From a virus (Duplodnaviria > Caudoviricetes), in IMG/VR virus record IMGVR_UViG_3300046823_000179, positions 1 through 47,285 of that record: 47,285 nt of DNA; one strand, written 5' to 3'. This document shows positions 1 through 47,285 of the stretch, piece after piece. The position numbers and the translations under genes were made by a program. The first letter of the stretch is position 1. Every line of letters begins with the position of its first letter. The notes beneath the pieces were generated by a model, which was not told the DNA's origin, did no database searches, and saw nothing but the letters and a program-made list of their open reading frames with translations.

Positions 1-128
1 GTCCCTCGCCCCATGTGATCTTGCGTCCCGACCCCTCCCCCCGGCTACCCTGCGTGACATACCGCCGGGCCTTAGGGACGGTCGATCTTCCCGAAAGCCA
101 TCACTCTAGGTAACGTCGCTACGCTGCG

Positions 129-416
129 TTACCACGTTCGTTTGATCGCATCGCGTGTTCCGTCACCGCGTGCTGCGTTGCATCCGTAGTGCAGGACGCG
201 CAGGTTGCTCGGGTCGTGGGCGCGTGACCGGTCGACCGATAGCGGCACGATGTGGTCAACGCTGGGCGACAGCGGATGGCGTGCAGGCCAGGTGCCGAAC
301 GGGTCGATGCCCTTGCCGCAGCGTGGGCATGGCTTGCCTTGGCTGAGCCACAGCCCGATGGTCTGGCGTGACAGCCGTTCCCATGGCCGGCCCTTGCGCC
401 CATGTGTCCGGGCCAT
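129..416 (-). CDS. HNH endonuclease, probably packaging-associated (HK97 gp74-like)
   Basis: CPRC...SVDHIVPLS...NLRVLHYGCN HNH motif; last gene before the genome end, with terminase at the opposite end. Confidence 0.85.
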   Translation of the reverse strand: MARTHGRKGRPWERLSRQTIGLWLSQGKPCPRCGKGIDPFGTWPARHPLSPSVDHIVPLSVDRSRAHDPSNLRVLHYGCNAARGDGTRDAIKRTW

Positions 417-531
417 GGGTCACCTGCCGTTGGTACTCCGGAGACGACGAAGGCCCGCTCGATGGCGGGCCTCAGCCGGGGTCTCTCGACACTTCGGCTT
501 GCGCAGATCATGGCTGCGAGCTGCTCGGATG

Positions 532-765
532 TCAAGCAGCCACGCGCTGATAGGTCATGGACTCGGACCGTACCCACTTGTGCTCACCCTCGGGGATGTG
601 GATCTCGTGCCCGTCGATCAGCACGGTGGCCGAGCCAGGCAGCACGACGTGGGTGATCCATCGGTCCAGGTCAGCGGGCTCGATCGGTCCGCTTGGCGCG
701 GTGGCGTCGATGAGGCTGAGCATGCAGCTCTTGCTGGCCTTGAGGTCGAGCGGAGCTAGGTTCAT
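532..765 (-). CDS. hypothetical protein
   Basis: MNLAPLDL start overlapping the upstream stop; normal protein composition. Confidence 0.55.
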   Translation of the reverse strand: MNLAPLDLKASKSCMLSLIDATAPSGPIEPADLDRWITHVVLPGSATVLIDGHEIHIPEGEHKWVRSESMTYQRVAA

Positions 766-1052
766 GCCCTGCTCACCACCGTCCGCATCCACGACGACGA
801 CCGTACGCCGCGTGCATGCGCCGGATACGTGGATGGTTCCGCCCGAACAGCGCCCGGTAGCCCAACGGGCTCAGCTTCACGGTCCCGCGAACGGTGACCG
901 GCGTGAAGAACCCCGCTCGCATGCAGGCGGTTGGTGAACTCGTCGGGGTCCACGTAGTGCATCGTGACCTTGGTGACGGACCCGCTGAGGTCCACCGGCT
1001 CTCCGCCCTGCGGCGTCCAGTACAGCCTCGCGGGGTTGAACTCCATCGTCAT
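762..1052 (-). CDS. hypothetical protein
   Basis: MTMEFNPARLYW start coupled to the upstream stop (ATGA). Confidence 0.55.
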   Translation of the reverse strand: MTMEFNPARLYWTPQGGEPVDLSGSVTKVTMHYVDPDEFTNRLHASGVLHAGHRSRDREAEPVGLPGAVRAEPSTYPAHARGVRSSSWMRTVVSRA

Positions 1053-1294
1053 GCTGCGCTCGATCCATGGCGTGGGTCCTCGGCCGGGTCGTCGCAGAGC
1101 ATGCACGCCGCATCGCGCGGCGTATACGGGTGCTTGATCTTGATGGGCGCCCAGTTCTTGCGCTTGTCCTCGACTTCATAGCGCAGCTCCCGGGCCTCCG
1201 ATTCCAGGATGCGGACTCGCGTCTGTGCTGCTTGGGCGCGAGCCTCGGCCTCCTTGGCCCGGTCCTTCCAGTAACGCTTGTCCATGCCGCTCAT
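1049..1294 (-). CDS. hypothetical protein, coiled coil plus CxxC
   Basis: Coupled ORF in the early operon. Confidence 0.6.
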   Translation of the reverse strand: MSGMDKRYWKDRAKEAEARAQAAQTRVRILESEARELRYEVEDKRKNWAPIKIKHPYTPRDAACMLCDDPAEDPRHGSSAA

Positions 1295-1560
1295 GCTCCC
1301 ATCTCGGTGGCTTTGTCATGGCGGGCCAGCAGCATCCGCAGGTACTGCATGCCCTCGTTCGGGGTCATGTCGGCGACGATGCGCAGGTCGTTGATCAGCT
1401 CGGATTTGCATGGGTGCTCCGCGCACACCTCGATGATCTGGGCGAGCCGGACCGGCGTGAAGCTCATCCGCCATCCGCAGCCCGGGAGCAGGCAGTCGGC
1501 GATCACCATGTCGCTGCCGATGTGGGCGTTGATGCGTACGTTGTCCGGGTTGAACGTCAT
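1291..1560 (-). CDS. hypothetical Cys/His-containing protein
   Basis: MTFNPDN start overlapping the stop at 1557. Confidence 0.6.
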   Translation of the reverse strand: MTFNPDNVRINAHIGSDMVIADCLLPGCGWRMSFTPVRLAQIIEVCAEHPCKSELINDLRIVADMTPNEGMQYLRMLLARHDKATEMGA

Positions 1561-2186
1561 GCTGCGCTCGCTTCCTTCCGCCGGGCCCTCTCGGCCCGTG
1601 CTTCTTCGCGTCGTGCCGCCTCTTGTGCGGCCAGGTCGAGGACGTCGCCGACGAGGAACAGCGGCCTCTGGTCGCGGTCCCATCCGTGGGGGTGGAGTTT
1701 TGCGGGCCGTGCAGCTTGGACGCAGGTGCCGCTGTGGTCGTAGCGGACCTGTCGCTCGGTGGCCCACGACCGGATGGTCTTGACGTTGATCCCGTAGGCG
1801 TTGGCGATCTCGGCGGCCCGGAAGGCGTGAGCCCGCACCTCAGCGTCGAGCCAGGCCCGGCGGTCCGCAGATGCCACCTCGGCCCCGCAAGTCCGGCAGC
1901 GGCCGACTGAGGCCCCTTCGCGGGCGTAGATGTCGCCGTCGCACTGCATGCCGTCGACGTAGGTCCGCTCTCCGGCGGCCCGGTCGGCGAACGTAGTCGT
2001 CTCGACCTGTGCTGGCGCCCCGCACGGCCCGAGGTACTTCTGCGGCGCCGGTCCCCGCGCGGTGGAGCTGACGATGCGCGCGCACGCCTCGACGTCGGTC
2101 AGGAACTCATCCGCCCAGGGCTGATGGCGCGCGTACTCAAGCTGCGTAGCCAGGAACTCAACAGCGGCGACGATGGGGTCACTCAT
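1557..2186 (-). CDS. Zn-ribbon/HTH phage regulator-like protein (probable C-terminal half of a split gene)
   Basis: YLGPC..CDG..CRTCG cysteines and C-terminal AAEIANAYGINVKTIRSWA HTH. Confidence 0.7.
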   Translation of the reverse strand: MSDPIVAAVEFLATQLEYARHQPWADEFLTDVEACARIVSSTARGPAPQKYLGPCGAPAQVETTTFADRAAGERTYVDGMQCDGDIYAREGASVGRCRTCGAEVASADRRAWLDAEVRAHAFRAAEIANAYGINVKTIRSWATERQVRYDHSGTCVQAARPAKLHPHGWDRDQRPLFLVGDVLDLAAQEAARREEARAERARRKEASAA

Positions 2187-2821
2187 CGCGCTACCAGCCG
2201 CCTCACCTGGTTATCGAAGATCGTGTGGCACGAGCTACATCGCGGCTGGTAGTGCTCGGGCTTGGCGCTGTAGTGCTTGCCTCCCGCGTCTGCCGGTTCC
2301 ACGATCTCGTCGGGGTCGGCATGGTCGTACGACCAGCCGCTAGCCCACCCATCGCAGTCAACGCATTGCATATCCCGGGCGCTGCCGCGAATGCTCCGGA
2401 TGCGGGAGTGGGCACCTTGGTAGGTGACGGCCTCGCCCTGCCAATTCGGGCTCAGCGGGCCTGGCAGGTCTCGACTGCTCGGCCGGGCGACCAGGGGATC
2501 GCCAGAACTGCACCAGCGCTCGTAGTGCAGGCGGCACCACCCTCGGGACTTCTGAGGCCGGTCGCAGTCCTCGACGGCGCAGGCGACCGGGACGGGCGAC
2601 GCGACCTCGAGCAGGCCGGTTCGCTTCCACCGGTAGTAGTGGAGCTTGCACCACGTGCGGGCCTTGGACCGGCGCTCGCAGCCCTCGATGCTGCATTGCC
2701 CGCCTACCGGGGATCGACGCCCAGCGGTGGGATCGCCGTGATCGAGCCAGCGGCGGTAGTGGCCCTCGCACCAGGTGCGGTGGGAGGTGGGCTTTCCGCA
2801 ATGCGTCACGGAGCATGTCAT
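2183..2821 (-). CDS. HNH-type homing endonuclease with N-terminal Cys/His repeats
   Basis: Three C-x4-C...WC..HY.RW repeats; C-terminal CVDC...H...YQPRCSSCH nuclease-like motif. Confidence 0.7.
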   Translation of the reverse strand: MTCSVTHCGKPTSHRTWCEGHYRRWLDHGDPTAGRRSPVGGQCSIEGCERRSKARTWCKLHYYRWKRTGLLEVASPVPVACAVEDCDRPQKSRGWCRLHYERWCSSGDPLVARPSSRDLPGPLSPNWQGEAVTYQGAHSRIRSIRGSARDMQCVDCDGWASGWSYDHADPDEIVEPADAGGKHYSAKPEHYQPRCSSCHTIFDNQVRRLVAR

Positions 2822-3132
2822 GTGTTCGACCTTCCGATGGTCGGTGCGTAGTCCAGTCCGCGCTGCTCACTGATCACCCGAGCCCAGCCGACCAGCGCGT
2901 TCTGAACTGAATCGAGTTTGGCCATGGCGGTCAGGTCGATGGGGATCTGCGAGCCCGGCTTGCCGCTGGCGTTCCCGCCGCCACCGCGCCGGCTCAGCCC
3001 GTGCGCGACATCCCTGGCCGCGGGCAGCATGTCGACGACCTGCCGCAGCTGCTCGGCGGCCCGGTTGGCGCAGGTGGCGCAGGCGTACGCCTGGTCGGCC
3101 ATGGGCCGCTCGCAGCGGACGCAGGTGGTCAC
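2818..3132 (-). CDS. Zn-finger protein (probable N-terminal half of a split gene)
   Basis: CVRC...CATC; ends WARVISEQRG plus a short tail. Confidence 0.65.
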   Translation of the reverse strand: MTTCVRCERPMADQAYACATCANRAAEQLRQVVDMLPAARDVAHGLSRRGGGGNASGKPGSQIPIDLTAMAKLDSVQNALVGWARVISEQRGLDYAPTIGRSNT

Positions 3133-3350
3133 GCGTCAATCCCCAGCCCCAGCATCGCCTCGGTGATGCGTACGCCGAGTTCGATGTTGCTGGCGTAGGC
3201 GAGCATCCAGGCCCGTAGCTGGTCGGCGTCGAGGTCGGCGAAGCTGGGCCACCTGCCGGCGTCCGGCATCTCCTTGACGGCGAGCCGGGCGGCGGCCTCG
3301 TAGTAGCCGCGTACGCCGTCGATGATCGAGTTGTTGTCCTGGGTGTTCAC
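3129..3350 (-). CDS. hypothetical protein
   Basis: Coupled 73 aa ORF. Confidence 0.6.
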   Translation of the reverse strand: MNTQDNNSIIDGVRGYYEAAARLAVKEMPDAGRWPSFADLDADQLRAWMLAYASNIELGVRITEAMLGLGIDA

Positions 3351-3604
3351 GGTGCGTCCTCCCGGGGGATGAGGGCCAGGTCGTAGCCGAGGGCGTGGGC
3401 GTGCTCGATCAGTGCGGAGGCGGGCAGGAAGCCGAGGGCTTCGCGGCGGCCGGCGCCGCTGCGGGAGATGCCGAGGCGGTGGGCGATGCCGTCGAGGCTG
3501 ATTCCGGCGTCGGTGCGTAGGCGCCAGAGGATGTGGCCGATGCCGCGCCGGTCGGTGAGGCGGATGACTGCGGTGTCGGCGAGCTGGTCGCGCAGGTCGG
3601 TCAC
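3347..3604 (-). CDS. XRE-family HTH DNA-binding protein
   Basis: LRTDAGISLDGIAHRLGISRS...LGYDLALIP pattern. Confidence 0.75.
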   Translation of the reverse strand: MTDLRDQLADTAVIRLTDRRGIGHILWRLRTDAGISLDGIAHRLGISRSGAGRREALGFLPASALIEHAHALGYDLALIPREDAP

Positions 3605-3961
3605 TCAGCTCACCGGCCCGGGTCGGTGGCTGTGTGGCGGCGTGCCGGGCGGGTGCTCGTGGCCGTGGTCGGGCGGGGCATCTCCGCTCGCGAAGCCCTC
3701 GGCGAAGTCGGCGGCGTCTTCCCAGCCGTTGACGTACTCGATCGGGTAGCCGTGTCCGGGGTAGCCCTTGCGCATGTCGGTAGCGGCCTGGTCGAGCGCG
3801 GCGGTGGCTGCGACCTGCCGCATCGCGCCGTTGAGCAGCGTGCAGATCCGTTCGGCGAGGGCCTGATCCCCGTTGACGACGACGGCGACGAGCTGGGCGG
3901 GTTCGGGTTGCTCGCGGACGATGGTGACGCCCCAGTGGTTGCCGGTGCGGTAGGTGCTCAC
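3605..3961 (-). CDS. hypothetical protein
   Basis: GTG start (STYRTGNHWGVTIV) coupled to upstream stop. Confidence 0.55.
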   Translation of the reverse strand: MSTYRTGNHWGVTIVREQPEPAQLVAVVVNGDQALAERICTLLNGAMRQVAATAALDQAATDMRKGYPGHGYPIEYVNGWEDAADFAEGFASGDAPPDHGHEHPPGTPPHSHRPGPVS

Positions 3962-4179
3962 GCGGTCGCCTCCGCCGGGTTGGCGCGGTACCAGCCGTAC
4001 GCCTTGCTGACGGCCCGCAGGTGCGGGAGTGCGCCGTCGCGGCGCTTGTTGCGGTAGGCGTCGTTGACGCCGTCGCGTAGTGGCTTCGGGAGCCGGAACC
4101 AGCAGGGCTTGCAGGCGAGCTGGTGTTGCGGGACGTCGGCTCCGCATTTGCCGGGGCAGGGGTGGGTGCGCTCGGTCAC
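3958..4179 (-). CDS. small Zn-binding hypothetical protein
   Basis: HPCPGKC...LACKPCWFRLP motif. Confidence 0.6.
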   Translation of the reverse strand: MTERTHPCPGKCGADVPQHQLACKPCWFRLPKPLRDGVNDAYRNKRRDGALPHLRAVSKAYGWYRANPAEATA

Positions 4180-4439
4180 GGCGTCTCCTTGGGCTCGGCG
4201 GCGAGGCGGCCGCAGTGCGTGCAGATGCCGCCGACGTTGTGGTAGCCGCAGGCTTCGCAGATCCACTTGGGCTCGGCGGCGAGGCGGGCTTGGTGCTCGG
4301 CGACCTGGAGCGCGAACTGCTGGGCCGCGCGCCGGAACCGGTGGGCCGGGCAGCCTTCGACCGCGACGGGGCGCGGGTCGGGCGGGTCGAAGATGTCGTC
4401 GGGGTCGCAGATGCAGCGGAACTTCTCGTCGGTGCTCAC
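4176..4439 (-). CDS. small Cys-rich hypothetical protein
   Basis: CIC...CPAH...CEAC...CTHC. Confidence 0.6.
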   Translation of the reverse strand: MSTDEKFRCICDPDDIFDPPDPRPVAVEGCPAHRFRRAAQQFALQVAEHQARLAAEPKWICEACGYHNVGGICTHCGRLAAEPKETP

Positions 4440-4587
4440 TGGTAGCGCACCTGCTGGCAGCGGCGGCAGGCCCAGCGCCAGACCTTGCGGTGGCGTAGGC
4501 AGATGCCGTAGCGGCGGGCGAGTCGGCGGGCGAGTCGGATCACGTTGGTCCTCCAGCTGTCGGGTGGGTTGGCGCCGGCGTGGCAGC

Positions 4588-4800
4588 TCACGGGGTCACC
4601 TCGCGGGCGGTGGCGGCGCGGTAGCCGTCGATCCAGCCGTAGTGACGCCAGGCGAAGGCGACGGCCAGCACCTCGGCGATGGAGAGCGGCAGGTCGAGCA
4701 GGTTGATGCCGACGGCCAAGAGCACGTGCCGTACGACGAAGGCGGCGATGAAGGCCAGGAACCAGCGGCGGGCGAGCTGGCGTGCTCGGGTGGGCGTCAT
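4588..4800 (-). CDS. small membrane protein
   Basis: MTPTRARQ start; two hydrophobic segments. Confidence 0.6.
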   Translation of the reverse strand: MTPTRARQLARRWFLAFIAAFVVRHVLLAVGINLLDLPLSIAEVLAVAFAWRHYGWIDGYRAATAREVTP

Positions 4801-5522
4801 GAGTTCTCCTGCTCGGCGAGAGCTTCGGATCGGCACAGCGCGCAGTTGTCGGCGGGCTGCCCTCGGTGCTGGCGGCATTTCGGTGCCTTGCGTCGGCGCT
4901 CGGCGTCGGCCAGTTCCCAGCGGGTCCGGGCCTTGCGGGCATCGCCGCACGCCCGGCACGGGTCCTCGGTGGGGTGTTCGAGGTGTTCGGGGCATCGAGG
5001 GGGCGGGGCGTCGCGTGCGCCCGGCGTAAGTGGATCTCCTAGAGCGCCCCCTAGAGATTGGCCGGGACGGGCCGGGGGATTCGGGGGCGATTCGGGTATG
5101 CCATCGGGTACCCGATCGGGTGGGCGATTACCTACCCGATCCTGTTTGCCCTGGCAGTAGCGACACGAGGCGTTTTTCTTGCCTTTCCCGATGTGCCATC
5201 GGCGGTGGTTACCCAATGCGCCACCCGATGACATTTCGTCGCGTCCGGCGATCACTTCTTCCTTCGTCGGCTGGTACACGGACCAGTCGTGGAACAGGTA
5301 TCCACCCTTCGCTCGCTTCCACAGCCCTCGCGTGACCAACTCCCGTACGCCTCGCTCGGGGTCGTCGCAGAAGCGGGCGGGCATCCCGGACGGCACGAAC
5401 CCATCGGTGAGGTTCCGTGCGGACCAGGTACCGGCGCGCGTCCACAGCGCCACGGCGCAGTCGGGGGCGTCGAACACCTTGGGGTGGTCGTAGAACGAAT
5501 CGTCGATCTTGAACCAGGTCAA
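4797..5522 (-). CDS. phage replication initiator-like protein (N-terminal winged-helix type)
   Basis: TTG start then TWFKIDDSFYDHPKV...LWTRAGTWS..NLTDGFVP...LVTRGLW...YLFHDW, typical of actinophage replication proteins; C-terminal Zn motifs. Confidence 0.75.
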   Translation of the reverse strand: MTWFKIDDSFYDHPKVFDAPDCAVALWTRAGTWSARNLTDGFVPSGMPARFCDDPERGVRELVTRGLWKRAKGGYLFHDWSVYQPTKEEVIAGRDEMSSGGALGNHRRWHIGKGKKNASCRYCQGKQDRVGNRPPDRVPDGIPESPPNPPARPGQSLGGALGDPLTPGARDAPPPRCPEHLEHPTEDPCRACGDARKARTRWELADAERRRKAPKCRQHRGQPADNCALCRSEALAEQENS

Positions 5523-5524
5523 CG

Positions 5525-5859
5525 TGCACCACCGAGAAGCGTGGCGTATTGCACGGCGTGGCTTCTTGCGCACAGAGGGCGCGCCCATGCGAGTATCACC
5601 GCAGGGCTCCTTCCAGTTCGGTAGAGCGAACGGAGTTGCCTTAGTCCCGGGATTCGGTGCGACCAACACCATTTCCCGGGCACCCCATTCTCCCAGCTCA
5701 CGCCCACAGAGGCACCCGAATCGCCGTGCGACTCGCCGATGCCCTGTGCGTTTCTGATCACGTTCTTCGCCCTCGTGCTTCTATCGCGCCGTGCAATTCG
5801 CCGGGGATGGCCGAATAGGCCGGGCATGACACGCCCGGCCACAATCGCCGAATGGTGCA
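5525..5859. ncRNA. candidate large structured RNA or 5' leader of the replication gene
   Basis: Seven nested complementary segments in a ~340 bp gap with no convincing ORF (see findings). Confidence 0.5.
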
Positions 5860-5866
5860 GCCGGTG

Positions 5867-6286
5867 TCAGGCAGCCCCTTTCTCGCGGCCAGCGCGACGG
5901 CGCGTCAATTTGTCGATAAGGCGTTCGGCGGCGGCTGGCGGCGCATCAATCGCAGCGAGGCCATGTGCTGCGGCGGCGGCACCGGACGGCCACAGCGGCA
6001 CGGGTGAGTCGTAGTCGAGGATTGCTTCGACCGTCTCGGCGGACACCCCGACGATGGGGGCGAAGCGCAGCGCCAGCGACTCGTTCATGTCGTGGCATCC
6101 GACCCAGCCGGCGCACGCCCGGCCGTCCTGCTGGTGGCACAGGAACAGGCCGGTCGGCTGCTCGCCGGTGGGGCGGTCGTAGGCCGGGAGCTTCGCGTAC
6201 TCCTCGGCGACCCAGACGCCGGAGGGCACGTCGCGGCGGTACGGGCACGATTCGCACGGCCTCGGCGCTGGCGGTCGGACGCTCAC
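5867..6286 (-). CDS. DUF6283-like protein
   Basis: PRPCESCPYRRDVPSGVW..EEYAKLPAYD...FLCH...CAGW..CH signature. Confidence 0.75.
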   Translation of the reverse strand: MSVRPPAPRPCESCPYRRDVPSGVWVAEEYAKLPAYDRPTGEQPTGLFLCHQQDGRACAGWVGCHDMNESLALRFAPIVGVSAETVEAILDYDSPVPLWPSGAAAAAHGLAAIDAPPAAAERLIDKLTRRRAGREKGAA

Positions 6287-6477
6287 GCCTCGTCTCCGTT
6301 CTCGCCGGCGCGTAGCTGCTGCACGTCGAGCCCGGCCGGTGCGGTCTCGGGGTGGTGGGCGTCGCCTGCCTCCCCGACCAGCCCGCAGCAGCACGTCAGG
6401 CGGCCGTTGTGGTCGGGTGGCAGGCCGGGGTCGGCGCGGAAGATGCCGCCGCAGACACGGTGCGCGGTGGGCTTCAC
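6283..6477 (-). CDS. small hypothetical protein
   Basis: GTG start coupled at both ends; CCCGL..DAHH. Confidence 0.55.
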   Translation of the reverse strand: MKPTAHRVCGGIFRADPGLPPDHNGRLTCCCGLVGEAGDAHHPETAPAGLDVQQLRAGENGDEA

Positions 6478-6746
6478 CGGGCACCTCCGGCGGCGATCGC
6501 GCGGTACTTCGCTGAGGCCTGGGCGTTGGCCAGCTTGCAGGTGAAGCAGCGGCACTTATGGGTCTGGTAGCCGTACAGGCCGTGGGTGATGTCCGTGGCG
6601 ACGTACTCGCGGCCTGCAGCTCGTGCCGCGTCACGCCTGGTCCGGGCCTGCGCGCGGCGATCGCGGGTGTAGGTGACCTTCGCGGCCTTGCAGACGTCGC
6701 AGCGGCAGCCCGACGTGTAGCGGCCGTAGCCGTGGTCGGCGGTCAT
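6474..6746 (-). CDS. protein with two HG..Y..CRC..C metal-binding repeats
   Basis: HGYGRYTSGCRCDVC and HGLYGYQTHKCRCFTC. Confidence 0.7.
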   Translation of the reverse strand: MTADHGYGRYTSGCRCDVCKAAKVTYTRDRRAQARTRRDAARAAGREYVATDITHGLYGYQTHKCRCFTCKLANAQASAKYRAIAAGGAR

Positions 6747-6849
6747 CAGTCGCCCCGCCCGTTCTCGTCGTCGAGGTGGCCGGCGTGTGCGCACAGCGCC
6801 CAGGCGGCGAGCGTGCCGAGGCTCATGACGACGGCGGTGACGAGCCAGA

Positions 6850-7233
6850 TCACGACCGGCCCTCCTTGTCGGCGCGGAATGCGGCGATGGCGTCGTCGAG
6901 CTGGGCGCGGGTGAGGTCGCGTTCCCGCATGGCGGTTATGGCGAGGTCCCGCCACGCGCAGTCGCCGCGCAGCCTGCTCAGCTCCTGCCAGTACTCGTCG
7001 CGCTCGGCCTCCATCCGGGTGAGGTCCTGCTGCGACTTGGCGAGCGCCAGCTGGGTCTCGCTCAGCTTCTGCTGGATGTGCTCGCGGTGGCGCGAGCAGG
7101 CTTCCCACCGGCCGCGCATCCGCTCGACCGTGTCTTCCCCTCCGGGCTGAGGCTTGAGGCCGTCGAGAAGCCCGTGAAGCTGCTCGCGCATCGCGTCACG
7201 CCAGGTCTCAGTCGACGGGTCATCGCTTGTCAT
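6850..7233 (-). CDS. coiled-coil hypothetical protein
   Basis: 127 aa ORF with heptad-like Q/E/L/R content. Confidence 0.6.
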   Translation of the reverse strand: MTSDDPSTETWRDAMREQLHGLLDGLKPQPGGEDTVERMRGRWEACSRHREHIQQKLSETQLALAKSQQDLTRMEAERDEYWQELSRLRGDCAWRDLAITAMRERDLTRAQLDDAIAAFRADKEGRS

Positions 7234-7445
7234 TGCTGCTCCCGTTCCAGAACATGATCGCGACGACGGCCAGGCAGAGCAGCAGGATCACGCCGCCCGC
7301 GCTCACGGGTGCTCCAAGCGGTTGTCGATGAGGCGGATGTCGACGCCCATGAGCGCGGCCAGCTTGGACACGCCGGGCGACTCCTGCGGCGGGACGGTGT
7401 AGTCGACGCGGCCCTTACCGCGCAGCCAGGCGAACAGCGATGCCA

Positions 7446-7895
7446 TCAGCGGCCTCCCATCTGGGCGTAGCCGCGCGGCAGTCCACGGATCGACAGCGCC
7501 GCAGTCTCCAGAACCGCGCCGACGTACGAGCCGCGTTCTCGGGCATCAGGGATGCGGGCCAACTCGTTGACCAGCTCGATGAACGTGTGTTCGTCCAGCT
7601 CGGCACGCGCCTTGACCACCTTCTGCGCCCACTCGACGCGCGGCGGTACCTCGTCGGTGATCGAGCCCGTGTCGTAGTTCATGCCCGTGACGCCGCCGAT
7701 GCTGTGAATTGGCTGGCCGTCGGTGGCATGGTCGGCGAGCGTGTCGATCCAGCCCATGAGGATGTAGGGCAGGGCGTCGGGCCCGCACTCGTCGTTGATG
7801 CGCTGGACGTATCGGGTGGCAGTCGGCCACTTGTCGTCGATGGCGGCGGTGAGCGCGGCCCCGGCCAGCCGGATCGGCTTGCTGTTGGCGTTCAT
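7446..7895 (-). CDS. hypothetical protein
   Basis: MNANSKPIR start, globular composition. Confidence 0.65.
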   Translation of the reverse strand: MNANSKPIRLAGAALTAAIDDKWPTATRYVQRINDECGPDALPYILMGWIDTLADHATDGQPIHSIGGVTGMNYDTGSITDEVPPRVEWAQKVVKARAELDEHTFIELVNELARIPDARERGSYVGAVLETAALSIRGLPRGYAQMGGR

Positions 7896-8055
7896 CGGCC
7901 CGCCCTCAGCTTGCGGCTGGAGTGCGGCTCCTCGGCCTCGACGGCGATGGTCACGGCGCCCTCGACCACGAAGCCCGACATCTTCAGACACGGCTTGCCC
8001 ATCGCCGCCCCGCACACCTCGGAGCATTTCTGATAGCGCTCCCAGTCGACGGCCA

Positions 8056-8850
8056 TCAGGACTCACCGCCCGGCTCGGCGACGGCCGGCCAGTCCGTCAC
8101 GTCCGCGATTTCACCCTCGATCGCGTCCGCCTCGACCGGGGCCGGCAGCTCGGCGGCCACGCTCACCCGCTCGGCGGCGACGGCCGCGCGCTCCTGCTCG
8201 CGGCGGTACTCGGCAGAGGTCGGGATGAACTTCATCAGCTCGCGGAGCACGGTCTTGCGGTACATACGGTCGGGCCACACGTTCCACGGCGAGTCCTTCG
8301 AGTTCGCCCCACGCGCCTTCGCTCGGACCTCCTCGATCTCGGCCCTCGACCGGACGATCACCTGCGAGGTCGAGCCGTCCTTGAACACCGCGTACGCGTA
8401 TGCGCCGATCAGGTCACCGCGGTCGCCGAACCAGTCCGGGCGGTGCGCCGGCCGGTCCTGCTCGCCCGGGTCGTAGGAGAATTCGTCGTTGGCGCGGACC
8501 ACCTCGACCTTGATGGACGCGGTCGCGCCGGCCCGGTAGGCGAGTTCGATGAGGCCGGTGTAGTCGGCGATGCCCTGGATTTCGTTGCCGAACGGGACGA
8601 GGTGGTAGGTGTCACCGATCTCGAGGCCGAGGCGGGCGGCGTCGAGGACGGCGGCGAGGAAGCTGCCCGGGTTGCGCTGGGCGATGAGGGCGAGTTGTTT
8701 GTTGCGGCGGACGACGCCCATGGTCATCCGGACCCACTGCTCGGGGTTGATCTGCGAGGGCAGGACGGTGGCGAAGTCGGCGCGGTACTGCTCGATAAGG
8801 CCGGACGGGCTGTTGTCGCGCTCGGCGAGCGCCTGGCTGACGGTGGTCAT
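8056..8850 (-). CDS. recT: RecT-family single-strand annealing recombinase
   Basis: FLAAVLDAARLGLE...YHLVPF...DYTGLIELAYRAG...AYAYA...SPW...MYRKTVLR. Confidence 0.92.
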   Translation of the reverse strand: MTTVSQALAERDNSPSGLIEQYRADFATVLPSQINPEQWVRMTMGVVRRNKQLALIAQRNPGSFLAAVLDAARLGLEIGDTYHLVPFGNEIQGIADYTGLIELAYRAGATASIKVEVVRANDEFSYDPGEQDRPAHRPDWFGDRGDLIGAYAYAVFKDGSTSQVIVRSRAEIEEVRAKARGANSKDSPWNVWPDRMYRKTVLRELMKFIPTSAEYRREQERAAVAAERVSVAAELPAPVEADAIEGEIADVTDWPAVAEPGGES

Positions 8851-9821
8851 GGCTTGGCCCTCCCGGGCGTGAGCTTGTCGACGGTCGTGGTGGTCGTGTA
8901 CGCGGCGGCGATCTCGGGCTTCTCCTCGCGGAGCCGACTCGAGTCGATCCGCCGCGTCTCGAAGATCGAGCGGGAGGCGACGAGCAGGCCGTTGGAGACG
9001 GCGCGCTGGTACTGGCTGCCGAGGGCCGAGCGGATCTGCGCCTCGACGGCCGCCACCCAGCCCTCGGCGTTCGCGCGGGCCGCCCGCGCTTCGCGGTAGT
9101 CCTCGGCGAGCTTGGGGTTCACCTCGACCGGACCCTCGCCGACCTCGGGATGCAGGCGCTTGAGCGCGCCCAACGTGGCCGTGTGGGAGTCGAGCGGTGG
9201 CGGGTCGCCCTCGGTGAGCCGGCGCACGAAGTCCTCGCCCGCCTCGCGCATCAGTTTCAGGTCGGCCTCGTCGCGGCGGACCAGGTAGGAGCGGAACCCG
9301 CCGGGTCCGAGGGCTGCGACGTGGACCTCGTTGACGCCCATGACGTCGAGCTGCCACAGCGCCTGGCACCGGTAGGCGACGGGCACCTCGTCGGTGCCGG
9401 GCTCGCCCCAGCCGTCCCATGAGTAGGCCACCCACTTGCACTCCAAGATGCCGTGCGTGACCATGCGCCCGGCCAATCGGAAGCGGGCTTTCCTGTCCGG
9501 CGTGGCGAGCTGCCAGGTGCGCTCTGGGTGGGCGTAGAGCCCAGCCCGCATCAGCGGTGGATCGCCAAGCGCGTCAGCGTTCTCGGCCGCCCACCAATCG
9601 GCGATCGTTGCCTCCAGGTGGCGACCGGCCGCCATGATCTCGTTGTCCTCGGTGGCCCAGCCGTTGACCTTCTGCCAGTACAGCGAGAAGGGCGAGTTCC
9701 ACTTCGACAGGCCCATCACCGCGGCGATCTCCGAGGCGGTCACCCCGGCCCGGCGCAGCTCATGCCAGCGGGGATTGTCCGGGGTCGCCTCACCGGACGC
9801 GAGCAGCTCGACCGTGGTCAT
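8847..9821 (-). CDS. YqaJ-like (RecE/lambda-exo type) exonuclease
   Basis: WHELRRAGVTASEIAAVMGLSKWNSPFSLY...LATPD...LECK...YRCQALWQL; adjacent to RecT. Confidence 0.9.
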   Translation of the reverse strand: MTTVELLASGEATPDNPRWHELRRAGVTASEIAAVMGLSKWNSPFSLYWQKVNGWATEDNEIMAAGRHLEATIADWWAAENADALGDPPLMRAGLYAHPERTWQLATPDRKARFRLAGRMVTHGILECKWVAYSWDGWGEPGTDEVPVAYRCQALWQLDVMGVNEVHVAALGPGGFRSYLVRRDEADLKLMREAGEDFVRRLTEGDPPPLDSHTATLGALKRLHPEVGEGPVEVNPKLAEDYREARAARANAEGWVAAVEAQIRSALGSQYQRAVSNGLLVASRSIFETRRIDSSRLREEKPEIAAAYTTTTTVDKLTPGRAKP

Positions 9822-10000
9822 CGCCGCCTCCCGACGGCGAGTGCGCCGGCGGCCGCGATCCCGGCCATGCAGACGGCCGCCCCGAGGACGTCGAGCCCGG
9901 TGCCGCCGGGACTGACCGCGCCGGCGGCGAACCAGGCGGCGCCGTAGACGCAGGCGGCGGCGATGAGGGTGCAGGCGAACGCGTTGACGGCGACCCTCAT
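9818..10000 (-). CDS. small membrane protein
   Basis: Two hydrophobic helices, coupled ORF. Confidence 0.6.
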   Translation of the reverse strand: MRVAVNAFACTLIAAACVYGAAWFAAGAVSPGGTGLDVLGAAVCMAGIAAAGALAVGRRR

Positions 10001-10239
10001 CGGGCACCTGCCAGCGTCCGGGCGGTGTCACGCGCCCACAGCATCCGCTCGGCGGCGAGCTGCGGGTGGTCCCCGAACTCGGCGGCCATCACCGCAGCGC
10101 AGCCCCGTACGCCGTTGTAGTCGCGGACGGCGGCGGCGATCGCGGCGTCCAGGACGGCCCGGTCGTGCGGCTCGGCGGCGGACAGGGTGGAGGCGAACAG
10201 CGCCTCGGCGCGGGCCACGGTCAGGTCCAGGGCGGTCAC
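9997..10239 (-). CDS. conserved actinomycete mobile-element small protein
   Basis: ARAEALFASTLS...GVRGCAAVMAAEFGDHP..AAERMLWAR motif. Confidence 0.65.
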   Translation of the reverse strand: MTALDLTVARAEALFASTLSAAEPHDRAVLDAAIAAAVRDYNGVRGCAAVMAAEFGDHPQLAAERMLWARDTARTLAGAR

Positions 10240-10571
10240 AGGACCCGCCTCGCCTTCGGGTCCGGCGTCGCGTACCGCTCGGCAGCCTCGGCGATGTCGA
10301 CGACCCGGCCGGGCTTGTAGTCCTTCGCGTGGCCACGCGGGGCGGTCGTGATCGTGCCGTCGGCGTCCAACTCGAAGTAGTCGTAGGTGTAGCTCCGGTT
10401 CTGGCCGGAGACGGTCACCGAGCGGACGACGCGGATGCCGTAGCCGTTGCCGTGGCTCTTCTCGTGCACGGCCGGGCAGAACTTCTCGCCCCACCAGTAC
10501 GAGGCCAACTGGAACTCGCGCTCGAGCTCGGCGACGGTGATGGCGCGGGGCTCGCGCTTGCGGGCGGTCAC
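10236..10571 (-). CDS. hypothetical protein
   Basis: GTG start coupled; aromatic-rich globular sequence. Confidence 0.6.
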   Translation of the reverse strand: MTARKREPRAITVAELEREFQLASYWWGEKFCPAVHEKSHGNGYGIRVVRSVTVSGQNRSYTYDYFELDADGTITTAPRGHAKDYKPGRVVDIAEAAERYATPDPKARRVL

Positions 10572-11047
10572 CGGATCACCGCCAGCATCGCGGCGGACCA
10601 GACCGCGGCCAGCGTGCCCACACCGATCGCCCACCGCGTCCACGCCGGAGCAGGCTTGCGGTGACGGCCCTGGCGCACCATGCCGCGCACGGTGAACGAG
10701 GCACGCCCCGGCGCCGCAGGACGCGGCTTGGGCAGCGGCGGCGGAGGCTTCTGCGGGCCCTGCAGCTCGCCGTCCATGTCGGCGTAGGAGCCGGCCAGCG
10801 AGTCGAGGATCGTCAGCCGGCCGGTGTCGACGACGCCGATGGTCTCCGGGATGCGGAAGGTGACGGTGTCGTCGATCTCGATGATGCGGCGCGGGATGGC
10901 GTCGAAGCTCGGGGTGGTCATGACGTACTCGCCGAGGTTCTGGGTAGCCTCGCCCAGGTCGGTGCGGAGGATGACGGTGCGGTCCTCGCCGATCGGGCGC
11001 GGGATGTCGCCGGTGTCGTTCGGGTCGCGGATGATGACGTCGGTCAT
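10568..11047 (-). CDS. hypothetical protein with C-terminal transmembrane helix
   Basis: MTDVIIRDP start with AGGAG RBS; GRHRK motif then a hydrophobic tail. Confidence 0.7.
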   Translation of the reverse strand: MTDVIIRDPNDTGDIPRPIGEDRTVILRTDLGEATQNLGEYVMTTPSFDAIPRRIIEIDDTVTFRIPETIGVVDTGRLTILDSLAGSYADMDGELQGPQKPPPPLPKPRPAAPGRASFTVRGMVRQGRHRKPAPAWTRWAIGVGTLAAVWSAAMLAVIR

Positions 11048-11093
11048 GGCTCTATGTCTCCTGGCTGGAATTCGCTGAAGTGGGCTGGAAGTC

Positions 11094-11169
11094 GGGGGGG
11101 CCCGGGACGCGATACGGGGGGCTCGCGCCCCGGGCCGGTCATGCGGTGCGGCGGGGAAGTGCCGCACCG
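11094..11169 (-). ncRNA. 6C-like two-hairpin RNA
   Basis: Two GC stems with C-rich loops (ACUUCCCC and GCCCCCCGUA) on the minus strand, intergenic. Confidence 0.5.
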
Positions 11170-11266
11170 GGTCAGTGGCGGCGGAACTGGCGTCTCAGCC
11201 AGGGGCAGCGCGGGAGGCGGTGGCCGTGGCAGCCGCAGAAGTCGCACCAGGGCAGGAAGACGGTCA

Positions 11267-11740
11267 TCAGTAGCCGTCTCCGACCTGGCACTCGATTCGC
11301 CCGCAAGGCTGGCGGTGGTCGCACGGGCTCTCGTCGACCAGGCCGCCCTCGGTCATCGCGCCGGTGTGCAGCGGCTCGCGGACGCCGATCGCCTGGGTGA
11401 TCTCGCCGTCGTCGGCCCGGGAGTAGCCGAGGCCCATCGAGTCGTACAGAGGGCAATCGGCGAAGTGCGCATCCTCGGGGCCCAGCGGGCACGTGCACGA
11501 GGAGTCCAGGTCCGGCGCGGCGGGCGCGGGCCAGATCTCCAGCGCCGACTCGGACAACACCGTCGTGCTGTCGTGCTGGCCGTTCGGGTAACGGAACGCG
11601 AAGAACGTGTGCCCCTCGCCGTCGTCCGCCACGAACCGCACCTCGGCCGGGCCCTTGTTGAACCGGTGCGGCAGGTACGCGTCGGGCACGAGGTCGTCGA
11701 CGGAAAGCTGGTCAGCGCGCATCCGCACCGGCTCGGTCAT
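11267..11740 (-). CDS. hypothetical protein
   Basis: 157 aa coupled ORF. Confidence 0.65.
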   Translation of the reverse strand: MTEPVRMRADQLSVDDLVPDAYLPHRFNKGPAEVRFVADDGEGHTFFAFRYPNGQHDSTTVLSESALEIWPAPAAPDLDSSCTCPLGPEDAHFADCPLYDSMGLGYSRADDGEITQAIGVREPLHTGAMTEGGLVDESPCDHRQPCGRIECQVGDGY

Positions 11741-12132
11741 CGCCCGGCCTCCAGCTCGGCGATGCGGGCCCGGAGCTCCTTCAGCTCTTCCTGCACGTCC
11801 TCGATGTCGGGATCGGCGATGGCCTGATAGATGGAGAGGCTGATCCGCCCCCGGCGGCCAGCTGCCGTGTGGTGGAAGGACTTGTGGTCGGACATCTTCT
11901 GCGTCTTGGCGTCCTTGCCGAGGAAGGCGTTCGCCGCCGCGTTGACCGCCTCGATGATGGCGTCTCGCTGTGCAGGCTTCGGCGGGTGACTCACCTCGGC
12001 GAACGGCTGCATGTCGAACGCGACCATCGCAGGCGGCGCAGTGCCGATCAGCTTCTCGGCGTCGTCCGCGATGAGGCGCAGCTCAGCGGCGATGGCAGCC
12101 CACGGGTCCGGGGTTACGCTCTTGTCGTCCAC
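11737..12132 (-). CDS. hypothetical protein
   Basis: 131 aa with AAAGG RBS and C-terminal coiled coil. Confidence 0.7.
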   Translation of the reverse strand: MDDKSVTPDPWAAIAAELRLIADDAEKLIGTAPPAMVAFDMQPFAEVSHPPKPAQRDAIIEAVNAAANAFLGKDAKTQKMSDHKSFHHTAAGRRGRISLSIYQAIADPDIEDVQEELKELRARIAELEAGR

Positions 12133-12208
12133 GGGATTGCCTTTCTGGTAGAGATCCGGTGGTCAAGCGGGCTGGCCCGAGGGGCATTCGGGCTGGCCCG
12201 CATCTGTC

Positions 12209-12511
12209 TCAGGGGATGAGTCGCGGCGGCGGCGGAAACGGGGTCGGCTTCGGCGGACCCGGATGACCCGGACGCGGCGGACCATCACCCGCCTCCGGCG
12301 GACCCGGGTCAGGCGGCGGGCCAGGCGGAGAGCCGGGGAAGGGGCCATCCGGCGGCCACACGGCGCCTACCAGTCGGTACGCGCCCTCTGTGAACTGCAA
12401 CGCGACCCGGGAGTTCGGCAGGGTGAAGGTGGCCGCGCCGCGCGCTCCCGCGACGCGGCCCTTACATCCCGAGCCTTCCCCCGGGACGTTCTGAACCGGC
12501 CCGCCGGTCAT
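12209..12511 (-). CDS. Pro-rich hypothetical protein
   Basis: ATGA-coupled to the upstream gene; low-complexity C-terminus. Confidence 0.45.
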   Translation of the reverse strand: MTGGPVQNVPGEGSGCKGRVAGARGAATFTLPNSRVALQFTEGAYRLVGAVWPPDGPFPGSPPGPPPDPGPPEAGDGPPRPGHPGPPKPTPFPPPPRLIP

Positions 12512-12795
12512 GCCGCACGCGCCGAACGCTCGCGGTCGGCCATGTACTGGTGCGCGGCCGACCGGCGGATCCGGATCGACGCCTGCCGAGCGTCGGCGCC
12601 AGCCATGTTGATGTACGGCAGCTCCCCGTCGTACACCCGGCGGTAGACCGTCTTGGTGCTGCGGTGCCACAGCGCGGCGACCTCGGCGACGCTCAGGTAC
12701 TCGTCGTCGAAGCGGCCCGGGCCGGCCGGGCGCGGCGGCTGCGGCGGCGGCGGGCTCGGTGCGGGAGATCCGTCCGGAGCCGAGCGCCGCCTCAT
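12508..12795 (-). CDS. excisionase-like HTH protein
   Basis: YLSVAEVAALWHRSTKTVYRRVYDGELP...IRIRRS; follows the Cro-like gene. Confidence 0.8.
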   Translation of the reverse strand: MRRRSAPDGSPAPSPPPPQPPRPAGPGRFDDEYLSVAEVAALWHRSTKTVYRRVYDGELPYINMAGADARQASIRIRRSAAHQYMADRERSARAA

Positions 12796-13055
12796 GCCGC
12801 ATCTCCCGCTGCCGCGACCGCCTCGACCGTCTCGAACAGCTGCTCGAACGGAACATGCGGCATGGCCGTGCTGACGGCGGCGATGAACCGCGCGCCGGGC
12901 GTACGGGCGCCGGTACGCAGCTGCGACAGGTGGTTGTAGCTGACGCCGAGCTTGTCGGCGAGTTCGCGATCGGTGCGGGCGCCGGTGACGGCTGCAGCCA
13001 GTTCGTCGAACTTTTCGGTTCTGAGCCGCAGTGTCGGCCTGGCATTTCCACTCAT
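12792..13055 (-). CDS. Cro-like XRE HTH protein
   Basis: TDRELADKLGVSYNHLSQLRTG..PGARFI..FEQLF; divergent from the repressor. Confidence 0.8.
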   Translation of the reverse strand: MSGNARPTLRLRTEKFDELAAAVTGARTDRELADKLGVSYNHLSQLRTGARTPGARFIAAVSTAMPHVPFEQLFETVEAVAAAGDAA

Positions 13056-13273
13056 GGAGACGACCATATGCATCCGAGGAGGGAGATGCAAGGGTCCGTT
13101 CGGCCAGGTGCAAGATTTGATCGAAGGGCTTGACTCTCTAGACGGATGCCGTAACGTTTCCATCCATGGAGACATGGAGGCTTCGCCCGCGAACGAAGGC
13201 GCGCCGTGTTTCCGCAGCTAGGAGTGACGCAGGTCGGACATCCGCGAGCGGACTGGTCCGATATGGTCTCCAC
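13056..13273. promoter_or_regulatory. lysis/lysogeny switch with divergent promoters
   Basis: Minus: TTGCAT(13091-13086)-17-TATGGT(13068-13063)-7-ATG. Plus: TTGACT(13130)-16-TAACGT(13152)-8-ATG(13166), and TATGGT(13262)-6-ATG(13274). Confidence 0.7.
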
Positions 13274-13678
13274 ATGCGGAAATCCGAGCCACTTCCCGCC
13301 TTCCCCGAGTACCTGCGAGAAGCGATCTCACGGATGGGCTACGCGACCCCGACCGAGTTCGCGCGTGCCGCCGGAATCAGCTCCAGCGTGGTTTCCCGCT
13401 GGCTCAACGGCGTGGTGCGCCCCGACGTGCCGCTGCTCGAGCGCATCACCCCGCACCTCGGCACGAAACTGAGCACGCTCGTCCGCATCGCCTACCCCGA
13501 GATCGACGACGCGCTGCCGATCGACGACGCCCCCGCGCTGCACCCGCTGGTCGCCGAACTGCAGCGCCGGCTCGGCCCGCAGTCCACCCTTTCCGCCGAC
13601 GAGCAGGACGTCCTGGCCCGCTTCGTTGATACCGTGCTTGCTCCCTACCGCTCCCGATCCACGCCGAGGGCAGGCTGA
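13274..13678 (+). CDS. immunity repressor (XRE HTH); possible longer isoform from 13166
   Basis: YLREAISRMGY.TPTEFARAAGISSSVVSRWLNG..RP; directly upstream of integrase. Confidence 0.85.
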   Translation: MRKSEPLPAFPEYLREAISRMGYATPTEFARAAGISSSVVSRWLNGVVRPDVPLLERITPHLGTKLSTLVRIAYPEIDDALPIDDAPALHPLVAELQRRLGPQSTLSADEQDVLARFVDTVLAPYRSRSTPRAG

Positions 13679-14808
13679 TGGCGTACATACGGCAACTCCC
13701 GTCCGGCCTCTGGGCCGCAACGGTCCGCACGCCGGCCGGCCGCATCACCGAAACCCACGAGCTGCGCGGCACCGTCGCCGCCTGGGCGGAAAGCCTGAAG
13801 GCCGACATCAACCGCGGCGAGTTCCTCGACCCGCGCCTGGCCAAGCGCACCGTGGGCGAGGTGTGGGAGAAGTACGCGCCCGCGCGCCGGGTCGAGATGG
13901 CCAGCCGCAAGCGCGACGAGTCGCACTGGAAGGTCTGGGTGGCGCCGCGCTGGGCGGCCGAGCCGATCGGCGCGATCGTCAAACCCGACGTGCAGACCTG
14001 GGTCAACCAGCTCGAGGAGGACGGTGTCGGCGGTTGGACGATCATCGCCGCGCTCAACGTCCTCAAGGCCGCACTCGAGCTCGCTGTCGATGCGGGGTGG
14101 ATCAAGGCGAACCCGGCCCGCCGGGTCCGGCCGCCCGTCGCGCCGGCGCACGTCGACCGGGTCATCGACGCCGACGAGGAGACGCTAATCCTCGATCGCC
14201 TGGACGAGCTGTTCCCCGAGCGCCGGGATGCGCGGCTGTTCGTCGAGACGATGCTCGAGACGGGCGGCCGGTGGGAGGAGGTCGCCGCGGTGAAGAGGGA
14301 AGCGGTGAACCTGCGTGCGGGGCTGGTGGCGTTCGGGCCGGTGATGGAGCGCGACGGCACGGTGCGGGAGTATCCGAAGGGTGCTCGGTCGCGCAACCAT
14401 CCGGCGTTCCGGGATGCGCCGCTCGGTCCGGAGCTGCTGGCCCGACTGCGCCCGATCGTGCTGGCCACGGACCCGGGTGGGCTGGTGTTCACCGCGCCGA
14501 AGGGTGGCCCGCTGCTGTACCCGACCTGGCGTAGCCGGGTGTGGATTCCGGCGCTGCGGATCCCGGTGCTCGACGAGGACGGCAAGCGCATCGGGTGGAC
14601 GCCGCTGGTGGCCGATCCGCAGCCGACGCCGCACGACATGAGGCACACGTTCGGCACGAGGCTGGCGGACGGGGGCCTCGAAGTGCATGACCGGATGGCG
14701 CTGATGGGCCATAAGGACATGCGCAGCGGTCAGCGGTACACGCATTCGGGGGATCGGCGGTTCGATGCGGCGAGGGCCGCGCTGCGCCGCGCCAGGACTG
14801 GATCATGA
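13678..14808 (+). CDS. int: tyrosine integrase
   Basis: Catalytic motifs TGGRWEE, HDMRH, LMGH, RYTH; N-terminal arm-binding region; attP downstream. Confidence 0.95.
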   Translation: MAYIRQLPSGLWAATVRTPAGRITETHELRGTVAAWAESLKADINRGEFLDPRLAKRTVGEVWEKYAPARRVEMASRKRDESHWKVWVAPRWAAEPIGAIVKPDVQTWVNQLEEDGVGGWTIIAALNVLKAALELAVDAGWIKANPARRVRPPVAPAHVDRVIDADEETLILDRLDELFPERRDARLFVETMLETGGRWEEVAAVKREAVNLRAGLVAFGPVMERDGTVREYPKGARSRNHPAFRDAPLGPELLARLRPIVLATDPGGLVFTAPKGGPLLYPTWRSRVWIPALRIPVLDEDGKRIGWTPLVADPQPTPHDMRHTFGTRLADGGLEVHDRMALMGHKDMRSGQRYTHSGDRRFDAARAALRRARTGS

Positions 14809-14930
14809 TGTGTCAGCCGTGTGTCACGACTGTGTCTCACCAGTAGAAGTGTGTCCAACTGTGACCAACTGTTTTCGCAGGTCAGCGGCATGGTCATCCG
14901 GTCACCGCAGGTCAGCGCATTGCCCGAATA

Positions 14931-14976
14931 TCCTTGACACGGAAGAGGTCACTGGTTCGATCCCAGTATCGCCCAC
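14931..14976 (+). other. attP common core, the 3' half of tRNA-Val(GAC)
   Basis: tcc-TTGACAC-gga anticodon arm (GAC 14936-14938), T-arm ACTGG-TTCGATC-CCAGT and acceptor 3' strand; no 5' half present. Confidence 0.9.
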
Positions 14977-14983
14977 AAAGGAA

Positions 14984-15015
14984 AAGGCCAGGTCACCGCT
15001 AGGGTGCCTGGCCTT
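14984..15015 (+). terminator. hairpin downstream of the attP core
   Basis: AAGGCCAGG...CCTGGCCTT inverted repeat. Confidence 0.65.
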
Positions 15016-15055
15016 CGTCGTCTCCCCATCCCGGAGATCATGTGTCGCTCATGTG

Positions 15056-15292
15056 TCACGAGCGTTTGGCGCGGTCCCGCAGAAACCGTTCGGCGAATCC
15101 CCCGTCATTGCCGCGGGGCAGTAGCGGCACGGTGGCGTACTCGGGTTCTCTGCATATTCCATCGCCGCCGGCCCGCCTGGATCCGTACTCGCGCCCGGGG
15201 AAGGTAACGCGTCCGATGCCGACGGTCTGCAGGTAGTCAAGGAGGGCTTTGAGCTGCGTTCCGTTGTGCACCTGCATGATCACCGTATGCAA
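15056..15292 (-). CDS. small hypothetical protein
   Basis: GGGAGGGG RBS before TTG at 15292; lower GC. Confidence 0.4.
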   Translation of the reverse strand: MHTVIMQVHNGTQLKALLDYLQTVGIGRVTFPGREYGSRRAGGDGICREPEYATVPLLPRGNDGGFAERFLRDRAKRS

Positions 15293-15492
15293 TGTGATCC
15301 CCTCCCACGAATCTTGACAGGCCTCCACTTAACGCCCCGTTAACCCGTGGCGCCTCCCCGCAGTGTCCCGGTAAAAATGCATGATGTATTAAGACCTTCA
15401 ACCAAACGTACGACCCCCTCTGTGCAGGCCCGCGCAATGCGGATCACCGTGCGATCACACGGCGAGGTCGCACGGCAATACCGTGCACGCTC

Positions 15493-15687
15493 ATGGCAGC
15501 GCCGCGCGTGGTCGGGCTCGCCGAGATCGCCCAGCGGCTCGGCGTCAGCAAGTCGTACGCACGCGAACTCGCCGGACGCCGCAGCTTCCCGCCAGGCACC
15601 AAACTCACGCAGGGCTGGGTCTGGACCACCGCCGACGTCGAGACTTGGATCGCCAAGCACCGGCCGCCGGCCGCCGGAGAGCACTAG
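15493..15687 (+). CDS. AlpA-like small HTH DNA-binding protein (copy 1)
   Basis: VGLAEIAQRLGVSKS...FP...VWTTADVETWI; TACCGT 8 nt before ATG. Confidence 0.8.
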   Translation: MAAPRVVGLAEIAQRLGVSKSYARELAGRRSFPPGTKLTQGWVWTTADVETWIAKHRPPAAGEH

Positions 15688-15944
15688 CCCAGCCTCTTGG
15701 CCAGCTCGGAAGCCGACGGCGCGTACAGCTCGTGGCGCCGCACCCCGTTGCGTAGCGGCTCGTCGCCCTCGCGCCAGGCGTAGTACCCCTCCCGGCGCTC
15801 GAAGTCCTTCACGTTGTTCGCAGGCATCCAGGCCACGATCCATCCCGGGTGCTGCCGCTCGACCCGCTCGCACTGCGCTGCCGCTCCGTCGGGCCATCCG
15901 GTGCGCTCGGCGATGAGGCGGCGGCCGCGGTCGGACGGCGTCAT
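15684..15944 (-). CDS. hypothetical protein
   Basis: MTPSDRGRR start, Trp-rich, coupled to upstream gene. Confidence 0.6.
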   Translation of the reverse strand: MTPSDRGRRLIAERTGWPDGAAAQCERVERQHPGWIVAWMPANNVKDFERREGYYAWREGDEPLRNGVRRHELYAPSASELAKRLG

Positions 15945-16168
15945 CACCGCCACCTGCCCGCGTCGTCGCGCCAGCCGTGCGCGAGCCGATCGGCCGGGAA
16001 CGGGCCGAACTCCTCGCCGGGCGGGTGGACGTCTGCCAGCGTGATCATGTACCCGTCGTCGACCTGGCGGGAGACGGTCGCGTAGTGCTGGAAGGCGAGG
16101 ATGTAGACGTCGTTCTCGTAGGGCGGGAGCACCGTGACGTGCTCGCCCACCTTCGGTAGATCGGCCAC
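15944..16168 (-). CDS. hypothetical protein
   Basis: AAGGAGG RBS before GTG (ADLPKVGEHV). Confidence 0.65.
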   Translation of the reverse strand: MADLPKVGEHVTVLPPYENDVYILAFQHYATVSRQVDDGYMITLADVHPPGEEFGPFPADRLAHGWRDDAGRWR

Positions 16169-16330
16169 CTGGCCGCCTCCTTCGCCGCATCGAAGGGGGA
16201 AGCCCGAGCCGGGCATGCGGTGCGCCGACCCGGACCTCCTTCGATCGGGACGGTACACGTGTGCAGTGGTCGTGTACACGGAGTCACCCGTTTTCACATG
16301 CCACACTCACGACCCGCATACGTTCAGCCC

Positions 16331-16546
16331 ATGCCAGGGTCGGCCGAAAAGGTGCAGCTCATGGGCGCATGGGAGATCCGCCAGCGCCTGGGCTACTCGC
16401 GCGGCTGGGTCGAGCGACTGATCAGCCGGCGGGATTTCCCCGAGCCGTATGCCGTGCTGCGGATGGGCTCAGTGTGGGCCGCCAAGGACGTCGAGGCCTG
16501 GATCCGCGAGCACCGGCCGCACATCGACGAGGAGCCAGAGAGCTAG
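16331..16546 (+). CDS. AlpA-like small HTH DNA-binding protein (copy 2)
   Basis: MGAWEIRQRLGYSR...DFPEP...GSVWAAKDVEAWI; TACGTT 6 nt before ATG. Confidence 0.8.
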   Translation: MPGSAEKVQLMGAWEIRQRLGYSRGWVERLISRRDFPEPYAVLRMGSVWAAKDVEAWIREHRPHIDEEPES

Positions 16547-16935
16547 GCCACGCCCTCGGCCTCGGCGAGCTGGAGCAGCATCGACCAAGCGAGGTCGTTG
16601 AGCTTCGAGCGAGGGGCGGACTTGCCGATCTCGTACACGCACTCTTCGACCATCAGGCGCTTGGCTGCGATGTCGCGCCGCCCCCGCTCCACCTCGGCCA
16701 GCATGCGCTCGGGAGCGAAGCGGGCCATGTGCTCGGCGAGGACCAGCGGCATCGTGCCCGGGTCGGTGGAATCCATGATGTCGAGCCACAGAATGCGCGG
16801 CCTCCGATGGCCGGGCTGGATCGACCAGTCCGCGGATTCGGCGTACGCCGCCCGCGCCACCCGCTCGTCCTCGTCGTACTGGCGGTCGCGCTCGTCCCAG
16901 GCGTGACGCAGCCGCGCCACCAGGTCGTCACTCAC
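16543..16935 (-). CDS. DUF6221-like protein
   Basis: DEDERVARAA...HMARFAPERMLAEV...AKR...LLQLA. Confidence 0.65.
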   Translation of the reverse strand: MSDDLVARLRHAWDERDRQYDEDERVARAAYAESADWSIQPGHRRPRILWLDIMDSTDPGTMPLVLAEHMARFAPERMLAEVERGRRDIAAKRLMVEECVYEIGKSAPRSKLNDLAWSMLLQLAEAEGVA

Positions 16936-17189
16936 GTCATCGACCGCCCCAGGTGGCGGTACACCGTCTTGCGCGTGACGCCGATGACGTCGGCCAGGTA
17001 GGTCACCGACACCGGGCCGTCCGGCTTGGCCGTGCGGACCAGCTCCTGCTTGTACTCCTCCTCGGCCTGACGCCATGCCCGGTACAGCTCCGCGACCCGC
17101 TCAGCACGCGCGGCATCCTCCGGCGTCTCTGGGTCACGTGGTCTTGGCACGCGATCAGCATAAGGGTCCGTTGTTCCCGGTTGACTCAT
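16932..17189 (-). CDS. small HTH regulator (Kor/TraR-like position)
   Basis: SVTYLADVIGVTRKTVYRHL; divergent from the transfer operon. Confidence 0.75.
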   Translation of the reverse strand: MSQPGTTDPYADRVPRPRDPETPEDAARAERVAELYRAWRQAEEEYKQELVRTAKPDGPVSVTYLADVIGVTRKTVYRHLGRSMT

Positions 17190-17207
17190 CGGCGCGCCTC
17201 CCTTCCT

Positions 17208-17275
17208 GGTTGTGGGTCGTCTTGACACGCAACACCATACGGGGCTAGCGTTGCGTTTACAAGCGACCCACAACC
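17208..17275. promoter_or_regulatory. quasi-palindromic divergent promoter/operator
   Basis: Plus TTGACA-18-TAGCGT; minus TTGTAA-17-TATGGT; inverted repeats GGTTGTGGGTCG/CGACCCACAACC and ACGCAAC/GTTGCGT. Confidence 0.75.
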
Positions 17276-17288
17276 TCGGGAGTACGCG

Positions 17289-17495
17289 ATGAGCGCAGAG
17301 CGCAGCACGTGGATCCGCATCGCCAGGAACGCCAGCGTCGACATCACCCGCGGCGAGTCGCTCGGCTCGATCAAGGCGAAGGTAACCGAGCACGACCGGG
17401 AATGCTTCAACGTCGTGGCTGCCGGCCCGGACGGTTGTACGTGCTGGGCCACAGGCCGCGGCGGCTGCCCGGACCACCCCCACACAGTGTCCTGA
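17289..17495 (+). CDS. small Cys/His hypothetical protein
   Basis: GGGAG RBS; CTCW...CPDH. Confidence 0.6.
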   Translation: MSAERSTWIRIARNASVDITRGESLGSIKAKVTEHDRECFNVVAAGPDGCTCWATGRGGCPDHPHTVS

Positions 17496-17692
17496 TGGGT
17501 CTCCCCGGAAACCTGACGCTGGCGGTCGGTGGCGCGCTCGTCGAAGGTGTCGTCTTCTACCTCGTCATGCGCTCGGTCCGCCGCCTCACCAAACCTCCAC
17601 CGCGACCGGCTCGCCGACCGGCGCTGCGCGGTGAGCTGATCGTCCAGAGGCCCGAGCTGCCCGCCCCGCCCCGGAAGGAACTGACCCGGTGA
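17495..17692 (+). CDS. small membrane protein (Spd-like position)
   Basis: TGATG coupling; N-terminal TM helix and Pro/Arg tail. Confidence 0.6.
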   Translation: MGLPGNLTLAVGGALVEGVVFYLVMRSVRRLTKPPPRPARRPALRGELIVQRPELPAPPRKELTR

Positions 17693-17831
17693 CGCTTCCG
17701 CCTGATCCTGAAATGACGCCCGTGCAGAAGCGGGTGAAAGACAACGACCGGCCCGCCGAAAAGATCACGACCCGCTTGTCCCGGCGACCGCGCGGTGACA
17801 GCCGGCCGATCCAGAAGCGCAGGTACCGCTA

Positions 17832-18620
17832 ATGAGACTGCCAGGGATTCGCTGGGGTGTGCGCGGCGTGCTCATGCTCGGCGTCGTCGCCTCCACGGTC
17901 GCGAACGTCCTGCACGCCGAGCCGAACGGGATCAGCCGCACCATCGCCGCGTGGCCGCCGCTCGCGCTGCTGCTGACCATCGAGCTGATCTCCCGCGTCC
18001 CGGTCCACCGGGTATGGCTCACCGCAGCCCGCTTGTGCGCGGCGGCAGTGATTGCAGGGATCGCCGCGTGGGTCTCGTACTGGCACATGGCCGGGGTGGC
18101 GGCGCGGTACGGCGAGTCGTCCGACGCGGCGCACCTGCTGCCCCTGTCGGTGGACGGGCTGATTGTCGTCGCGTCGATCTGCCTGGTCGAGCTGGGCGGC
18201 CGCATCCGCGCCGCCGAAGAGATCAACGAAGGAGAGAGCGATGGGGCTGTTCAGCAGCAGCGACAAGCCGAAGCGGAACAGCGGGACGGCATCGGACGGC
18301 AACTTCACACTGACGGGCCTGACCACTCCGAAGCGGCACAAGGCGATGGAGTGGCCGCGGCCGACCGACAAGAAGATCCGCGCGAAACGGCCGAAGTAGC
18401 CCCGGCTCAAATTGAGCCGCCGAAGCCGCCCGCCCGCAAGCCGCACACGCAGAACCCGCAGCGCATCGAGCGCGCCCACCGCAAGACGCCGACCGCGACG
18501 CATCAGGAGATCGCGGAGCGGCTGAATTTGAGCCCGGCGACGGTGAAGAAGTACCGGCCGCCGAAGGAGCAGCCGGAGAAGGTCAACGGCAAGGTGCCGG
18601 ATCTGGAAGGAGCGAAGTGA
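17832..18620 (+). CDS. DUF2637-like (SpdA/Spd-type) membrane protein with C-terminal HTH
   Basis: ANVLHA...IAAWPPLALLLTIEL...IAAWVSYWHM...LLPLSVDGLIVVAS; C-terminal QEIAERLNLSPATVKKYR. Confidence 0.8.
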   Translation: MRLPGIRWGVRGVLMLGVVASTVANVLHAEPNGISRTIAAWPPLALLLTIELISRVPVHRVWLTAARLCAAAVIAGIAAWVSYWHMAGVAARYGESSDAAHLLPLSVDGLIVVASICLVELGGRIRAAEEINEGESDGAVQQQRQAEAEQRDGIGRQLHTDGPDHSEAAQGDGVAAADRQEDPRETAEVAPAQIEPPKPPARKPHTQNPQRIERAHRKTPTATHQEIAERLNLSPATVKKYRPPKEQPEKVNGKVPDLEGAK

Positions 18621-18790
18621 TGCCCAGATATCCCGACGCGTTTGGGGTCGACCCCAAACCGGCGAACTGGACCGATGCCGACAAGGCGCAGGCGGTGCGC
18701 GACGCCGAAGACAAGCAGGCGCAGATCGAACAATGGCTGGCCGATCAGCAACGCCGGAACGAGGCGAGGCGAGGGGTCAACCAGAGCTAG
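18620..18790 (+). CDS. small hypothetical protein (56 aa)
   Basis: AAGGAG RBS, TGATG coupling; MPRYPDAFGVDP...RRGVNQS; below the ORF-track cutoff. Confidence 0.55.
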   Translation: MPRYPDAFGVDPKPANWTDADKAQAVRDAEDKQAQIEQWLADQQRRNEARRGVNQS

Positions 18791-18863
18791 CAGGTCAGTC
18801 GCGGCCGAGTCCTCACCCCCGAGGCTCGGCCGCGCATCCGCGTCTAACCAAGAAGGAGGCGGC

Positions 18864-20474
18864 ATGGCGGACCTCTTCCGCGTCTGGCTCCCCGTCGCCG
18901 GCGCCGTGTCTGCCGTGGCGGCGGACGAGGGGCACATGACCGGCGCCGGAGTCGCCGCCGTGGCGCTCTATCGCGCCCGCCAGTACCTGCGCGAGCGGCG
19001 GTTCCGGCGCGAGTACATCGAGCCGACGCTGGCCGCGATGTCCCCGGCGCTCGGCCTCGAAGCATCGCAGGTGCGCCTGCACGTCGACCCGTCGCTGGGC
19101 AACCTCACGCCGAGGCTGGCCAAGCCGCTGTCACCCTCCGAGAAGTGGGTCCGGCTGCAGTATGGCGAGTACGTGGAGCCAGTGCTGCGGTGGTTGCCCG
19201 AGCGGGCGCAGCGGGGCATGTGGGCGGTCCAGCGCAAGGCCCGGCCGGTCACCGGGAAGGTCGTGCTACTGCGCCGGCCACGGGAGGACGCCGGGCCGCG
19301 GATCGAGCTGGTGGCGCGAACCCCGTACCTGACGAGCGAGCAGCGGCAGCTGGTCAACGCGATCGTCAAGGCGAAGATCCCCGCCGGTGACCTGGTCGAG
19401 GCGTGGCACCAGGTCGGGCCGCGGGTCCGGGCGGTGTGGACCGTGCGGAAGCGGCCGCCGTCGGCCGTGGGCCTCGAGCACGTCCTGGCGCAGTTGCCGA
19501 AGCTGAAGGAGTGGGAGTTCTACCTCGGCCAGGCTGCCGGGGACCTGCCGGTGGTGGTGTCGCTCAAGGACGACTCGCCGCACATCTCCCTGTCGGCGGG
19601 CTCCGGCGCCGGCAAGAGCGTGAAGGCCATGCTGATCGCCGTGCAGGTGCTGGCCCGCGGCGGCCGGGTATTGCTCCTGGACCGGAAGGGCTCGCACCGG
19701 TGGGCGCTGGGTATGCCGGGCGTCGACTACTGCACCAAGGCGCCCCAGATGCACGAGGCGCTGCTGGGGGTCTCGGGCTTGGCGAATGAGCGCAACGACC
19801 TGGCCCTGCACGAGGAGGAGGACTGGGACCCGGGATCGCGCACGCTGGTGATCGCCGAGGAGTTGAACGCGACGATCGCGCAACTGGCGAACTACTGGGC
19901 CGAGGTACGGGAGAAGGGTGAGCCGAAGAAGTCCCCGGCAATCGCGGCGCTGGCGGATCTGCTGTTCATGGGCCGGTCGGCGAAGGTGAACGTTCTGGCC
20001 ATTGCGCAAATGCTCACCGCCCGCGCGATCGGCGGTCCGGAGGCGCGGGAGAATTTCGGTATTCGCTGCCTCGCGAGATACACGGCGAACAACTGGAAAA
20101 TGCTCGTTCCCGAGGCTGCGATGCCTCGCGCATCGCGGACGCTGGGCAGGTGGCAGGTCGTCATCGGAGGAACGGCCACAGAGGTACAAGTCGCCTACCT
20201 CACCACAAAACAGGCACGTGCCCTCGCGAATCCGGGCGCGGGGCTTGTAGGCGGACTGAGCAGCGTTGTTACCGGTGACGGTAACAAGGTCACCTTGCGG
20301 GAGGCCGCTGACGCCGGGCTGATCCCCTGGTCGTACGAGGCGGCGAAGCAGCGCCTGCACCGGCGCGTCGGAAACGTTCCTGAATCGCGCGGCATGAAAG
20401 GCAAGTCGTTTCTCTACGAACAGGCCGATCTGATGCGCTGGGTGCAGAGCGCGGAATCGGAGTCCGTGTCGTGA
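18864..20474 (+). CDS. FtsK/SpoIIIE-family TraB-like DNA translocase
   Basis: AAGGAGG RBS; Walker A AGSGAGKS, Walker B LVIAEELN, MGRSAKVNVLAIAQ motif; C-terminal HTH-like domain. Confidence 0.8.
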   Translation: MADLFRVWLPVAGAVSAVAADEGHMTGAGVAAVALYRARQYLRERRFRREYIEPTLAAMSPALGLEASQVRLHVDPSLGNLTPRLAKPLSPSEKWVRLQYGEYVEPVLRWLPERAQRGMWAVQRKARPVTGKVVLLRRPREDAGPRIELVARTPYLTSEQRQLVNAIVKAKIPAGDLVEAWHQVGPRVRAVWTVRKRPPSAVGLEHVLAQLPKLKEWEFYLGQAAGDLPVVVSLKDDSPHISLSAGSGAGKSVKAMLIAVQVLARGGRVLLLDRKGSHRWALGMPGVDYCTKAPQMHEALLGVSGLANERNDLALHEEEDWDPGSRTLVIAEELNATIAQLANYWAEVREKGEPKKSPAIAALADLLFMGRSAKVNVLAIAQMLTARAIGGPEARENFGIRCLARYTANNWKMLVPEAAMPRASRTLGRWQVVIGGTATEVQVAYLTTKQARALANPGAGLVGGLSSVVTGDGNKVTLREAADAGLIPWSYEAAKQRLHRRVGNVPESRGMKGKSFLYEQADLMRWVQSAESESVS

Positions 20475-20710
20475 CGACAACGGCATTCGTATTCGGGTTC
20501 GCCGTCGGCGGCTTCGTGTTCTGGGAGGTCTCCGTGGCGGTGGAACGGTTCCGGCGTGCCCGGCTGGACTTCAACATGACTCGCCGCGGACTGCGGACCC
20601 TGGTCGAGATGATGTGGGCGCGCGGCATGCAGGCAGTCAAGGGCTGCCTGCTCGCCGCGGCCGTCATCGCCGCCGTGGTCCTGGCCTGGCGCGGGCAGCA
20701 CTTCCGGTAG
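20471..20710 (+). CDS. small two-TM membrane protein
   Basis: GTGA coupling; two hydrophobic segments. Confidence 0.65.
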   Translation: MTTTAFVFGFAVGGFVFWEVSVAVERFRRARLDFNMTRRGLRTLVEMMWARGMQAVKGCLLAAAVIAAVVLAWRGQHFR

Positions 20711-20718
20711 ACACAAAG

Positions 20719-20755
20719 GAAGCCCCGCACCGCCACGTGGGCAGTGCGGGGCTTC
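20719..20755. terminator. bidirectional terminator between the transfer operon and lysis genes
   Basis: GAAGCCCCGCAC/GTGCGGGGCTTC 12-bp stem between convergent genes. Confidence 0.75.
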
Positions 20756-20821
20756 TCTGTGAGCTGGGCTTACGGCCTGTACAAGCCGCTGGCGGTTTTG
20801 GATCTACCGCCTGGAGTGAAG

Positions 20822-21175
20822 CTACACCTGCCTGTCGCCGACCGCGCTGACAGGCGCGACGACCTGCGTGCGGATGAACGCCGCGGCGAGACCGCCGACG
20901 AACGACATGATCAGCGCCTGGTTCTCGGCGGACACGTCGAGCCCCAGGCCGACGGCGAGGGCGAGCAGCGCCTGCGCGCCACCGAGGATGGCCGGGACCT
21001 GCCCGTCGCGGCGCACGACCACGGCGATGACGATGCCCGCGATAGCGGTGGCGAGGGCGTTGACGAGCGCCTGCGTGTCGGTGCTGACGTTGAGGATGAA
21101 CGCGGAGAACAGCCGGACCGCGGTGGCGACGAGGAAAAGGTAGAGGGCCGGGTCCCGGCTCAGCTTGAACGACAT
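20822..21175 (-). CDS. holin-like four-TM protein
   Basis: RDPAL...FIRTQVVAP; hydrophobic; in the lysis cassette. Confidence 0.75.
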   Translation of the reverse strand: MSFKLSRDPALYLFLVATAVRLFSAFILNVSTDTQALVNALATAIAGIVIAVVVRRDGQVPAILGGAQALLALAVGLGLDVSAENQALIMSFVGGLAAAFIRTQVVAPVSAVGDRQV

Positions 21176-21220
21176 GGCTTGCCTCCGAACGTGTGTTCCA
21201 AGGTGAGGTGTGGAGCGGGA

Positions 21221-21577
21221 TCAACGTCCGTTCGTGGCGGCGGCGGGCGGGTCGATCGGGCCGATCAGCTCCCGCAGCCGGTCGATCGTCATGCCCGGCC
21301 GCCAGGTGTGCCGGCGCATCGTCTGATGTTCGTTGATCCAGTAGTCGGCCTCGCGGGTCACCGCTTCGAGCTGGCGGCGCAGGTCCCGGACCTGGTTGCG
21401 GAGCTGGTCGACTTCCTCGCGGGCGTCGATCGTGTCCTGCCGCAACTCCTTGACCCAGCCGAGTTCGGCGGCGCGGGCATTCACGTCGGTGGCCCGTCCC
21501 GAGGAGCGGAACGTGAAGAACACGGTGACCAGGGTCCCGCCGAGCGCGATCAGCGCAACGATCGTGGGCGTGTCCAC
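21221..21577 (-). CDS. lysis-cassette membrane/coiled-coil protein
   Basis: N-terminal TM then coiled coil. Confidence 0.7.
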   Translation of the reverse strand: MDTPTIVALIALGGTLVTVFFTFRSSGRATDVNARAAELGWVKELRQDTIDAREEVDQLRNQVRDLRRQLEAVTREADYWINEHQTMRRHTWRPGMTIDRLRELIGPIDPPAAATNGR

Positions 21578-21966
21578 CGGGATCCCCTCTCGCCGCCCGG
21601 CTCCGGCCAGCTCGCCATCACGCTCACCGCGTACGCCAGGCCCAGCCAGATCGCAGCCGAGACGTACCCGCGGTCGACGCCGCCCAGCAGCCAGCCGCCG
21701 AGGCTCAGCAAACCCCAGCCGATCTTCAACCCGATCGCCGCGGCGTAGCCGATCCGGTCCTGGCGGCAGAACGCCTGCCACAGGCACACCACGCCCACCG
21801 CACCCCAGGTCAGCGCCCACACCCACAGCGGGAAGATCTGCGCCAGCCACACGTACAGCGGCGCCGCTCGGGTGCTCGGATCCGGGGCGGTCAGGCTCAG
21901 CCCGATCACCACGTCCAAGCTGCCGAAGAACAACAGCATCCGGCCACGCTTGCCGACGCGCGGCAT
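21550..21966 (-). CDS. four-TM membrane protein (lysis cassette)
   Basis: MPRVGKRG start; four hydrophobic segments. Confidence 0.7.
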   Translation of the reverse strand: MPRVGKRGRMLLFFGSLDVVIGLSLTAPDPSTRAAPLYVWLAQIFPLWVWALTWGAVGVVCLWQAFCRQDRIGYAAAIGLKIGWGLLSLGGWLLGGVDRGYVSAAIWLGLAYAVSVMASWPEPGGERGSRWTRPRSLR

Positions 21967-21970
21967 GGGG

Positions 21971-22735
21971 TCAGGCGGTCGGCTTCGCCGGCGCGGCGGC
22001 GATCGCCAGCTTGGCCGCTGCTGTCTGCAAGGCGACCGGAGCGGCCGCGGGGATCGCCGCGTTCGCCGTGTCCTTCGGGTCACCGACGAGGAAGCCGCGC
22101 AGCTTCGCCGCGTCGCGGAGCACGTCGCCGACGGTCCGGTTCGGGTTGGCGACGTCGCCGATCTTCGCGCTGAGCAGGTCATCGGCAGTCGCGACGTCGC
22201 TGGCCTTCAGCGTGCTCACGGCTGTATTGATCATCGCCTGGATCTTCGCCAGGTCGCTGGTGGTCAGGGCCACGGGGATCTCCTCCAGGCGGTAGTTGAA
22301 CGTCGTGTTGTTGTCGGCGGCCTGCGAGTACGCGCCGGAGAAGTGGATGTGCTCGGTGTGCGCCGACGCCCCGGTATAGGCCTCCGGATACCAGTCGTTG
22401 CTGGCCTTGTAGATCTTCCGGTTGTAGATCATGTAGCGCAGCACGGCGCTTATGCCCGGCAGATGCCGGATGTGGTCGACGACCTGCTGCGCGGTGGCCG
22501 GCGCGGCGCGCAGGTCCGAGTCCATATCCCAGGCCCGCACCTCGGGCGTCGAGTCCGGGTCGCCGTTCCACTCCGGCTTCGACCCGGGGGTGTCGTCCCT
22601 GTTGTGCCCACTGGTCTCGGCCTGGTGGGCGGTGTCGCCGATGGTGCCGTCCGACGTCTTGTCCCGGTCGGGGAAGGCCGCATCGACCTGGCGCCGCAGG
22701 TTCTGCAGGCCGAGCGTGAGGATCCAGCTCGCCAT
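21971..22735 (-). CDS. endolysin, Zn-peptidase (M15/Hedgehog-like fold)
   Basis: FPDRDKTSDGTIGDTAH...SGHN..D...VRAWDMD...HTEHIHFS; upstream of holins. Confidence 0.8.
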   Translation of the reverse strand: MASWILTLGLQNLRRQVDAAFPDRDKTSDGTIGDTAHQAETSGHNRDDTPGSKPEWNGDPDSTPEVRAWDMDSDLRAAPATAQQVVDHIRHLPGISAVLRYMIYNRKIYKASNDWYPEAYTGASAHTEHIHFSGAYSQAADNNTTFNYRLEEIPVALTTSDLAKIQAMINTAVSTLKASDVATADDLLSAKIGDVANPNRTVGDVLRDAAKLRGFLVGDPKDTANAAIPAAAPVALQTAAAKLAIAAAPAKPTA

Positions 22736-22743
22736 GATGCCTC

Positions 22744-23007
22744 CTACGTCGGGTTGGTCTGGTTGATGATCCAGTCGGGCCACTGGCCGTCCAGCGCCAC
22801 GTCGAGGCGCGACAGCCACTCGGCGTCGAGGACGATGCCCTTGTCGTTCAACGCCTTCATGATCACGCCGATCATGACCAGGATGGTGAGATCGACCTTG
22901 TACAACTCCGGGCCGACCAGCAGCAGCGAGACGCCAAGCTGCCCGGTCGCCGCGGCCTCCTGCCGGCGCAGCAACTCCTCGACATACGCCTCAGCGAAAT
23001 CAGCCAT
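22744..23007 (-). CDS. hypothetical protein
   Basis: GAGGAG RBS, MADFAEAY start. Confidence 0.65.
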   Translation of the reverse strand: MADFAEAYVEELLRRQEAAATGQLGVSLLLVGPELYKVDLTILVMIGVIMKALNDKGIVLDAEWLSRLDVALDGQWPDWIINQTNPT

Positions 23008-23024
23008 CGCGGACTCCTCGATCG

Positions 23025-23570
23025 TCAGAACGGGACGACATCGACGCGGCGGCTCGCGAACGTTCCGGTGCCGCCGGAGACTCGATAGTTCATCTGGAAG
23101 TTGTTCGAGCCGGCCGTCAGGGTGTGCTCGATGTAGGCCATGCCGTGAAAGAGCTGTCCGGTCACGTCCACCGAGAGCGCGAGGTTGTCGGTCGCCGCGA
23201 TTGCCGATGCGCCGGTTATGCCCAGTCCCGTCCAAACGTTGGTGGCCGCGACGGACGTCGACTGGCGGCAGTGCCAGGTGATCAAGGCCTTCACGCCCGT
23301 AGTGGCCGTCACCGCCGGACCGGACGTTCCGGCGCCGCCGGACAGCGTGATCGTGTAGCTCGTGCTGGTGGTCGTCTCGGCGCCCGCCTGGATCGCCGAG
23401 CTGGGTATGCGCTGGGCGATCGCGTTGGTGCCGGTGACGGCGAAGACGCCGCCCGCCGTCGTGGCCAGCGCGGGCGCGGTCATCAGCAGGTTGTCCCGGA
23501 CGCTCGCATTCCACTGGGCGGCGGTCAGGGCGGTCGACGCTACGGCCGTCAAAGGGGTCGACCACGCCAT
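23025..23570 (-). CDS. minor tail protein
   Basis: MAWSTPLTAV...WNASVRDNL N-terminus typical of actinophage tail-tip proteins; Thr/Gly-rich beta domain. Confidence 0.7.
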   Translation of the reverse strand: MAWSTPLTAVASTALTAAQWNASVRDNLLMTAPALATTAGGVFAVTGTNAIAQRIPSSAIQAGAETTTSTSYTITLSGGAGTSGPAVTATTGVKALITWHCRQSTSVAATNVWTGLGITGASAIAATDNLALSVDVTGQLFHGMAYIEHTLTAGSNNFQMNYRVSGGTGTFASRRVDVVPF

Positions 23571-23572
23571 GG

Positions 23573-24001
23573 TCAGGCTCCGATCTCGCGGCGCTCAGCA
23601 GCCGCCTCAAGCTCTCGATGAAGGACCCCACCGACGACCCGCCCGGCGACGGTCCGGGCGAGGACCAGGCGGCCGGCGGCCTCGGACAGTGCAAGCCATT
23701 CGGGCGGAAGACAGTCGTGGGCGGCGTTCTCGGCGAGCAGATCCTCGACGGTCTCGCCGGGCAACCAGTTCTGGGTGCGCCGCACGGGCCGCATGGCCAG
23801 AACCGTCTCGATGGCGTCCGGGTCGGCCGGCCACATGACGTCGGCGGTCTGCCCGCACGCGTCCGGTCCGCCTTCGCAGATGAACAGCTGCTGCCCGGGC
23901 ACGAGACCGACGGCGTTGGTGCAATACGGCCGGATGCACCGGGCGATCCATCTACCCCAGTTCGCCTCGGCGTAGGCAACGCCGGTCAACGCGAGTTCCA
24001 C
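23573..24001 (-). CDS. tail-associated Cys-containing protein
   Basis: NWGRWIARC..C...C...C...QNWLPGETVEDLLAEN. Confidence 0.65.
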   Translation of the reverse strand: MELALTGVAYAEANWGRWIARCIRPYCTNAVGLVPGQQLFICEGGPDACGQTADVMWPADPDAIETVLAMRPVRRTQNWLPGETVEDLLAENAAHDCLPPEWLALSEAAGRLVLARTVAGRVVGGVLHRELEAAAERREIGA

Positions 24002-24017
24002 GGCGCCCCGCCTTCCG

Positions 24018-25562
24018 TTACCACGCGAACACGCCTTGATCGAAGCCCTGGCCGGCGGTGTCGAGGCGGAACATGCTGGCCGGGTTGTCGATGCCGCCGC
24101 CGACGAACTGGCCTTGGTCGAAGCCCTGACCGGGCGTGTCGAACGTGAATGGCAGCGTCACCAAGGGAGGAATCTTCTCCACACCGAACGTGCTCACATG
24201 CTCGGTGCCGCCCTGGCCGATCGTGTGCTGGATCTGCTCGATGTAGCAGTCCGCATCCAGGCCGGTCAGCGACTCGGTGATACGAACCCGGTCGGACAGG
24301 TTCCGGTTGATGCACTCCGCCAGCCGCGCCGGGTCGCCGGCGCCGCGCATCGTCACCTGCAGCGTCGGCAGTCGCTCGGCGCGCTTCGCGACGATCAGCT
24401 GCAGGATCGCCTGCGCGTCGTACACGTTGGCCCACACCGGCAGGCGACCGTCCGACATCGATTTGCGGCCGTACTTGGCGATACTGATCGAGTCCTCGAT
24501 GGTGACCGTGATGCTGGTCGACTGGACCGCGTTTGCCCTCAGCGCCAGATCCTGGATGATCGAGTCGCCGGTGGCCGTGATCGTGATGACCGTCGACTGC
24601 CCCGACGTCTGCGACAAGCCGATCGAAACCGAACCCGCGACGAGGGTGAAGTCGGTGTCCTGCACCGGCGTCAGAGCGCCGACGAACGGACCCGACGCCT
24701 TCGCCGTGATCGCCACCGACGTGCCGTCCGCGATCGTGATCTGACCCTGGCTCGTCCACACCTGCGACGGCAGCGCATCGATCGTCCGTAGCGGCACGTC
24801 GGTCGAGACCGAGTTGACGATCTCCTTGAAGCCGTGGTTGTACGTCAGCGGATCCGACATGACCGGCTCCGTGCCGACCGAACGCCACGTCGCCTGCGCG
24901 GTCAGCGACGCCGCCCGGGTCAGCCGGTGATGCCGATCGCGGAACACGATCCGGCCCTGGCCGTCGACCGTGATCAACGAGGCCGGCCCATCCGAGTCCG
25001 CCAACTCCATCAGAGCTTCGAACGCATCGGCGCCGTCGAGCCACCAGAACGGCAGGAACGAGACGCCGGCGTCCAGGTCCCGGGCCGCCGCCGGCCAGCC
25101 GACCGCGTCGAGCACGTAGCCGACCGCGTCGCCGGTGCGGATGCCCTGATACAGCGGTGTCGAGATGGTGACGCCGCGCATACCGCCGAGCGCGTCGAGG
25201 CAGGAGATCGGGACGGACTGGTCGTTGATGCCGGGCTGAATGTTGAGGTCATCGACGTAGCCGGTGTACAGCGTCGTCACGGTGGTCCCGACGGTCGCCT
25301 GTAGCCGGGTCTGCCTGCCCGGCGTGACGTATCCGGCGATCGGCGAGCTGGTGTTCTCCGGCGAGTAGTCCCGGGAGACGTTATTCAGATCGAAGTTCAT
25401 CTCGCCGGGATCGGTCGGCGAGAACTGCCGGGCCTGACTGCGGCCGTACTTCACCGCGACAGGTGTGCGCTGGTCGAGGGTGCGGGCGGTGACGTCGTCG
25501 TTCGTGAGGTCACCGAAGCCGTTGCCCTGCCAGTCGATCTGGAGCCGATAGGTGGCGGCCAT
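24018..25562 (-). CDS. minor tail (hub/tip) protein
   Basis: Follows the tape measure; YGRS...LNNVSRDYSPEN...IVFRDR...SIAKYG; C-terminal GQGFDQG repeat. Confidence 0.8.
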   Translation of the reverse strand: MAATYRLQIDWQGNGFGDLTNDDVTARTLDQRTPVAVKYGRSQARQFSPTDPGEMNFDLNNVSRDYSPENTSSPIAGYVTPGRQTRLQATVGTTVTTLYTGYVDDLNIQPGINDQSVPISCLDALGGMRGVTISTPLYQGIRTGDAVGYVLDAVGWPAAARDLDAGVSFLPFWWLDGADAFEALMELADSDGPASLITVDGQGRIVFRDRHHRLTRAASLTAQATWRSVGTEPVMSDPLTYNHGFKEIVNSVSTDVPLRTIDALPSQVWTSQGQITIADGTSVAITAKASGPFVGALTPVQDTDFTLVAGSVSIGLSQTSGQSTVITITATGDSIIQDLALRANAVQSTSITVTIEDSISIAKYGRKSMSDGRLPVWANVYDAQAILQLIVAKRAERLPTLQVTMRGAGDPARLAECINRNLSDRVRITESLTGLDADCYIEQIQHTIGQGGTEHVSTFGVEKIPPLVTLPFTFDTPGQGFDQGQFVGGGIDNPASMFRLDTAGQGFDQGVFAW

Positions 25563-28500
25563 CAGATCTTGCCCTTGCGTTTCAGGTCATTTACCGACGC
25601 TTCCAGCCAGGTCTGCACTTCCATGCGCGACCCGATCACGCCGTGGTTTTCGAGGACCACGGTCACGCCACCCCCGCCGCCGGCGCCGTTCTGCCACATC
25701 GGGGTGACCCGCTCCGGCTGGTAGTTCTCGCCGAAGCTGTAGGTCCGGCCGGACGCGCCGACGCCGAAGATCGGCTCACGGATGGTGCCGCCGTTCTTCA
25801 TCGCCCAGTGGTCGTGGGCGTTACCGCCGGCGAAGTTGTGTTCGTTCTCGATCAGCGCCGAGTAGTGGTGACGTGCGCCGTTGTGGATGTTCAAGCGCTG
25901 CCACGGCGTGATCAGTTCCTTGGTGGCGCGCATGAAGTGCAGGTTGATCCACTCGGCGAGCGGCAGGCTCGGCGCGAAGTCGACCGCCCGGCCGAAGCCG
26001 TGGTAGCTCTTGTTGCCCGTCAGGGTGATCGCGCCAGGCCGGTAGTCGGAGTAGATCGGCATGCCCGGGAACGCCATCCGGACGACCGCTTCCATCCATT
26101 TGTAGCCGGGGCCGCCGCCACCGCCGGGAGCCGAGAAGAGCGGCGTCGGCACCTTCGTCTTGCTCGCGTTCACCGGATACGGCCACACCATGCCGCCGCC
26201 GGCGTAGCCCGGCACCTGGCCGGACGCGTTCATCGAATCGAGCAGGCCGGGAGCCTTCGCCTCAATCGCCCGCCGCGACGACTTCTTGATGACGTACTCG
26301 TCGGCGTGTACGACGCCGGCCTCGTCGTGTGTCGCGCCGGGTCCGGTCCAGCCGCCGGAGGAGAAGTTTCCGTTGAGCCGGCCGATGGTGTTGGCGCTCT
26401 TGAGTGCCTGCTGCATCGCCGACAACTTGCGCAGCTCCGACTCAACCTTGCCCTGACCAGTGACCCTCAGGTCAGCCGCGTACGGGCCCGCGAAGTGGTT
26501 CGCCGCGGTGTACGCGTCGTCGAGCTGCTTCTTCGCCGCCACCGCGCCCGGCGCCGACGCCTTGGCCACGTAGTTGCCGCTGTAGTTGTCGGCCGCCTTC
26601 TTCGCGTCCTTGAACTGCCCGGTGAGGATTTTGATCTCGGCGTCGGTCGCGCCGGCGTGCTTCAGCGTGCTGATCAGAGCCGGTGACAGCTTGCCGTTGA
26701 AGTTCTGCGACACGTCCCCGACTGCGCCCTGCAGGGCGATCGCGGCGAGGGTGAATTCCTGGGTGGCGGCCTTGGCTTCCTTGCTGTTCTTGCCGTGCTC
26801 CTTGATCGCCTTCGTCGCCTTGTCCTGGGCGGTCTTCAGATCAGCCTCGGCCTTGACCAGCCCGAAGACCGGGTCGGTCTCGGCCTTCATGAAGTCGGAC
26901 AGCGACTTGAGCGCGTCACGCTGGCCACGAGCGGCGGCCGCGGCGGCGTCAGCGGCGGTCGTCAGCTTCTTCGTCTCGTCGGCGGCTGGTCCCGCCGCGC
27001 CGGCCAGCGCGTTCGCTCCACCGGCAGCGGCCTGTGTGCCGGCGCCCATCGCCTTGCCGGACTTGCTCGCTTCGTCCGCGGCGGTGTTGAGCTTTCCGAC
27101 TTCCTGATAGGCGTTCGGCAGCAGCTTCGCGAGCTGTTCCGTGTCGATGCCCGACTCACTGAGGACCCGGTTCCACAGGTCAGACGCTTTCACCGCGTCG
27201 CCGGTGGTGGTCATGTAGGAAGTCAGCGCCTGGTCGAGCGCCGCCATGTTCTCTTTGGCCTTGTCGAACGACAGCCCGTAAATCTGGTCGTTCAGCGTTT
27301 TCACCATCGACGACGTGCCGGGGAGCACCGTCGTAAGGGTGTTGAGGCCTTTCCAGAAACCATGGCTTGCCGCATCGGCGGCCTGCGCGTTCTTGCCGAG
27401 GTCTTTCAGGTTGTCGCCGAAGATGTTGCTCAGCTCACCGGTCGTCTTGCCGGTGTCGACGAAATTGGTCAGCGACGTGGTCAGCTGGTCGACGTTGGCC
27501 GACGTCGTGTCGAACAATTTCGCGATCTCGCCGACCACCTCGAGGACTGCCAGCCATACGCCGATCTTCCCGGCGATCGCTGTGACCCGCGACAGCCCGG
27601 TCGCAGCGACCGCGCCGGCCGGACCCATCGCGTTCAGCTCGACGACCGCCGACGCGATCCCCTTCCGCAACTTGACGAAAGCGGCGAACGCCAGCAGAGA
27701 AGCGCCGCCCACGCCGGCCAGAACAGTCAGGGTGGAACTGACCGCAGGAGGCATGGCGAGAAACTGCCCAACCAGGGAGTCGAGCGCCTTCACCAGCACT
27801 CGCAGGCCGCCGTTGGCGCCCGAGCCCGACGAGATGGCCAGGGTTTCGACTGAGCCCTTCAGCCGCTCGATGTCACCGCTGAGGTTGTTCGTCAGGCCAG
27901 CGGCGGTCTTGGACGCATACCCGGCTTCGTTGGTCTTGTTGATCCAGTCCTGGATCCCGGCGCCGCCCTCCTTGTAGAGGACGTTCGCGGCACGGATCGC
28001 GTCGGTGCCGAAGATCTGCGCCAAGGTCTGATCACGCTGCGCCTGAGTCAGGCCGCCGAGCTTCGTCTTGAGCTGCTCGGCCAGGTTGGTGATGCCGACG
28101 AACTTGCCCTGCGCGTCGTAGGCCGAGATGCCCAACTCGTCCATCGCGTCTTTGGTCTTTGCGGCCGGGTTGGCCAGCGCGAGCAGCATCGTCTTGAAGC
28201 TGGTGCCGGCGTCGGAGCCGATCAGGCCCGCGTTCGCGAAGGCGGCCAGCGTACCGGTGGTGTCCTCGATGCTCAGTCCAAACTGGCTGGCGACGAGGCC
28301 GGACTGCGACAGGGCGTAACCCATGTCGTGCACAGAACCCTGAGCTTTACCGGCCGCGGCGGCGAGCAGGTCGGCGACGTGCGGCACCTTCTCGCCGGAC
28401 AGGCCGAACTGCGTCATCGCCGACGCCGCGGTCTGAGCGGCTTCGCCGACCGAGATCTGGCCGGCCGCCGCCAGGTTCAGCGCACCCTTCAGCCCGCCGC

Positions 28501-28888
28501 CGAGAATGTCCTTGGAAGTGAGGCCAGCCTTGCCCAGCTCAGTGATGCCCTCGGCGGCCTGTGTCGCCGAGTACATGGTGTCTTTGCCAGCCTGGAGAGC
28601 GGCTTTGCGCAGCGCGCCCATATTGCCTGCGGCGTCCTGAACGCCCACCGAGACGCCGGACATCGCCTTGTCGAAGTCGGCGGCGGCCTTGATGGCATAC
28701 CCCGCCATGCCCACCAGCGCGATGCCGGCGACGCCTGCGGTGTCGGCGACCTTGTCGAGGTGGCCCTTCGAGGCCGCCTGATCGAGTCCCTTGGAGAAGT
28801 CCTTCGTCGCCGCGCCTGCCCGGGTCAGGGCGGACATGTACTGCGAGACGTCGGCGGTGAGCTTGACTCCCACGGTGCGCAGCGCCAC
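25562..28888 (-). CDS. tape measure protein (TP901-type core) with C-terminal peptidoglycan-peptidase-like domain
   Basis: 1108 aa Ala-rich; YSATQAAEG...GALNLAAAG...GSDAGTSFKTML; C-terminal SYHGFGRAVDF...HDHW. Confidence 0.95.
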   Translation of the reverse strand: MALRTVGVKLTADVSQYMSALTRAGAATKDFSKGLDQAASKGHLDKVADTAGVAGIALVGMAGYAIKAAADFDKAMSGVSVGVQDAAGNMGALRKAALQAGKDTMYSATQAAEGITELGKAGLTSKDILGGGLKGALNLAAAGQISVGEAAQTAASAMTQFGLSGEKVPHVADLLAAAAGKAQGSVHDMGYALSQSGLVASQFGLSIEDTTGTLAAFANAGLIGSDAGTSFKTMLLALANPAAKTKDAMDELGISAYDAQGKFVGITNLAEQLKTKLGGLTQAQRDQTLAQIFGTDAIRAANVLYKEGGAGIQDWINKTNEAGYASKTAAGLTNNLSGDIERLKGSVETLAISSGSGANGGLRVLVKALDSLVGQFLAMPPAVSSTLTVLAGVGGASLLAFAAFVKLRKGIASAVVELNAMGPAGAVAATGLSRVTAIAGKIGVWLAVLEVVGEIAKLFDTTSANVDQLTTSLTNFVDTGKTTGELSNIFGDNLKDLGKNAQAADAASHGFWKGLNTLTTVLPGTSSMVKTLNDQIYGLSFDKAKENMAALDQALTSYMTTTGDAVKASDLWNRVLSESGIDTEQLAKLLPNAYQEVGKLNTAADEASKSGKAMGAGTQAAAGGANALAGAAGPAADETKKLTTAADAAAAAARGQRDALKSLSDFMKAETDPVFGLVKAEADLKTAQDKATKAIKEHGKNSKEAKAATQEFTLAAIALQGAVGDVSQNFNGKLSPALISTLKHAGATDAEIKILTGQFKDAKKAADNYSGNYVAKASAPGAVAAKKQLDDAYTAANHFAGPYAADLRVTGQGKVESELRKLSAMQQALKSANTIGRLNGNFSSGGWTGPGATHDEAGVVHADEYVIKKSSRRAIEAKAPGLLDSMNASGQVPGYAGGGMVWPYPVNASKTKVPTPLFSAPGGGGGPGYKWMEAVVRMAFPGMPIYSDYRPGAITLTGNKSYHGFGRAVDFAPSLPLAEWINLHFMRATKELITPWQRLNIHNGARHHYSALIENEHNFAGGNAHDHWAMKNGGTIREPIFGVGASGRTYSFGENYQPERVTPMWQNGAGGGGGVTVVLENHGVIGSRMEVQTWLEASVNDLKRKGKI

Positions 28889-28919
28889 GGCTCACCCGCT
28901 TTCGTCGTAGAATCGGCAG

Positions 28920-29020
28920 GTGGGCCGCCCTGTGGTGGGGCAAATAGGCAGACGCCAGAACCTCGGCTTCGGCCGAGAGGGAACATCGGTGCGGGTTCGA
29001 ATCCCGTCGGGGCGGCCCGC
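28920..29020 (+). ncRNA. tRNA-like RNA lacking an anticodon loop
   Basis: 11-13 bp acceptor-like stem, D-like loop, T-arm GCGGG-TTCGAAT-CCCGT, UUCG hairpin in place of the anticodon arm, TAGAAT -10 box at 28908-28913. Confidence 0.65.
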
Positions 29021-29445
29021 TACTTCTTCCGGATCGTGGTGCCCCAGAGGTGGGCCGGGCGGTTGGGGTGGTCCTTGTCGCCGTACGTGCCGCGCTGCCG
29101 TTCGAGCAGGGTTCGGGTGGCGTTGCAGACCCGCCAGGACACGTCGAACTCGGCAGCGTCCGGCAGCCGTTCGTCTGCGGTGCACACCTCGAGCGGCCTC
29201 CCGCACTTCGGGCACAGGCCGTCGCGGTAGACGGCCAGCGCGATCAGCTCGGCGCGGTCCTGCTCGGTGTACAGCGGCTCCCGCGTCGTCACCGACCGCA
29301 CCAGGCGGCCCCGCTCGTACTCGTACTCGGTCACCTCGGCCGGCTCACGGCCGTCGAGCCGCGACGGCGGCTGGCCCGCCCGCTCGGCGGCCTCTACTCG
29401 GCGGCGGAAGCCTGCATCAGCCTCGAAGCGGCGGACGAGAAAGGG
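29020..29445 (-). CDS. tail assembly chaperone, -1 frameshift extension (gpT-like part)
   Basis: Frame open from the slippery C CCT TTC (29445-29439): FLVRRFEADAGFRRRVEAAER...EVTEYEY...CPKCG. Confidence 0.8.
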   Translation of the reverse strand, partial: PFLVRRFEADAGFRRRVEAAERAGQPPSRLDGREPAEVTEYEYERGRLVRSVTTREPLYTEQDRAELIALAVYRDGLCPKCGRPLEVCTADERLPDAAEFDVSWRVCNATRTLLERQRGTYGDKDHPNRPAHLWGTTIRKK

Positions 29446-29948
29446 ATGTCGACCTCACCCCTGTTGAGGTACCAGGCGGCGGCGGCCAGCTCCTCGAACT
29501 GCTGCTCGGTGAGCTTCTCCAGCAGCTGCGCCCATGTCTCGTCGTCGAGCTCGGGGTCGACGAGGCACATGCGGGTCAGCGGCTCGAAGCCCTTGTCGAT
29601 GTCGAACCCGAAGACGACGTCCTGCTTCTCGGGCTCGCCGTCCTTGAGGCGGATCGGATGCTCGGCCTTGAACGCGCGGAACGCCGGCGAGGGCAGGCCC
29701 CGGAGCCGGAACTCGACGACACTGTCCTGCATCTCGGCCTCGAGCGCCCGGATGCGTTCGGCGATCTCAGCGGAGCCATTGCCTGCGAGGCTGTTGCCGG
29801 TCTGCTTCTCGGCCTTCTCCAGCTCGCGTTCGGCGGCCTGATGATCGGCGACCAGGTCGCCGCGCAGGCAGATCTCGACGGTGCGCTCCGGCAGCCTCGC
29901 GGCGCCCAGCATCTCCTTGAAGTTCTTCAGGGTGGCCTTGCCGCTCAT
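29394..29948 (-). CDS. tail assembly chaperone (gpG-like)
   Basis: Between major tail and tape measure genes; ends VDIPFS at the slippery site. Confidence 0.85.
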   Translation of the reverse strand: MSGKATLKNFKEMLGAARLPERTVEICLRGDLVADHQAAERELEKAEKQTGNSLAGNGSAEIAERIRALEAEMQDSVVEFRLRGLPSPAFRAFKAEHPIRLKDGEPEKQDVVFGFDIDKGFEPLTRMCLVDPELDDETWAQLLEKLTEQQFEELAAAAWYLNRGEVDIPFSSAASRLMQASAAE

Positions 29949-30017
29949 GTTTCTCCCGCTCCCGATGTCTCCCGATATGAGCGCCCGGCCAGCTCGGGAG
30001 GAGACTGGCCGGGCACG

Positions 30018-30039
30018 AAAAAACCGCCCCGAGAGGCGG
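30018..30039 (-). terminator. intrinsic terminator after the major tail gene
   Basis: CCGCCT-CTCG-GGGCGG followed by T6 on the minus strand. Confidence 0.75.
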
Positions 30040-30059
30040 CGACTTGAAGTGGTTGCGGA

Positions 30060-30554
30060 CTACGCGACAGCGGCCCGGAGCGACGGGCCGGTACCCGCAG
30101 CACCGGCGGTGATCTTGATCGGGATCTCGTACCGCTCGAGCGAGTTCGGCTCGAAGTCGACGCGCGCGGTCTCGCCGCACTTCGCCGGGTAGACCTCGAC
30201 GCCCTGCGCCGACGCCCACGCGGTAGCCTGCGCGACCGACCGCCGGACCACGAGGAAACCCGCCGTGCCCTTGGTCAACGTGTTGAAGATCGTGTCCGTG
30301 GACGTCTGCTTCTTCAGCCGCAGCTTGGTGCCCGAGAACGACACTCGGCCGTTGTCCACGGCGTTGAACGTCGACGCCAGCGACGACACGTCGATGTCGG
30401 CGGTGTCCGGCTGAAGGCCCATCAGGCCATCGGCGGTGATCGTCGAGGTCAGATCGATACCGGCGTTCAGCTCGGTCGCGGTCGGGGCGTTCTGGGACGC
30501 GATGGACGTAACCCAGTAGGCCCGGATATTGCCATCAGCGGGGATGTCAGCCAT
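30060..30554 (-). CDS. major tail (tube) protein
   Basis: DG...WV..IA...APTATELNAGIDL...GFLVVRR...VEVYP..CG. Confidence 0.85.
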   Translation of the reverse strand: MADIPADGNIRAYWVTSIASQNAPTATELNAGIDLTSTITADGLMGLQPDTADIDVSSLASTFNAVDNGRVSFSGTKLRLKKQTSTDTIFNTLTKGTAGFLVVRRSVAQATAWASAQGVEVYPAKCGETARVDFEPNSLERYEIPIKITAGAAGTGPSLRAAVA

Positions 30555-30558
30555 TCAC

Positions 30559-30873
30559 CTACTCCTTGATCTTGTCGCCGCTGGTGGCGGACACCTTGGC
30601 GGAACTCTTGGGCGGCTCGGCGACCAGGCCGGAGTCCCCGGGCGGCGGGCCAGGCTTCCAGCCCAGGCCTCCCCAGTCCTCGACCGCGCCGTACGGCAGC
30701 TGGCCGGGACCGATCTCCGGGTTCTCGTTCACGACGCACACCTGATCGGTGCTGCCAGGCTCGTCGGCGTCGACCCAGGCGTGGACCTTGGTCCACTGGT
30801 CGCGCTCGGCCGCGCTGTCGACCAGGGCGTAGATGCCCCGGACGTCGCGGATCCAGTAGCTCTGATTGGGCAT
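30559..30873 (-). CDS. hypothetical virion-operon protein
   Basis: 104 aa ORF with RBS. Confidence 0.65.
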   Translation of the reverse strand: MPNQSYWIRDVRGIYALVDSAAERDQWTKVHAWVDADEPGSTDQVCVVNENPEIGPGQLPYGAVEDWGGLGWKPGPPPGDSGLVAEPPKSSAKVSATSGDKIKE

Positions 30874-30882
30874 CGCGCGCTC

Positions 30883-31215
30883 CTAGGCGGAATAGATCTC
30901 GTACGTGACGCCGGTCAGCGCCCCGGAGAAAGTCACCGTCGCGACACCCGCGCTGTTCATCGCGCCCCGGGGGACGAGGATCATCCGCACGCCGGTGGCC
31001 GGCGCGGCGACGGGCGTGACCGTGCCCGGGTTGCTGATGTCCGTGAAGGTCGGATCCTGGATGGCGACGTTGGTGGCCGTGCCCGTGGTGATCACGCGCA
31101 GGTACATGCCGGCGGGCCCGAAGGCGCTCACCGGGAACGTGTCGGACGCCGTCGGAGTGATCGGCACCGGAGTCGTCCCCGTAGTGACGACCGACTGGGG
31201 AGTCTGGAGCGTCAT
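30883..31215 (-). CDS. Thr-rich beta-type structural/decoration protein
   Basis: 110 aa Thr/Val/Pro-rich with AGGAGG RBS. Confidence 0.65.
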   Translation of the reverse strand: MTLQTPQSVVTTGTTPVPITPTASDTFPVSAFGPAGMYLRVITTGTATNVAIQDPTFTDISNPGTVTPVAAPATGVRMILVPRGAMNSAGVATVTFSGALTGVTYEIYSA

Positions 31216-31307
31216 CCGACGCGCCTCCTAAAGTGCGTGAAATCGGACAGGGAATCCGCCGAATGACGGACGGTGATCTCATGCGCGCGGGCCGTACAGT
31301 GACCGGC

Positions 31308-31634
31308 ATGAGTGCAAGCACCTCGGACCAGCGGATGGTCGAGGAGTTCCTGGCCGGGGCCGACGTCGCCGACATCGCCGCGCGCTACGCCGTGCCAGAG
31401 GCATACGTGGACCGGGTCATCGAAGAGACCCACCTCGACAAGCCGCGGCGGTCCTGGAGCCTCACGCTGCGCGGGAACCGGATCGTCCTAGCGCTCGCGG
31501 TCGCGTGGATCGCCTGGCTCCTGCTTCAAACCCCAGCCCTGTACATGGAAAACCCCGGCGCGGTCGTCTTCTGCCTGCTCGTCGGGCTTGTCTTCTACGC
31601 GATCATCAGCGCGACCGTCGGCCGCCGCCGCTAG
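31308..31634 (+). CDS. moron-like membrane protein antisense within the tail operon
   Basis: TACAGT 7 nt before ATG; N-terminal HTH-like segment and two TM helices. Confidence 0.65.
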   Translation: MSASTSDQRMVEEFLAGADVADIAARYAVPEAYVDRVIEETHLDKPRRSWSLTLRGNRIVLALAVAWIAWLLLQTPALYMENPGAVVFCLLVGLVFYAIISATVGRRR

Positions 31635-32071
31635 CCCGGAACCGCGGTCCACCCGTAGACATCCACCTGGTCGAACACCGTCGACCCGGGGATCTCCTCG
31701 TTGCGCTGCGGCGGCATTCCCTCGAGCCAGCGGATCGGGAAACACGACCAGCCCGCCACGCTCAGCGTCCGGTCCAGCACCGCCGCCCGGAACCTGCCGG
31801 CCACCGCCCGGGCCGCCCGGGCCGATTGCGGGTCGGCGCCGACGGAGTGGACCACCGCCCGGCAGTTGATCGCCGTGGACGCCAGCGTCAGCGAGATCTT
31901 GTCCGGGGCGAGCGTGCCGTCCGGTGTCTCGATAGCGAAGTAGACCAGCGAGTACGGTGCGACCACACCGTCGTCAACCTTGCCGTCGAGCACGACCAGC
32001 GACGGCGAACCGGGCGCCGCTTCGGCCAGCGCCAGGAACGCGTCGAAGTGGTCCTGGATCGGCCAGCCCAC
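31631..32071 (-). CDS. tail terminator
   Basis: VLDG...PYSLVY...HSVG...AVLD; canonical position. Confidence 0.75.
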   Translation of the reverse strand: MGWPIQDHFDAFLALAEAAPGSPSLVVLDGKVDDGVVAPYSLVYFAIETPDGTLAPDKISLTLASTAINCRAVVHSVGADPQSARAARAVAGRFRAAVLDRTLSVAGWSCFPIRWLEGMPPQRNEEIPGSTVFDQVDVYGWTAVPG

Positions 32072-32457
32072 TAGAGACCCAGCGCTTTCACGGCCAGGTC
32101 CTCGAGCGCCTTGACGAACTTTGGCTCTTCGGCGTCGGCGGCCGGGCGCATGAACGGGATCGGCGCACTGTGCAGGCCGCCGTACTCGGCGATGTGCGCG
32201 ATGTTGCCCTGCGGCTTGGCGTGGTTCGGGCCGATCTCGGCGGCCGGGCCCTTCAGGCTGTGGTACATGTCGAAGTCGATCGAGGCCGGGACGCGGCGGA
32301 ACCGCGGATGGCCGGAGATCCGGCGGGCCGCGTCCCGCTTGATGTTCATGGCGCCCTTGAAGACGACGGCCTCGGTGTCGGCGAGCGCCGGAGCGGACGC
32401 CTTCGTGATCGCATCGGCCAGCGCCCTGACCTCGTGGGTGTCGAACTCGATGCCCAT
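32071..32457 (-). CDS. HK97 gp10-like neck/tail-completion protein
   Basis: AEIGP...IAHIAEYG...PIPFMRPA. Confidence 0.8.
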   Translation of the reverse strand: MGIEFDTHEVRALADAITKASAPALADTEAVVFKGAMNIKRDAARRISGHPRFRRVPASIDFDMYHSLKGPAAEIGPNHAKPQGNIAHIAEYGGLHSAPIPFMRPAADAEEPKFVKALEDLAVKALGL

Positions 32458-32861
32458 CAGGACCCCGTCTTCTCCGTGCAGGACACCCGGCGGGCCGTCG
32501 GCTCGCTCTTGTGAGCCAGGTCGTGCACCAGGAACGTGCGGCCGACGAGATCCTGGTCGTTGACCGAGGCCGTGATCAGCACCTGGTCGCCGACCTTCAG
32601 GCCCTCGGTGCCGGCCACGGGAAGCTGGACGTCGATGCGCTGCTCGAGGATGTAGTCCTGGCCGACGTCATGCGGACGACCGATGCCGGTGATCTGCTGC
32701 ACGCGGCACTTCCCCGCGTAGAGCTGGGTGTAGGACTGCGTCGGGTAGCCGGTGACCGGGTCCGTCGTGCCGCCGACATTCGCACGCCGGATCGTGCACG
32801 CGTCGGCCATGCTGTCCTCGGCTTTGGCCTGGCCGCGGGCGAGGACGGAGGCGCGGGACAT
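32457..32861 (-). CDS. head closure/stopper protein (DUF6093-like)
   Basis: M.DACTIRR...DPVTG...LYAGKCRVQ...LPV...GDQV.ITAS...TARR. Confidence 0.8.
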   Translation of the reverse strand: MSRASVLARGQAKAEDSMADACTIRRANVGGTTDPVTGYPTQSYTQLYAGKCRVQQITGIGRPHDVGQDYILEQRIDVQLPVAGTEGLKVGDQVLITASVNDQDLVGRTFLVHDLAHKSEPTARRVSCTEKTGS

Positions 32862-32871
32862 CGGGCCTCCT

Positions 32872-34818
32872 TCAGCTGCAGACGCAGGGTCGGGCGGTGA
32901 TGCCGGTAGACGGCCGGGCGGTCGTGCCACCGCCCGGCCGGGCGGTCGTGCCGGTGTACGGCCGGTGCGTGGTGCAGTCGCACTCGATGACGAGGGACGG
33001 GCGTTGCTGCGGCCAGAACGGGCGTAGGCGGGACGGCCGGTTGTACAGGTGCCAGTACGCGCCCCCGGCACCCCACGCGAGCGTGAGAGGCGGTACGCCG
33101 GGTCCGGCGTCGAAGTACAGGGTTCGCCGGGGCGGCTGCTGCGGGACCTCACGGCGATCCGCGAACGCGGGCAGGTTGACCCGGCGCCACAGGTCACCGC
33201 CGACCGCGGCCGCGAGCAGCAGCGGGTCGGCGTCCGGCGCCGGCTGCGGGTAGGTCGACGGGTCGGAGATGTACGGCCGCTGCTGCGGGACCAGTCTGCG
33301 GTCGGCGTGCGTCGCCGCCCGGTTCCAGGCCAGCCACAGCGGCAGCCATGCCGCGAGCAGCGGATCGAACAGGACCGGCGCGGCGGCAGGCATCTGGGTC
33401 GGCCGTCGCTGGCCGAGATACGCGGCGGTGTCGTCGACACCCCACCACGCGACCATCGCGCCCGTGCCGACCGTCACCGTGTCGTCGGGTACGCCGATCT
33501 GCCGGCGCTGCGCCGGGCCGAAGTGCGCCCAGTCGTCCACCGACCACCACGCGTTCGTGGTGCCGGTGCCGATCGACGTCAGATTGTCCAGCGGCACCGT
33601 GCCGGTGCGCTGGGCCGGGACCTCACGCCGGTCGGCGTGCGTGACCGGCATACGGCGGGCGGTGGCCGGCGGGAACAGCAGCGGGTCGGCGGGCGTCGCG
33701 GGCGGGGCGAGCAGCGACGGGTCCGACCGGCGGGGCATCGTGGCCGCGATGTACGCGACCGCCGGATCGTCGGACCACCACGCGTTGGTCGCGCCCGTGC
33801 CGACCTGCGTGACCACGTCGACCGGCGCGAACCGGGGTGGCTGCTGCGGCACGAGCCGCCGGTCGGCGTGCGTGGCCGGCGCTATCCGGGCGACCTTCGA
33901 CCCGGCCAGGGTCGGGTCGAACGCGACGGCAGCAGCCGCCTGGCTGGTCGTGACCGGCGGTTGCCGCAGCCACGTCGCGCGAGGGTAGGCGACGGCGCGC
34001 TGGGCGGTAGTGGCGCCGCCCAGCAGTTCGTTCTCCAGCAGCGCGGAGCCCAGCAGGCCCGGCAGCGAGCGGCGGGCCTGCGTGAAGTACGACTCGCCGG
34101 GGTCGCGGAGGTTCGGCTGCGCGCGAGGCGCCCACGGGATCGGGGCCGGTCCGCCCGCGCCGGGTAGCAGCTCGACCGCAACGTACGTCCAGTCCGGGGT
34201 GCCGGTCCCGGCCGCGTCCAAGTTGAACGTCACCGAGGTGCCGGAGGTGGCAGTGTCGGCGGCCTTGAAGCAGGACAGGACGGCGATCTGCCCGGTGACG
34301 TCCGCGCCGTCGCCGGTGTCGGTCGAGGTGGGAACGCCCAGCTCGTTCCACTCGGTGCCGCACGCGACGCCGCGTGAGTTGTTCACCGTGGAGACGTAGG
34401 CGGTAGTCGTCGTGTTGTTCGTCTGGGACGCGCCCTCGGCCGTCGCCCCGGTCGGCGTGGTCGTGTCGACGCCGGTCCACACGTACACCTTGACCGAGAT
34501 GCCGTTGGCGGTGCCGGTGCCCGACGCGGTCGCCGTGACCGTACGCGAGGTGCTCGACGCCGTAACGGCGCTGAAGATCGCGCAGGTGCCGCCGGTACTG
34601 CCGCCGCCCTCCGACTGCGACCGCTGGCCATTCGGCGCCCACGTCAAGCCGCCGGAGTCGGAGACGGCGAGTGTCGGGTTACCGGCCGGGGTGCTGTTCG
34701 CCGAGACGCAGGCGACCAGCACCGCGCTGGACGGGGCGGTGAAGCTCGCCGTTGCGATGGTCAGGGCGGCGGTGGCCGAGGCCCGGGCCGGGGTCGAGCC
34801 GTCGAGGGCGATCGCCAC
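32872..34818 (-). CDS. 648 aa protein: Ser/Thr-rich N-domain plus Pro/Arg-rich repeat region
   Basis: Repeats ADRR.VP.Q x4, GTG...AWW..DD x3, DP.L x4, C-terminal G.TARP x3. Confidence 0.75.
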   Translation of the reverse strand: MAIALDGSTPARASATAALTIATASFTAPSSAVLVACVSANSTPAGNPTLAVSDSGGLTWAPNGQRSQSEGGGSTGGTCAIFSAVTASSTSRTVTATASGTGTANGISVKVYVWTGVDTTTPTGATAEGASQTNNTTTTAYVSTVNNSRGVACGTEWNELGVPTSTDTGDGADVTGQIAVLSCFKAADTATSGTSVTFNLDAAGTGTPDWTYVAVELLPGAGGPAPIPWAPRAQPNLRDPGESYFTQARRSLPGLLGSALLENELLGGATTAQRAVAYPRATWLRQPPVTTSQAAAAVAFDPTLAGSKVARIAPATHADRRLVPQQPPRFAPVDVVTQVGTGATNAWWSDDPAVAYIAATMPRRSDPSLLAPPATPADPLLFPPATARRMPVTHADRREVPAQRTGTVPLDNLTSIGTGTTNAWWSVDDWAHFGPAQRRQIGVPDDTVTVGTGAMVAWWGVDDTAAYLGQRRPTQMPAAAPVLFDPLLAAWLPLWLAWNRAATHADRRLVPQQRPYISDPSTYPQPAPDADPLLLAAAVGGDLWRRVNLPAFADRREVPQQPPRRTLYFDAGPGVPPLTLAWGAGGAYWHLYNRPSRLRPFWPQQRPSLVIECDCTTHRPYTGTTARPGGGTTARPSTGITARPCVCS

Positions 34819-34833
34819 AGCCGACCCCCGATC

Positions 34834-35919
34834 TCAGCCCGTGAAGTCGGCTACGTGGCCGCCGGTCGAGTCGATGTCGGTCGGGTGCCAGTAGAGGCCG
34901 TTCGAGCTGGGCGAGCCCCAGTTCGCGCCCGGGTAGTTGCCGGTGGACGCCGACGCCGAGACCAGGTAGGTGTTGCGGCGCCACAGCGACCCGGTGCCCG
35001 AGTCGGACACCGCCCAGGAGCGCAGCGGCTTGCCGGAGCCGACGGCCCGGCCGATCCGGGTCGAGAAGACGTTGTCGGTGAACGTGATCCTGGCGCTCGT
35101 GCCGGACGCCGAGAGCGCCACCGTCTCCTGGTCGCCGCCGAACCGGTTGCCCGTGATGATCGAATCGTTGTAGGCGCCCGTGCCCTGCCAGGCCAGGCAG
35201 TTCGTGTTGCCCCAGATCTCCATCACGTTATTCACGCACTGCGCGCCGTGGTAGCCGCCGTTGTTGACCAGCCAGCAGTCGTTGTGGAACTGGGCGCCCG
35301 TCGCGTTCTCGATGAACGGGTCACCGCCGTGGTGGAACCACGAGTTCTGCACGATGTGCGGGTGCGTCGTCGACGAGGTCGACAGCTCCAGGGCGTTGCC
35401 GAAGCCCCAGAAGTCGCAGTGGTCGACCAGTAGGTCCTGGTTGTGGGTGTTGAACCCGCCGCCGCCGTTGATCGCGTACTGGTACGCCTTGCCGTACTCG
35501 ACGTACGTCGTCCGGTCGGACTGGATCTCCTCGCCGGTCAGTTCCGTCGGGTAGTTCGACACGAACGGCTGGAACGTGCAGTACAGGAAGGTGACGTTGT
35601 CGCCGAACAGCAGGCACTGCGCCGAGCTGGCGTCGCCCTGGTTGGAGACGTTCGCCGAGAACTGGAACCGGCACCCACGGAAGGTCACATTGTTCGCGGC
35701 GGTGCCGGTCGTACCGACGTCCACGCCACCCTTGAAGTCCCAATACGAGTACGTCTGACCGGTGGTCGCGGTGAGACCTACGGTGTTCGTGCCGCCGGTG
35801 AAGCTGCCCGGCCACAGCGGATCGGCCAGATACCCGTACGTAGCGGCCGGCGGCGGGGCGGCCGGGTTCGGGTGGGCCAGGCCGGACCCGGTGTTGTAGC
35901 GAAGCGACGGCCGTGGCAC
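34834..35919 (-). CDS. pectin-lyase-like parallel beta-helix protein
   Basis: Repeating NVTFRGCRF / NVTFLYCTF / VDHCDF / VQNSWFH / ITGNRF / FTDNVF stacks. Confidence 0.7.
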   Translation of the reverse strand: MPRPSLRYNTGSGLAHPNPAAPPPAATYGYLADPLWPGSFTGGTNTVGLTATTGQTYSYWDFKGGVDVGTTGTAANNVTFRGCRFQFSANVSNQGDASSAQCLLFGDNVTFLYCTFQPFVSNYPTELTGEEIQSDRTTYVEYGKAYQYAINGGGGFNTHNQDLLVDHCDFWGFGNALELSTSSTTHPHIVQNSWFHHGGDPFIENATGAQFHNDCWLVNNGGYHGAQCVNNVMEIWGNTNCLAWQGTGAYNDSIITGNRFGGDQETVALSASGTSARITFTDNVFSTRIGRAVGSGKPLRSWAVSDSGTGSLWRRNTYLVSASASTGNYPGANWGSPSSNGLYWHPTDIDSTGGHVADFTG

Positions 35920-36627
35920 CTAGGCCCCCTTGAACGTCGCGATGACCGCGCCCCAGTCCTGCGATGAGTTCGTCCAGGACGTCGAGGTCGTGGTCGTGCC
36001 CGTGCTCAACAGGACCAGATCGGCGAGGAACACGGCACTGTTGCGGCCGGCCGTGGCCACCAGCGCGGAAGCGGCAGCACCGCGCCCGGTGTAGCTGTTG
36101 GTCCAGGTCGGTGAGCCGGGCGGCGACGGGCTGGAGTACGAGTGCGGGCCGGTCACCGCGATCGCGAGCTCGACCGCCTGCAGGGTCGTGCCCGTCGTGC
36201 CCGCCGACACCGGGCCGGCCGTCGACGAGCCGGTCGCCGAGTTCGACGCCGTCTGGTCCACCGGCGAGACCGCGATGCCCGAGTATTCGGCGGCGACCAG
36301 GGCCATCGGGCGGCCCACTGATGGGGTGACCGTCAGCGTCGTCTCGCCCCCGGCCGCGATCTTCCAGAAGCAGTAGCAGCCCTGCGCGGACACCGCGCTC
36401 GCCGCGGTCGCGAACCCGGCCGGCGGCGTAAGGGTCGCGTCGGAGTTCGCGGCGATGACGATCAAGTTCCCTGCTGTTGCGCCGGCCCCGAGAACCACAT
36501 CCAGCGAGGCGGGTTCGGTGTTGCCGGTGTCGGCCACGGCTGCCTGCACGAACGCGGGCAGCGCGGCGACCGGCTGCGGGCGTACCAGCGACGACGGGGA
36601 ATCCCAGCGCAGCGATGTCCGGGCCAC
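35920..36627 (-). CDS. Ser/Thr/Ala-rich beta-sandwich structural/decoration protein
   Basis: GAGGGG RBS plus GTG; GNLIVIAA...FWKIAAGGET...AAEYSGI...WGAVIATFK. Confidence 0.7.
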   Translation of the reverse strand: MARTSLRWDSPSSLVRPQPVAALPAFVQAAVADTGNTEPASLDVVLGAGATAGNLIVIAANSDATLTPPAGFATAASAVSAQGCYCFWKIAAGGETTLTVTPSVGRPMALVAAEYSGIAVSPVDQTASNSATGSSTAGPVSAGTTGTTLQAVELAIAVTGPHSYSSPSPPGSPTWTNSYTGRGAAASALVATAGRNSAVFLADLVLLSTGTTTTSTSWTNSSQDWGAVIATFKGA

Positions 36628-36638
36628 GACCGTTCCCC

Positions 36639-36968
36639 TCAGAGCTGTTCGGAGCAGGCGGGACAGAGCTGGCCCTGCGGAGGCCGCCAGTCCGCGGCGT
36701 AGCCGTTCGAGACGATGTTCGTCTTGCCGCACATCGACGTGCCGTAGACGAGGTTGCGGCCCTCCTGGTCCGGCGCCCCCGGATCACCCTGCGGCGTTCC
36801 GTGCGAGCCCGGGCGCATCACATGCCACCAGCCCATCGCCTTACGGCCGTCCTCTACGCCAAGGACCGCCAGCCGGCCACCGACCCGGATCAGGTTCGTC
36901 AGCTGCTTCTCGTCGTGCCGCCGTCGCGTGTCCGACGGCGACAGCAGCACGGCGCCGGCGAAGTCCAC
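36639..36968 (-). CDS. hypothetical protein with His/Cys motif
   Basis: WWH...SMCG...LCPAC. Confidence 0.6.
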   Translation of the reverse strand: MDFAGAVLLSPSDTRRRHDEKQLTNLIRVGGRLAVLGVEDGRKAMGWWHVMRPGSHGTPQGDPGAPDQEGRNLVYGTSMCGKTNIVSNGYAADWRPPQGQLCPACSEQL

Positions 36969-36970
36969 GG

Positions 36971-37294
36971 TCAGACCTTCAGGTCGGCGGCCAGCGCCTT
37001 GATCCGCTCAGCGTGCTCGGCGAGCTTGCCCGCGTACGCCTCACCCAGCGCCACCGCCTCATCGAACGAGGCGGCCTCGCGCAGCTCGTCGGAGATCATC
37101 CGGTCCGGGCTGAGGAACCGGACGTGGAACAGCTGCGACGCCGGATGCACCCGCTCCTCCGGTGCCCCGTCCACGGTCACGATCTGGGTGCCGCCGCCGA
37201 TCTCGACCAGGTCGATGGTGGCCGCCACGCGGCCATCACGAGCGAGCACCTGCGCACCCGTGATGACCACCTGCGGTTTGGTCGACGTAGCCAT
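36971..37294 (-). CDS. hypothetical protein
   Basis: MATSTKPQ start coupled to upstream stop. Confidence 0.65.
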   Translation of the reverse strand: MATSTKPQVVITGAQVLARDGRVAATIDLVEIGGGTQIVTVDGAPEERVHPASQLFHVRFLSPDRMISDELREAASFDEAVALGEAYAGKLAEHAERIKALAADLKV

Positions 37295-37770
37295 CAGGCC
37301 GCGTACTCCAGCCACTCCACACCGGTCGTGTAGTTCGCGGCCGCCGGAGCGCCCGGGAACTTCAGCGCGACGAAGCCGGCCGCCGAACCGACCTGCAGGA
37401 ACCGCGCCTCCGGCACCGGCAGATACAGGATGCCGTTGACGATGTTGAAGCCCTCGGACCACACCGTCGCGGTCACCGAGCCCTCAGCGGACGCGGTGAT
37501 ACCGGTCGCCGAGGCGCCGTTCACGCACTTCGACGCCTGCATGCCGTTCGCCAGCGGCGACGCCGCCGTCGACGTCACCGTGCACGCGGTCGAGTTCCGG
37601 TTGAGCTGGATACGGGTCTGGTTGGTCGTCGTCACCGAGTCCTGGTTGCACCAGGCCCGAGTGAACTCGGCCGCGGTCACGACCGGCACGAGCACCTGGT
37701 TGACGGTGATCGCGGTCGACGTCGAGACGCTCGCGCGGATCAGATTGTAAGCCCCACTTGGCGCCGCCAT
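37294..37770 (-). CDS. Ser/Thr-rich structural protein
   Basis: AGGAG RBS; ...FNIVNGILYLPVPEAR...VEWLE. Confidence 0.7.
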   Translation of the reverse strand: MAAPSGAYNLIRASVSTSTAITVNQVLVPVVTAAEFTRAWCNQDSVTTTNQTRIQLNRNSTACTVTSTAASPLANGMQASKCVNGASATGITASAEGSVTATVWSEGFNIVNGILYLPVPEARFLQVGSAAGFVALKFPGAPAAANYTTGVEWLEYAA

Positions 37771-37817
37771 GTTATACTCCTGTCCTAGGTGCAGCCACCT
37801 CGGAGGGGGCCTGAGAT

Positions 37818-38339
37818 ATGGATAAACCCAACGGTCAGACGTGGTTGCCGGTCGTCGGATGGGAAGGGCTATACGAGGTATCGGACCTCGGGCTCATCTG
37901 GAGCTGTAAGCGACGCCGCGGCACCAAGGGCGGTCTGCTCAAAACCCCGCCAGTTGAGGGCCGAGGCCACCTGCAGGTCAACCTTTGTCGGGACGGCAAG
38001 CCATTCCATGTCTTCGTCCACACCCTCGTGGCCGAGGCATTTCACGGTCCCCGTCCCGCTGCGATGGAATGCCGCCATCTCGATGGCAACCCTGCCAACA
38101 ACGCCGTCGGCAACCTCGCGTGGGGCACTTCCAGTGAGAACAACCTCGACCGCGTGCGGCACGGAACGTTCACGAACCGAAACATCGGCAAAACTCATTG
38201 CGACCATGGCCACGAATTCACGCCCGAGAACACCTACCTCGAAGGCAACCGACGTAGGTGCTGGACCTGCCGCAAACGCCGCAACCAAGAACAGGCCGCC
38301 CGCCGGAAGGCGGCACGAGCCGCCAAGCGTGTGGCCTGA
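37818..38339 (+). CDS. NUMOD4-HNH homing endonuclease
   Basis: WLPVVGWEGLYEVSDLG (NUMOD4), VHTLVAEAF..CRHLDGNPANN...NLAWGT..EN, KTHC.HGHEFTPENTY. Confidence 0.92.
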   Translation: MDKPNGQTWLPVVGWEGLYEVSDLGLIWSCKRRRGTKGGLLKTPPVEGRGHLQVNLCRDGKPFHVFVHTLVAEAFHGPRPAAMECRHLDGNPANNAVGNLAWGTSSENNLDRVRHGTFTNRNIGKTHCDHGHEFTPENTYLEGNRRRCWTCRKRRNQEQAARRKAARAAKRVA

Positions 38340-38353
38340 CCGTGAGCCGCGGT

Positions 38354-38887
38354 TTAAGCGACGAGAGTGCCGCGGTAGGAGAGCGCGAGGTCCCGCGCCG
38401 AGGCGGTGAGCTGCAAGCCACCGGTCGTGGCGAATTTGACTGCGTAGTCGTCAATGGACTCACTGATCACCGCACTGGGTGGGACCTCGTATGCCTGAGC
38501 CGCTGTCTCCAGGACCGCGCCTTTGACGTCGTCGGTCGGTGCCGCGTAGCCGTGGGTCAGGTCGATGTCGACCTCGTCCGGCGGGATCACGCACGAGACC
38601 CCGAAGCCGCCAGGCCGCCACAGCGTCCGCTTGATCAGCGTCCAGCCGGTGACGGCTACCCCGTTGATCCGCACTGCTGTGACCGCAGTGATCGGCCGAA
38701 ATGGCAGGGCGATCGACGGACAGAACGACCCGAGGACCGTGTAGGTGACGGTCGTTGCTTCCCACCACGTGTCCGCCGTCCGGGAGAACAGGCTGGAGGT
38801 GAGGGTGAGGACCTGGTTGGCGCTGTAGGTGTCGAGGTCCTTCTGCAGCCTGCCGGCCAACTCAGTGGCGGTCGCGTACTGGACCAT
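38354..38887 (-). CDS. head-tail adaptor
   Basis: YATATELA...LPFRPITAVTAV...THGY...DDVKGAVL...SESIDDY. Confidence 0.8.
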   Translation of the reverse strand: MVQYATATELAGRLQKDLDTYSANQVLTLTSSLFSRTADTWWEATTVTYTVLGSFCPSIALPFRPITAVTAVRINGVAVTGWTLIKRTLWRPGGFGVSCVIPPDEVDIDLTHGYAAPTDDVKGAVLETAAQAYEVPPSAVISESIDDYAVKFATTGGLQLTASARDLALSYRGTLVA

Positions 38888-39596
38888 CGGGCCCCCTCAG
38901 CGCCTTGATCGTTGCGACGTCCGCGTCGCGGCCGGAGCCGCACCACTGCCGGTAGGCGGCCTCGTCCCGCTGGTACTGCTCGGCCCGGTTGACCCGCGCG
39001 TACCCGGTGTCCCAGTCCGCTTTTCCGGCGAGCGGATGGCAGTGCTCGACGACGACGTCCGGCAGGTAACGCAGGCAACCGGCCAGTTTGCCCACGTCCA
39101 TCACCGAGTTGTCGCAGTACATGTGGTCCACCGGCGCCGGGACCATCCGGCCCAAGGATCGGACGATGTCCGAGGTCATCGCCCATTGCGTGCACAACCG
39201 GATGCCCTGCAGCAGATCGTTGCCATAGACGATGCCGGTGCCCATCTCCCGCAGGGCCTCGAGGTAGCGGGCAGCCCAGCCAGTCGTCTGGGGTAGGTGG
39301 TCGTCTCCGGCGAAGCCGAGCACCGGATACTCGTAGCTCCGCGCGTAAAGCCCAGCCACGTCGTTTAGCTTGGCAACCATCGGCCGCCATTTCGGCGAGA
39401 TGTGCACCGTGACCGGGAAACCCGCATAGTCCGGCGGGATGCCGATGTAGTCCTCTATCGACGGGTCGTCGAGGTCGGCGGCGAACATCAGCTCCGCGAC
39501 CTCGAATGCCTCAGTTGCCTTCCATGCTTCGACCACGCGCCGGGCCGAGGCGGGCCGGCCGCGCGTGGGCACGACGATCAGCAGATCACTCGTCAT
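38862..39596 (-). CDS. glycosyltransferase (GT-A fold, GT2-like)
   Basis: LIVVPTRGRP...ADLDD...GFAGDDH...HMYCDN...VEHCHP. Confidence 0.85.
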   Translation of the reverse strand: MTSDLLIVVPTRGRPASARRVVEAWKATEAFEVAELMFAADLDDPSIEDYIGIPPDYAGFPVTVHISPKWRPMVAKLNDVAGLYARSYEYPVLGFAGDDHLPQTTGWAARYLEALREMGTGIVYGNDLLQGIRLCTQWAMTSDIVRSLGRMVPAPVDHMYCDNSVMDVGKLAGCLRYLPDVVVEHCHPLAGKADWDTGYARVNRAEQYQRDEAAYRQWCGSGRDADVATIKALRGPDGPVRDRH

Positions 39597-40977
39597 CGGC
39601 TTGCCGCACGAACAGCGTGTCGGCGAAGTGGGCCTCGTGCTCCCAGCGGATCGCCGGGACGAATCCCACCTTCCCGAGCGCCTCCACCGCGTCCGGCCAG
39701 AACGCGGCGTACAGGTCCCGGGACAGCTCCTGCGTCTCCACGATGACCAACTCGACATTGGTCAGATCAGCGGAGGCCAGCGCTTCCAGCTCGGTGCCCT
39801 GCGTATCGATCACCAGGACCGCCGAGGGGTAGGCGACCTGGACGATCCGTAGCGGCTTGACCTCGACCTCGAACGTCTCGGCCGTAGGCACTCCAGCGTC
39901 CGCCTTGAGGCCGCTGAACACCGTGTCGACAGCCCGATGGAACGTCGCACGCTCCGACTGCGGACCGATGGCAAGTTCTACCACCTCGCAGTCGGGGAAG
40001 GCCTCGCCCAGATAGGCGGCGTTGATCGGGTCCGGCTCGACCAGGGTGATGTCCTCGATCCCGCACTTGCGGTAGATCGGCACCTCTTCGCCCCGGTGCG
40101 CCCCGACGTGCATGAGCGACGTCGGCTTCAGGCCGAGTTCGGCCAGGGCCTCCGGCAGCAGGTCGAACGTCCAGGCCTGCTCGCGGGTCATCGCGATCCG
40201 CTTCAGGCCGGAGATGTCCGGCCTGGATTCCAGGATGGCCAGGGCGGCCCGCTCCCGGACGTAGAAGTCCTCGGACACCCAGATCGGCTTCAGGTGCGTC
40301 GTCTTCACCCGGGTGTCGACGAACACCGGAATGTCCAGGGCGCCGGCCCGGACGCAGAACGACAGGTCCTCGCTGAACAGCTGTTGCGTGCTGGGGTTCG
40401 GCACCCGGTCGTACCAGGTCCCGAACTCGTCGCGGATCTTCTCCAGGGCGCTGCGGTGGATCAGGATGCACGCCGAGCCGGTGGCATGGCACTGGGTCAC
40501 GGTGTCGCGGGGGTAGTCCCAGCGCACCGCGTACCCGGACTGGCCGTCCACGGTGATCCAGTCGTAGATGACCGGGGTCGGCTGGACCCGGCGGCCGCCC
40601 ATCCCGTCGGACTCGATCTCCTGCTGCGAGAAGCACAGCGCGCCGACGATCGGCCGCTCGACCGGGTCGGCTGCCTCGAGGAGTTGCTCGAGGGCGTTCT
40701 CGGGGAAGCCCATGTCGGTGTCGATCCAGAACAGCCAGTCGGCGTCGGGGTAGTCGTTGAGGAAGTCGTAGGCGGCCTGGTTGCGGGCCTGGATCAGCCC
40801 GCCGGTGCCGTAGCGCAGGGCCAGGAACCCGCCGCGGCCGTCGCCGAGCCGCTGGTTGGTCTGGGCGTCGTAGCCGATCAGCTGGACCATCGACCGGTGC
40901 CACGAGTAGGCGACCTCGTTGCCGCACACGTAGGCCAGGACGACGGCGTCGGCCGGAACGTCGGGAGCCTCAGCCAC
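39586..40977 (-). CDS. glycosyltransferase fused to an FkbM-like methyltransferase
   Basis: N-half: ARN...WLFWIDTDMGF...SEDLSFC...H.K; C-half: HVGAHRGEE...VEPDP...VIDTQGTELEAL. Confidence 0.85.
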   Translation of the reverse strand: MAEAPDVPADAVVLAYVCGNEVAYSWHRSMVQLIGYDAQTNQRLGDGRGGFLALRYGTGGLIQARNQAAYDFLNDYPDADWLFWIDTDMGFPENALEQLLEAADPVERPIVGALCFSQQEIESDGMGGRRVQPTPVIYDWITVDGQSGYAVRWDYPRDTVTQCHATGSACILIHRSALEKIRDEFGTWYDRVPNPSTQQLFSEDLSFCVRAGALDIPVFVDTRVKTTHLKPIWVSEDFYVRERAALAILESRPDISGLKRIAMTREQAWTFDLLPEALAELGLKPTSLMHVGAHRGEEVPIYRKCGIEDITLVEPDPINAAYLGEAFPDCEVVELAIGPQSERATFHRAVDTVFSGLKADAGVPTAETFEVEVKPLRIVQVAYPSAVLVIDTQGTELEALASADLTNVELVIVETQELSRDLYAAFWPDAVEALGKVGFVPAIRWEHEAHFADTLFVRQADDE

Positions 40978-41212
40978 GCCGCACGCTCCGTCGCTCGCCC
41001 GGCGCCGCGGTGGCCTGCTCGACCGGTGGGTCGTTGTAGCCGGGCGGCTCGGCGCTGTACCGCATCCCGTACCGCGCGTCCGTCGAGAACAGGGTCGGGG
41101 CGGCCTTGACTACCGGGTCGTCCGCCGCCCAGTGCTCACCCTTGTTGACCAGGACGACACCGCACGTCTCGGTCGGTATCTGCGCGGTATCCACCGCGTA
41201 GACCACATCCAT
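40970..41212 (-). CDS. small capsid-adjacent protein
   Basis: WAADDPVVK..P.LF...VEQATAAPGERR. Confidence 0.7.
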   Translation of the reverse strand: MDVVYAVDTAQIPTETCGVVLVNKGEHWAADDPVVKAAPTLFSTDARYGMRYSAEPPGYNDPPVEQATAAPGERRSVRRG

Positions 41213-41231
41213 CGTTTACCTCCAGGTAGGC

Positions 41232-41263
41232 GGAAGCCCCGGACACCTGGATCCGGGGCTTCC
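41232..41263. terminator. hairpin after the capsid genes
   Basis: GGAAGCCCCGGA/TCCGGGGCTTCC perfect 12-bp stem. Confidence 0.7.
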
Positions 41264-41298
41264 CTATGCCCTCGACGATCGATCGAGGGTGTCCGTCG

Positions 41299-41541
41299 TT
41301 ACTCGTAGCCGAGATCGGCCAGAGCCTTCTTCGCGTCCGCGACCGCCTGGTCAGCGGCGTCGATGTCGGCCTTCTCCACATCCAGCGCGTCACGGTTCAT
41401 CTGGGCGCCCTGCAGGACGGCCAGCGCGTGATGCACGGCGGGATCGCCGGACTCGGACGCCGGGGCGAGCTTGCCGGCCGGGGCCGGCTTCGGCTCGTCG
41501 GCCTTCACGGTGCTGGTCTTCGAGGGGTCGGTAACGGCCAT
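41299..41541 (-). CDS. hypothetical protein after capsid
   Basis: AAGGAG RBS, MAVTDPSK start. Confidence 0.7.
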   Translation of the reverse strand: MAVTDPSKTSTVKADEPKPAPAGKLAPASESGDPAVHHALAVLQGAQMNRDALDVEKADIDAADQAVADAKKALADLGYE

Positions 41542-41575
41542 GCTTACTCCTTCGGGCCTGGTGTGGTCGGAGACT

Positions 41576-43084
41576 TCAGGAGCTGACGAGCAGGCGGAAC
41601 GCGAGGTCGTTCGCCGACGACCCGCCGATGCGGGAGTAGGCGAACAGGCCACGCTGCCCGGTCGGCATGCCGTACGCGGAACCTGCGGTCGCCTGCTGGA
41701 AGATCTGCGGGATCAGCTCCACCGACATGCCGCCACGGCGGGCGATCACGTAGTTCGAGAAGTCGCCAGCGATCGCGTAGCCCTCGGTCGCCGTGGTCAC
41801 CGTGGTCGTGGTCGGCATATACGGCGACTCGTAGACCGGCCGCTGGAACAGCTCCTCGACCGCGCCCTGCGGCAGGTTCACCGTGTACGCGTGGTAGACG
41901 TTCGCCGCGCCGAGTTGCCGGATGGAGTTGTTCACGGCGACGTTCATCAGCCAGGACGCGTTGCGCCGGTTGCGCTGCGGGATGGCCTGCCACACGTTGT
42001 ACGGGTCGTTGACGGTGATGCCCGGGTTGGTCGCCACCTTCACGCGGACGTTCGTGTTCGCCGACAGGCAGGTCAGAATGCCCTTCGGCTCACCAGTGCC
42101 GGAGCCGCGGGTGAACTTGTCCACCAGCAGCTCGTCGTAGCCCGACGCCAGCAGCATCTGCATCTCACTCGCGAAGCCGGGGTAGTCCATCCCCACCTCG
42201 ATCGAGTACGGGATGAAGCCGCGAGCCATGAACACCGACACGATCGGCTGCGCCAGGGTCGGGCTGTCGTCGCTGACCGCCGCGGCCTCGGAGTCGAACG
42301 ACCAGGAGACGCCGGCCGAACTGACGCCCTTCCAGACGTTGGTGTTGACGTCGACCTGCTTCGCGATGGACAGGAACGGGTTCCCGCTGCCCTGCGCCGT
42401 CATGATGATCGACGGGTCGATGAACACCGGGATGCCGAAGCCGCCGGCGGTGGTGGTGCCCTCGCTCGCCGCCCGGTACTCCTGGTAGGCGCGGACCGCC
42501 TGCCGCTCGTCGTCGGACAGCAGGCCGACGGCGTTGGGGTCGGTGACGAGCTTCATCCACGCTTCGCGGTAGTGCTCGTTCTCGGTGACGAGGATGCGGC
42601 GGGCGATGTCGGGGTTGCGGCGGATCTGCTGCTCGACGTGGTCCTTCTCGTCGGAACGCAGGTGCGACGCGGCGTTGCGGTCGTCGAGCGTCCGCAGGGC
42701 CCGGTCGCGGGCCTCGGCGTTCGGCATCCGGCGCACGTCGCCGTACGCGTCGTCGCCGCCGGTCTTGATGTTCGCCAGGGCCCGCTGCACGGCGGCGGGC
42801 TTGCGGCGGAAGATCTCCTGAATGTTGCGGTGCTCGTCGATCTTCGCGATGGCCTTGTCGCGCAGCTTCAGGCCGTAGTCGAAGGCCTTCTGCTCGTCGG
42901 CGCTCTTCTCGCGAAGCTCGCCAGTGTCCTCGTCCTGGTGCAGCGAACGCAGGTGCGCGTCGAGGACCTCGACGTACCGGGCCAGCTCGTCGGGGGTCTT
43001 GCCGCGCAGCTCGTCGGGGGTGGAGTCGCCGGCGAGCGCCGTGACGTCCTTGCCGCGGAGCTCTTCGAGAATGTCGTCGTTCAC
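41576..43084 (-). CDS. major capsid protein (HK97 fold with delta domain)
   Basis: 502 aa; GGFGIP...GSGTGEPKGI...GDFSNY...GQRGLFAYSRIG. Confidence 0.95.
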   Translation of the reverse strand: MNDDILEELRGKDVTALAGDSTPDELRGKTPDELARYVEVLDAHLRSLHQDEDTGELREKSADEQKAFDYGLKLRDKAIAKIDEHRNIQEIFRRKPAAVQRALANIKTGGDDAYGDVRRMPNAEARDRALRTLDDRNAASHLRSDEKDHVEQQIRRNPDIARRILVTENEHYREAWMKLVTDPNAVGLLSDDERQAVRAYQEYRAASEGTTTAGGFGIPVFIDPSIIMTAQGSGNPFLSIAKQVDVNTNVWKGVSSAGVSWSFDSEAAAVSDDSPTLAQPIVSVFMARGFIPYSIEVGMDYPGFASEMQMLLASGYDELLVDKFTRGSGTGEPKGILTCLSANTNVRVKVATNPGITVNDPYNVWQAIPQRNRRNASWLMNVAVNNSIRQLGAANVYHAYTVNLPQGAVEELFQRPVYESPYMPTTTTVTTATEGYAIAGDFSNYVIARRGGMSVELIPQIFQQATAGSAYGMPTGQRGLFAYSRIGGSSANDLAFRLLVSS

Positions 43085-43872
43085 AGGATGCCTCTCAGGC
43101 GAAGCGCGTCGGAGTCGGCGCGCGAACGGATCGGAACGGGTGGCCGCTCGCCGTTTCCTGGCTGCGTACCTGCGGGGTCATCACCGTCGGCGCTCCGCGC
43201 GCCGGCGGTGAGGTCAAGGCCTGCGTGGGAGCGGAGCTCTTCGGCGAGCTCGCGCAGCATCAGGCGGTGCTCGTCAGGGGTCAGCTGCGCGAGCAGCGAC
43301 CGCACACCGACAGACGTGGAGTCATAGGCCGGGAACACGACCGGACCAAGCTCGAACAGCGGGTCGACACGCAGGATCGTGCGCTTCAGCGGCCCGCGGT
43401 CGCCCGGGTTCCACAACAGCTGGTCGAGTTCGCCCGCGTTGACCTTCGCGCCGGCGGCGTCGGTCCACTTCTCCTCGGCGACGGCGAACCGGAACGACAT
43501 GCCGGTGATCGCGCCGCCTTCGATGGCCTGACGGATCGGCTCGACGAGGTCGTTGTCGAAGAGGCGGCCCTGGACGAACAGGCCTTGATCGTCCTCGTTG
43601 AGCTGCTGGATCGAGCCGATCGGCACCGATCCGGTCCGCTGGTCGCGGCCGTGGTCGAACTGGAGCACCGGCATCCCGCTGCGCAGCGTCCGCTTGAACG
43701 CGCCGGGGGCGATCTCCTCGTCGAACTCGCCCTCCCACGACATGATCCGGGTGGGTGTGTTGAAGACGGCGGCGTAGCCCTGCAGGGTGCGACCGTCGCC
43801 GGTGTCGCCGGTCGCGCGGAACTCGGCCGCGCGCAGGCAGATCGTGGACGACTTCGTCTGGGTGGACGTCAC
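43081..43872 (-). CDS. HK97-family prohead protease
   Basis: LQGYAAVFN...EEIAPGAFKRTL...FDH...GMSFRF...LFELGPVVFPAY. Confidence 0.95.
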   Translation of the reverse strand: MTSTQTKSSTICLRAAEFRATGDTGDGRTLQGYAAVFNTPTRIMSWEGEFDEEIAPGAFKRTLRSGMPVLQFDHGRDQRTGSVPIGSIQQLNEDDQGLFVQGRLFDNDLVEPIRQAIEGGAITGMSFRFAVAEEKWTDAAGAKVNAGELDQLLWNPGDRGPLKRTILRVDPLFELGPVVFPAYDSTSVGVRSLLAQLTPDEHRLMLRELAEELRSHAGLDLTAGARSADGDDPAGTQPGNGERPPVPIRSRADSDALRLRGIL

Positions 43873-45284
43873 GGTGTGCCTCCGGTCGGTGGGGGAGTGG
43901 GAGCCGTGGTTCCCGGCGGCTGGAGTTGAACGGAGACGAGCCCGGTATGCCGGAGATCATTGGGATTGCCGCTAATGGCGTACGCCTTGATCGAATCCGT
44001 CTCGTAGCCCTCTTTGGTCAGGGTTGCGATAGTGATGGCCTGCATCTGCGTGATCTCGGCGACGTCCTTGGCGTCCTCGCGCAGGATCGGCATGTCCGCC
44101 GTGTCGAACCACAGCTCGGCGTCCTGCTGCCCGGTCCGCGGGTTCTTCGGCCGGACCATGATCGATTCGATCGACGCGCACAGGTCCTGCAGCGACGGAT
44201 AGATCCACGAGTCGGCGAAGATACGCCGGGCCATGCCGAAGTTGCCCGCGTTCAGCGACGACCCGGCCAGGCCCTCCGAGATGCCCAGCAGCGGCGCCGG
44301 GACGCGGCCGAGCATCGCGATCCGGGTCTCACCGGCACCCTGCGTCTGCTTGAAGTCCAGCTGCTTCAGATCGGAGCCGACAACCGTCGCATCGGCGCCG
44401 GCGGCCAGGTACAGCGTCCGGTAAGCGTTCGCGACACCGGCATGGCCCCGCTCGAGCCCTTCGACGATGTCCTCGAACTGCTCCTTGGACGCCGCGGTGA
44501 TGCCCTTGACCACCATGTTCGGGGTGGCCCCGTTGGTGAAGAACTTCAGCTTGTGCTCGGTCGCCGCCCGGTCGCCCTGGATGTCGGTCAGCGCGGCGGT
44601 GATCCATGACTGGCCCATGCCGGGGCATGCCGGGTCGGGGATCTGCGACCAGTGCGCGAACTCGTCGGGCAGTAGCGTGTTCATCTGCCCGCGGCCGACC
44701 CCGATACCGCCGTTCTGATACACCAGGCCGAGCAGCTCGCCGTCGAGCGCGGTCGCCGCGATCTCGTCCGGATCCTGATTCGACCCGAAGATCAGACCGC
44801 ACCAGTCCGGCCGCAGCACCCGCAGCCGGTCCGGCCGGCGCGCCACGAACGCGTTGCCGGCCAGGCCCGAGTGCCACTCCATCGTCGCGACCAGGTCGCC
44901 GGTCGTCGCCTTCGGCCACGGCCGCTCGAGCACCTCGAGTTCCCGGTTGCCGAACAGCCGGCGCGGCGTCGGCGACGACGGCAGGTTCCGCCAGGTGAAC
45001 CGCATCCCCGACAGCACCAGCGCCCGGACCATCTGCGCGGCGAACGCGGGCGGGCACCAGCGCAGCGCCGCCTCGTAACCGGGCAGGGTCGCGGCGATCC
45101 GCTGGACCTTCTGCCCGGCCATGGTCTGGCTCAGGCCGGTCACGGTCTGGTTCAGGCCGACTGGGTAGGTGGTGCCGTTGTACTGAAACTGAGACGGGAT
45201 CAGGTATTCGCTGATCCACTGGTCGGCTGAGAAGCGGCTCTCGTCGCGACCGCGGGCAGCGGCAATTCTTTCCAGCAGGCCCAC
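43869..45284 (-). CDS. portal protein (HK97-like)
   Basis: LAGNAF...LRPDW...FFTNGATP...IAMLGRVP..LLG; position. Confidence 0.92.
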   Translation of the reverse strand: MGLLERIAAARGRDESRFSADQWISEYLIPSQFQYNGTTYPVGLNQTVTGLSQTMAGQKVQRIAATLPGYEAALRWCPPAFAAQMVRALVLSGMRFTWRNLPSSPTPRRLFGNRELEVLERPWPKATTGDLVATMEWHSGLAGNAFVARRPDRLRVLRPDWCGLIFGSNQDPDEIAATALDGELLGLVYQNGGIGVGRGQMNTLLPDEFAHWSQIPDPACPGMGQSWITAALTDIQGDRAATEHKLKFFTNGATPNMVVKGITAASKEQFEDIVEGLERGHAGVANAYRTLYLAAGADATVVGSDLKQLDFKQTQGAGETRIAMLGRVPAPLLGISEGLAGSSLNAGNFGMARRIFADSWIYPSLQDLCASIESIMVRPKNPRTGQQDAELWFDTADMPILREDAKDVAEITQMQAITIATLTKEGYETDSIKAYAISGNPNDLRHTGLVSVQLQPPGTTAPTPPPTGGTP

Positions 45285-45301
45285 CGGTCACTCCGTTTCT
45301 G

Positions 45302-45517
45302 TCACGTGCGAGCGGCGGTGCGGGCCTCCTGCCAGCCCACCTTGACGGCGGCGGCACACCAGGCCGCGACGAGCCACAGCCCGGCGGCGGCCTTGTAGGT
45401 GATCCAGCCCAGCCCGAACAGCAGCCCGGCGATCACGGTCAGGACAGTCCGCCAGAAGTGGATCTGCCGGGCCTCGACGGTGATCCGCTCGGTCAAGGCT
45501 TCGTCGAAGAACGTCAC
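45302..45517 (-). CDS. small membrane protein between terminase and portal
   Basis: Two hydrophobic segments. Confidence 0.65.
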   Translation of the reverse strand: MTFFDEALTERITVEARQIHFWRTVLTVIAGLLFGLGWITYKAAAGLWLVAAWCAAAVKVGWQEARTAART

Positions 45518-45529
45518 GGGGTCTCTCTC

Positions 45530-46942
45530 TCAGCGCCAGGACGCGAAGAACGGCTGCACCTGCTCCGGCTGACGCGACACGACATGGAATGCCTTTGCCG
45601 CGCCGGACAGCGGCCCGATGTCAGCTGCGGATCGGCGATGGAACACGCGGGTGTCGCCGACGGGCCGCCAGGTGGCCTGCTCGACGGCGATGTTCGTGGC
45701 GGCCTGGTTGCCGTGCCTGATCCGCCGGTCGACGACCGCGTCGTAGAACGCCCCGTCGGCCTGCGCGGCCTCCCGGCCGGTCATCAGCACCGGCTCGATC
45801 CCGGACGCCTGCAACCCCTGGATCAGCGACCCCTCGGCCGCGCCGGGGTCCACGACGATCGCCACCGGCCGCCAGTCCGCGTTTAGCGCGAGCAGCCGGT
45901 CAGGCATCCATGCCGTGCCCGGCCGGTAGTCGATCGACTCCACCTGGACCAGGCCGTCGCCGCGCAGGATCGCCCCGGTGATCGCGCCCTTGGTGCGCTC
46001 CGGGTTGATCGTCGGGCAGAACACCACCGGCGAACGGTCCTGGCATTCCGTGTCGGCCAGTTCCGTCCACAGCGCCAGGTCGATCGCGGCGTCCCGGGTG
46101 CCGTCCGCCCAGATTCCGAGCCGCTCACGGGCGAACTCGATCTCTGGCAGGGCCGACCGCTCCGCCTCGACGAACTCCGCCTCGATGCGGATGCCGAGGC
46201 CGGGGTTCGCGGAAGCCCAGGCTTGCGGGTCGTCCAGGTCGGCGTCAGCGGGAGCCGACCACTCGAAGTACGCCAGCCGGCCGGACGAGCCTTCCTCGCC
46301 GCGCTTTTTGACCCGGGCCAGGACCTCGGAGTCTTCCTTGCCGGCGCTGGACGCGTACCAGACCTGCGGGTTGGGCCGGGCCGCCATCGTCGGCAGCAGG
46401 GCACCCATCGCCGAGCCGGGCAGGTTGTATGCCTCGTCGAGGATCACCACGTCGCCGGAGAAGCCGCGGCCCGAACCGGTCGAGCGGGCCACGAATCGCA
46501 GTCGGGCGCCGGACCGGAGTTCAATGCCTTCCTCGCCGTGCGAGGTCCGCACCCGCGAGACGAGCCGTTCCAGGTCGGGCGTGTTCTGCACCAGCGCCAG
46601 CACCCGCCGGAAAGCTTCCTGCGCGGTCTTGAACTCGTGCGCCGAATGGAGGATCAGCTGCTCGCCGAACAGAAACAGGCCGGCCAACTCGCGGGCCTCG
46701 AGGACAGCGCCCTTGCCGTTCTGCCTGCCGACGATCAGGCCGACCTCGAACGCAGACCACTTGCCGTCCGGACGTTCGCCGAGGGCGACCTCGAGGATGT
46801 GCCGCTGCCAGTCGTCGAGGATCAGGCCGGCCGAAGCCGCCAAGTCGGCAGCCTCCCCGCCGGCCGAACTGGCAAATCTCGGAGCGGAGCTAACTCGCGG
46901 CCTCTGCGCGCCGAGCAGCACGGCGCTTGGTGAGATCGTCAA
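45530..46942 (-). CDS. terL: terminase large subunit
   Basis: LDDWQ, Walker A GRQNGKG, Walker B VILDEA, ANPGLG, FARERLG, nuclease domain. Confidence 0.95.
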   Translation of the reverse strand: MTISPSAVLLGAQRPRVSSAPRFASSAGGEAADLAASAGLILDDWQRHILEVALGERPDGKWSAFEVGLIVGRQNGKGAVLEARELAGLFLFGEQLILHSAHEFKTAQEAFRRVLALVQNTPDLERLVSRVRTSHGEEGIELRSGARLRFVARSTGSGRGFSGDVVILDEAYNLPGSAMGALLPTMAARPNPQVWYASSAGKEDSEVLARVKKRGEEGSSGRLAYFEWSAPADADLDDPQAWASANPGLGIRIEAEFVEAERSALPEIEFARERLGIWADGTRDAAIDLALWTELADTECQDRSPVVFCPTINPERTKGAITGAILRGDGLVQVESIDYRPGTAWMPDRLLALNADWRPVAIVVDPGAAEGSLIQGLQASGIEPVLMTGREAAQADGAFYDAVVDRRIRHGNQAATNIAVEQATWRPVGDTRVFHRRSAADIGPLSGAAKAFHVVSRQPEQVQPFFASWR

Positions 46943-47147
46943 CGCTCGACTCCTTCACCGGGGCGAGGGACTCGAGCTCGGCGGTCACTGCCCGGAGCTC
47001 CTTGGACAAAGCGCAGGCGTCACGGGCCCCCGCCCAGTACGCGTGTTCGTTTTCTTCGGTTGCCTCGGCGACGCTGGTCGCTTCAAGGTGCTCAAGGAGC
47101 TTGTCTTGCAGCTGCTCAAGCAGGGTGCGACGGTCGATCACCATCAC
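46890..47147 (-). CDS. terminase small subunit (probable)
   Basis: ALSKELR...SVDDLTKRRAAR; overlaps terL start; first gene of the genome. Confidence 0.7.
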   Translation of the reverse strand: MMVIDRRTLLEQLQDKLLEHLEATSVAEATEENEHAYWAGARDACALSKELRAVTAELESLAPVKESSVDDLTKRRAARRAEAAS

Positions 47148-47285
47148 TGCCCCCTGTTACGAACAGTCACGGAATCACGTTGCGTTACGTGACGTATGGC
47201 CACCATCAGATCAGCTTTGACGTCACCCAGCGTGCCGGAAACGGTGTTGATCAAGCCCTGACCAGCATGGGGAGAGATGAGGGTT

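Follow-up and report, generated by a model that had tools for sequence, protein, structure and literature searches.

A conserved cassette immediately upstream of the replication initiator gene of a temperate soil phage probably controls initiator synthesis through an antisense RNA directed against a short leader frame that is coupled to the initiator, an arrangement like that of CopA/tap/repA in plasmid R1. Established at the level of sequence are a strong ribosome site, the leader, the overlap of its stop with the following start, opposite-strand bases with promoter spacing, and a strand-biased fold of two stem-loops. The cassette is a real new family of a known control type, probably working like the plasmid systems and belonging to no Rfam family.

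Genomic setting

The window, i.e. the whole stretch of DNA analysed (47,285 nt), is a 47-kb virus record. It contains an integrase gene (13678–14808), a repressor-like gene (13166–13678), and terminase, portal and capsid genes; judged from its integrase and repressor-like genes, the phage is temperate. The early operon lies on the minus strand and runs from the YqaJ and RecT genes to a DUF6283 gene, a 344-nt gap and the initiator (Table 1). An HNH endonuclease-like gene (2183–2821, minus strand; phrog_5351, E 6e-26) is also present in the operon.

The initial annotation had described, within this gap, a multi-branched structure of seven nested pairings ahead of a weak TTG start, and had proposed a large cis-regulatory RNA or a stand-alone or antisense RNA. 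All seven pairings were found where they had been placed, and the TTG is indeed the start of the replication initiator. Folding of 5515–5870 gave z-scores of -3.60 (plus strand) and -3.98 (minus strand) against dinucleotide shuffles, none of 100 shuffles being as low, while 15 windows of the same length (356 nt) elsewhere in the early region, folded as controls, gave z-scores of -1.1 to +1.3. The gap is structured, as had been claimed; it is not free of reading frames, since two minus-strand ORFs (5761–5519 and 5599–5519) cross it and their shared stop overlaps the TTG. No conserved protein is encoded in it, and covariation is present. The annotation had recognised no named RNA family in the element, and none was matched: searches of Rfam with the window and five member loci gave no match at gathering score (best E 0.82, unrelated), and the families of CopA, Inc/RNAI, C4 and oop were likewise unmatched at that score.

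Table 1. Position of the cassette features and adjoining genes in the window
Feature	Position	Strand	Remarks
Upstream gene, DUF6283 family	5867–6286	-	Pfam PF19800, E 2e-34; stop at 5867; relatives have other genes here
Hairpin right after the upstream stop	5835–5864	-	5864–5856 with 5843–5835; competes with the outer stem; crude pattern in 14/28
Ribosome-site-like GAGGG of the long upstream frame	5770–5774	-	GAGG or GGAG ahead of the GTG in 20/28
Long upstream ORF	5519–5761	-	GTG at 5761, 80 aa; shares its reading frame with the short leader; no peptide conservation
Long-range helix P1	5569–5750	-	5750–5741 with 5580–5569; paired in 71% of cells, double changes at 3 pairs; encloses more mRNA-strand helices, whose G-U tallies favour this strand
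Predicted antisense RNA	5603–5696	+	Stem-loop 1 5603–5642, bulged stem-loop 2 5644–5683, unpaired pyrimidine tail; 3' end guessed from the tail
Ribosome site of the short leader, GGAAGGAG	5607–5614	-	Invariant in alignments A2 and A3; complement of antisense nt 5–12
Hairpin E around the leader start codon	5585–5606	-	Same bases as the predicted promoter; 94% of cells paired
Predicted antisense promoter	5588–5603	+	TG 5588–5589, -10 box GAGTAT 5591–5596, start A 5603; invariant spaced bases
Short leader ORF	5519–5599	-	GTG start, 26 aa; stop overlaps the initiator start (TTGA)
Local hairpin over the weak ribosome site of the initiator	5527–5546	-	5546–5541 with 5532–5527; predicted in 28/28 members, -3.5 to -17 kcal/mol
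Replication initiator	4797–5522	-	TTG start at 5522, 241 aa; phrog_2447, E 9e-44; homologues begin MTWFK

Members of the family and their neighbours

The family comprises 31 members (the window and 30 other phage or metagenome sequences), 28 of which are complete, with a median pairwise identity of 62% (range 48–89%). They include Actinoplanes prophages, the proteins adjoining two members coming from Actinoplanes italicus and A. campanulatus. An initiator-based search returned 19 loci, two with the element; motif scans of viral contigs with profile scoring gave 20 members, the window included, and a fifth such scan (73 loci) added none. A metagenome scan yielded 15 loci, of which 11 were new, two previously found, one a duplicate and one a non-member. 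Since members were found by motif patterns and a profile, invariance at those motifs is inflated. Three truncated members (L169, L170 and L174) were excluded from alignments A3 and A4.

No match was obtained by BLAST with the elements of the window and L033 against 50,697 phage records (INPHARED), or with that of L010 against 72,556 plasmids (PLSDB). Neither our search model R1 in 151 sampled genomes of the class of G003 nor a strict pattern in 401 sampled genomes of its order found the element, both samples being without a positive control, and a genome-contig search with the initiator protein gave four loci, none carrying it. No second copy occurs within the window genome, so the cassette is not a repeated mobile element.

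The cassette always lies just upstream of an initiator or primase; its next gene belongs to one of 12 unrelated clusters, whose distribution on the cassette tree is near random (18 changes against a shuffled mean of 19.8; 20 of 200 shuffles as low). This gene is an initiator in 20/28 members (16 by PHROG, four by similarity to those); in the other eight, the second gene, abutting, is an initiator or primase-helicase. Since the position is fixed while the next gene changes, the cassette marks the entrance of the replication module, whichever module is present. The core is dispensable, because two relatives with close initiator homologues (L006 and L011, 77% and 84%) lack it and keep only the first hairpin, one similar to the hairpin right after the upstream stop.

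A diverged relative, L009 (2130–2320, plus strand; nhmmer E about 0.001, missed by model R1), was not counted as a member. It keeps the GGGAGAAT and GGAAGGAGCC motifs and lacks both the short leader and the T at -7; the gene served by its ribosome site encodes 228 aa and is coupled to the initiator. Just upstream are three DnaA-box-like sites, and L022 and L033, both Actinoplanes prophages, have a perfect DnaA-box-like site, TGTGGATAA, about 20 nt upstream of the long frame.

Genes that are GIY-YIG-like (by eye) or HNH (phrog_14314) lie between cassette and initiator in L008 (2384–3004) and L170, and in L034, L036 and L039, with start/stop overlap or near-abutment at both sides. A link to homing endonucleases or introns was considered and rejected: HNH- or GIY-YIG-like genes follow the cassette in only 4/28 members, and no intron model matched.

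Leader frames and coupling

The short leader has 22–26 codons among members and starts 7–11 nt from GGAAGGAG, part of which had served as a search pattern. Its stop overlaps the next start in 20/20 members of the first set and 9/9 complete new members, the overlapped gene being the initiator in 20/28 and the gene preceding the initiator in 8/28. The peptide is not conserved: majority frequencies of 0.65, 0.64 and 0.71 at codon positions 1, 2 and 3 give no sign of third-position relaxation, so that the leader peptide is, by this measure, not under selection. A Pro/Ala codon of the leader ends in A in 28/28 members, compared with 6% in eight phage genes, and motifs are read in different frames within the long ORF. 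The overlapped frames gave no match to PHROG.

The long upstream frame reaches the overlap with the next gene in 20/28 members, ends on the start of the short leader in seven and is broken in one, whereas either other frame reaches the overlap in 0/28. L164 is the sole complete member with an interrupted long frame. Conserved at the start of this frame in all members (5759–5761 region of the window) is GGTGATCC, which also complements the 3' end of 16S rRNA beyond the usual ribosome site and may be a second ribosome contact. The motif CnnGTG (5555–5549, minus strand; short-leader codons 14–15) has a nucleotide-level conservation of 82–96%. Pairing with GCAC/GACAC near the start of the long frame is one possible role; another is that of an activator site, about 45–50 bases upstream from where the antisense RNA would begin. 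A longer initiator, extended at its N terminus and beginning at the ATG in CATGG, was rejected: stops interrupt the frame in L038 and L039, and L114 and L060 lack the ATG.

Predicted promoter and antisense RNA on the opposite strand

An extended -10 promoter is one with a TG extension upstream of its -10 box. On the plus strand of the cassette, the pattern TG-n-n-A-nnn-T followed by a start A is conserved, with -15 T, -14 G, -11 A (5592), -7 T (5596) and +1 A each present in 28/28 members, and these invariant bases have the spacing of such a promoter. The bases between them vary, and the spacer to the start is 6–7 nt. The pattern was also present in 10/10 members found without constraining positions -15 to -7, these being homologues and not independent draws. 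According to one study, the -10 box of Actinoplanes is TAnnnT, with the first T in only 63.6%, the A in 90.8% and the last T in 85.7% (PMC7682106), and the predicted promoter fits this box with its loose first T. Position -12 is T in 0/28 members and a clear -35 box was not seen; the predicted promoter may therefore be weak or need an activator. A sigma-70 and terminator scan, which requires a -35 box and a U-run, found nothing. On the mRNA strand, the TG and the start A are also part of hairpin E, and their conservation could be due to that. Two RNA runs, X18 and X19, consist of low-depth contigs from relatives, in which neither strand nor transcript ends can be read.

The two stem-loops and pyrimidine tail of the predicted antisense RNA recur in 28/28 predicted folds, and the fold begins within nt 1–3 of the predicted start in 28/28. 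In the window, z was -3.35 for the antisense strand versus -1.93 for its complement; over the members, the ~95-nt antisense strand had a mean z of -3.2 versus -1.6 and was the lower in 27/28, coding controls giving -0.1. G-U pairs, which distinguish the strands, were tallied in 19 cells on the antisense strand versus 5 on the mRNA strand in the upper helix of stem-loop 1, whereas three other helices favour the mRNA strand (36:5, 19:5 and 7:0); a split of this kind is as expected if both strands are selected RNAs. The stem of stem-loop 2 covaries (U-A 14, C-G 12, G-C 2) and its loop varies, while in stem-loop 1 double changes are nearly absent (1 cell); the covariation outside stem-loop 1 rests on few events (2–4 per pair). 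The first twelve antisense bases cover the leader ribosome site. YUNR, a loop motif, occurs in the variable loop on the mRNA side in 23/28 members versus 12/28 on the antisense side.

Helices on the mRNA strand

Six mRNA-strand helices, chosen by averaged pair probabilities, are paired in 84% of cells (0/500 shuffles as high) and contain 59 double-change cells versus 29 in shuffles, although the structure was derived from the same sequences and relatedness inflates pair counts, tree counts giving 2–4 events for the best pairs. In hairpin E, one pair is G-C in 17 members and C-G in 9, with 2–4 independent switches. The pair counts exclude the lower helix of stem-loop 2, which A3 and A4 misalign. 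With the plain alignment as input, RNAalifold retrieved no more than 16 pairs.

Two of the pairings originally described belong to the conserved structure, i.e. the long-range stem now called P1, which is kept in relatives with double changes, and the hairpin at 5616–5631. Others are peculiar to few sequences: the stem 5589–5594/5731–5736 is kept in 2/28 rows, and 5651–5660/5712–5722 depends on an insertion found in 3/28. The outer closing stem, which had been thought to cover the ribosome site of the initiator, is not conserved, since the local hairpin at that site outweighs the long-range partner in 18/28 members; in the window itself the long-range partner prevails (0.42 versus 0.17). By eye, the 3' arm of the stem 5548–5558/5787–5797 recurs, its partner moving position. 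A single nested 335-nt fold with a closing stem is thus unsupported by comparison among relatives, and what stands of the earlier proposal is a conserved, structured RNA element that probably controls the initiator, together with its antisense option.

One reading of these helices is a purely cis-acting mRNA switch, in which P1, a helix on the first ribosome-site bases and hairpin E would hide or expose the leader start without any antisense RNA, triggered by temperature, by a protein, or by ribosomes arriving along the long upstream frame. The conservation of the mRNA-strand helices, the three G-U tallies in favour of this strand and the predicted partial pairing of the ribosome site are all consistent with such a switch, under which the leader coupling would stand as well. 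However, it accounts neither for the pair of invariant loop bases spaced like -11 and -7, nor for the fact that the opposite strand folds better in 27/28 members and that this fold begins at the predicted +1. Taken as a whole, with any of its triggers, we consider it unlikely.

Other possible functions for the predicted opposite-strand promoter and the dyad

In bacteriophage lambda, the pO promoter affects replication, and oop RNA targets the cII mRNA and leaves the O-P mRNA unchanged (PMC3985674). The cassette resembles pO/oop in that a short opposite-strand transcript, here predicted, starts just upstream of the initiator gene of a temperate phage. It may be asked, then, whether the promoter acts like pO, by transcriptional interference or by tuning origin transcription, with the RNA mattering little to the initiator. 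Position and direction match those of pO/oop upstream of lambda O. However, the fold of the RNA and the invariant 5' bases that match the leader ribosome site are conserved, and no cII-like conserved protein lies beneath the predicted antisense RNA. Whereas oop acts on cII mRNA, being complementary to the 3' end of an upstream regulatory gene that is conserved, the frames overlapped in the cassette have neither a PHROG match nor peptide conservation and are coupled to the initiator. A pO-like role is accordingly rated as distinctly improbable.

Still less probable, although the CCnTG...CAnGG symmetry is nearly invariant, is that the dyad at 5585–5606 would be a DNA operator for a repressor or the initiator and the remainder a transcription attenuator: the spacing shifts by one base in 7/28 members, G-C and C-G replace each other at the inner pairs, and no shared initiator could read the dyad, those encoded downstream being unrelated. 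Hardly credible is a ~95-nt RNA acting mainly in trans on other phage or host ribosome sites through partly exposed anti-Shine-Dalgarno bases; antisense nt 6–10 are invariant and predicted to be 38–61% unpaired, but GAAGGAGCC (at most one mismatch) occurs 16 times in the window versus 14.7 expected, the sole exact match being the element itself, and this candidate was rejected for want of target enrichment in the window.

Proposed antisense control of the coupled leader and its relation to known systems

For antisense control of the coupled leader, we propose the following course: i) the initiator, with its weak, hairpin-covered ribosome site, would rely on ribosomes coming from the leader; ii) host RNA polymerase would make the antisense RNA from the opposite-strand promoter; iii) the variable loop of stem-loop 2 would make the first contact with the mRNA, pairing then extending over ~95 bases; iv) the duplex would hide GGAAGGAG, reducing synthesis of the leader and hence, likely, of the initiator; v) within the long upstream frame, the duplex would be cut by RNase III or would expose the mRNA to termination, closing the second entry; vi) in a lysogen, the antisense RNA would titrate early mRNA that arises by leakage, preventing the integrated prophage from entering replication; and vii) upon induction, early mRNA would exceed the antisense RNA. 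This model is weakest at the long upstream frame, which could bypass a block of the short leader in 20/28 members, so that duplex cleavage or polarity must be assumed.

CopA is about 90 nt long and has a two-stem-loop shape, as does the antisense RNA predicted here. In plasmid R1 (IncFII), CopA is described as an antisense RNA just upstream of the tap leader, to which repA translation is coupled (PMC5717011); the cassette is alike in having a predicted antisense RNA just upstream of a short leader frame coupled to an initiator. It differs from the R1 system in having no sequence relation to it (no Rfam match), in its host, an integrating actinobacterial phage, in that the predicted RNA would cover the ribosome site itself, in its second, longer upstream frame, and in serving many unrelated initiators.

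In the I-complex plasmids a hairpin covers the rep ribosome site, a feature predicted for the cassette as well. An antisense stem-loop RNA that inhibits rep translation and a leader gene coupled to the initiator gene, both with predicted counterparts in the cassette, are described for these plasmids (ColIb-P9 Inc/repY/repZ; IncB RNAI/repB/repA) in PMC10724649. A pseudoknot of the I-complex type, between the loop of stem-loop 2 and the pre-start region, was looked for among conserved pairs of the consensus fold, which is itself pseudoknot-free, and no such pair was found; the loop varies. No counterpart of the two-entry leader was seen in the sources consulted on R1 and the I-complex.

Among phages, C4 of P1/P7 and the CI RNA of P4 also regulate a short leader frame in an early operon, but they are encoded on the same strand as their targets; in the cassette, by contrast, it is the opposite strand that carries the promoter signature and fold bias, and there was no match to an Rfam model. 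RNA also takes part in the replication of other actinophages, extrachromosomal mycobacterial prophages being described as having RNA-based origins beside parABS, no integrase and mostly no RepA (PMC7157519), whereas the cassette lies ahead of a protein initiator and its phage does have an integrase.

Implications

Antisense control of a coupled leader is a textbook mechanism of plasmid copy-number control. In the literature covered, mostly outside the subscription journals, we did not find it for the initiator of an integrating actinobacterial phage, and the supplements of RNA-motif surveys could hold the motif. Since two members are prophages of cultured Actinoplanes species, the model is directly testable, and in Micromonosporaceae the cassette could find use as a compact translation switch under RNA control. 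If the model is true, prophage replication would be subject to a second lock besides the repressor, and possibly to a layer of superinfection exclusion. A wider reading, which we regard as doubtful and put forward only tentatively, is that the cassette is a portable, repressor-independent replication lock of integrating phages, one cassette having been joined to a dozen swapped initiator/primase modules, with the variable loop defining specificity groups, such that the RNA of a resident prophage would block phages with the same loop. If so, plasmid-style incompatibility would be serving as phage immunity.
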